Origin: the human T2T-CHM13v2.0 reference genome, Homo sapiens
Assembly: GCF_009914755.1 (NCBI RefSeq)
Contig: NC_060930.1
Length of the DNA stretch: 64,000 bases
Direction: 5' to 3' (one strand)
In this document: positions 1 to 64,000 of the stretch, piece by piece
Numbering within the stretch: position 1 is the stretch's first letter
Layout: every line of letters begins with the position of its first letter
Notes under the pieces: model-generated
What the model was told of the DNA's origin: nothing
The model's input: the letters and a program-made list of their open reading frames with translations, nothing else
Database searches by the model: none
Position numbers and translations under genes: made by a program

Positions 1-1459
1 TGAGATATTACTTAAAAGCCCTATTCAGCCAGTCTTTTCACCTGCAGGGGATATAGTGACATCCATAGTGATAGCCCTGATGTACTACTTGTATCTGGAA
101 GCCCTGAATCTATTTTTGTTACCAAAGCTTTGATTAAGGCACTGGTACAGAGGGGCTGAAAGGAGGAATTAAATACAGTTCCTGCCCTGAGGAAGGTGAG
201 ATAGGAAATAAAGGAACTCTCTCAGTATGAGAAGGGCCTCAGTGTCCCTGACAAGCCACATCAAGAGTCGAGCTTCCCAAACCATCTATGGGGAAATGCT
301 TTTTGTTTCTTTTTTTAAAATTTCTACTCCATCATGAATGAATACACTGTAAAATGCAATATAAAATACTAGTAATAAGGAAATTTTAAAGATACAAAAT
401 ACAAAGCTCTAATTTTTTATTATTAGATTCAACAGACATAAAATTAAGAGTAATAAAGAGTAACTAAGAGTAGTTTCTTGACACTTAGTCTCAATTTCTG
501 CACCTGTCTCTATGGCACTGCTAAAAACAGCTCTCAGATACATAGGACTCTGTGGGGCATGCTCTGAGTAGCACTGCGCTCTGGCTTCTCCCTCCTCACG
601 TGCAGCCTGAGGACCTGCAGTATAGGCATCACCTGGGGGCTTGTTAGAAAGGGAGGCCATAGAACTAGAAGCTCCCAGGTGACGCCTGTGCACATCAGTG
701 ACTGGGAGTTGTCAGCCTAAGGGTTGGTTGAGTCACTTTGTGGACAAGGAGAGCATCCTCTGCAACCAAAATCCATCCTCTTGTTCCTTGGAAGTGACAT
801 GAAGGGAGAACCTAATTTCTGTTGTCTTATGCCTTTCATTCTCCTTCAGCTTCTAATTCAGTCTCTCCTCCCTCCTCCCTGAATGATCCTCAGGCTCCTT
901 AAATGTGCAATGACACGGGTTCTGTCTCACCCCCACTCACCACAGTCTCTCCCCTAAACAGTCCCACACCCTCCCCAACTTCCAGCAGTGCCCTTCCCTG
1001 CATGTTTGTCCATGCTGCTTCTCACACCCAGACTTCCCTCTCAGTCCCCAGTCCATAATTCTCAGCAGCCTGCTGGACACCTCCACCTGCAGATGTCACC
1101 CGTTCCTCAGCAACCACAATCGAATCCACTGTTCCTAACCCTCACCACAGATGCTCTGTGCATTCCTTGTCTAATGGCTTCTCGACTGCACATCCCAGCC
1201 TCAAAGAGTCCTTGCCTCCCGGCTTTCCTCACACCCCACCTCTCATTGGTAACAAATTCCTGATTCCTGTCCCAAAGGGTCACTTTTCCTCTTTCCTAGT
1301 TTGTGACTTCTATGTGCATTTCTCTTTGCTTTTTTACCTCTCACTTTTTGATCTTTTCCTCTTGGGTCAACCTCCACAGTTACCTCTGAAAGTGCCAGTC
1401 TTTCGTTTCCCATAGAATTAAACCAGACTTCCTAGCAAGACAATCAATGCTTTTCCATG

Positions 1460-1660
1460 CTCTAACGCGTGGCTAACAGCATATACTCAGGATGTGCGTT
1501 CGAATCCTACTCCATCGCCCCATTGTGTGACCTAGGAAAAGTTAGTCTCTCTCTGCCTTGGTTTCCCATTTGTAAAATGGAGTAACAGTTCCTACCTCGG
1601 GATTTTTTTGAAGATTATTAACATCTTGCTATTGGAATAGCGCCTGGCAAAGAGTAGGAG
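1460..1660 (+). mobile_element. MIR SINE
   Basis: MIR core-like 'tgtgtgacct...tttcccatttgtaaaatggag...cctacctc'. Confidence 0.6.
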
Positions 1661-1889
1661 CTCTATAAATGGGAGCTCCTGGCATCATCCTCACTGTCAC
1701 CACTAGGCCCTGACCTGTTGCTTTGGTCCTCATATCCTATTAAACAAACTACTCTGTGTCCCTCATACTCTGGCCATATCAACTCTATTTTCGAGGCTGT
1801 TTTTTTCTCCATTTCCACACTGTGTGACTTCCACCTCCATAGCTTCTCCAGAGCCAGTTTCAGAGCCACTTCCTCCCTGAAGTATGTCC

Positions 1890-2680
<791 letters not shown>

Positions 2681-3010
2681 ACACAATGTGAAAGAAGCCT
2701 GCTGTGGTACTGAGCGTCGGGCTGTCACAAGGCACTGGAAGAAGGGAGCCTGCTGGTCCAGAGTGTGCGTGTGTATCGGTGTGTGTGTACACTTGCATGT
2801 GTGTGTGTGATCCAGTAGGATCCTAGAGACAACCTGTCATACTGTTTACAAAATTGTGCAGCTGGTTTCGTGCTGACCCTTAGGGTGCGTCTGTTGGGTT
2901 TTGTTGGGCTAGAAAAATGAAAATTTTTAGATGGCGTTTTCATTCCTCTGACTGATATTGAGCTGCTTTGGTGTTAAAGGTGTAATGTGTACAGAGTTGT
3001 ATTTAACAAT

Positions 3011-3016
3011 AATAAA
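3011..3016 (+). terminator. Proximal polyA signal of DCBLD1 (candidate)
   Basis: AATAAA preceded by several TGTA (CFIm-type) motifs and followed by T-rich sequence. Confidence 0.5.
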
Positions 3017-4017
3017 AGTAACTTAAGTTTGCTCTATCAGATTTTAGTTCTGCACAGAGGTTAAGTGGGAAAATGCAGCTGTTGCAAAATGTATATAAAT
3101 AGTATGTTCATTTTTTTCAGTATATTATCTGATACTGTGTTAGCAGCAGGTCTGCTTAAACCTAGTCTTGTTGTTATTGAGTCATTTCCTCTCCTTTGAT
3201 AACTAGAACTGAAAGCATTTTTAACATTCTTCTCCTGGAAGAAATGAATTACTTGAAGCATGAAAAGCACACCAGGGTGGTTGTTTATTTAGCAATTATG
3301 ACTGTAGATTTAAAAACAAGCAAAGAAACAACACCTCAGCAGCTGCCCGTTTCCTTAGTCTCCACTTCAGAGGGGGATGCGAAGAGGTCGGCCCAGCTCC
3401 GGTGACCATGAAGGTGGCACAGGAATTACAGTGTGAATGGCTGTGTCAGATGTTTTCGTACCTCAGATTAAAAATATTGCTGAGGTCAGACGCCACAATT
3501 TTCATGACTTTCTTCAGAAGTAGCACATTTTCGTGACTTCCGCTGTCCTCTGAAAAACAAAGTTATTTGGAACATGTTCATGCAAAAGTGATTCTGACCA
3601 AGTCTAAATCGAGCTTTTCTACTGACATGAAACTGTTGGAAACTGATCTCATTTTATAAGAAATGATTTTCCCCTCAAGGAGGCGTCTGTAATTCCAGAA
3701 CAGTCCAGACATCAGCTGTACCTCATGCTCAGTAGTTTTTATTTGAGTTTCTTTTGTGAGTTAACTATGGGAGATTTAACCTCTTTTGCCAAAGAGGGAA
3801 GTGTGTGTGTTTTTTTAATAGAAAATATGGACCAAAAATTTTTTTCCCTGAAGAATGTATTATAACCCTATTTGTGTGGTTATTACATCCTGTGAAATGT
3901 ATATATGTTAAAATAATGGGGGTGCTGGAAGGTCATGGCAGACTAGCTGCTGGTTAGTGTGGAGGGGAAGTGGTTTACTTTGTAGAGTTTACATGGTTTT
4001 ATGCGCACACTAATTGT

Positions 4018-4023
4018 AATAAA
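4018..4023 (+). terminator. Distal polyA signal of DCBLD1
   Basis: AATAAA with upstream TGTA motifs at the end of the UTR-like block. Confidence 0.7.
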
Positions 4024-5590
4024 CTATGCCAAACCAAACTGCCCCTGACTCTCACTAGTCAGCCCTGCTCGCTGGGGTGTTAGAGGCACTCAAGGTTCAG
4101 CTTCTGTAAAAAGGCAGGTGCCACAGTGGAAAGAGAAAGAGCTTGGTGCCAGATTAGGCCAGACCCCAATCTACCACAGAAGAGAAGTCTGGCTGCTTCT
4201 ATAATGATGAGACTCGGTTTCCTCATGTTTGAAAATGGTGTTGTCGTGCTTTCTTCCTCCAAAACTTACTGATAAAAATTAGTTGGAACATTTATCAAAG
4301 TGTTGTCTATAGTAGGTCCTTTTTTCTAATGTAAGCCTTCAGTGGGCTGTTTACAGAATTTTAATATTGGAATATTAGACCATAAGCATAGGCCTAGATC
4401 TACAGCCCTTCTTTACAATAGAGCTGTCTTCATCTATCACAGTTCTTCTGCGGCACTAGTGATCTAATCATGACCAGTGGGAGAACAGGACTTTTTTTTT
4501 TGGATCATCACTTCCTCAGGGTAGACTCTGTAGAACAGGTTGGGTGAGTGGAAAGGTCTGATAAACCCTACACAGCTAAACCTAAACTAGAGGATAAGGG
4601 CAGAAAAATTTTACATCTTTCTTTTCTGGTGTTTTGCAATATCAGCATATATGATAAGGCGTGAATGAGACAATTCTAATTGTCTGACTTATGTTATCAA
4701 ATCCTACTGGGAGGCAAAGATTGTATTCTGCCACTTCTTAAATTTGCGGTTGAAACACATTTGCTATGACAAGCAAGACTACACTTACACAGGCTCCTGA
4801 AGCTTTGCTCTGGGTTTTATTATTGTTATTTAAATGTTCATTAACGTTTACAGTCAGCCTAGAAAATAGAAAGGATGTGAGAGATTGTTTTGTGTTTATT
4901 TTATACTGCTTTGAATTCTTAACATGAAATCACATTTGTAGGCACAACTGTATATACCATGAATAGCTATGAGACCTTTCCCCACTCTGACCAGTCACAG
5001 CAGTCCAAGTGTGGCCACCGGGTTGACCTCACTATTCCTAAAATGCTTATCTTGCATTCATGCACGTACCAAATAGTTATTGAGGTTCTGAGAGCAGTGT
5101 TTACCCTGTACTTTCTTGAGTTGAAAGAGAATGCCTAGTCTCTCCCCCAGATCTGAGAGCAGTTGAATCCCTCCAATGAGAAGCTAGGGTGAATACAAAC
5201 ACCCCAACCTGCAAGTATTTCCTGCCCAAAACACAGCCCATGCAGTCACCCCATGCCACATTGCACACCCACCCACACTGCTGTGTTCACATCCCACTAC
5301 AGATCCCCTGTCTCCCACTGATCTTGCTCCCAGCCTCTCCTTGTTCTGGGATAAATTCCCCTAGGGGCTTTAAAGGTTTTTATTTTGTCTTTGGTATTCT
5401 GCAATTTTACTACTATGTATTGAGCTATGAATTTGTTTCTGTTCACATTGCTCAGGACTTGTGCCTCTTGAATCTTAGCATTTATCAACTATGAAAATGA
5501 TCAGCCCTTTTTTTTGGTTGTTTTCTTTATTTTCTCCTGGAAATCCTATTGGATGCTCATTAGAGCTTCTCATCCTATCTTTGATTCTGA

Positions 5591-5914
<324 letters not shown>

Positions 5915-6084
5915 TTCCCTTTATTTCTTAAGACATTAGCTAGGCCTTGTGAAGAATTCTGATTTATTTGGTCTGACATTCCTAGGAATTCATAATAGAC
6001 AGGTTTTCTTCTTATTTAGTCCGCCGTCTTGCTGGAATGATGCCTCCCCAACAGGTACAAGAAAGCATATTTATTAAAATATCA

Positions 6085-6380
6085 GGCCAGGCACGGTGTA
6101 TCACACATCCCAGCACTTTAAGAGTCTGAGGCAGGTTGATAGCTTGAGCCCAGAAGTTTGGGGCCAACCTGGGCAATGTAGTGAGACCTCCTCTCTACAA
6201 AAAAAAAATTAAATTAGCCAGTTGTAGTGGTGCAAGCCTGTAGTCCTAGTTACTGGGGAGGCGGGAGGATCACTTGAGCCCAGACGGTGGAGGTTGCAGT
6301 AAGCCAAGATCACGCCACGGCACTCCAGCCTGGGCAACAGAGCAAGACCATGTTTTTGTTGTTGTTGTTGTTTTTTAAAA
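6085..6380 (+). mobile_element. AluJ-like SINE
   Basis: Diverged dimer with J-type 'gggaggatcacttgagccc'. Confidence 0.85.
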
Positions 6381-8069
6381 AGAGAAAATAGCACAGGTTT
6401 AGAACCATACAGAACTTGGGTTTAACTGGAGATTTAATCTTTGTAACTATGTGATTACAGGCATATTACTGGTGCTTTCTAAATCTACTTCTTTATTCCC
6501 AGAATGGAAATTATTATAAAAGGGCTGTTGTGCAGACTATATTATAGTGTTTTGTATACATTAGATGATCGATCAATATTAGCTCATTTTCTCTCTGCCC
6601 AATCTGAAGTCATCCAACACCATTTGCCTTAGAGTCCTTTTTATTTTTCAAGAGGAGGCTGCCTGTCCTCCCAACAAATGCACTTAACTGTGGCACACAC
6701 CCTCCTCCCAACAGACTACTTCCACATCCTTTTTTACTTTTTCACCACCATTCAAAGCTCTCCCTTTTTTTCTCACCTAGCTCTACCACCTTTTTCTTTT
6801 TGCTGTGACACCTAATATCTTCCAGGCCACTTTTTTCCATTCATTGAGGACATTCACCTAATTCTAGGTCTTCTTCATTCCTCCTTTGTAATCATGCTAG
6901 AGAATGAAGTGCCCAACATGGTCATTTTTATGGTTTCTTGACTTCCACTCTAGTAACCTGCTTTCCATTTAAACCACTCCCACACATGTCCACATTCTTG
7001 TCATCAGCAAGAACCCCAGCACTGTAAACCTAATCTCCAGCAATTCTCTATCAGCTCAAAACCCCCTGAGTTCTTCAGCTTTCCACCTACTTAGTCACTG
7101 ATCTCATTTAGATACCAAACCCCTAGATCCCATCATTTTCCTCTAGTTGTTAATCCTTTTGGGTTGCATTTCCTTCCCTATCCATCATCGAACTGGTTTG
7201 TCTCAGCATTTTCACTCCATTTTCTTTCCAGGAGCCCCGAACCATGAGACCCCAACAACATAATTCCCCTTGAGAATACCATCTCTCCATCTTCATCACA
7301 GCAGCAGGGGAACATTGCAGAACTATTCACGCTGTGGCTGTTACAAAAGCTCGGTTTCCAGTTTACTGGGGGCCCATCACTCCTCAACGCTTTTATTTAT
7401 CTTTGATCCCTTTTTCCGTACCCCTTAGCAATTATTCCAAAGCAGTGCCACTTTTCACACTCTCCCTTACTCTGATCTTGCCACTTCCTTCACCTAAAAA
7501 TAAAAGTCGTTAAAATCAGAACTAACTTCCTGCTGATTCCTCTTCTCACAAAACCTGTATCCACTTCATTCCTTTCCTCCTTCCTTCCTGTGTCAATGGA
7601 AAAAGTGTTAGAAACCTTCATCTGTGATCTTAAATCCCACTGCCTTCCCCTTATCTCTTTGCTCCTATTATCCCTTTTTCCTTTATCTTCTTCTTCCTTT
7701 CATTGGAGGTCTCCCCCTCAGCCTTTAAACTTCCTCAAATCTCTCCCAAGTATAAAGAATTCTCCCTTAATATACTAAGCCCTTCTAATTACCTATTGTC
7801 TTTCTTCGAACAGTGATCTCTTCTTGGAATTTTTGTCTGCCTTATTTCCATTCATTCTTTTTCTAATGTAGTTTTTAGTCAGTTATATAGGTACACAAAA
7901 CGTAGTATCCCTTTCCATTTGTTCAAGCCCCTTTTGCATCCTTTCAGGGGATTTTAAAGGGTGCTCACATAAGTACTGCACATTTTTTGTTTAATTTGTA
8001 CTTAGGTGTTTTTTTTGTTGTTGCTGCCATTGTAAATTGTCCCCACCTCCTCTTTTATGTATCAAGAAC

Positions 8070-8310
8070 TAGTATGGCCTAGTGGTAAAAAGCATGGATT
8101 CTGGGGCTTAGACTCCCTGGGCTCAAATTCTGCCTTAGTTGTGACCAAGAAGGACTTACTTTCTATGACTCCATTTCCTTATTTCTAAATGGAGATAATA
8201 ATGGTATATACCTTATAGGGTTGTGGTGAAGATTACAAGGATTAATGTACATAAAACCCTTACAACAGTGTCTGACCCATGATAAGTGCCACGTGGTGTT
8301 AGCTATTATA
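8070..8310 (+). mobile_element. MIR SINE
   Basis: 'tttccttatttctaaatggagataataatggta...ataagtg...ttagctatta'. Confidence 0.65.
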
Positions 8311-8849
8311 TGCAGCCTTCCTGTTCGATTTCTGTGACTAATTTGTATGCTGCTCCTTTACTAAATGTCCTTATTATTCCTAGTAGCTTTTAGTTGATTC
8401 TCTTAGGTTTTTCTGGAATTTGATCACGTTTGCAAATAGTGCTAGTGCTATCTCCTTTCCAATATTTATGTGTACATTTAATTCTATTGGCAATACTTCC
8501 AGTACCATATTAAATACTTCTAGTAGCTCCCACCTTAGCATGATGCTGGCTTTTAGGCAGAGATAGATTTATTATGTTGAGGTAAACTTTATTATGTTAA
8601 GAAAGCATCTATTTATTCCTTTTTTTCCCCCTCACAAGGAATGTGCTTAATTTTGAGCAAAGTCTTTTCAGCATCTATGGAAAATATGATTTTCCTCCAT
8701 AGGACTCCTCCCTAGAGCCAGTCAGATGATTAATTACATAATTAGATGTCCCAATGTTAAACATCTGGTTATAGATATGAATCCATTACTGTATTAAATT
8801 TGCATGGATAGGATTTTACTTAGGATTTTTACATTAATATTCATTTGTG

Positions 8850-9215
<366 letters not shown>

Positions 9216-9696
9216 TTAGAATTTTTCTTCCCTTTTTTGGTTCTCTTGCTAGGCATTAGAATTAGCTGTTGTTTGAACGTTTAGTAGCATTGCCCTGTGA
9301 AATCATGTATTTTGGTAATTTGTGGGGAGAGCACTTTGACAATTCCTTCAATTTTTCCTATGGAAATTGGTTTGTTTAGATTTTAAAACTTCCTTGGGAA
9401 CAGTTTTGGTAAATTACATTTTCCTAGAAAAGTTTTCAAATTTATTCCTATAGAATTGAACAAAGTAGTCCATTATTATCCTTTTAGTTTTCTCTTTTAT
9501 GGGTATTTCTCTCTTATTTCTTGTTTTGTATATTTGCATTTACTCCCTTTTTTCATGACTAGTTTAGTCAGCAGTTTGCCTTTTTCCTCTGAAAAATCAG
9601 GGTTTTTTTTTGTAGTTCTCCTGTTTCAGAAGCCAACAACCCATTTGTTACTGCCTTAGGCAGAGGTTAAAAATGCCCTCAACCATGGTGAACATG

Positions 9697-9710
9697 ACAG
9701 TAGAGGGCAC
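9697..9710 (+). promoter_or_regulatory. CTCF-like motif
   Basis: ACAGTAGAGGGCAC matches CCASYAGRKGGCRS at 13/14. Confidence 0.45.
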
Positions 9711-10321
9711 CTAGTGAGCATGACACATCCTCAAATGTCACAAAAGGACACAAATATCCTTGTTGCAGTATTGCTTCCTAAAGAATATGGGGACAGTATG
9801 CACACAAGCAAGAAATAACTTATTCCGTATTTGGTGGGGGCAGGGGAATGCTATAGTCTTGACGATCTAGAATTCTACTATGTAACTCTAGGAGTTCTCT
9901 CATTCTATAGTCACTCCACTACAGCCAAACAGTTTCTTGTGAAATTCAAACCCAGCACAATCATCATTTTTAGAAATCAAAACTGTATCAAGCCAAGGGT
10001 CCATCAAACCGTGCACCTTTTAAGAAAAATTTAGAAAAATTCTACTGCAGTTGGCAAGCATGGAAAAAATAAAAATAATTGTTGGAATAGGAGGACTGAA
10101 AGCTGACAATTTTATCTATATTTCCCCTTTCCTTCTTTGTGGCCTATTAAAGTAGAATTAAGAGAGGGATTTGAGTCTTGGCTCAGACACTTAACTAGCT
10201 GTGTGACCCTGGAAAAATCAGCCTTCAATTTATTGATCTTCACAGGAGTATTTTATTTGATGAGTTTCAAAAAGCCTTACACCGCTAATAAAAGTAAAAT
10301 TAATAATGCATCTGGAATCTG

Positions 10322-10335
10322 CTGCCCCCTGCTGG
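10322..10335 (-). promoter_or_regulatory. CTCF core motif
   Basis: Minus strand CCAGCAGGGGGCAG matches CCASYAGRKGGCRS at 14/14. Confidence 0.65.
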
Positions 10336-10444
10336 CAATTTACCAAATTGCAAATTCTACCTTTCCAACGCATAGACTCCAAGTTTTAGTGTCGGCCTAT
10401 ATTTTATCTAATTTTCCTTGTTATAGTCCATTACCTATCTTCCT

Positions 10445-11280
10445 TTTTTAAAATATATTTTTATCTTTATAGGTTTAGGGGGTAGAAGTGCAGGTTTTGT
10501 ACATGCATATATTGCGTAGTGGTGGAGTTTGGGCTTTTAGTGTAACCATCACCTGAATACTGAACATTATACCCAATAGGTAATTTTTCAACCCTCACCC
10601 ACCTCCCACCTTCCTATCTTCTGTAGTCTCCAACGTCTATTATTCCACTCTATATATGTCCATGTGTACCCTTTATTTAGCTCCCACTTATAAGTGAGAA
10701 CATGTGGTAGTAAACTTTGTTTCTGAGTTAGTTCACTTAAGATAATGGTCTTCAGTTCCATCCATGTTGCTGCAAGACATGATTTCATTCCTTTTTTCAT
10801 GGCTGAATAGTATTCAATGGTATATATTTACCACATTTTCTTTATCCAGTCATCCATTGATGGACACTTAGGTTGATTCCATACATATCTTTGCTATTGT
10901 GAATAGTGCTGTGATAAACATACGAGTGCCAGTATCTTTTCAATATAATTTCTTTCTTTCTTTGGGTATATGCCCAGTAGTGGGGTTGCTGGATCAAATG
11001 GTAGTTCTATTTTTAGTTCTTTGAGAAATCTCTATACTGTTTTCCGTAAAGGTTGTACTAATTTACATTCCCACCAACGGTGTAAGTGCTCCCTTTACTC
11101 TGTAGCCTCCCCAACATCTGTTTCTTGACTTTTTAATAATGGCCATTCTGATTGGTGTAAGATGATATCTCATTGTGGTTTTAATTTGCATTTCTCTGAT
11201 TAGTGATGTTGAACTTTTTTTTTCATGTTTATCATCCACTTGTATGTTTTCTTTTGAAAAATCTCTGTTTTTTGCTCACT
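10445..11280 (-). mobile_element. L1 3' fragment (L1PB/L1MA-type)
   Basis: ORF 10588..10800 resembles the L1 ORF2 C-terminus (AATWMELKTIILSELTQ); L1 3' UTR sequence. Confidence 0.88.
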
Positions 11281-11727
11281 TTTTATCTTCTTACTTAGAC
11301 GCCAGAGGTATTTCTTTTACAACCAAATGCCCTCTTAAAACTTTAAATCAAGCTTGTTGTTCAAATCTTCCTTCTTTCCTAATTTCCCTGAAAGTTTTGT
11401 TGCAATCTCCCACTATGATGATAGATTTAACATTGTAGTAAATTGGTTCTTTAAGAATTTAAGTAACCTTTATCCCTAATGGTTTTTTTCTTAAAGTCTG
11501 TTTTTAAAAAATATAACTGTATCCATGTTCTTTTGGAGAAAATATGCCCAGTGTATATTCTTTCTCCTTTCACTTTCAAATTTTTTATGTCCTTATGTTT
11601 TAGGTATGTTCCTTTTAAACAACATATTGCTGGATTTTTTCCAATTTAAATAAAATGTTTTCTAATTTCAGTTCTTTCTTTTAATAAGTTTACACCCTGA
11701 TCAAGCACTCTCAAAAGTCAATTCCAG

Positions 11728-12020
<293 letters not shown>

Positions 12021-12724
12021 ATATAAAATTCAGTTCTAGGAGTACTCCTTTGGTTTTTGCCAGAATGTGCTAGCTAATTCTTACACTTTTTGTGTAGTTT
12101 CTTTTCTCCTTTATCAGGCCCAGCACATCTCCCATCCTGGCTTTACTAGGATTTAGCCCTAGTTACAGGCCTGGCAGCAGACTAGGTAGGGGCAGGTATT
12201 GCCTTAGGGATGTGGTTAGTAGCAGCCTCTGTAACATCTTGGAGCATAGACAAGGTACAAGGTCTTATTAGAGAAGCGTGGGCTTCTTCTTAAGACCAAC
12301 AGTCCAGTAGAGATTGCAAAGTCTCTCAGGTGCAGCCATCCAGATCTCCCCATGGTTCTAGGTTTTCCTCACCAGGGCCTTGACTTTCACAAAATAGAAG
12401 AGGTTTCGCTGAACATTCAAGTGTCTGAAACTCAGCAACTCTTAACACTTAGGTGTTCAGCCTGAAGCTCAGCTGTTTCAATCCCTCCATTGTAGGAGGT
12501 AAGGCCTCCTTGGGAGCTGCCCCCCTCCATCCATTTCTGTAGGTCATTAATACAATCCTGCTGTAACCGGCCAACTCTGCTATTCTTGTAGATGTTGTTC
12601 TCCCACATTTTTCAAATGTCTGCATCACTGACCCTCCTGGAGAGTTCCCCTCTCCATAAGCTGGATTTTTTCCAATTTAATAATTTTTTCCAATTTAAAT
12701 AAAATGTTTTCCAATTTCAGTCCC

Positions 12725-13260
12725 GAGTCTCCAAAACTCTCCCCAAGTTGAGTGGTTTGCTAGGACTCATCAGACTAAGCAAAGCTTTATTCACAATTAT
12801 GATTTATTACAGAGAATATAAAGCAAAATGAGGAAAGGGAAAAGGCATATGGGCACAGTCCCAAGAAAATCAGGTACAAGCTCCAAGATTCATTTCCCAA
12901 TGGAGTCACACAGGACATGCTTAATTCCTCTAGCAATAATGTGTAACAATACATCAAGTGTTGTCCACCTAGGAAGCTTGCCTGACTGAACCTAGGAGTC
13001 AAGGTTTTAGGGAAGTCAGTGTAGGTACCCTCTGCCTAGCATGTACCAAAATTCTAGATTCCCAGAGGAAAGTAAGTGTTCAACAAAAATCCTACTGTTT
13101 GTACAAACACTTCAGGCACAGTAAACCGCACTTACCAGCAAGGGGATAATGGGAATACTCCTGATATCCAAATTGCTGGACGCTAGCCAAGGTCCAACCT
13201 TGCAAGCAGACCTAAAGACAACAGGTTCAGGCCTGTTCTGTTAACTCTTTTCTGCACACC
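12725..13260. mobile_element. MER21-like LTR fragment
   Basis: 'ttgctaggactca...atggagtcacacaggacatgcttaattcctc' resembles MER21. Confidence 0.55.
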
Positions 13261-13407
13261 ATTTGTGAAATAGCCACTGAGCCATGATTTTGTGCCAACG
13301 ACTAGATAAACTATACTCACCAACCAGATGTCACTGTCTTTACCCTTTGGGTGGGTTCCTAATGCCCATCTTATTACCTGTTTCCTCAAATCTCACTCAT
13401 GGTCACT

Positions 13408-13850
13408 TGTGTTAGTCTAGCCTCTCTAAGAAGCAGACGCCAACACCAAAAAGGGATCTGCTGTGCAACAGATTTATTAACGGCAATGCCAGTGAGGAAA
13501 AATAGGTAGGAAGCTGGAGTTGATTGGAGGCTGGAAGGCAATGAGATCACAATGGAGTTAAGACCCAAGGTGAATGAAAGGAGGAAGGAAGGTTGGGTGA
13601 AAGCAACTTGGACTACAATGTAATCCTAAGGGAGTTTGGCAAGACCATCGTGGAGTGCTCCAGCTAAAGTTGAGGAGTCATCATATAATATCCCTGTCAT
13701 AATCAGTCACTGACTGGCAGCAGCATGGAGGAGCATAGCCTCACCATGTACACAGGGATGGATTTCAGACCGCAGCAGCTGGGCCTTCAGTAAGCTATGC
13801 TCCCTCCTGCACGAGAACTGACAGATGCATTCTCATGGCTGCTGCCGTGG
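13408..13850. mobile_element. Old ERVL LTR (LTR16-like)
   Basis: 'aagcagacgccaacacc...agatttatt...gccagtgagg' pattern. Confidence 0.45.
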
Positions 13851-14509
13851 TGATTATAGCTCTCAAATCACACCTGAAAAAGGTTCATTATTGAACAAAT
13901 ATTCAGCACCAACAGTGCACGGTAATTTGCAATACTTTTAAAGTGTTTCTTTAAGGTTAGTTATAAAACCACCTAAAATAAAATACTGATTAACAATGAA
14001 AATACAAGTTCTCTTTAAAATTTCATAAACTGACCAAAAAAAAATTCATAAATTGACCAATATCCTATGGGGTTGTATTCTGGGGAAAAGACTTCTTTTC
14101 AAATCACTTGGTGAATTGGGAGCTTAAATCAACACACGGAAAGCATATATGTATTAGCACTAAATCAAGGTTAGTCAGTGACAAAAATGTATTTCTAATG
14201 TTCATAACATTTCTAAATGTTCATAACTCAAGTAATTCATTTACAAGTATTTTCCAAAAATTATTTTACATATAACTTAGGAACTTCTAAATCATATATA
14301 CTTAGATGTCAAAATGGAAGAATACCCTTTTAAATAGTATCTTAAAAACAGGATTGATTTTCTAACTTTCATCAATGTTTTCCTCATAGATAACAACAGC
14401 TGGCAATATTTATAACACAAAATTAAGCCAAGTCCTTTGCACAGACTTTATGACATGTTGGTACAAATAATAGAACTACTAGAAATAAATAACAAGCCAA
14501 AATATTTAA

Positions 14510-17489
14510 CGTCAAGGAAACAAAATGTTTATTTAAAAAAATGAGATCAATATCATTTTAATGTAGAAGATGCCATCTTTATTTACAGGCTAATAAAAAA
14601 ATATTAAACTCAACTAGATATAATACATTATCATAAATGCAATAGATTTGAGGCCAACCATAAGTGTAAGACTGGATTGATGGAATAGGGATTACATAAT
14701 CAGGATGTCAAATACTGTGCATCTTACACATGAATCACATGAAACCTTTTTGTTTCTAAACATGAAAACAGCATAAGTCCACTGCAGTGGGGAAAAAAAC
14801 AGCACCACAGACAAGCTGTGCTAACTTTCGATAGCTGTTGACTTGTAATTATCAAGACTCACAAAATTTTCGTCTTTCTCAAATTTATTTTAACAATAGT
14901 CTCACCACCAAAATGTTGCTTTTCCATCATATTCATAACAGAGATACTGTAGAAGAGAATTTTAGAGGTTAAGTGTAAATATATACACGCACACATACAA
15001 CCCTCACATTTTATTAAAACGTTTTCTCAACCATTCTGTTTGTGTATACATGTGTGTATTTCTCCTTCTGTCCCCTTCTCGATGAAATGGCTTTGCAACA
15101 GTTCCCTCCTTACTTGTTTGGTTTTGTCCTAGAAGTTTCAGGGACATATGAATTTCTTTCCTATAAATGTGAAAATATTAAAATTGGTTCTCAGTCCTTT
15201 GGAACTAATAACTAATTCTTAGTTCATCCCCAAAAACCATACATTCTAAAATGAACTTTTAACTAGTTACTTTCTAACACCGGACAGGAAGCTCACAGTA
15301 GCATCTGAGCAACGGTGCTCTCCCGTAGGCTTATAAACCACAGTGAAGCAGGAATGAAAAGGAAACTGACCTGTGGAGTTTTAAACTACCTGGAAACTTT
15401 TCATTCTATTTATCAGTCCTTAAAAGGAATTTATATCATGACAATCTCACACAATTCTTCAAATTACACAGTGACCTCATAAAAATTCCAACTTGAAGTT
15501 TTAAAAAACCACCTCTTCATACACTTATTCGGTAGTTCTTGAAAATCAAAGGGTTATAGCTTACATTTCCTAAGGATTCAGTCATAGCAGATAAAGGATG
15601 TTCTCTGAAAAAAATGCCATGGCCATTCCATCCCAGGCTGTGTTTTAAGAAGATAAGAATAACATGGTTTCATGTCACAGCAAAAAGGTTTTCGGGTCTG
15701 CTACAATGGACAATTTTTTTGACTAAATAAATACGGTGGCTAAAATCCAGTTTGCAGATCTCATGTCATGCATGGAAGGTATGTGTTTGGCATAGGGGAT
15801 TCATAAAGAAAAAACAAGTTGTTTTTTTTCTTTTAAGAGGCCTACCCTGTCAAGAGCAAACAATAACATGTAACTTGCTTATTCATTTGTACAATTAAAT
15901 ACTAGCTTTTGCTCAGAGACAATGCTATAAAGTATTTTAATGTCAGTAACAATATACACTACGAAGTGCACTTCCATTACAAATTAACATGGTGATATAC
16001 AGATGAACACCACCACCCAAAACAAACCATAAATGAGCAACAGTTAAAACATTAAATTTATAAATAGCAAAACCACAAAATAAAGTATATACATTTTATA
16101 GATTTACCCTTGAACAAATATATAGTGTATCTGGGAAAGCCAAAAAAAATGTGTTTTATCACATAACATCTGAATACCAGAAATGAAGATACTGATAATA
16201 TTCTAAAAGCCTTGTAGGCTTTCTCCCACTTAATATTCCTTTAACTGTACGTCCTTTAAAACAGTGATATTAGCAAAGCTATCACCTCTTTAATGCAATG
16301 TTGTGACTTTGCCTAGCAGGTTACAATGACCTGCAGAATATTAAATCAGAGAGGAGGCACTCCATGTTTAATCATGGGACAACAGACCTAACAAATTTAT
16401 AAACCTGCATATGAAGAGAGCTTTAGTCAAACATAAACTGACATGAAAACCCAACCAAAACAATTACTGTATCAAAATGTCTTTATCTCATCTTGCCCAC
16501 CTTTTAGATGACTGGAAATCATTTACTTAGAAAGAAAACTGCCGTTTGATTTGAATGTACTGTGTTTCATGACATAGTAATAAATCTGAACTTTTACTAC
16601 CAGAAAAATTTGTCTTTAAGTGCCAGGACTATCACAAGACAAACTTTATGAACAACTCAAAATGTATAAAACTGTCTTTTGTGGACCCCAGAAAACAAGC
16701 ATTTGAGGCTCAACATGAATGGGTAAATGCTCCAGTACTGCGCACACAGATCAACATAATTGAGAACAGATGTTTTACACTCATCTGCATTTCTTTTAAA
16801 AAACAAAAAAAGTAAAATGTTTAGTAACTTTTGAGAATCTATTTCTAGTGCAGCATTGATTGATAAAAGACTGCTTAAAGAAAACTATTTTGTACTGCAT
16901 TGAATAAAGCTGAAATGCAAACTCATTACAATAAATGATCATTAATAATTGGTTTAGATTTTAGGATGCACAATAAATTTTTTTAAGTCTAAAGCCTTTC
17001 AGTTACAAAAATTAAGTCAAGCCTATATTTCTACAATTCATTGAGTCAAGCTCTGTCTTCTGAAATACCACAGTTAACATTCTAGAATATAAAATATGAA
17101 TTCACTTACTCTCTGTATTTTAAAGGGTACTCCTTATAAAATTCCAGTTAGCACTGTCCTCCTACTAAAGGGAAAAGGAACCAAGTAAAACAGTAGGGTT
17201 TCATTTGGTACTTAAGAGCCCAGTAATACCCCTTTGGGAAACACATGCTTTGGTGCTTACAAGTTCAAGAAAATCAAAATTGCTTTACATGCAATAGCTA
17301 ATTATGGTCTACCACAGAAAACAGGGTGTTTTATGCATTGAGAATTGTTCACATGAAGCCCTGAGGTACCCGCCTTTCATTTAGGCAACAAACAGCCTCC
17401 CCTGATTTTGTAGTCTTTGTCACCATCTTCCCCAGTGCCCCAAATTCAGAATAGTCTGATTAACAATCTTGTCTGGAGATATGGTCAAT
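14510..17489 (-). other. GOPC: GOPC 3' UTR (~3 kb)
   Basis: AT-rich block without obvious interspersed repeats from the stop codon to minus-strand AATAAA signals; end approximate. Confidence 0.8.
14528..14533 (-). terminator. GOPC distal polyA signal
   Basis: TTTATT on + (AATAAA on -), a second copy at 14578-14583, and a U/GU-rich downstream element on -. Confidence 0.7.
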
Positions 17490-17620
17490 TTAATAAGATT
17501 TTTTATGATACAGAGTGTGCAGATCATCTAATTTTGAAGCACCGTCATCTAGCGGAGTTTCACTTGCAGTGCCCAGGTCTCCATTTTCATGTGTGTCAGT
17601 TACTGCCTTCTTATTAAATC
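17490..17620 (-). CDS. GOPC: GOPC exon 9 coding part (GFNKKAVTD...YHKKSY*)
   Basis: Polypyrimidine tract plus ttcAG; 131 nt to TAA. Exons 1-9 total 1389 nt = 462 aa + stop. Confidence 0.96.
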
Positions 17621-17675
17621 CTGAAAGAAAGGAGAAAAAAAAAGCAGACACTTTCTGGTTTAAAAAGTTGGTTTT

Positions 17676-17985
<310 letters not shown>

Positions 17986-18206
17986 GTTAGTTGTATAAGT
18001 TTATTGAGTGAAAAACAAAGGAATGCCCAAGTAATTAACATTAGTAATCTGAGGCAAAAATAATGCCTTATATTAATCAAATCAGTAATTCCTAACAGGG
18101 GAATTCTTCCCTCTTATGGCAGGTATCAAATATTGTACAGATTTAAAAATACTATATTGGGCTTATGTAAAAATTGTATTAAGTTTCCTATCAAGTTTTC
18201 CTTTCC

Positions 18207-18503
18207 TTTTTTTTTTTTCTTTTTTTTTTCTGAGACAGGGTCTCACTCTATTGCCCAGGCTGGATTGCAGTGGCATGATTACGGCTCACTGCTGCCTTGA
18301 CCTCCTAGGCTCAAGCAATCCTTCCACCTCAGCCTCCTGAGTAGCTGGAGCTACAAGCATGTGCCACCATGTCCAGCTATATTTTAAAAATTTTTTTGAA
18401 GAGACAGGGTTCACTATGTTGCCCAGGTTGGTAACTCCTGGCCTCAAGCGATCCTCCTGCCTTGGCCTCCCAAAGTGCTTGAATTACAGGCATGAGCCAC
18501 CAT
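18207..18503 (-). mobile_element. AluJ SINE in GOPC intron 8
   Basis: T-tail, J-type 'gacctcctaggctcaagcaatcc'. Confidence 0.9.
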
Positions 18504-19185
18504 CAAGCTGTCTGTAAGACTTAGAAGTAATACATATAATTGTAAAATTCAGTCAATTCTACTTATATAAATATCTACTGAACTGTGAATTATATTTTTA
18601 TTTTTCATTGTTGCTTTCATATTACATTAACTTCAGTTAACTGAGGCATATACTAGTTAATTGCTTAAAATGTAATTTGTTGGCAAGATGATGTCTAGCT
18701 AAAACTTAAAACGAATTCTGATCATCTATAAAATAAATAATAGGCTTATAAATAAATAAGTGTTGACTATATCACCTATTTAGGTGATATATATATCTAT
18801 AAAGTATAGACGTGTGAAACAATAACCAATAGATACATTTTTTTAAGTGAGTCAGTTAAAAGATATATACACACAAATTTTTAGTTGAGTCACATTTTAA
18901 GTGTCTGCAATTTGCATATGTGACAGAGAAGACTTCTAGCCTCAGTTACAAAAAAAAGGAAGAGACAGGCTTTCTAATCCCGACAGAAAACAGCAAGTGT
19001 GAAATACAATGAAACCATATGGAGAGCAGCCTAACAATTAAGGTTTTGACATACTGCCACAATAGTTTTGCTCAAGATGCACAGTGAAAACAGTAACTGC
19101 TACTGCTATCTTTGTGCAGACAGTTTACAACACACAAGTTTATCAAAAGTGCAACAGTTTATCAGTTCACCATAAAACTCCATGC

Positions 19186-20568
19186 CAGGAGTTCAACATT
19201 TTGGTCTCAGGAGGCCTTTATACTAAGCATTGAGGACTCCAAGAAGCTTCTGTTTATGTGGATTATAGCTACTGATGTTTCCCATATTAGTAGGTAAAAC
19301 TGAAAAATCTAAAAAAAAATTCATTTCTTTGTTAAAAATGACAATAAATCCAGAAGGTTAATATAAATAACATTTGTCTAATGACAAATAACTCTATGTT
19401 CCAAACAAAAAAATTCTAGTTAGAAGAGTAGCATTATTTTACAATTTTACAAATCTCTTCAATGGCTTTGTAGATGATAGCTGTATTTTCATATATCTGC
19501 TTCCATTCAATCTATTACAAGTATATGAAGAAAGTTCAGCCTCACACAGATATGTAGTTGCTAAATGGAAGAGTATTTTAACAGCCTTTTCAGATAACTG
19601 TCAGTATTGTTCTCTGATATTATACAAAAATTTGACAATGTGGAATTTGAAACCTTATCAGTGAACTTTTCACACTCTGTTATATTAAAATCCATTTGCC
19701 TATCTTGCATTTTGAATGGATCTTTTCCCATGCAAAATTTTATAACTTCATTTACTGGTGATTTGAAAAATATTGGACCATGAAGTTATGTAGCAATTCC
19801 AAAAGTTGACACATTTCACTTTACTGTATCAAAAAATCACATTCATTAATATCATCATCAATCTCATCAGAAAAGCTTAAGTGTTAGGAAGCTGTCAAGC
19901 TCATGGTGATCAACGTATGTTTTACAAAGTTCTAACTTTCACTTGAGAGCTCACATTTTATCACTGGCAATAAATATTATCAGTTGTCTTTCCTGAAGTG
20001 ATGGACTTTGTTCATTTTTAAGAAAATGGCTTCCAAATAGTCCGAAAATCCATACTTTGTTAGTCATTCATTCAAGTAAAAATTGTCTTCCATGAAGAAA
20101 AATGGCTAGTTCAGTCACTTATGTACTTTCCCTTGAAACCAGCATCTTTGTTCAGTGTGCAGAGTAAGTGCTTTATGCATACTTCCCATCTCATCACAAA
20201 GAATATTAAAAAGACAGGTACTCAAAGGTCAATATTTAAAAATTAACTGTTACTGCCATTTCATCAAAGATATTTTTAAGCAAAATTGGTATCTTCTTCT
20301 TTTACTATGAATGGATGGCAAGGAAGAAAACAATGATTACTAGTACAGTTACTAGTATTAGCAACACTGCCTTGATTAGTGCTAAGGCACCAGCAGTTTT
20401 ACCCCAATTGCTTTTGCATCAACCAGATACCATCAGTGCAAATATCAACATAGCAAAAAAAGACAAATGATGTCTTAGTATTATTATGAAAAGCTTTGAC
20501 CTCATGAACTCTGCTAAAATATCTCAGAGACCCTCAGAGATCCACAGATCACAATTTGAGGACCACTG
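19186..20568 (-). mobile_element. Charlie1a-like hAT DNA transposon (~1.4 kb)
   Basis: CAG...CTG termini, Charlie1 end sequence, 8-bp flanks ctccatgc/ctctatgt resembling an hAT TSD. Confidence 0.75.
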
Positions 20569-21089
20569 CTCTATGTAAAAGGAAGTGCTAGAGTTTTTCC
20601 TTAAAATATGTCTAAATGATAGCAAAGGAACTAAACCAAACATCCCCAAGATAATATAAGTTGATTCTAATAGCAATCATAAGGTGACAGTATACTTCAT
20701 ACTTATTCATAATTAGCTTAAAATTCATTGTGAGAGATGAATTTGCATCAAGACAGACAGACAATGTAGTCTACAAGATAGATCTACTCAAAATAGTATA
20801 TTGGTCTTTGTTTCAGAGTCTAGAAAAAATTTTATTTATTTTTCAAGGATCACTTGCAGTAGAGTAACTGGTAATGTACTTGTCTTAACAGTCCAAGATG
20901 AATATAGAAGAACATATATGGTAAATAAACTGTTAGCATAGTATACAATAAAACAATAAACAAGGGAAAGCTCTTCATTCCTTTGATTTCCTCACAAAAC
21001 AGTTTTACTGAAGAAATTCTGAGGCCTTCACATTTTAAACATTTAATAATAATGAATATGTTAATAATAATTTTTAGAGTGATTTTTAC

Positions 21090-21270
21090 CTTGTAATACT
21101 TTGATTTCCCCACTTGTGTCTTTGCAACTAGCACCAGGGTTACCACCTCCTTCTAACTCATCAAGGTACAAACGGTAACGATGTCCACTCTCATCTTCAT
21201 ACTCTACGTTTTCATCATCAGAATCCACTTCAGGAGCCACATAAACTACTTCAAATTCAATCTCTCCTCT
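21090..21270 (-). CDS. GOPC: GOPC exon 8 (PDZ end and acidic region, [10 protein letters not shown]...KVLQ)
   Basis: Acceptor tttAG, donor CAAG|GTAAAA; 181 nt, phase 0-1. Confidence 0.95.
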
Positions 21271-21657
21271 CTAAAACAGGAAATGAAAATGAGAAAGTCA
21301 AGTTATTGTAATTGTAATTTAAAAAGGATTTCCAAATTCTTTGTGGGAAGGCTTAGGGGTAGAGAGATCTAAGAGATAGCTGATTTCCAGAAAATAAATA
21401 ATAAAATTCTAGAATCTAAAGAGGTAGTGAGGCCATCATGTCTGATCAGCCTCGTGAATCCTCTCTACAGTTCCTTTAAACATTATAGTAGCTCTTTCTA
21501 CTGACCATAGTCTTTTTGCTAATAGATCTAAAATTTAAGAGGATGCTTAATTATTAAATTTATAGAATTTTGGAACAAGTATTCAGTTTTAAAGTTATTT
21601 GCTACTTTGTACTGCACACAGCAATTCAGCAAATACATCTAAATAGTCAGATATTAA

Positions 21658-21792
21658 ATAAGGATATCATACAAACCTTTCCTTAACTAATTCAAGAAAC
21701 CCCTAGAAAATGATTTTTGTACACTGCCATAAGGACATCATATAAATCTTTTCTTAACTAATTCAAGAAACTCCTACAAAATGATTTTTTGT
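21658..21792. repeat. Tandem duplication, 71-bp period, ~2 copies
   Basis: ataaggaYatcataYaaa...cttaactaattcaagaaac...aaaatgattttt starts at 21658 and 21729. Confidence 0.85.
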
Positions 21793-22137
21793 TTCTTATT
21801 CAATAGGTCTTGAGTAAGAACTTACACTGAGTACCAGACACAGACATAGTGTTAATCAAGGTATTCTGTCTCGTACTAATAGTAATTACTATATTTATAT
21901 ATTTACTATAAATTATAGCCTTCAATCCCCAGAATAATCCTATTATAGTCTCTTTTACATGAACGAGAAAGCTGAGTGAGTCCTGCAGAAAGCAGATAAC
22001 TTTCCCTACATAATGAACAAGAATAAAGAAAAACAAAAGTTTGACTCTGAAGTCCTTAATCTTTATATTATGCTAGACTAACTGTGTAATATTTGTACTG
22101 TCATTCTTTAACAATGAAACATTCAAGTAAAAAGTTA

Positions 22138-22450
<313 letters not shown>

Positions 22451-23807
22451 TGTTACAGATCGTTTTATGTTAAAAGAAAAATTTCCAAGCTATAATTGTC
22501 ATTTAATAAGAGACTCCAACCACTACATATAAGTGTGGTGTTGGCAATTCTGAAAACTATGGCTTGCCTTTGCTCAAAAGAAAACACGGCATTTTTGACT
22601 GCTACTCACTAAGTTAGTCTCTTTGGTGCTCTTCTTTCCCAGCAGTTTAAGGTTATACCTCAGAATTTTAATATGTGCTTAGTTAGCATTTCCTTAAAAC
22701 TTATGGCTGCCCATTGATAGCTCCTTCACCAGTTATCCCACTCTTTTGCTACTGGATGACAGTCAAGATGGATTGATAAAACACTAACTTAAGAGAATAG
22801 CGTAGCATTCTTAGATCTCTCTTGTCAGCTAATGCTTTAAAAATACCATTTTGCAGAAAGAGACAGATGATGCAGTGGTCTTCAGCAAAGTTTTAGATGA
22901 CAGAATTAGATCTGTGAGTAGCTGTCATGGAGACACAGATTTCAGGCTTAATATGAGAAAAAGCTTTCTAAAAATCAGTACTGTATTACAATGGAATGGA
23001 CTGGTTGATATCAGCAAGTCTTCCCTGTAATGTAATTATTGAAGTAGTGATGTTGCAAAGATTTATGCATCATATAGAATTGAACCAATGAACAATATTC
23101 ACTTTCAACTCTGAGATGCAATTCTACAGAGGCATACCACACTGATAATCCAAGAAACATCTCAATGTACTACCAATGCCTCTAATTCCCTCAACTCTAT
23201 TCTTGAAAGAAATAAAATAAAACAACATTTTAAGTACAACTGTATGACAAATATGACTCCTGAGTATGAATCTCAATTCTATAATTTATTTGCTTGGCAA
23301 CTTTGAGTAAATCCTTTCATCTCTAAGAACTTTAGTTTACTCATTTTAAGAGAGTTGGGCTAGATAGTTTCTATGTGTGATTTCAATTTTAATATTCCAT
23401 GACTAAAATCAATCTACTTCTAGCACTGTCTTTTCTGTAATACCTTATATATAGTGTTCTAGGCATTAAGGATGTTGTTTTTTCAGTCTCAGGTCCTGTT
23501 CTGAGTACTTTATATGTATTAACATACTTAATCCTCACAGCTTTCTTTCAATCCCTCCCACACAGGTGAGGACACTGAGGGACAGAGGACTTAAGTAACT
23601 TGCTCAAAGTTATGAAGTAAACAAAATGGAATGGTCCATTTTCAGTAAATCTGACTGAATGTCAGCTATAAAAGCATTAAATCAAAGGAAACAAGAACTA
23701 TGTGTAAACACTTTACTACTTTAGAAACTTCGTAGGGAAGTATACAGTGTTCAATAGATTCATAACCAATTGATAGATCCAGTTCTAATTACATGAAGGG
23801 AATTTAC

Positions 23808-23972
23808 CTGCTGAGAAAGAATAGTTACAGCTTCTTTATGCTTTGTGTCCCTTAGGTTAACTCCGTTGACTGCCAAAATAGCATCCCCAACGTGCAGCCC
23901 TCCGCATCTATCAGCAGGTTGCCCCGGATGGATCTCAGAGATGAGGATTGGAACACCATGTTCTTTCCCACC
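23808..23972 (-). CDS. GOPC: GOPC exon 7 (PDZ core, [10 protein letters not shown]...ILSQQ)
   Basis: Acceptor gttAG, donor CAG|GTAAAT; 165 nt; PDZ signature [13 protein letters not shown]. Confidence 0.97.
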
Positions 23973-24095
23973 CTAACAACAACAAAGGGCAGTAAATTAA
24001 AGTACTCTTTGTAAGGTACAGTTACCGATTAATCTAGAGATAAAATATTTTCTTAAAAATATATTTCATTAAACACCTATGCTGTCTCTATAAAT
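23856..24095 (+). other. DCBLD1: Alternative DCBLD1 terminal exon antisense to GOPC exon 7
   Basis: cttctttatgctttgtgtcccttAG|GT TAA: phase-1 entry gives Gly-stop; ATTAAA at 24068-24073. Agrees with my unverified recollection of a short DCBLD1 isoform lacking the tail. Confidence 0.7.
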
Positions 24096-25095
24096 GCTGG
24101 GTAAAATTTTATTTGCTACTTAAGTAATGGTAAAAATTATCAGAGTATTGAACAGAAATTGGCTAAATTCTTAAATTAAAAAAAACTTATGTGTTAGTAC
24201 TCCATAGCACCATTACATTTTATCAAGTCTAAATCACTACGAATGACAAGACCAATTATTTTAGGTGCCACAAAAATAATTTTAAGATTATAAGATAAAT
24301 TTCAATTTCAGAGAAGTTAAAATATGAAAATATATGCAATGTAGAATTGAAAAAATGCAGTATTTGGTACCTATCACTCTCTAGCTTATATCATTGTTGC
24401 GTGTGTGTAGGGGTGTGTGTGTGTGTCTTATTTGTCCTGCTAAAATGTATGCTCTTTGAAGGCAGCACATAAAAAAAAAAAAGGTAAGTATTCAAGAAAT
24501 ATAGATTAGATGAGCTTTTTATTATAAGAAACATTTCTACATTAAGCAATACTAAAAAAACAAATGATCTTGCTCAGTGCCTAAGTATTACCAAATGAAA
24601 ATTAAAGCCACCTTATTCATTAAAGCACTGAGATGACAACAAAATGACTCCTAAAGGCATCGAATTTAAAAAAAAGAATATATAACATTTGGACCCAAGA
24701 GCCAGTGAAATCTGACAGCTAATAAATGAGGCAAGAGAAAGATACACGTACTCCGAGAGAGAACAATACAATCTGAAGCCATTTAACATAGAAGAAAACA
24801 GCCACGTCTATTCCCAAGGGCTCCTAGAGGCATCACAGTATATGGCACAGAACTATTAAGTGAATCATAATAAAAATGTTAAACTATGCTTACTAAAGGT
24901 ACACTTAATAGTTGCTAGGAATATTTATTTCTTAAAAAAATATTTACACAAAAGCAAACATTTATCCCCATGGGGATAAATTTTAGTTATTTAAAAAATA
25001 TATCCAGAATATTCTGTTCCCCAGTGATGTCCAACAAAGGAGCATGATTATACTAGATAACTGTAGAAAATGATACTGGAAGTACTACTTCTTAC

Positions 25096-25191
25096 TGTAA
25101 TTGAAATGCCAAGGCCTTCATGATCTTCCTTAAGGAGGAGAACTTTTCTAATTGGACCAACACCTTGGCTTTTCTTTAGGGAATCTTGATC
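25096..25191 (-). CDS. GOPC: GOPC exon 6 (start of PDZ, DQDSLKK...EGLGISIT)
   Basis: Acceptor aataAG, donor ACA|GTAAGA; 96 nt; GLGI carboxylate-binding loop. Confidence 0.96.
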
Positions 25192-26049
25192 CTTATTGGG
25201 AGGAAAAAAGAAGAAAAAGTAGTATCATTTAAATAGCATACCAAATAGAGTAAACTCATACTATATAACTTGCTTTTAGAAATCTGTATTAACTTCCTGG
25301 AATGGATAAACAGTATAGGGTTAAGAAAGTAACAGATAAAATGGAAAAATGAAAATAGCTATTCTGTTGATGCAAAATTTATAGATGATATTCTCACCCT
25401 TTTGCCAATAATGTTTAAAATATTGATACATCTCTTTTTAAATTGTAGGGCATTATAAAAGAAATGATTTCCAGGAATTAATTGAGGAACAAATATCCTC
25501 AAAAAATAAAAGTGTCTATCTTCACTGGATATCTTTAAGATATACATTCATTTTAGCTGAGTTGTAGAGTTGAAAAACAAATTTCCAATTGGACCATTAA
25601 TTACTTATACATTCCTTGGTGCTCTGGAGTCTACCTCTTAAATAAAGGGCCTTGATCCACTAATAATCTTTTCTCTGGTACCCTTACTCTTTCTGTCTCT
25701 ACTAAGCTGTTTTCCTACTCAGCAGATAAATGAATCACAAGCCTCTTCCAGTTTTAAAATACTGATCATGTGCAAATGCAAAACAAAACAAAAAACCTTT
25801 CAATCCTTCACTATCTTCCTTAGCAACTACCATCCTCCCCCTTTCCTTAACCTCTACACGAAGTTCATCCTCATCATATCTACTTCCTTGCCACTCACAT
25901 TCAGTCCTCTGGTCTCTGTAATTAGAGTTTTGCCCCTACATGCACAACTGGAATTTTCTTTTCTGTGGTCACCAGTAATCAATATTGTTACACACAATTA
26001 ACACTTTTTGTCACTATCCTACTTCAAACTTGCAGAAAGTTGATACTGT

Positions 26050-26830
26050 TCATCAACCCCTCCTTGAAACCCACTCTCTCTGTTAGTTTTTATTACACTA
26101 CTTTCCTAGATGGCCTGTATCTGACAGCTCCATCCCAGGCTCCTTCCTTTAGTGATCCTTTTCCTTCTCCCACTCCGTAAGTTTCTATCCTTGGCCTCCT
26201 ATTCTTTTTACTACATATATACTTTATATATACATATATACTTGGAACAGGCTTAATGAGTTCCAAGGTTTCAAGTATAATAGAAGGATAGTTTCCCTAA
26301 TATTTCTTCAAAACAGATTTCTCTTCTGAAATCCAGAGTCATATGTCCAGTTGGATGTATCTTGGATACCCCATTGTCACCTCAAACACTACTTGTCTAA
26401 AACTGATCTCATCATCTTTTCCCCAAATCCTTCCTTTTCTTCTATTTCCCTTCCCAGTGAATGCCAGATCTCACTCAGTTGCTCAAACTAAAAGCCCAGA
26501 CTCTTCTTTTTCACTATTTAACCAAAAGCAGTTAGTCACCAATCAAGCCCTCCTGATTATAATCCTCTCAAATCTATCCTTCTTCTCAAATGCCACTTCT
26601 CCTGACCTCATCACTTTCTCCTTGGATGACCATAGTATCTTTCTAATATATCTCCTTGACTCCAACTTGGTCCTCTTCACTATACCAAAATAACTATTAA
26701 AAAATGTAAATTTTATGAAGTCTGCCATTTTATTTAAAACTTCCATGATTATCAGGTTAAAGTTAAAATTCCTCTATTTAGTATAAAATAATTTCTATAA
26801 TCCAGCCACTACCTAAAACCCCAACCTCAT
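26050..26830. mobile_element. L2 LINE remnant
   Basis: Pyrimidine-rich 'ctcaaacactacttgtctaaaactgatctcatcatctttt' typical of the L2 3' region. Confidence 0.5.
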
Positions 26831-27702
26831 ATTTAGCTAATTTAACAAGCATGCTTTTATCACTCAGACACATCTGATACAAACTACTTTGTCTTCCTCC
26901 TAACCGCTCCATTTCCCAAATCTACTGGACCTAGAAGTTAATGGGAACCACCAGTGTCCTAGAAAACAATGGCATAAGTGCTTATCGCTATCCCCACTTC
27001 TCTTCCACCAACTCTATTTACATACCAATTCTTCTTACAAAAATCTTTGCAGAGCCAACAAACTATTTTACTATTTAAGGCCATACATTATCTGGTACTA
27101 AGATATGTGAACCCTTGGGAGACATGCTTTCATATATTAAGGTCTATATTATCAAGCAGCTGTTATGATAAAATTCAATAAAGATTTATCCAGATAGAAG
27201 CTTTTATATAATGGTGGCTACAGAAGCAGACAACTGGCTACAGATCTCAAATTCTATCTTAATCCAAGACCAAACAGGTGTAAATGTTAGTTCAGAATCT
27301 ACATTTGGATTCAGTTACTAAAAGTTCCCTTAAAGAACTACCCCAAAATATCTGCCAAATTATCAATATGACCACACACTCTAAGCTAAGATTAAAACAA
27401 ATTCAAGCATGCCCAATCATGATCCAGGAAAAACTGGAAATATGATCCAACATTATAGCAATATGCATTTGCTAACAATGGCTCACTGTCTGCAGCACTC
27501 TCAGGGCATTAGTAAGTCTGTGAAGAGCTACTAAAATTTCTATGGGTGTTGAAACTTCATCTACTTTGAATAAGTTGAATCCCATTTTCACTTTTAAATA
27601 AAGGTTTCAAACAATACTAGAATAAAGGAAAGAATGGAAAGCAACTGTGATTAAAGAAAGAAAGAAGAGGCTGGGTGGGAAGCAGCAGCAAAGCAAACAT
27701 AC

Positions 27703-27868
27703 ATGGCCTGGTGGTGCTTGCATTGGTCGTTTCAAGTCATTACGTCCTCTGCAGGCTCGGATCACAGTTTTGTGACGATGCAAATGTATTTCAGCTTCTA
27801 ATTGGTTCCAAAGCTTATCATGAGCAGGTCCCTTCATATCTCGTCCTAGCAATTGTATCTGTTGGACC
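27703..27868 (-). CDS. GOPC: GOPC exon 5 ([10 protein letters not shown]...QAPPGH)
   Basis: Acceptor atgaAG, donor CAT|GTATGT; 166 nt, phase 2-0; overlaps ORF 27607..27852. Confidence 0.95.
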
Positions 27869-28309
27869 CTTCATATTGGGAAAAGAGTACATTGATTTTT
27901 CATTATATTCACTACAGTGAGAATTCAGGAAAATTAGTGAACATAAGTAGCTTTTGCATGAATCTCAAATTAGTGATAAAACTAATACTCACGAACTTCT
28001 TGATGTCTCTCAGATATAAAAAAAATATGAAAACTCTGAAAAGAACAGGTATCCTCAAGGGAAAAACCAGTAAAAAAAATTTTTAAAGGAATTAATGTGA
28101 ACTCCTTTAGTCATATACTTAATTCAAATAAATCTAAAAAAAAATTTATGAGATTAATGTCAATCTATGTCTTGCATGCAAAGTCACTGAACTCAGATAC
28201 TATTAAATGTTAGCTTTTAGATGAGATAAATGGACAAAAATATTTCTTCTAATTAGAGTTTCTTTTCACAAAATGATTACTTTAAATGTGGTTAAAAGTT
28301 ACTAGAACC

Positions 28310-28617
<308 letters not shown>

Positions 28618-29034
28618 TCACCAAAGTTTGTTAATAATTTACTTAATAAATACAGCAGAATTCTGTGTATGATTATGATAAAATCATTGTCATTAACTAA
28701 ATACCAACACGTTTTTTTGAAGGGCAAGAAAGACTGGGTTTCAGTGATCATAAAAAGAATTCCTTATGGAAGTTCTGCTATGCATGTGAATATCGGCTGT
28801 ACTGGTCTCAAGGCACAAAATAGTTGAAAAGTGCTGCTCTACAGAGTTGTTAGCATTTCACAGTAAGATACTATCAGTGTTTGTGTGTGTAAACTAAACA
28901 TATTTAGTATGGATAACTAGATCTGCGATACATAATGCTGTCAGTATTAATTTAACAACAGTAAGTTAAAACCAACTGTAAAATAATTCTGAGGAAAAAG
29001 ATTAATGCTTCATTTACCATAAGAAAAAAGAGTA

Positions 29035-29379
<345 letters not shown>

Positions 29380-29412
29380 TTAAGAGTACAATAATACCCA
29401 TTTTTTACACAC

Positions 29413-29588
29413 CTTCCTGCCAGTTCCTTATCCAAGTACTTGGCAGCTAGTCTCGCCCCATATACTTCAGCCTGGAGAACAGCTATATGTCTACGAAGGG
29501 CTTCATTCTCTTTTCTCAACAATTTCACTTCAGCTTCAAGTTGTGCTTCTTTCATTTTTTCTTTTTTGTTTGCCTCAAGCTCTCTTTC
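29413..29588 (-). CDS. GOPC: GOPC exon 4 (second coiled coil, [10 protein letters not shown]...DKELAG)
   Basis: Acceptor catAG, donor AG|GTGTGT; 176 nt, phase 0-2. Confidence 0.96.
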
Positions 29589-31687
29589 CTATGTAATTTT
29601 TAAAAGCATATAATTTAATGAAAATAAAAACTCTTTAGCACTAGACCATGTTCCTGAAAATGCACAAAAGCCTACAGTTCAACAATGTATCATCTCTATA
29701 AAATGGAACACAAAGATCTGGATGTAGTTCTTTTGAACTAGTACCATAACATCTTGGAACTACTTCTAGATAAAATAATTGCACGCCATGGGTTACCCTG
29801 ATATGGAGTATAGTAAGAAAAGTAGTCTACTCTAAGCTCATGTTATCACATATTAGTAAAAGTGGCTTCAATGGATAGTTGAATCTGCTATTTACTTCTA
29901 AAACCCTTTTGAGAGTTAAATAAGGACCCCAATAGACATTTTAACTGTTATTTATAGATCAAAAAAACCACGTAAACACTGAAAACTTGCATTTATCCTG
30001 AGCAGAACTGCTTTTACAGAATCCACAAATCCTATGAAAACATGGTTACATTTGTTCACAATATGTGGAAGACATTATTCCCTATACCCCCTTTGTCCCT
30101 TTTGTGAGGACGTAAATAAAAACCTACCTTAGCACCAGAGAAATTGTTTCTCTTGAGGAAATGATGAATAGTATTGTTTCTATTGTATGGGCACTGATTA
30201 TTTTACATAATTATTTCCCTTTTTATTCTGGATATTGAGAAGCTAAGAAACAAATTTAAGCAAATTTTCAGCAATTCATGGAATATATTTTGGTACTAAT
30301 TTAATGTGCCTCCTTTGGTCTACTGTTTTGAACAACATCAAAATAGATATATTTGAATACTAGTCAATAAATACGATAATCCTAAAAAAAATATATTTAC
30401 ATATACACACACACATACAAGCTAAAATTAATGACAACTACTAAATGCTAGATATATTTATCACTTCTTTGATTAAAAATATTTGTTATATATATGACAA
30501 ACAGATGAAAGATTAGCAGACTCAATTTCTGGGAAAAAAAAGATTAGAACGTAATTTCTAGATACTGGTTTTAAAGGATTCGAAAAACTCAATCTAGAAT
30601 CCTCCTTTTAACATAATTTTGGAATTATTAAACTCTTATTTCAGAACCTATGTCCTAAAAGGGCAAGTATCTGTTTCAAAAGAAACCAGTTTGGAGATAC
30701 AAACAAAAATCTTTCTTATGACATGTTAAAGTTGATGCAACTTTTGAAAGAGCACTCCTAGACCAAGATTTCTTTGGCTTATGGGCTAAATAAACTTTAT
30801 GTTGATGATTACCTACTTTCAATTACTTTAATGAGCTATTTATACTACATTAATGAAATGTGGGAGACATACTAAGCTACCACTCACTGGGGTTTTAATG
30901 ATTCAAATCCCTAATGAATCTGACAAACTCTTGGGCCCGAAATTAACAGAGGTAAGCAAGAATAAGATGAAGGAAACTGAAGTTAACCATTTCTAGATTT
31001 CCAGAAAAAAATTTTCTTGGTTCTTAGTTAACCTGTTTGTTACTAGGTAACACCCAAGATGTTCATTTTACATTTAGATACCAAAGATTATATCTTCAAA
31101 AGAGGTAAAGCCATAAGACAAATTGGAACTTGATTAGGTTGGGGTAATGAGAAAAATATTAAAAATGTATTGTTATTTTCTAAAATAACTTCTGCTAAAG
31201 CATTTCAAAATTCAATTGTTTCAAAGGCCATACGATTATTCTCAAGACTCTTGAAAAGTTGTAACACATGCAGTAGATGAAGAAGAAGCCAACATGCACA
31301 TTCTTTTCTGGAAATAATTTCAAACAGAAACTTAAGGGGGTTAAAAACTAAGCCTGCTTGATATATCTTCAATACCCTGAAGTGGGAAAACCAATTGCTC
31401 TTTGAAGTAGAGGTATGAGCAAGCTACAAGGCTCAAAAATTGTCAAAAATTGACAGGCTCTGCAAATAATGGCTATAAATCACTAACAAAAGAAAAATGT
31501 TTAACAACATGCAGTGAGAAAAGAGCAATGGGCCATCCACTGAACTTTTCAGGTACTGGAACATTAAAAAATTGCCATTATTAATGCTATTTTCAAATAC
31601 AATGAGTGACAACATATAATATGCAAATAAAACACTAAGAACACTTCAGCGTGACATATTAAAGCAAAACAGAAACAATATACTTAC

Positions 31688-31711
31688 CAGCTCCTCCACA
31701 GAGGGGCCAGA
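31688..31711 (-). CDS. GOPC: GOPC exon 3, 24-nt microexon (SGPSVEEL)
   Basis: tatctgaAG|TCTGGCCCCTCTGTGGAGGAGCTG|GTAAGT; frame-preserving; inclusion gives 462 aa, skipping 454 aa. Confidence 0.92.
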
Positions 31712-32379
31712 CTTCAGATATAAGAAAAAAGTTTTATAATTAGAAAAAGATCAAACAAATGATTTTATTTAGTGGTATAGTCATTATAAGGAAAAATCCC
31801 ACATGTTGGATATCATTTGGGTAAAGTTCATTAGAACAAATATATTTGCAATCTATAAACAATAGTAACTGTAATAGCATTAGATTAAAACTTTTTGTTT
31901 TATCAAAATTAGTCAACATAACTGGTACAGTGTTCTTTTCATCATACTCTTTCAAATTCTAATGTTAAAACTTCAGGTAAATTCTTTTCTAGAGAAAATT
32001 TAGATTGTTTCTGAATGTTAATGTCAAATAGCTCGAAGAAGCAGTTATGAGCTTTTATTTCAGTTAAATAAAACCCTTCTAACACAGATTCACAGAGTTA
32101 GAAAACTTAAGAGTTTAACTTAAAATTATTTTCATGAATTTTAACACATCAGTACTAGGAACTAATTAACCAAATGAAATTAACTGAAAACAAATAAAAC
32201 TTATAAATGTATTACTCTCATTATATCATCAACATCATTTCATGTCCTGCCTCTGCCAAGCAATAGCTGTCTTATTTATTGCTGTGTCCCATATAGGAAC
32301 AAAATATCTGCTATCTCTTACACACTCAAAACATATGTGGTACACAGTGGCAGGAAAAATGCTTACAATATATTAAGAG

Positions 32380-32851
32380 CAAAAGAAAAGAATGTGCTAC
32401 TGGTTGGTACCCAATTCCATTTCTTACTTCTTCCTTATTAACAGACTCCAGTTTTACTGGAAGTGGCCATATGGCCAATAGGAGACTGACATGCAGCTGG
32501 GGATGGTCAATGAAATGCTGGCAAAAATTACTGAGAAAGATTTAATAATAAGTTCTTTAAAGAAGGCTAACATCATGGAGAAGCATCTTTTTGCCCTTTC
32601 CTTAGATTAATCCTTCTTCCTGCCTGAAATGCAGACATGAAGAAATCCTGAGGATGGAAACCATAAGCTAAAAATGGCAGAGCACAGTGATGGAAGGAAT
32701 CTGGATCTCTAATATTTGTGGAGCTGCCGTATCAACTCTAGACTGCCGGTCTCAGATTTCATTTCAGAGAAAAATAAGTACTGTTCAAGAATAATCCCAA
32801 TGTTACTTGGGATTTCTGTTATATGCAACTGAATTTAATCCAACTGATACA
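32380..32851 (+). mobile_element. Old MaLR LTR (MLT1-like)
   Basis: 3' end 'ttctgttatatgcaactgaa...aactgataca'. Confidence 0.55.
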
Positions 32852-33139
32852 GTAGGGCAAAAAAAAATCTTATATGTTATAATCACAAATATCTTTTAAA
32901 CATATTTATACATATATTTTAAATAGGAAAAATTCTATCAGTTGATTGTTGATATCACTGATTATCTATAGGTGATGAGATTGTAGATTATCATAATGAT
33001 CATAAACTTTATATTTCTTATATTTTCTAAATTTCCCACAATAAGCACATATATTTTATAATTTAAAAGTCTCATTCAAAATTGTCCTGTACACCCTGTA
33101 AAATACATGCAAGGGCATGTCACTCTCTAAACTACTTAC

Positions 33140-33304
33140 CAATTTTGCCTTAATGGTACCAGAGTCAGCACTTTGACCAGTTTTAGCATGAAGCTGCAGC
33201 TGAATAGAGTGCAGCTGTAAAAGCTGATCATGTACTTCTTTCTCCAAAACAACTTTCTCTGCTTGGGTTTCTGTCAGTTCAGATTTCAGATCCACCAACT
33301 GTGC
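33140..33304 (-). CDS. GOPC: GOPC exon 2 (coiled coil, [10 protein letters not shown]...TIKAKL)
   Basis: Acceptor tataAG, donor TTG|GTAAGT; 165 nt, phase 0-0. Confidence 0.96.
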
Positions 33305-36300
33305 CTTATAAAGAAAACAATAGAAGAAATTAAGGATGCTTAATTTTCTTTCTTTTGACTAATAATTGTTATTCAAGAATGACAACAGAGAGACTACCTT
33401 TGAAATAAATACACAAACATTAGAATAATATTATCCAAGATACAAGACATCCATCTAAACTGACAGAAAATCAATAGTATAAGTCAGATATTTCGGTAGC
33501 AAGAGAAATCCACTATAAGCTGTATCTTCTAATAACACAGAATGCTACTTCCATTTTACTTTGCTTACTTTAAGAAACCTTTTTACTGTTTCACCTTTAT
33601 CTTCAAAGCTTATGAAAACACAAAACTATGAGGTGGTTCACCATGTGGTAGAGACAATGTGTGCTGTGGTGGATCACTAACATTAACAGTATTAGAGAAG
33701 ATGTCAGTAAGTGAGTTGTGTTCTGTCTTCAATCCAACGAATACTAGCCCAAATCATCCCAATCATTATCTAGTAAAGTTATTTTAGGTGCTAAGGTATC
33801 AACTTCTGAGACTATGGTAAGCCTAAAGATCAGAGTTAACTGTAAGTCTTCAGCTTTAGCATAGCAGAGCAACTCATCAGGACCACTTACCAATTCAGTC
33901 TGAAGTTTTCATTTTTGTACAATTGATACATTGTTTTACAATTGTGCACAGGATGTGTCCCTTGTGTTTTTGGTTTTCCCAGCTAGCCAGTAGATTAAAG
34001 ATCAAGACATGCCTTTGTTTCCTATTCAACTCAACATAATTTTGCTAAGCATCTAAGGGCCCAGAACTATGCCAGCACAATGAGAAAAAAAATTGTAGAT
34101 AATATTTTTAAAAATCATAGATCACAATTTATGCCCTTGACAAGCTTTCATATCAACTGGGTTGATAAATACACATGTGGACCAACTAAAATAATGTGGC
34201 AAGTTATATACAGAGAGAGAACTGACCCAGTCCCAAGGAATTCAAACTAAAGGAAGGCTTAAAGAAGGGAAGTAAGAAAAAGATTCATACTGAAAGTGAG
34301 TTTAGAAGGGCTTTGAAGGAAAACAACAACATGGACAAAATAGAAGCAGTAATGAAATACAGACATGGGAAGACTAGCAAAGGCAAAGTGGCAGAGAGAC
34401 TAAAAGCCTCTCTGAGCATAGATAGGGATCAGATAATTGGGATATGTCTCTATATCCCAACTGCACCAACCAGTGCCTAGTGCATAAAAGATGCTCAAAT
34501 TTAAGTATCTGTAAAGTTGAAATAAATTCTAATACTAGCCCTGTGATTCTCAATAAAACATTCTGTCTCAAGTTCCCTCAGTTTAAAACAGTGATAATAT
34601 CCATGGCTTTGACTATTCTCATAAGATTATTAATCTTATATACAAAAGAACTTATTAGACTAGGAAAATGTTATTATCGAGGAGACTAAACTACCTCAAG
34701 GGATGGTATACTGACAGACTGGATATGACCCGATAGGAGAAATGAAGCTGAATACAATGAATGGCTTTGGATGATAAACTAAAACTGATATTCAATCTAA
34801 CAGGAAATCATTCTATGCCCTAAGTGACATTTTTTGTTTTTATTTTTAATAACACCTTTATTGAGATATAATTCAATATCATAAAATTCACTCTTTTAAA
34901 GTAAATAATATAGTGGTTTTTAGTATATTCATGAAGTTGTACAACCATAGTTACTACATAATTTTGAAGCATTTTCTCTCAATGGCATTTTAGCAACACT
35001 ATTAAGGAAATGAAGACAAGGACACAGTAGCAACGTCCTATTTGTAGCTTATCAAATGACATGTTATCATGGTAACTTTGTAAATGAAAATAAAGGATTT
35101 TACAATGCTGAAAAGAAATCGTTAGCAATACTTAGTTACAGTGTATCTAGTACAGTGGATGTGCAATGGAAGATTAGGTCAAGAATAATGCAAGTATTTC
35201 CAGTTTTGAGAATAATGAAGCCATTGATGGAAACAGTAAGATTAGGATGACAGCTTATATAGACATGAGAGAAAGAAAAAGATAAATTTAAGTTTTAGGC
35301 ATGCTGATTTTGTGTCAACCATGATATAATCAACAGGAAATATTCCACAGAATGTAGGAAATAAAGAAAATAAATAAGTGAAAAGGTAGGATCTGGATTA
35401 ACACTAGGAGCACAGAGATGTGAATTCATATCCTATGAGTTACAGGGAGAACAGAGTATCAAGGTCTGGGATGGCCCAAGAGGTAGAAGAAAAGAAGTAG
35501 CATGCTATAAATTAACCAAGATGTGGCATAATATAAATAGTGGGCTGCCTCTTGCTTTTTTACTTCCTGGAGATCACTCCCTATTAATAAAACTTCTTCA
35601 TTCCTTTTTTTTAAATAACTTTTTAATTCATATATAAACATATCAGGGAAGTACACAAGTAACACATTACAAAAAATACCTATTTAACTATCACTCAGAT
35701 CTTGAAAAAAAAAAAGGGCAGTGCTAGCACCCCAGGATCCTTCTTTTGACCCGCTCCAATCACTACCTCCACCTTCATCCACAAAGGTAACCATCAGAGT
35801 ATACACTGACTTCTAACACCATAAATAGTTTTGCCTATTTTTGAATGTTTGAGTATGCTTATAAGATTTGTTCATAGCTTGTTTTGCATAGCTGCACTTC
35901 ATTTTCAGCAATATTGTATTCACTAAATAAATATATAACATTACTATTTTTCATTCATTCTACTTTCCCTCAACTTAATTCTACTTCTCATTCTATTTCA
36001 TTCTACTTTGGATGGGCATTTGTGTTGTTTTGAATTTCTGACTATTAAAATGATGTTGCTATGAATCTATCTTTTGATACATATTGCATATATTTCTCTT
36101 GAGTATATATCTAGGAGGGAAGCTTCTGGGTTACAGAGTATGTACGTTAGACTTCAGGAGAAAAGGTCACTTTTCCAAGTGATTGTAGCAACTGACATAC
36201 CCACCATGTATAAGAACTTTGAGAGCATCATATCCTTGCCTTCACTTGGCATTGTCAGTATTTTTCATTTTAGCAATTCTGGTAGGGATGCAGTGGTATA

Positions 36301-36461
36301 TTGTTGTGGTTTTAATTAAAATTTCCTCATTGCTAATAAGGTTTAACTGCCTTTTCATATGTTTATTGACCATTTGAATACCCTCTTTTGTGAAGTACCT
36401 GTGTTAGTCTCTTGCCTATTTTTCTAGAGAGTTGTCCATATTTTTCTTGGTGGTTTGTAAG

Positions 36462-36509
36462 TTCTCTCTCTCTCTCTCACTCTCTCCCTCCCTCCCTCTG
36501 CCTCCCCCC

Positions 36510-36552
<43 letters not shown>
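36462..36552. repeat. (CT)n / C-rich tract plus (CA)~20 microsatellite
   Basis: Direct reading; uninterrupted CA run at 36512-36552. Confidence 0.95.
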
Positions 36553-36553
<1 letters not shown>

Positions 36554-36556
<3 letters not shown>

Positions 36557-37557
36557 TAGAGGCAGGAGGCAGAGAAATTCTAGGCAGATGGGGGTGTGTC
36601 CTCGGCAAAACCCCATCTTCAAGCCTAAAAGCTGAAGCCCAAAGTGAGAACTTCCATCCCTGTGTGCCCACTCTCTCCCGACTGGTTCTTTCTGAAAAAG
36701 GTCTTTTTACCAATCAAATGTTGTTTTTTCTAAAACTACCTATGGCCTGCCCTGCCCCCCATCCTGTGCCAGTAAAGACCCCAGACTCAGCCAGTAGAGA
36801 GGAGAAGCAGCTGGACTTCGGGCACAGGCATCATGACTTCAGAGATGGTAGCTGGACATCGGAGAGAGGCAACTTGACTTCAGGGGAGAGTGACATGCCC
36901 TTCCCATCCCCTTTCCAGCTCCCCTCTCTGCTGAGAGCCACTTTCATCACTCAATAAAATTCTCTGCATTCACCATCCTTCAATTCATGGATGAAGGATG
37001 GTCAATGCAGAGAATTTTATTGAGTGAATGAAAGTGGCTCTCAGCATGAATTCACATTACCTCATTCTTCGTGGGCACCAGACAAGAATTCGGGACCCAC
37101 CAAGTGCAGGTACCCAAAAAGGCTATCACACTGGCCCTCTGCCCTTACTGGTGGAGGGCAGCTGCCCCCAAAAAGGCAAAAGGTGCAGTGAGCTGATAAT
37201 ACACTTCTGTCCAGCAGAGCTAAGAGAACCTTGTAACATGCCCTCTGGAGCCTTGGGATCGCAGGCACCCAGACCTGGATGCTGCCACAGGGCCTGCATG
37301 GAGTTTGCTCCTGCAGGTACTAAAGCAGCTGGCCAGTTCCTACACCTGCTTGCCTACACACTCCCTCCCATGAGGGGTGGAGTGCAGCAGACCCAAGTGA
37401 ACCAAGTTTGCTCCTGCCAGTGCCAAAGCAGCCAGCCAGTTCTCATACTCGTTTGCTCGTGTGCTCCCACCTGCCAGGAGTTGAGCAGGGTGGGCTGAGT
37501 AAACAGGGCACCCCTGTCGTGAGTACCATGAAGGTGTCAAGAAAATATCCTGCATCA
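36554..37557 (+). mobile_element. Solo ERV1 LTR, ~1 kb (LTR28/LTR1-like)
   Basis: TGATAGAGGCAGGAGGCAGAG...tcctgcatCA termini, CCAAT and GC-box-like elements, AATAAA 36953-36958, flanks acat/atat. Confidence 0.8.
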
Positions 37558-38359
37558 ATATGAACTCCTTTATTGGGTGTGAGTTACAAATACCTTCTCC
37601 CATCCTGTGGCTTCTTTTCACTTTATAAATGTGTATTTCAATGAACAGAGTGCTTAATTTTAATGCAGCTCATTACGTTAATAGTTTCCTCCCCAACACT
37701 AAATGCTTTTTTGGCATGAGTTCTACCTTATCTGGTATCAAGTTTGCAACTCCTGTCTCATTTTGTTTGCAATTTACTCAGTATAATTTTGTCTGATCTT
37801 TTGTTTTTAGCCTTTCATCCTATTTGTCATGTTATATTTGTATATAACATAATACACATGTAAAGTCGTCATCGCTCTCTTTGGTGGCTTTAAAAATGTA
37901 CCTTTTTTTAATCTTCTGGAAGCTCTGTATCTTTGCTCTAATGATTACTGTGACATTATATCCTAATTTCCTCTTTTGACTGTATTTTAAGGTATTATCT
38001 TTAAGGTATTATCCCTTCTATGAGAACTCATGAAATTAGCTAGTTGACATCTCACTTCCCTCACTCTTCTCAAACATTTAACAAAGTGTTATCCTTCTAT
38101 TCCCAGCTAATAACTATGAGTGATCATCAAGCTTATTTCACATTTTCAGAATACTCTTCTCCCATTTTGAGAATTGAAAACAAAATCTATATTGCAGCAC
38201 ATATAGCATTCAATATTATTCCATCATCTTTAACTCCAATAGTCTTTGTTCTGCTATTAAATATATTCTATTCTCAGTACCAGACCTTTAATCAAAGCTA
38301 CTCCAATGATTTCAGCTCATTCCCAGGAATAGATTTATCAGAAAGGTTTCTTTGGATTA

Positions 38360-39405
38360 GTGGGAAAACAACCACAACCTCAAAGTGTTTTTCCTATTCT
38401 CTCATTCCACAATAATCATCACAGAAACTTCTGTGACCAAATGTGGGGGATTTCACCCCACCAACAAACAAGCAATCAATTTTGCAGCAGACATCAGTTG
38501 GGTGTCCTCCAATTCAATTTTGACACTATCTACCTGGAGATACTGTCAGATCCCACAGATTGAGGGCTCTGTCCTACAAGACTGCCCCATTCTTTTCAGA
38601 CACTAGTTGCAAGTCTATGCTTCCAGAACTTCTGACTGAATGGCTTCAAGTTGGGGTTCCCACATTTCCCTTTTTAGGTTCAATTAGTTTGCTGCAGCAG
38701 CTCACAGAACTCATGGAAGCACATTTACCATTTTATTATGAAGGATGTTACAAAGGATACTGATAAAGAGATGCACAGAATAAGGACTGGGGTAAGGGAC
38801 ACAGAGCCTCCATGCCTTCCCTGGGGGCACCAGCCTCCATGAACTTCCATGTGTTCATCTATCCAGAAGCTCTCTTAACCCTGTCCTTTTAGGTTTTTAT
38901 GGAGGCTTCACTACACAGGTGATATAGTTTGGATGCCCGTCCCCTCCAAATCTCATGTTGAAATGTGATTCCCAATGTTAGAGATGGGGCCTGGTGAGAA
39001 GTGACTGGATGGATCATGGGGCAAATTCCTCATGAATGGTTTAGCACCATCCCCTTGGTGGTAACTGAATTCTCACTCAGTTCATACGAGATCTGGTTGT
39101 TGGAAAGTCTGTGACCTCCCCCACCTTACTCTTGCTTCTTTACTTGCATGTGATCCATCTGCTCCTGCCTTCGCCTTCCACTATGACTGTAGGCTCACTG
39201 AGGACCTCACCAGAAGATGCTGGCATCATGCTGCCTGTACAGCCTGCAGAACTGTGAGTCAACTAAAATTTTTATAAATTATCCCCATTTGATATTTCTT
39301 TATAGTGACACAAAAACAAATTAACATAAGAGGCATAACTGGTTTAAATACTGGCTACTGGTGATCAACTTAATTCTAAGCCTCCTTCACTCTCTGGAGG
39401 TCAGG
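38360..39405. mobile_element. MER21-like LTR with nested MST (MaLR) LTR at ~38920-39328
   Basis: MER21-type 'ttctgtgaccaaatgtggggg...cagatcccacagattgagggctc'; MST start tgatatagtttggatg; flanks acagg/agagg. Confidence 0.75.
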
Positions 39406-39982
39406 CACCAAAATCAAAGTAATTTTTTTATTCACAGTTTCCTATTAATCCACTTGCCTAAACTTTAATCCTCTACCTGTATTATTTTCTAAGAATACAC
39501 AACAACTACACAATTTTCATTTTAAATATAAGCAGGTTTTTATTTTTTTAACTGTCTTATGGATAAATACTCCAATTATTTTACCTTAAGCACCCCTCAA
39601 AAGCCTCATGTTTTGAAGGAGGAGCAAACTAAGCCAAGAAATTTGTGAACATCAAGTTGCACAGCATGAAAATTGGATGCAGCTCAATCATTACTTTTAG
39701 CATGCCATAGAGCTCTTTTGATAAAGTTTTAGAAGGTCCAAGCTAACAACCTAAAACATCTTTATTTTACACATGAAGAAACTGAGACCTAAGAGATTAT
39801 GTGAGATGCCCCAAATTACAAATTGCATGGTATTAAAACTCAGACCTCCTCCTGACATCCTTTGTAATTCTGGCAATAATAGAAAAAATGGGGAAGATGT
39901 AGTCCATGAGCTCCAAATGACAGCATATTCCCCAAATATCAGAACTAGACAAAGCTTTAACTAAACAGCAGATTCTGAACCC

Positions 39983-40128
39983 CATACACACACCCCATAC
40001 CCATACACATGCACAAAGACAGGCACTGGTACTTGTGAGCATACACAGGTATGAATACACAGACACACCTGTAGGCATGCAAACAGGAACAGATGCAGGT
40101 ACAGATATGCAAGCAAACAAAGCACACA
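39983..40128. repeat. Degenerate (CAYA)n low-complexity tract
   Basis: Direct reading. Confidence 0.65.
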
Positions 40129-40596
40129 TTCCCCAAGTTGTTTAGGAATTATGAAGAAAATAGTTGACTCCACATGGCAATTTAACTATAATGAACTATA
40201 GCACAAAAAGCTGCTGATAAAGGTGTAAATATTATGTCACATCTACCTATAATTGCTTCTACACCTTTTGTTTTAAAGTTTGTGTACAAAAAGTAATCAC
40301 TTCACCTTTTAAATATCTGTATTCTCTTTATGTTTTAAAATGTTAATTTAGGATGAAAGTACAGATTGGAATTTAAATCTCTAGCAATTATACCATTTAG
40401 TGTCAATATCCCAAATTTATCATAGACATCCATCTACTTTTCAAAAGGCTTTAAACCTCATATAGTCAAAAAAACAAAAATGTAAAAAATAAAAATCATA
40501 TAGAGATGGCAGGATAACACTATAAAAAATACTAATGTATTAGTTATTGAGTACTATATTAAATTTAATATAGTAAATTGAGCTTCCAATTAATAA

Positions 40597-40993
<397 letters not shown>

Positions 40994-41875
40994 ACAGAGA
41001 TTCTTACATAAAAGATCCTAAGCTACCTGACAGACAACAGAGGCAGAACCATTCTTCATAAGACCTTTTCTCTTGTGACAAAAGTCAAGAAGAAAATGTA
41101 ACTAATGAAAGCCATTTTGATCCATTCCTTTTCTTGTACACCTTCAAAATATCATTTAACTCATTCACTTTATTATAAAAAATCTCCCTCTATTTTTTCT
41201 TTCTTCTATGTGCCTGAGGTGGTCAAAATCACAGAAATCTAATGAGTCTTACTCTAAAACACAAGACTATGACCAAACAGAAAATATATTCAAAGGTCAA
41301 ATTGAAAATCTCTGCCATCCCTCAAGATAGGAAATAATACTCCTCCTTACTTCAGGTCAGCTCTTGAAGCAGTTATCTGGTCTATGAAAGTTCTGTGAGA
41401 AAGCTGTATCTGTTCACTCTATTTTTTTTCCATCCAACCATAATGACCACTAAGTTCATCTGCCATTAGTTCTCCCCCAAAAAATAACATTCTACAGTCT
41501 AGACAAGCAAATGTAATCCTCATAATATACTCTGAGAGACGCACTTTTTATCCAGATATGACAACTGAAGTACATAGAGGTTAGGTAACTTCACCATGGT
41601 CATTAAAAAGCCAGTAAACCAGGCATACATAACTACTAGAGAAGCTAAGGCAGGAGGATCACTTGAGCCCAGAGTTTGAGGCCAGTCTGGGCAACACAGC
41701 AAAACCCCCATTTCTTAAAAAAACCAACCCCCCAAACAGTAATAAATAAATAAATAAATTTATATATATATATAAAACTACAAATTGTAATGAGCTGTAT
41801 GAAAGAAACTAAGAGAATTAGCAGAGTGGAAGTGTATGGCTATTCTTCTGGGAAGAGTTTTGATTATTACTAAAG

Positions 41876-43142
<1,267 letters not shown>

Positions 43143-43188
43143 ACTTAGACCTTCTGAAAAAAGGCTCATGTGGCTCCACCATATAGAG

Positions 43189-43419
43189 TAGGGGTAGGCA
43201 ATCTTTTGGCTTCCCTGGGCCACACTGGGAGAATTGTCTTGGGCCACGCACAAAATACACTAACACTAATGATAGCTGTGAGCTAAAATTAAAAAGAAAA
43301 AACAAATCACGCAAAAAAATCTCATAATGTTTTAAGAAAGTGTACGAATTTGTGTTGGGCTGCATCCAAAGCTGTTCTGGGCCACATGCAGCCCACAGGC
43401 TGCGGGTTAGACAAGCTTG
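43189..43419 (+). mobile_element. MER30 hAT MITE
   Basis: 'aatcttttggcttccctgggccacact...ttagacaagcttg'. Confidence 0.85.
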
Positions 43420-43554
43420 AGATAGAGTAAGAGGAAAGAATGGTAAGATACATCATAGGAGGGATACCCAAATGTCAGATCATGCAGAGCCTGTCTGCCA
43501 AAATTAAGAGCTTGAATTTTATTCAAAAAGCAATTGATGAATTTATGTTTTCTT

Positions 43555-43860
<306 letters not shown>

Positions 43861-44530
43861 CTAATGTTTTTTTTTTAAAAGGCAGCTATGTGTAATATGA
43901 GAGACAACATGAATGAACTGAGTTGGGGGATGTGAAATGGAAACCAGTTGATAAATCTGACAAGTAATTTGCCGTAAACCTCAAATGAAGATCCAATCAA
44001 TAAAAAATGTTTCCATTTTAATTTCAAAGCACTCAGTTGCTCCATGATCAAACTGGAGATGGGGTGGGGAGGAGAATCAACCTACTCAATATTTTAGGAA
44101 TATCACAAGTACTAAATCCATACTCAATATTCTTATTTCATGATGTTTAAAGTTATTTTCAATCAGTTTCAATTTTTTCCCAAAATAAGATACCATGAAA
44201 TATTAACTCACAAATTATATGCTTGTGAATTACATACCAGAGGAATAAATGAACCTGAAGATCAGTCTTTCAGCAATGGAGCAGGCACTGTATACATGAA
44301 TATAGAGTCAACAAGACAGATACCATCCTAGCTCTCATGAAGCTTATATTACAGAATGATTGTGGGTAATCTTTGAAGATTTATAGCAGAACACCAGATG
44401 CGTTTCAAAAAATTCATTCATTCAAATAAACATTGAGTACTCACTGTGTACCACAATCTGGGGACAAAAAGATGAATAAGACATGGATTCTAGAAGTTTT
44501 CTATTAGGAAAAGATAAGAATGTATTTCCA

Positions 44531-44834
44531 GGCTGGGCATGGTGGCTCACAACTTAATCCCAGCACTTTGGGAGCCCAAGGCGGGTGGATTGCTTGAGCT
44601 TAGGAGATCGAGACCAGCCTGGGCAACATAGTGAGACCCTGTCTCTACAAAAATTACCAAGAATTAGCTGGGCGTGGTGGTATATGGCTGTAGTCCCAGC
44701 TACTCAGGAGGCTGAGGTCAGAGGATCACTTGAGCCCGGGAGGTCGAGGCTGCAGTAAGCCATGATCGTGTCACTACACTCCAGCCTGGGCAACAGAGTG
44801 GGACCCTGTCTCAAAAAAAAAAAAAAAAAAAAAA
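44531..44834 (+). mobile_element. AluJb-like SINE
   Basis: Full dimer with A tail. Confidence 0.92.
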
Positions 44835-45049
44835 GATAAAAAGATTACATTTCCAATTGTGATGCAACGTGTGGTAAGCACTATTTGAAAGACGTGTGAT
44901 GTACCAATTCAAAAAGAGGTAAGGGGAGGTAGTCAGAAAGAAGTTCTCTGAGCTTTGAATGGAGATCTGCTAATACAGGGAGTGGAAAGGGAAAGGTGAG
45001 ATATGAAAACACCTGACAGGTGAAACAGGGAATAACTAGATCAAAATGA

Positions 45050-45444
<395 letters not shown>

Positions 45445-46285
45445 TAAACCAATCTGATATCTATACCAAAGGAAGTACTCAGCAATGTGGTTTGGGAGCA
45501 TGGAAGCAAAGAATACAAAAAACAAACAAAAAGCTCCTAGAAACCAAAATAAGTTCACAAAAAGATAATGCTGCCTTCTAAATCAGCTTCACAAAGCATT
45601 TGATGGTTCAAACTATTTCCCCTAAAACATGGTTCTGACCTTCAAACAGCTTACATTCTAGAGGTAGAAAGATGTGGTAAACGCTAATTATAGTACAATG
45701 TAACAAATCTAAAAGTACAAATAAGTTCAAGGGCTTAGGGCAGCCTCTGCCTATAAAGAGCAGAGAGGAGTGGAGTAAGGAAAGCCCTCTCTGAGACAAT
45801 GACGTAAGTGGAGTCTTGAAAGATGAGTGTGTGTTTGATACTGTAGACAAAGGGTATAGAGAAGGCATTATACACCAAAGCCTATGTGAAAGTACAGGTG
45901 CCATAAAAGAGCAAGGCCTATTTACAGAACTGCAAATAGATCAGTTTTATTGAGGCAAAAGCAGCTAAGAAGGGGTGATAAGAGATAAGGAGAGACAGAC
46001 AGGCACACTGATCACCGGGCCAAAGAATTTGAATTTTAGAGAGATACAGAAAGAAGAATGACAGAATTAGGTTTGTCTTTTTAAATACAAACCACTAGTA
46101 TGAATCACTCTAGAATGATCAGGCAACCAAAGGATGGTTTGGAAGGAATAATGATTAGGAGACTATGTTAGGAACACCCGAGAAGAATAAGGACCTTAAT
46201 TATGCAAAATATCCTAATCTTATCTCATTATCTTTCCCAGACCTGCTCCTCCTTTTCCTGTATTCCTTACTTCAGTAAATAGTAA

Positions 46286-47028
<743 letters not shown>

Positions 47029-49202
47029 ATACTGATCAATCATTTCCCAAACAGAAATGCAGTGTTATCCTTAACCCTTTCTCTTATCTCCTGCATCTAC
47101 ATAATTATCAAATCCTGTCAATTCTCCTTCCTTAGTCTTCAATTTATCTCCTTTTCATCAGCCCCATTACCACTTTCACTTCAATAACACACTTGTCTGT
47201 ATAACAAACTCCTTTGCTATAACATTGAATAAACCTAGTTATTACTCTCATTACTGTGCCTGTACCTAAACAGATATGCATTGCTAGAGAAAATCACACA
47301 ACAGTACAGACCGGTTGCACCATAATTTATGATAACTAACCCCAAGCCATTCCTCAACAATGCCTGGCAGTCCTGTTTCTCTGGCCAATTGGCTCTCCCA
47401 CTCTTCCATTACTATCTCAAACCTCTTCTACTAGCCTCATGCTCTTACTCTCACCTACTTTTAGCAACTGACGTGGGCTCCTATTTTACAGAAAAAAAAA
47501 AGCCATCAGACAGAAACTTCCACAACCTCCTACTGTCTGCTCCCATTCTCTCCCTCTTCTAAGTAGCTGTTATTACAAAATCTTACTAATATTAACTACC
47601 CCACTCTTTTTCTATATTTGGCTTTTCTCTCAAGTAGATGCTTCTCACAGACTTATGTTTTATTTGTTTTTATTTAAAAACAAAATGAAAACAAAACCTC
47701 CCTTGTACCCTACAATCTCACTTCTTGCTATCTATTCAGCCACACTCACTCTTTCTGTCTGCTTCTCTCTCCACCTCCTCCATCCCCCATCAGACATAAT
47801 GTGTTTGTGCAGAGACTGATTTCTCTAGCTCCGTAGCCTCAGGCCTCTTACTTAATCCCTGTAAAGTTGGAGTAACTATACTAATAAACCTGTTTCCAGG
47901 ACTGTTGTGAGAATTGGATGAATCAGTCTATGTAAAAGACTCAGAAGAGAGGTTGGCCCATGGTAACTGATCAATAAAGTTGGCAATATTGTTATTGCTA
48001 ATAATATAACACATTCATCTATCTATTCAGGCAACCAGCTGCACAAGATTGTCACTTGGATTTATCCTGAACTCCCTCATCCCTCTGTTCCAATCCATCT
48101 CTAGGTTTTTTTTATTTTTACCTCTCCAGTTTCTCTTGTTCTGAATACCTTCTCCTACCTCTATTATCTTACTCCACACTATCATAATCTCACATAAACA
48201 GAAACCTTCTAAACAATTTTCTGCATTCATTCATGTCATTCTCTGCAATTTTCTCCATACCATAGTCAGAGTGAACTATTCTAACTTCATATCTGAGGCT
48301 ACGAACTGGTTTAAAAGACTTCCCACGATTATGATAAAGCCCCAAATATTTTTGCATGGCCATAAAGTCATGTAGAAATAGTCCCTCTCTGTCTGTTCAA
48401 ACTTATCTTGTGCCTTGCTTCTTTTGCCCTCTTCTCTTGTTACACATACCAACTATCTCTCGAATCTTCAAATGCACTATGCGCTTGCCCACCACAGGTG
48501 CTTTTCACTTCCCATTCCCTCTACGGCAATGTTGAATGGCATTCCTATTTCTCTTAGCTTAATTCATTCCTATTTACACATAATTCCTTTATGTCTTAGC
48601 TCAATAACTTCCTCAGGGAAGCCTTCTCTGACATCCCAAAATAGGGTCTCATTTACTCTTATGTACCTTTCATAGTATTCATCAAAGTTGCAATTTCTCA
48701 TTTACATGATTATTCTCCCAACAAATTCCTCCAATATAATCCAAACTCCATAAAAGCCATGACTACATCCCTTTTTTGCTCTCCATTGTATCCTAAGTGC
48801 CCAATACAGCATCTGGCACATAATTCGTGTTCATAAGTGCGTACTGGATCAATATTAAACTTAAGCTTCAATGTTGCAAAACAGCCTATTTAAAAACAGG
48901 ACAGATTTAAAGCAGCAAAGGGACAAGCATATCACCAGTTCATTATCAATGTGGCTCTAGATCAAAGTTAAAAGTTTCTCTACTGTTGGCTATGAATAAT
49001 AAATCACTTCAAAGAGATACTAACAGAGCAATTGCTGAGGGAAAGGAGGATGTGAAAGAAGGTGTATTGTTGTGCTGTTACTTTAAAAAAGGAGTAACAG
49101 GCAGAACACTCTTTCAAGGCAGAGGTGAATTTTTTAAAGTATTGGTTCACAATCTTTATTCTATTCCAACACACCTACTACTGCTAGTATTACTATTCCT
49201 AC

Positions 49203-51727
49203 TGTAAACCTAAAAGGAAAAGGCTGAGGCACAAAATATACTTTAGTTTACCTGAGCCAAAATGAGGACAGCTACTCAACACATATTTCCCAGATGCCTG
49301 GGGAGTGCTCTGGCACCTGAGTTACAAGCAGATTTTAAAGGGAAAAAGGAACAAGGCAGATACAAAGTTGCTTGATAAGAATTCTCATTGGTTTACAATC
49401 ACTGATTAGTGACTGGCTATTCATTGTTGCACTATAAGGTATGACTTATGGTGTCCAGCATATGGTATTTTATGGCTACTTGGCGTCAGTTAGTCTAAAT
49501 CCTACATAGAAGGTGGCTTCCAGAGATAACTGCTTAGGTCAAAAGGGAGTGCCATAACTGCGGTTTCATTCCAATGCCTCTCTAGGCCTCACAATGGAAA
49601 GGAACTCAGTTGTGTTTTGTTTTGTTTGTTTGGGTTTTGTTTTGTTTTTTCAATAGGTTTCTGGGGAACAGGTGGGGTTTGGTTATGTGAATAAGTTATT
49701 TAGTGGTGATTTCTGAGATTCTGGTGCACCCATCACCTGAGCAGTGTACACTGTATCCAATGTGTCATCTTTTATCCCTCATCCCCTTCCCACCCTTTAC
49801 TCCAGATCCCCAAAGTCCATTGTATCATTCATATGCCTTTGCATCCTCCTAGCTTAGCTCCCATGTATGAGTGAGAACATACATTTTGTTTTCCACTCCT
49901 GAGTTACTTCATTTAGATAATGGTCTCCAATCAATTCCACCCAGGTTGCTGCAAGTGCCACTATTTCATTCCTTTTTATGGCTGAGTAATATTCCAGGTG
50001 TCTGTATATATACACACCACATTTTTTTAATCCACTTATTGATTGATGGGTATTTGGGCTGGTTCCATATTTTTGCAATTATGAGTTGTGCTAGTATAAA
50101 CATGTTTGCAAGTATCTTTTTCATATAATGACTTCTTTTCCTCTGGGTAAATACCCAGGAGTGGGGTTGCTGGATCAAATGGTAGATCTACTTTTAGTTC
50201 TTTGAGGAATCTCCACACTGTTTTTCATAGTGGTTGGTGGTTTACATTCCCACCAACAGTGTAAAAGTGTTCCCTTTTCACCACATCCGTGCCAACATCT
50301 ATTTTTTTTTATTTTTTTGATTATAGCCATTCTTGCAGGAGTAAGGTAGTATTGCATTGTGGTTTTGATTTGCATTCCTCTGATCATTAGTGTTGTTGAG
50401 CATTTTTTCATGTTTGTTGGCCATTTGTGTATCTTCTTTAGAGAATTATCTATTCATGTCCCTAGCCCTCTTTTTGATGGGATTGTTTGTTTTTTTCTTG
50501 ATTTGTTTTGAGTTCCTTGTAGAGTCTGGATATTAGTCCTTTGTCGGATGTACAGTTGTGAAGATTTTCTCCCACTCTGTGGGTTGTCTGTTTACTCTGA
50601 TTATTTCTTTTGCTGTGCACAAAGTTTTTAGTTTAATTAAGTCCCATCTATTTATCTTTGTTTTTGTTGTGTTTGCTTTTGGGTTCTTAGTCATGAAGTC
50701 TTTGCCTAAGCCAATATCTAAAAGGGTTTTTCCAATGTTATCTTCTAGAATTTTTATGGTTTCAGGTCTTAGATTTAAGTCTTTGATCCATCTTGAGTTG
50801 ATTTTTATATACGGTAAGAGAGGAGGATCCAGTTTCATTTTTCTACATGTGGCTTGCCAATTGTCCCAGCACCATTTGTTGAATAGGGTGTCCTTTCCTC
50901 ACTTTATGTTTTTGTTTGCTTTGTCAAAGATCAGTTGACTGTAAGTATTTGGCTTTATTTCTGGGTTCTCTATTCTGTTGCATTTGTCTATATGTCTGTT
51001 TTTATACCAGTATCATGCTGTTTTGGTGACTTTGGCCTTATAGTATAAAGTCAGGTAACCTAATGCCTCCAGGTTTGTTCTTTTTGCTTAGTCTTGCTTT
51101 GGCTATGTGGGCTTTTTTTGGTTCCATATGAATTTTAGGATTGTTTTTTCTAGTTCTGTGAAGAATGATGGTGGTATTTTGATGGGAATTGCATTGCATT
51201 TGTAGATTGCTTTTGGTGGTATGGTCATTTTCACAATATTGATTCTACCCATTCATGAGCATGGGATGTGTTTCCATTTGTTTGTATCACCTATGATTTC
51301 TTTCAGCAGTGTTTTATAGTTTTCTTTGTATAGGTCTTTCATCTCCTTGGTTAAGTATATTCCAAAATATTTTAATTTTTTTGCAAGTCTTATAAAAGTG
51401 GCTGATTCTTGATTTGATTCTCAGTTTGGTCACTGTTGGTATATAGGAGGGCTACTCACTTGTGTACATTAATTTTGTATCCTGAAATTTTGCTGAATTC
51501 ATTTACCAGTTCTAGGAGCTTTATGGATGAATCCTTAGGGCTTTGTAGGTATACTATCATGTCATCAGCAAACAGCAACAGTCTGACTTCCTCTTTAACC
51601 ATTTGGATGTCCTTTATTTCTTTCTCTTGTCTGATTGCTCTGGCTAGGACTTCTAGTACTACATTGAATAGAAGTGGTGAAGGGGGGCACATTCTTCAGA
51701 TAAAAAGTTTCTCTTTTTTCTTCCACA
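49203..51727 (-). mobile_element. ERV1 MER4-group-like LTR split by an L1 insertion
   Basis: TG...CA termini; LTR-like sequence at 49203-49608 appears to resume at ~51690-51727. Subfamily uncertain. Confidence 0.5.
49610..51690 (-). mobile_element. 5'-truncated L1 (L1PB/old L1PA), ~2.1 kb, frameshifted ORF2
   Basis: ORF fragments [60 protein letters not shown] are L1 ORF2 RT and C-terminal sequence. Confidence 0.95.
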
Positions 51728-51979
51728 GTGCCACTACTATTCCAATCAATGCCTATGATTCTAGCATAGCCATGATCAAGTGGCTCATGACAGCAAAAAC
51801 TCACAAGCATGTGGAAAGTGTGAGAGATGTGAGCAATTTGAAATGGCACCACCTCAAAATACACTGATATTCTCTGCTATTCCATTCTCCTCAGATATGA
51901 CTCTTCCCAAATATTGCTATGGCAAAAAGCAGTCACATGGATATCATTTGTATTTAATTTTAAGATGTAATCTATGTTC

Positions 51980-53285
51980 TCAAAAAACTAAAAATAGAAC
52001 ATATACACTAGGGATATATGCCCCCTAAAAAGGAAATCAGTATCTTGAACAATATGTGCACTCCCATGTTTATTGCAACACTATTCACAATAGCCAAGAT
52101 ACGGAAGCAATCTATATTTCCACAACAGATGAAAAGATTAAAAAAAAAAAAGTGGTATATATACACAAAGGAATACTACTTAGCCATAAAAAAGAATGAA
52201 ATCCTGCATTGAAGACCACATGGATGAGCTTGGAGGACATTAAGTAAAAATAAGCAAGGCACAGAAAGATACATAATGCATGTTCTCACTCAAATGTAGA
52301 AGCTAAAAAAATTGATTTACCAGGCATGGTGGCCCATACCTGTAATACCAGCATTTCGAGAGGTTGAGGCAGGAGGATCTCTTGAGCCCATGAGTTCAAG
52401 ACCAGCCTAAGCAACATAGTAAAACCCCATCTCTACTAAAAAAAAAAAAAAATAAAATAGAAAAATTAGCTGAGTATAGTAGCTCATGCCTGTAGTCCAA
52501 GCTACTTGGGAGGCTGAAGCAGAGGGATCAACTGAGCTGGGAGTTGGAGGCCACAGTGAGCTATGATTGCACCACTGCACTCCAGCCTGGGTAACAGAGT
52601 GAGGCCCTGTCTCAAAAAAAGAAAAAAAAAAGTTGACCTCATAGAAGTAGAGAATACAACAGTGGTTACTGTTAAGTTGGGAAGGGTGAGGCGGGTAGGA
52701 AGATGTTGGTTAACACAGCGGTCACCAATGTTTTTGGCATCAGGGACTGGTTTTGTGGAAGACAATTTTTCCACAGGACAGCGTGGGGATGGTTTCAACA
52801 AAAGACATTAGACTCTCACAAGAAGCTGGCAACCCAGATACCTCGCATGTGCAGTTCACAACAGGAACAGGATTTGTGCTACTATGAGAATCTATATGAG
52901 AATCTAGTGCCACCACTGATTTGACAGGAGCCAGAGGTCAGGCTGTAATGCTCTCTTGCCCACTGCTCACCTCCTGCTGTTCAGCCAGTTCCTAAGAAGC
53001 CACGGACCAGTACTGGTCCACAGCCCGGGGTAACAAAATTATGGCTAAATAAGAGGAAAAAGTTCTAGTATTCTATAGCACCATAAGATGATTACAGTTA
53101 ATAGTAGCTTAATGTATATTTTCAAACAGCTAGAAGAGCAGGTTTTGAATTGTTTCTAACATGAATAATGTTTGAGGTGACAGATATGCTAATTACCCTA
53201 ATTTCATCATTATTATGTGTATCCAAATACCACACTGTGCCCCCTAAAAAGATGCGACTATTATGTCAATTAAAAATAAAAAAGA
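51980..53285 (+). mobile_element. L1M 3' end with nested AluJ (~52319-52631) and MER1B (~52716-53030)
   Basis: CTPMFIATLFTIAK motif; MER1 start 'cagcggtcaccaatgtttttggcatcagggactgg'. Confidence 0.85.
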
Positions 53286-54256
53286 ATAGCCCTAATAGCC
53301 TATTCAAGTAAAAAAGTAACCTATGATTTTTTTGCAGCAAAATTTAATATTTTAATAATAAATATAGTGTTTAATGTTAACTACATTATAAATTACCCAA
53401 ATTGGAGGTATCTGTTTCTTCATTATATAAAAATATTTTATTACAGTAATATGATTAAAGGTATTAACCTCTGAAACCACTGAATGTCACGTTTGTCATA
53501 TTAAACCATAAGTGGTTTCAAATATGTCTTAATGTCCATATAATTAAAACAATAGAACAAATTCAATCCTTTTCCTAAAAAGTAAAAAAGGGCAAGAAAA
53601 TATGGAAATTGTTTCAAGCTTTCAAACAATATATGGAGCAACCACTGAAATTCTGTAGATGGAACAGCAGCAAGTCTACTTTGAAAGGCACTGCTGACAA
53701 TGAACTTCTTTCCACAGCAATACACAATTGATTCCATAAAAACGGCAGAAGCTGCTAAACGTGTACAGATTAACATCAAAGACAAACAAGTTGACTGTAA
53801 CTGAAAAAACACAAACAAATGAACAAACAAACCAAAATCATTAGGATTTTTCCCCTCCCCATTTTCCTATGATCTTTAAATCAACAGTTTCAAGCATAAA
53901 AAATATGCTCACATTGTGATATGCTAGCATTTCCTATTTTGAGAAACAATGCAACCTCCTAAACCAGGACATAAAGTCAGAATGTGTGATTTTAATTTCT
54001 GAAAAAAGAACATGCATAATTTATTACAATTCTGAATACTCATCTAAAATATTTAAAGACAAAAAAAATGGAGCACAGCCTCCTACTGAGAAAATTATCC
54101 TTCCTCCCAATTTCAATTTTTATATCTGACATCAAATCCCTGTTTAAAGTTTCCTTAGGTCATTTTAAAAATAAATAAAATATTGTTTCATTTTTAAAAA
54201 GTTGTTAATGCCCAGTTGATACTGCAGTTGTAAATGATATGAAATTTCTCGTGTGA

Positions 54257-54712
54257 TGTTTTAGTCCACTTTCTGTTTCTTATAACAGAATACCAGAAAC
54301 TAGGTAATTTATAAAGAAAAGGAATGTATTTCTTACAGTTATGGAGACAGAGAAGTCCAAGGTCGAGGGGCCAGATCTCGAGAAGTCGAGAGCCTTCTTG
54401 CTGGCAGGGGATCTGTGCAGAGTATGGAGGCAGCATAGGGTGTCACATGGCAAGGAGGCTGAGCATGCTAACATGCTTACTCAGGTCTTTCTTCCTCTTC
54501 TTATAAACCACCAGTTCTACACTCCTATGATAACTCATTCATCCATTTATCCAATAACAAATCAATCTATAAGTGGATTAATCCATTCATAAGAACAGAG
54601 TACTCATGATCCAGTCTCCTCTTAAAGGCCCCACATTGGAGATTCAATACTGTCACATTGAGGATTAAGTTTCCCATACACGAAATTTGGGGGACACATT
54701 CGAATTATACCA
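54257..54712 (-). mobile_element. MST-type MaLR LTR
   Basis: 'tataacagaataccagaaactaggtaatttataaagaaaag...tttgggggacacattc'. Confidence 0.8.
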
Positions 54713-54762
54713 TGTGGTAAAGGCTACTCTTGATCTTTGTTGTTTAAAGCTAGAGAACTAAT

Positions 54763-54910
54763 GGCCAGGCACAGTAGCTCATGTCTGTAATCAAAGCACT
54801 TTGGGAGGCCAAGGCAGGAGGATCACCTGAGGCCAGGAATTCAAGACCAAACTGGGCAACAAAGCACTCCATCTCTTTTTTGAAAAAAATATAATAAGAT
54901 AAAATAAGAT
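54763..54910 (+). mobile_element. FLAM/Alu monomer
   Basis: Single left arm with A-rich tail. Confidence 0.8.
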
Positions 54911-56149
54911 GAAATAAAGTTAAAGTACTATTTCTAGAAAACATTAAATGCAATTTCACTATCTGAGAAAAATAGCTTTCTTGTGGAAATTACTACCAAT
55001 AAAGAAATCAAGAGATGTTTTCATTTACCTACAGTAAGAAGTGATTACCTTCATATTAGCACTTTCTAATCTTTTCAAAAAGGATAGAAGAAATTAACAG
55101 TTCTCGCAGTGGAGAAGAGCCACAATTCTTGGATATGTAAATCTATGTTAATCAAAGATTAATTATGCCACATATTTCATGGCTAATAGGAGAGAAAGAA
55201 TGCTGACCACTAGGCAAGGAGAGGATGTTTAACTGACATTCATATTGATATAGATATAATGGGCACTGTCAATGACAACGAGTAATGATGATTTCTTAGG
55301 AAAGCATGTTCAGAGTTTTGCACATCACTGATTATCCCATTTTTATCTATTACACTTTTTGAAAAGAAAGACCCATTCTCTTAAATTGCCTAGTTAGAAA
55401 GTACTCTTTATGCAATAATGTTAATCTATCTTGATTTCTAAATATTTTAATAATGTCCTTTTTAAATTTTCTGCACAATATGATATTTTTGTTTTTTTGA
55501 ACCACAGCCACTCCACCCTCACCCACACCCAGGATCAGAGATTAAAGCAAATGATTCTTTACACTCTCTCAAAAATAAATCCAGACTTTGGAAAATTACA
55601 CAGTAATGTACAAGCATATAAAAACTCAAGGTCAGAAGTAATTTCAATAATTGCAGGGAGCTCTCTGGAGGTATCTGCCTGTAATTTAACAACCAACTAT
55701 GGATGTAAACCGAGACAGTGATACTATCGTTATGCACCACGAAATTTTCCTAAGAGCTTTGATCAGATTCCCCTAAATAGTTTATGCATGTCTCTGTATG
55801 CAATCATAGGCGCTGACCTGGAATAATTAAAATGAAAATAATCAGTGCTGTATCTGTCTTAACATATACAAATTCGGTTTATCAATGTGAAAGCAGATCT
55901 GCAAAACTCAGTTGTCAAAAGGTGGCCTACGGTATTTTCATGACAGAGAATCTTTGTTAGGTTTGTTAATGTAACATGTGCAATGGAGGCTGGTGTATGT
56001 AATTAGTTTCCTCCTCAGAGAGATACTAGGAAGGTGGACGACAGTACCCCGGGAACTCACACGTCGGTCTAGGGCCCTTTTTGTCCCCCACCCTCACCTC
56101 ACTCCTCAGACATGCACTCTCCCATCACATTTGAAGCCCCGGTGGGCAG

Positions 56150-57270
56150 TTTTCTAGGGTCGTTTCACTGGAGCGTTAAATGGCATCTGACGCCACCGGG
56201 CAGCCTGGGGTTGGATGCCATAGCCGCCAGCACCCACGGCTCACCTCCAGCTTGTGGTTGATTTGAGACACAGACTGGGCTTTGTGGCAAAGCTGTGCAA
56301 AGCAGGAGCTCAGGCTGGTCATCTTCTGTCGCCCCTCATAAGTGATGTCCGCTTGGTCTGGATCGATCTCTCCCAGGAGCAGATCCACATCCACAAAAGC
56401 TTTGTCGAACTCCTTCTCCAGCACCTCCAGCCACCGGAACATGGATACCCCGCCAGGGGCCCCCACGGAGCAGGAGGCGCCCCCTGGGCCCCCTCCGGCT
56501 GCTGCTGGGCATGGACCGCCCGCCGACATGGCGCCGTCAAGGGCCTCTCCCGACTGCTGAAGACCCTCGCCGCCCCCCGCGCACGAAGGGAACTGCTGGG
56601 ACTGAGGGGACCCCCGCGCGCGCGGGCACACTCCGTCACCTCCCTTCACCTCGCGCCGTTAACGCCAGCAGCACAGTCACAGAACCGCAGGAGTAACGAG
56701 GCTGAAGCTGAGGCGGCAACGGCGGCGACACACGGAAGACTCAGTCAGTCCCACCTCCCAGCCTGCCCCCGCTGCGCATGCGTAGCGAAGAGCTGGGCGG
56801 ACGCAGCCACGAGGGACAAAATAGGCGGGGACAGGATGCGATCTTGGCCTATGAAAGGCCTCAGCTTGGGAGCGGCCTGTCAGCGGCCATATTAACAACT
56901 GGCAAACTACGGCTTGAATCCCTGAGAAACGGAGGCGCGTGGTTTCTGCACCCTGGTTGGAAAGGCCCGAGGATGAGAAAGGTGTCCACGTCGCAGAAAG
57001 GAAGGATTTCCGCCGGTTTGACTTAACAGTTGGCGGGAGCCGTTCCAAAATCCTCCCAGAAAGTTGCTGCGGTGGCATCTAGGGTCAGGGAGGGGAGAGC
57101 AAGGAAGGGCGGTGTGAGCATGCGCAATAGCCACGTTTTTACCTTCTCGATTCCAGTTCCTGGATAGGATGGAGTGGGTGTACACACTGGCTGTTCTTGG
57201 TAAACCAGACCCCAAATTCCAGGTGTGGACTGCCTAAAGCTGCGCATTGAAGCGGCTGACCAGATTTTGC
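56150..57270 (-). promoter_or_regulatory. GOPC CpG-island promoter and 5' UTR (TSS probably near 56750)
   Basis: CpG-dense, no obvious TATA box. NRF1-like TGCGCATGCGTA 56773-56784 and TGAGCATGCGCA 57115-57126, ETS core CGGAAG 56733-56738, YY1-like GCGGCCAT 56883-56890, GC boxes. Confidence 0.88.
56245..56529 (-). CDS. GOPC: GOPC coding exon 1 (MSAGGPCP...NHKLE, 95 aa)
   Basis: ATG in GGCGCCATGT at 56529; donor GAG|GTGAGC; 285 nt, phase 0; recognised GOPC N-terminus ([20 protein letters not shown]). Confidence 0.97.
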
Positions 57271-57495
57271 GGAATTAATAGAAGACTTTTTGTCTTGTGA
57301 TTAAGAGTCAGGTAGACCTGGATTCAATTCTTACCCTCTGTCACATACTACCTGTGTCGCCTTTCATGTATTAACCTCGAAACCAAGTTTCCAAATTTTA
57401 CTTAACTCAGTTGTAAGGTAAAACGCTTAGCGTCACTTCTTGGCACACGGTATTCCTCTTAATACACCATAGGTCACACATTTCAAAAGCAACTA

Positions 57496-57832
57496 CAGTA
57501 GTGCTTCACTTAAGATGGGGATATGTTCTTAGGAATGTGTCCTTAGGTTAATCATCCCTTAGGGAACATCCTAGAGTGTATTTAAACACAAACCTAGATA
57601 GTATAGCCTACTACACACCCAGGCTATATGATGTAGCCTATTGCTCTTAGGCTGTAAACCTGTACAGCATGTTGCCATTCTGGATACGGTAGGCGATTAT
57701 AACACAGTGGTAACTATTTGTGTACTTAAACATATCTAAACATAGAAAAGGTACAGTCATATACTCTTATAGGATCACCATAGTTTATGCGATCCATTCA
57801 TTGCTGAAGCCTTGTTATTTGGCACATAACTG
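57496..57832. mobile_element. Tigger3a/MER7-like TcMar element
   Basis: ta-CAGT...ACTG-ta termini; 'cacaaacctagatagtatagcctactacacac'. Confidence 0.8.
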
Positions 57833-58780
57833 TACTTTAAAAGGTGTATTTATTTGAAAACTGGTAGTGTCCTCACACGTGACATTTCAGAAAATCAAAA
57901 TTGTGAATTCATATATTTACAAATATATTGAATGCAGAGCTCTGTTGCGACATTGAAGACACAAAAATGAATGAGACATGACCCTTACTCAAGATAGGCT
58001 AGTGAGGCTACTACCCCTCAACTATAACTTTAACTTGAATTTTTCAGTGCCTTTAAAAGTATCCAGCAACTCCTCTCTTTACATTCTGCCTACTTCCAGT
58101 TCAAGGGTAGACAGTCCTAGAAAGGGAAAGAGAAACCTGTGTGATTAGAGTAGGCTGGTGGAAACTCCTGCATTACCTAGAAGCATATTTAGCTGAGTGC
58201 AGTCTGCTGTTATCTGTTCTTGGGGCAGACCCTTACGGTTAATCACAACCCAAAGCCTGCATTGTGTGCCCTTCGCTGATGCAAGGCAACTGAGGAGCAA
58301 GAAATCACAATTTTATTATTGCAGTCTTTGTACTGCATGGCAGACTGGTTAGCATGAAGCAATAAAGTCCTTTGGCTTGAGCAAACTTAGCTAATCAAAA
58401 TGGATCATGAGATCCTGACCTTAGACTTAAGTAGGGACCTTCATACAGGTTTTAGTACACAATAAATAATGTAAAACTAAAATTTACATCTTTCCCCATT
58501 CCCTTCCAAAATTAGCTTTATTTTCATCTACAATATTTGCAAAAACATTGCTACAGCTATCAAGCTCCCAGCCACTTTATCTACACATAATACAGTTAGC
58601 AATGCATTTTCAGGAACGCGAAGTAAATAATTTAAAATTAGCAGGGCAGGGGGAGAATACATCGAACCACAATTATAATAGCTTTCAATTATTGAGTCCT
58701 TACTATGTGTTAGGCATTATGCTATTTTCTTTAATTCTTTGATCCTTACAAAATCCTATGAGGTAGGTATGATCACGTCT

Positions 58781-58966
58781 TTTATTGTTGTTGTTGTTGA
58801 GACAGGATCTTGCTCTGTCGCCCATGCTGCAGTGCAGTGGCACGATCACAGCTCACTGCAGCCTCACTTTGTTGACCAGGCTGGTCTGGAACTCCTGGAC
58901 TCAAACAATCCTCCTGCTTAGGCCTCCAAAAGTGCTGGGATTACAGGTGTGAGCCACCACACCCAG
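58781..58966 (-). mobile_element. AluJ with internal deletion
   Basis: Right-arm 3' part joined directly to the left arm. Confidence 0.8.
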
Positions 58967-60454
58967 TAATCACTTTTTAACAGCTAAAGTCACAGACAGC
59001 TTAAGTGTCTTGGTAAGGTCACAAAACTAGAAAGAGATTGAGGTAGTATATCAATCTAGGTGTCTTTTTCTCCTAAGTTGTTGCTGTTAACCATGTAATA
59101 CAGAAGAATGAAGGAATCTATTTCTTCTTGTAAAAGTTAGCAGTATAATAAACTAGCAAGTAAGTTCCAAAAGTTCTTTTTAATTTCTTCCTAGTTAGAA
59201 ACCATATACAAATCTATTAACATATAAGAACCATTACCAAAAATTGTAATAACTCATTTTCTATTACTTGTAACTCTAATTTATATGAACCACACTTGAG
59301 TATAAATTTCATTTCTTTAAAAAATCAACTTCCAGCTACATTGTGTGGGTGCAGCTGAGTGACATTTTAAGTGTTTATATGTTTCCAGTGCTCTAATGGT
59401 TTGTGGGTACCCCCATTTTCGAGATTGCAGAACCCAGCTTCGTATCTATTACCTTTACAACTTCAACAAGTCATAGACTCATCTGTGTCTCAGACGAGTT
59501 TCATGTCATGTTGTCCCTTCTCATTACTGTAGTATGTAGACATAATCTTTTGCCCACCTGGATTGAGGTTATGCAAATCTGCAAGTCACAGCAGAACATG
59601 GATGTGAAAAGGAGGGCTTATCATCGGGGCTTGATGTTCAAGTGCTGCCATCTGTTGTCGGTGTACTCTATCTACACTTACTGCCTTATCCTTACCTACT
59701 CTGGAATTGGAGATTGCATGTAATGTCAATACTTGAGCGATTTGTTTTTCCACAGATATTAAAGTCTTGATACTTCTATTTGCAGTTGGATTGGCAGAAG
59801 CTTCCAATAACTGTTTTATGAATCATGCTTATGTGATTTTTAAAAAATATAACTTAAATGTGACACTCTTGTTTTAGGAACTTATCCCTACAGAGTTTTG
59901 TCACAAGGCATTACTAAAAATAAATTGGTTGGAGACTGAGGAAATTGGGGAAAGAGAGATGATGCTAAGGGTTTCTTTGATAGGTACTGGTAATTAACTG
60001 CGGGGTCAGTGTATAGTTTAAATATTTATGGAGCATCATTGATTGCAAGGGCACTGTAATAAAAGGGTGTATAAGACCCACCTTGGACTGGAGAGGGAGA
60101 TTATCACTTATTGAACTCTACTGTGTTCCAGGCCCTGTACCTAACTTCACGTGTTTCATTTAGTTTCCAGTAACCCTACCAAGAGAAGGGGTTAAGTATA
60201 TGCTGTTAGTGGCTATAACAAGTTGTATGTATGGTGAATGAAGAAAGTAAAAATCCACTAGCATTTTATTTAATCAATGTAGGAAAGGTTTGGAGTGTTG
60301 TATTCATACATATTATTTATATTTATTGAATTTATTATTCATATTACCAACAGTTTTGAAAATTTCAGATACATATGCTAAAGAAGTAAGTTTAGGAATC
60401 CAAAGGGATTTATTAGCCTTATTCTCCTGATTATTTCCCTTATATAAACAAAGG

Positions 60455-60588
60455 GATCTGGGTGTGGCGGTGTGCACCTGTAGTCACAACTACTTGAGAG
60501 GCTGAGGTGGGAGGATTTCTTGAATCTAGGAGTTTGAGACCCTCCTGGGCAACATAATGAGATCATGTCTCAAAAACAAACAAAAAAC
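60455..60588 (+). mobile_element. FLAM/FAM monomer
   Basis: Single Alu arm with A-rich tail. Confidence 0.75.
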
Positions 60589-61577
60589 AGGACAACTGTT
60601 TGCTCTCTTGTTTTTAAAACTTGAGAATTTTGGTACAGTGATTTAGAATTAGCTCAGACACCTCCTCTTCCAGGAAGCCTTCCTTCTTTCTCCTCATATG
60701 ATGCTATGGGCTCCATCCCCAATTAGTTTCCTGTAAATATCTTTTACCGCATTTATCATATTATTTTGGAGCTTGTTAGACTGTGAGTTCCTTGGCAACA
60801 ATAACTGTATCTTACTTATCTTTGTATCCCAGGTCCTAACACAGGACCTAGAATGTGGTAGGAATGCTATAACTATTTGTGTGATAACTTCAATAATTAA
60901 GGTATTCGATCATTCTACCTAGGAAACTAACAGTCACTTCACTTTTCAAGACATACTTGTGATACATGCTAGAGAGCATAGCTAAATATTAATATATTTT
61001 TATATTGCCTCAGAGATTAGGATATCTATAAATTACATATTAGTCTTTCTTTTCCAAACCTAAAGTTTTATTTTACAATGATCTGGCTTATTTGACTAAT
61101 AAATCCATTATAATTTAGGCTTCAAGGATTCTTTTGCTTATTCCATTGTTAAAATTTACTAGATACTATGTTTTGTATAGTATATTCAACCTAAAACCAA
61201 AACATAATAAATTTTACACTATCAAAGACAGACTATAACTGCTTTTCCCCTTTTCCCCGATGTACATTCTTCATCTACCACTTCCCACAGCTCCAGGTTT
61301 GCTTCAGCCTTGTCTGAAACCACCATTTATCAACAGTAGTATCAGAGTTTCCTACTCATGTTTTCTTCTTCTTTTGTCCACTGTGAAGTCACTGTTTATT
61401 TCTCAAGTGTCAGACTGTATGGATCAAACATAGACTTTCCTTCATCACCTTCTGTTTTTTTTTTTATAAATTAGTCTACTAAGGGCCTCCGAAACAGTTG
61501 TATTCCAAATACCCTTCAACAATAATTATTTTTTCGAGTTTTGACTGAAAAGTATAAGTTATCTAATTAGAAATTTC

Positions 61578-61896
<319 letters not shown>

Positions 61897-62081
61897 CTAA
61901 AAGTCAGAAAAGTGTAGTGAAACTATTACACAAAAAGCTCTATCACAACAATTGCTGGAGATAGTATTTGTTTTGTCCCCAGATGATTGTAACTCACTCA
62001 GAATTTGTTTGGCTTTTGTGGCCATGGTGAGCAGAGGGAGTTAGGATGAAAAGACTTCTATAGTGAAAATTTGTCACTACA

Positions 62082-62650
62082 TGTGGGATACTCTCCATAT
62101 TTGAGCTCCCTTCCTCTAGGGAATTTCCCATTTTATGTTACTTGGTGAGAGAGAGAATTCTTCTTCCATAATAAGCTGAAAATGTCAGATGATCACTTTC
62201 CTGACTCTGTGACAGGTAGAGCACAGGGCTGTGACCTAGACTCAGCTAACTAGAATTATCCACCTGAAATTTTTAACATGGAGATAGTGAGGCAGGATTG
62301 GGAGCATTCCTTTTGGTAGGGATTGGAGAGGGAGTGAAGATAGCAGTTTCAGCAGCAGCCATGCTAGTGTTGGTGTTGTGCTAGATTCAGGTTTGTGGTA
62401 GAGGCTGGTGCACTCGTGTTCTGTAGTGGCAGCAGGAATGGTGTCCTCACTCAACTGAGGTGCAATTTTGCAATTTTGCTTGTGATTCTGACTATGCAGC
62501 CTTCCTTTATTCTTGGCCATTTCCAATTCACATTCTCCAGGCATTCTTATACTTCATTGTGCTACCCAATTTTCTTTCAGTAATTCTTTTTCTGCTTTAA
62601 TTGGCCAGAATTTGTTTCTGTTGCTTGCAATCCATAACTTAAACTGATAC
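62082..62650 (+). mobile_element. Old MaLR LTR (MLT1-like)
   Basis: 3' end 'tttctgttgcttgcaatc...aactgatac'. Confidence 0.55.
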
Positions 62651-62939
62651 GCCAACTATCATTTGTTGAGATCCTACTTTTTGCCCATCAACTTGATAAA
62701 CTTTAGTTTGCTTCATCTATTCCTTTCTCTAAAGTGGAAATTATTTCCCCCATTTTATCTTGTAGAAGAACAAACATGAGGCTTAGAGAAGTTAAGTAGT
62801 AGAAGAATTTAATTTTCTGTGTTACTTTCAACGTATGCTCTTTATGCAACGTGCTTCAGAAGGAGAAAATATATTTAAAAAGAATCATATACATAATTTG
62901 TTTAATCTTTAAAATGTCTTTTATCAGAGACAGGGGTTT

Positions 62940-63252
<313 letters not shown>

Positions 63253-63507
63253 AGGGGTTTTCATTTTTTAGAAGTCTTCTGTTTAGCTCCTGGCCAATCG
63301 GTTTTATTGCAGGAATAATGAGCTGATGCTTGTAATTCCAGATCAGGGAAAATTTGAGTTAGTTCGTTTCCTTTTTGGAATTCAGTTTCCTGTGTACAAT
63401 GGAAAAATGTGGTGTTGATTAGATTATCTCTAAAGTTCCTTCCAGTGCTGACATCCTATGAAAGTAATAAAAATGATCCACACATCAAAAACAAAGTTAA
63501 ATACTCC

Positions 63508-63808
63508 TTTTTTTTTTTTTTTTTTTTTGAGACTGAGTCTCACTGTGTCACCCAGGCTGGAGTGTAGTGGCACAATCTCGACTCACTGCAACTTCTGCCT
63601 CCCGGGTTCAAGCGATTCTCCTTGCCTCAGCCTCCTGAGTAGCTGGGATTACAGGTGTGCGCCACCAGGCTCGGCTAATTGTATTTTTAGCAGAGACAGG
63701 GCTTCGCCATGTTGGCCAGACTGGTCTCAAAATCCTGATGGCAGGTAATCTGCCTGCCTCGGCCTCCCCAAGTGCTGGGATTACAGGCGTGAGTACCTGG
63801 CGCTGCCA
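63508..63808 (-). mobile_element. AluS SINE
   Basis: Full dimer with T tail. Confidence 0.9.
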
Positions 63809-64000
63809 AATTCTCCTCCTAACTACAACAGAAGTTTCCGCATATTTATTTATCCTGGTATGATATGCCTTCTATGGTCATTACTCTCAAAATACTACAT
63901 GCAAGATATTAGGTAACTTCAGAGTTTAGGCCAATTATTTCTTGCCCTTTGCTTTTAATAAATCAGGGAAGGCCAGTATCCATCTCATAGAGGTACACAT

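What the first reader, a model, noticed from the sequence alone, without database searches (positions are those of the whole stretch)
36929..37046. 118-bp near-perfect fold-back inside a solo LTR that pairs up its polyA signal
Seen: left arm 36929-36982 (54 nt) and right arm 36992-37046 (55 nt) are reverse complements with one mismatch and one 1-nt bulge, around a 9-nt loop. The left arm holds the LTR AATAAA (36953-36958). The inverted copy creates an AATAAA on the GOPC sense strand (TTTATT 37016-37021). The junction sequences caattcatg and catgaattc are near-reverse complements, as expected from template switching. Inference: a local inverted duplication after LTR insertion produced a ~54-bp dsRNA stem in GOPC intron 1 pre-mRNA. 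It is a candidate Drosha/Dicer or ADAR substrate, a structure-gated intronic polyA site, or a DNA cruciform.
Basis: partly seen in the sequence, partly recalled or inferred. Interest (0 to 1): 0.7.

Follow-up and report, generated by a model that had tools for sequence, protein, structure and literature searches.

The report
Private inverted duplication in old LTR
A 63-base stretch of an ancient retroviral solo LTR in GOPC intron 1 was copied backwards next to itself, giving a real and strong hairpin that is most likely a harmless replication scar.

Summary
The fold-back is real. Arms 36929-36982 and 36992-37046 pair with one mismatch and one extra base around a 9-nt loop. The fold is far stronger than any of 200 shuffles, as RNA (-93.9 kcal/mol) and as DNA.

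It lies in a 1,004-bp solo LTR (36554-37557, sense on +, antisense to GOPC) of an old class I family. That family has TG..CA ends, 4-bp target duplications and a proline-type primer site. The LTR is roughly 40-55 My old at a recalled rate.

The loop-plus-right-arm block (63 nt, 36987-37049) is absent from 22 of 22 other copies, so it is a private, later, local inverted duplication. Its first bases copy the stretch that spans the insertion point, which fits replication template switching, a mechanism already in print. The arms are far too alike to be as old as the LTR (P about 0.001-0.02).

No Rfam family, annotated gene or transcript end supports a function. The exact Repbase/Dfam name (LTR1/LTR28 was guessed) could not be verified. 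HUERS-P-like is the best label. Every functional reading remains untested.

The parts
36554..37557 (+). Solo LTR of an old class I (ERV1-type), proline-primer, HUERS-P-like family. It is 1,004 bp, including the private 63-nt insert. Its sense strand is + and so antisense to GOPC.
   Evidence: Start and end are set by local BLAST against the saved copies (modes 36554 and 37557). The TG...CA ends are shared with 20+ copies. Orientation comes from the chr12 provirus, which has a purine tract before its 3' LTR and a primer site after its 5' LTR.
36550..36553 (.). Left copy of the putative 4-bp target-site duplication (ACAT).
   Evidence: It matches the right copy at 3 of 4 bases. Clean 4-bp duplications are seen at 8 other copies.
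37558..37561 (.). Right copy of the putative 4-bp target-site duplication (ATAT).
36929..36982 (+). Left arm, the original LTR sequence. It carries the family's usual base at both places where the arms differ.
   Evidence: In 51 of 54 columns the window's base is the one held by at least half of the 22 other copies. The remaining 3 columns are polymorphic in the family (36-48% share).
36953..36958 (+). The LTR's own AATAAA.
   Evidence: It is present at the same place in 16 of 21 other copies.
36983..36991 (.). The 9-nt loop of the fold-back.
36992..37046 (-). Right arm, the inverted copy of 36929-36982. It holds one substitution and one extra base, both derived on this arm.
   Evidence: It matches other family copies only on the opposite strand.
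36987..37049 (.). The private 63-nt insert as placed by the multiple alignment. The bounds are ambiguous by about 3 bases because short words recur at both junctions.
   Evidence: 0 of 22 other copies have a base in these columns; 21 of 21 other copies run straight across.
37016..37021 (-). AATAAA created on the GOPC-sense strand by the inverted copy.
   Evidence: Read. It is one of 29 AATAAA and 20 ATTAAA on that strand in intron 1. No annotated 3' end lies here.

Best explanation
An old class I endogenous retrovirus inserted here tens of millions of years ago and later collapsed to a solo LTR. Much later, probably a few million years ago, one replication error copied about 55-60 bases of the LTR, including its AATAAA, in reverse complement and placed the copy 9 bases downstream. 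The source of the copy ran a few bases past the insertion point. This is what a switch of the growing strand to the opposite template and back would leave (a template-switch mutation).

The result is a 54-bp near-perfect hairpin in the DNA and in GOPC intron-1 pre-mRNA. It most likely has no dedicated function. At most it would be an incidental duplex that RNA-editing enzymes could touch.

Shown: the structure, its privacy to this copy, its local origin, its youth relative to the LTR, and the class and age of the LTR. Inferred: the template-switch path, and neutrality.
For: - Structure.
- Privacy: the insert is absent in 21 of 21 copies at the junction and 0 of 22 copies have bases in its columns. 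Only the window itself spans both junctions, among the 40 scored of 197 candidates.
- Local origin: the right arm shares the left arm's state at all 3 columns where the window holds a minority state, and at the columns split about 50:50. The best other copies are 93% identical or less over the arm.
- Copy spans the insertion point: the first 9 bases of the insert are the reverse complement of the 9 bases across the junction in uninterrupted copies. The match is exact in L023 and 8 of 9 in L013 and L020 (read).
- Youth: there is 1 substitution in 54 pairs, where 9.4 would be expected if the copy were as old as the LTR (P<=1 = 0.0009). With the arm's own slower local rate the expectation is 6.0 (P = 0.017). 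The point estimate is about 10% of the LTR's age.
- Mechanism in print (PMC10710096; abstract and sections 5, 9 and 15 read): template switches make whole hairpins in one event. Events of 28 and up to 83 bases are described. The paper counts 53,666 putative events in genic regions on the primate-to-human lineage. Only 57 of 6,054 miRNA-sized hairpins (0.9%) are annotated miRNAs.
- No sign of function: no Rfam family reaches its gathering score, and there is no gene, functional element or transcript end here in RefSeq.
Against: - The exact switch path is not resolved. A straight fold-back copy would hold 5 more bases next to the loop, and 3 bases (37047-37049) at the far junction are unexplained. 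Either more than two switches or a later slippage must be assumed.
- The pre-duplication state is inferred from paralogous copies. No other primate genome could be reached, so no orthologue was compared.
- Arm-to-arm gene conversion could keep the arms alike, so their similarity dates the event only loosely.
- Neutrality is an absence-of-evidence argument. No expression, small-RNA, editing or 3'-end data could be consulted, and the supplementary locus lists of the template-switch papers were closed.
- Whether the insert is fixed in humans is unknown.
Confidence: 0.78

Rival explanations
1. The hairpin is a working RNA element. It would be a young, unannotated small-RNA precursor (miRNA-like or endo-siRNA-like), or a duplex whose editing or sensing affects GOPC pre-mRNA.
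For: A 54-bp near-perfect stem would form in the intron of an annotated gene. Print says template-switch hairpins in introns have become miRNA genes (PMC10710096 abstract). Sub-threshold Rfam hits to long-hairpin miRNA models fall exactly on it.
Against: All Rfam hits are far below gathering (best 61.5 bits against 230). They fall on both strands and match unrelated, mostly plant-named models, so they reflect hairpin shape only. There is no MIR gene in RefSeq for this window. The stem of 54 bp and loop of 9 nt miss the printed preference of about 35 bp and 10 nt or more. The printed base rate is 0.9%.
Confidence: 0.07
2. It is a structure-gated intronic cleavage and polyadenylation site for GOPC. 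The new AATAAA on the GOPC strand would be used when the stem is melted or edited.
For: AATAAA is present on the GOPC-sense strand at 37021-37016, inside the stem.
Against: The hexamer is one of 49 AATAAA/ATTAAA on that strand in this 22,940-nt intron. None of the 3 annotated GOPC transcripts ends there. It is buried in a -94 kcal/mol stem.
Confidence: 0.02
3. The insert is not a fixed human feature. It would be an allele private to, or rare beyond, the CHM13 source, or an assembly artefact.
For: Only one human assembly could be read. The dating interval reaches down to about 0.1 My.
Against: The arms differ by a substitution and an extra base. A fold-back read artefact or a brand-new event would more likely be perfect. 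A position just outside the insert, 37052, seems to have changed since the copy was made, because the copy keeps the family's usual base there. The reference is a finished telomere-to-telomere assembly.
Confidence: 0.08
4. The inverted arm is an ancestral feature of the LTR family, or a fragment of another copy of the family that inserted backwards.
For: The arm region is the best-conserved part of the LTR, so other copies are up to 93% identical to it.
Against: 0 of 22 other copies carry it. The local left arm is the closest match, with 53 of 54 plus one gap. The insert also copies bases on the far side of its own insertion point.
Confidence: 0.02

Closest known systems
Template-switch mutations that create hairpins in one step (PMC10710096; also bioRxiv 10.1101/2021.04.15.439925, seen only as a search listing with the start of its abstract)
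   Same: A reverse-complement copy of adjacent sequence is inserted next to its source. The stem is near-perfect from the start. The site is intronic. The length (55-63 nt) lies within the printed range of 28 to 83 bases.
   Different: The parent state is inferred here from paralogues, not from a reconstructed orthologous ancestor. The event lies inside a repeat, a class the printed polymorphism screen excluded (section 9). The junctions need an extra slip or an extra switch. There is no evidence of expression as a small RNA.
HUERS-P supergroup of class I HERVs. HUERS-P2 goes with LTR1/LTR28 and HUERS-P3 with LTR9, per PMC5753468 Table 4 and PMC4724089 (passages).
   Same: The primer site is proline-type. 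The divergence between a provirus's two LTRs is 20.6% and 25% as raw differences, inside the printed 18-32%. There are about 36 LTR-leader junctions, against a printed count of about 50 HUERS-P2 copies. The polyA signal lies mid-LTR, as printed for LTR1.
   Different: Print places the LTR1 TATA box at 175 and the polyA signal at 425. Here a TATA-like word is at 206-231 (14 of 21 copies) and AATAAA at 385-439. No leader match falls in the two printed full-length HUERS-P2 places as I map them. The LTR, at about 940 bp, is longer than the printed 666-bp LTR9.
Long intronic RNA duplexes such as inverted Alu pairs, which adenosine deaminases edit (recalled general knowledge; no call)
   Same: It is an intramolecular duplex well over 30 bp in a pre-mRNA intron.
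   Different: It is a single short perfect hairpin of 54 bp, not a pair of about 300-bp repeats. No editing data were seen.

Membership tests
Solo LTR of a class I (ERV1-type) endogenous retrovirus | TG...CA termini shared with many dispersed copies | tested here: met
   The start word occurs 468 times genome-wide at up to 1 mismatch, against 1 for the control.
Solo LTR of a class I (ERV1-type) endogenous retrovirus | 4-bp target-site duplication (the size-to-class link is recalled knowledge) | tested here: met
   Clean 4-bp duplications are seen at L003, L006, L007, L008, L013, L015/18, L002/27 and L030, and around the chr12 provirus. The window copy matches at 3 of 4.
Solo LTR of a class I (ERV1-type) endogenous retrovirus | The same unit flanks an interior that starts with a primer-binding site and ends with a purine tract | tested here: met
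   The chr12 provirus (L022 and L016) shows a shared duplication outside, a purine run before the 3' LTR and a primer site after the 5' LTR.
Solo LTR of a class I (ERV1-type) endogenous retrovirus | No interior next to this copy | tested here: met
   The right flank of the window copy does not resemble the shared leader.
HUERS-P supergroup | Primer-binding site complementary to tRNA-Pro | tested here: met
   20 junctions were compared with 49 annotated tRNA genes. Pro gives the best mean, 11.45 of 15 (maximum 13), and the next is Leu-CAA at 9.9. Pro is top in 12 of 20 junctions and tied for top in 2 more. The lead is modest because the sites are decayed.
HUERS-P supergroup | Divergence between a provirus's two LTRs in the printed 18-32% range | tested here: met
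   20.6% over 878 sites for the chr12 pair, and 25% over 192 sites for the partial chr11 pair.
HUERS-P supergroup | Placement by the polymerase gene tree | not tested
This needs inner genes, which are outside what this report may use for naming.
Repbase/Dfam LTR1 or LTR28 | Significant match to the family consensus or HMM | not testable with these tools
   No repeat library is on hand. Harada 1987 (PMC306459) is not held.
Repbase/Dfam LTR1 or LTR28 | TATA box at 175 and polyA signal at 425 of the LTR1 consensus (PMC4094622, passages) | tested here: inconclusive
   Here the TATA-like word is at 206-231 and AATAAA at 385-439. The layout is similar but the spacing differs (about 175-180 against 250).
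Template-switch mutation | Inverted fragment of 15 nt or more that is the reverse complement of nearby sequence (criterion in PMC10710096, section 5) | tested here: met
   The fragment is 55 nt, with 53 of 54 matches and one gap.
Template-switch mutation | Fragment absent from the parental sequence at the same locus | tested here: inconclusive
   It is absent from 22 of 22 paralogous copies. No orthologue could be read.
microRNA precursor | Match to a curated family, or an annotated MIR gene | tested here: not met
   No Rfam hit reaches gathering. There is no MIR gene in the RefSeq table for the window.
microRNA precursor | Stem of about 35 bp with an apical loop of 10 nt or more (PMC10710096 introduction) | tested here: not met
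   The stem is 54 bp and the loop 9 nt.
microRNA precursor | Discrete small-RNA reads from the arms | not testable with these tools
Cleavage/polyadenylation site of GOPC | Hexamer plus an observed transcript 3' end | tested here: not met
   The hexamer is present. No annotated transcript ends here. 3'-end sequencing data could not be tested.

The most novel reading that the evidence does not exclude
A hominid-age or younger template switch turned the polyA region of a 40-55-My-old LTR into a 54-bp perfect duplex inside a broadly expressed host intron (the expression breadth is recalled). That duplex would now be processed as an unannotated small-RNA source or a hyper-edited site. It would be a very young case of new RNA-gene raw material born inside a retroviral remnant, a class of locus that the printed genome-wide polymorphism screen masked out.
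Probability: 0.07. Interest if true: 0.5.

Novelty: new member of a known kind. Interest (0 to 1): 0.25.

Why it matters
This is a clean, well-bounded case of a one-step hairpin birth. The source and the copy are both visible, and 22 paralogous copies give the state before the event. That makes it a useful worked example of template switching inside a repeat, where published polymorphism screens did not look. If small-RNA or editing data showed processing, it would add a very young case to the idea that such events seed new RNA genes. Otherwise it is a neutral scar in an intron and has no known bearing on GOPC.

Tried and rejected
- Ancestral palindrome: rejected, 0 of 22 copies carry it.
- Second genomic copy of the junctions: none found among the 40 scored of 197 candidates.
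- Rfam: 31 sub-threshold hits and none at gathering. Those on the hairpin are generic long-hairpin models on both strands.
- Bacterial promoter/terminator scan: irrelevant for human DNA and at shuffle level.
- Relative dating by private substitutions shared by both arms: no power. The left arm has only 3 weakly minority columns of 54.
- Naming from print:
  - No paper joins GOPC with the LTR terms. The top 10 of 30 listed all have 0 GOPC occurrences.
  - Only 4 papers hold two or more LTR1/LTR28 subfamily names, and I opened none of them further for a locatable element.
  - Harada 1987 is not held.
  - The printed LTR1 landmarks fit only loosely.
- Cross-check against the two printed full-length HUERS-P2 places: I mapped them to this assembly by flanking genes (the older-assembly gene positions are recalled). 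No leader hit and no exact start-word hit (only the first 100 of 468 listed) falls there. This is weak evidence against LTR1 proper.
- One search stopped with a division error after printing part of its table. One search repeated it with two rows dropped: L014, misaligned around an insertion (K2P 0.56), and L099, where only 192 bases matched.
- Corrections to my notes: they say 20 copies for and 13 copies with a TATA-like word. The outputs show 21 and 14.
- Supplementary tables of the template-switch papers, which may list this locus, were closed.

Full report
**1.

The sequence at 36929-37046 is a fold-back. The left arm is 36929-36982 (54 nt), the loop 36983-36991 (9 nt) and the right arm 36992-37046 (55 nt). 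Aligning the left arm with the reverse complement of the right arm gives one mismatch and one extra base in the right arm. The pairing does not extend outward. The repeat finder sees the same structure as a 36-nt block at 97% and a 19-nt block at 100%.

The GOPC-sense RNA folds at -93.9 kcal/mol, against -34.4 +/- 3.8 for 200 dinucleotide shuffles (z -15.5, none as good). The + strand as DNA folds at -59.1 kcal/mol (z -14.5). In the whole 64-kb window it is the only strong inverted repeat of 25 nt or more with arms within 200 nt.

The AATAAA at 36953-36958 and the mirrored hexamer at 37016-37021 are as stated.

**2. The host element is a solo LTR**

A search of the window's own genome with 36560-37560 gave 123 matches, from 40 scored of 1,907 first-look candidates, at 68-83% identity. 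Local BLAST against the saved loci puts the ends of the repeat at 36554 and 37557.

All copies begin with the same TG-word and end with the same CA-word. Eight solo copies show clean 4-bp target duplications. The window copy has ACAT/ATAT, a match at 3 of 4. The start word typed from the window occurs 468 times in the genome at up to one mismatch, against 1 for the reversed control.

One pair of copies on chr12 (outer bounds 63288623-63297859, minus strand) is a provirus:
- The same 4-bp word lies outside both LTRs.
- A purine run lies directly before the downstream LTR.
- A shared leader follows the upstream LTR.

This fixes the sense of the LTR. In the window it is the + strand, antisense to GOPC. 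The window copy has no leader after it, so it is a solo LTR. It lies in intron 1 of both NM_ transcripts, 3,625 nt from the exon-2 acceptor and 19,199 nt from the exon-1 donor.

**3. Family**

I compared the bases after the LTR in 20 LTR-leader junctions with the last 15 encoded bases of one annotated tRNA gene for each of 49 anticodons. tRNA-Pro is best, with a mean of 11.45 of 15 and a maximum of 13. The next is Leu-CAA at 9.9. Pro is top in 12 of 20 junctions and tied for top in 2 more.

A 4-bp duplication goes with class I elements (recalled knowledge).

What print says:
- It ties proline-primer elements called HUERS-P1 to P3 to LTR8, LTR1/LTR28 and LTR9 (PMC5753468 Table 4, passages; PMC4724089, passages).
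- It gives the HUERSP supergroup an LTR divergence of 18-32% and calls it one of the oldest groups.

The two LTRs of the chr12 provirus differ at 20.6% of 878 sites. A partial chr11 pair differs at 25% of 192 sites. Both are inside the printed range. I found 36 LTR-leader junctions, and print speaks of about 50 HUERS-P2 copies (PMC4094622, passages).

Against the exact label LTR1:
- That paper puts a TATA box at 175 and the polyA signal at 425 of the LTR1 consensus. Here a TATA-like word sits at 206-231 in 14 of 21 other copies, and AATAAA at 385-439 in 16 of 21.
- None of my leader hits falls in the two printed places of full-length HUERS-P2 elements as I map them by flanking genes. That mapping uses recalled gene positions in the older assembly.
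- LTR9 is printed as 666 bp, which is shorter than this unit of about 940 bp.

I therefore call it a class I, proline-primer, HUERS-P-like LTR. The exact name needs a repeat library or the inner genes, and I stop there.

**4. Age of the LTR**

I made no consensus. Against 22 other distinct copies the window LTR has a mean K2P distance of 0.232 (range 0.203-0.270). Without the 122 CpG-prone columns it is 0.174. The 230 pairs among the others average 0.252 (0.196 without those columns). The proviral LTR pair gives 0.250 (0.197).

Half the pairwise distance is 0.116 (0.087 without CpG-prone columns). An independent count agrees: the window holds a minority base at 102 of 864 well-covered columns, or 11.8%.

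At 2.2e-9 substitutions per site per year (a customary rate, recalled) this gives 40-53 My for the window copy and 45-57 My for the provirus. At 1e-9 the figures double. The element is real, old and thoroughly decayed.

**5. The fold-back is private and later than the LTR**

- At the junction, 21 of 21 other copies run straight through.
- In the full alignment, 0 of 22 have a base in window columns 36987-37049, a gap of 63 nt.
- The right arm matches other copies only on the opposite strand.
- Only the window itself spans both junctions.
- Both arm differences are derived on the right arm, because the left arm keeps the family's usual base.
- The arms hold no CpG (read).

If the copy were as old as the LTR, 2 x 54 x 0.087 = 9.4 differences would be expected, and one substitution is seen (P<=1 = 0.0009). 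With the arm's own lower rate (3 of 54 minority columns) the expectation is 6.0 and P = 0.017. The point estimate is about 10% of the LTR's age, roughly 4 My. The Poisson interval runs from 0.3% to 59%, or up to 93% with the local rate. Arm-to-arm conversion could make the event look younger than it is.

**6. How it arose**

The alignment places a clean 63-nt insertion between 36986 and 37050.
- Its first nine bases (36987-36995) are the reverse complement of the nine bases that cross this point in uninterrupted copies. The match is exact in L023 and 8 of 9 in L013 and L020.
- So the source of the copy was this same locus before the event, and it ran a few bases past the insertion point.
- The copy also keeps the family's usual base opposite 37052. 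The window now has a base there that only 2 of 20 others share, so that change seems to be later.
- The copy then continues into the reverse complement of the left arm, but skips five bases where a 4-base word is repeated.
- Three bases (37047-37049) before the return are unexplained.
- Short words recur at both junctions: AATTCA on each side, and the 8-base palindrome TGAATTCA at the right one.

This is the signature described for template-switch mutations (PMC10710096, abstract and sections 5, 9, 15). The exact points cannot be fixed without an orthologue that lacks the insert.

**7. What it does**

Nothing checkable points to a function:
- No Rfam family reaches gathering. The hits on the hairpin are shape-only matches to unrelated long-hairpin models on both strands.
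- RefSeq has no gene, functional element or transcript end there.
- The stem and loop miss the printed Microprocessor preference.
- The new AATAAA is one of 49 such hexamers on the GOPC strand of the intron and lies inside the stem.
- Print gives the base rate. Of 6,054 miRNA-sized template-switch hairpins on the human lineage, 57 (0.9%) are annotated miRNAs.

A 54-bp duplex in a pre-mRNA is long enough to be touched by editing enzymes (recalled knowledge). That would be incidental.

**8. Verdict**

The structural interpretation (a post-insertion local inverted duplication, with template switching likely) is supported. The family name is unverified and the functional ideas are untested. The finding is a new member of a known kind and of modest interest.

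Noticed in passing
window 36457-36553: A compound (CT)n / C-rich / (CA)n microsatellite abuts the 5' end of the LTR. It is the only stretch here that the reference masks (36457-36590). The left copy of the target duplication is its last four bases, which may explain why the duplication matches at only 3 of 4.
   Followed up: no
window 37302-37353 and 37405-37456; 36809-36842 and 36850-36883: There are two internal direct repeats in the LTR: 52 nt at 77% identity, 103 nt apart, and 34 nt at 82%, 41 nt apart. Secondary BLAST pieces shifted by about 100 nt in many other copies suggest that the first is a family feature and not private.
   Followed up: partly
L006:963-1087 (chr2 copy): Another copy of the family has its own private extra stretch of about 60 nt, some 60 nt downstream of the place where the window copy has its insert. 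It holds a small 9-nt inverted repeat with an 8-nt spacer.
   Followed up: partly
window 36554-37557: The reference's soft-mask list (stretches of 100 bases or more) does not cover this 1-kb LTR, although the genome holds hundreds of copies. The 'masked repeat' rows are therefore not a guide to old LTRs here.
   Followed up: no
window 24940-25001: This is a weak AT-rich palindrome (32-nt arms, 75% complementary) near GOPC exon 25096-25191. It is the only other close inverted repeat that the window-wide scan returned.
   Followed up: no
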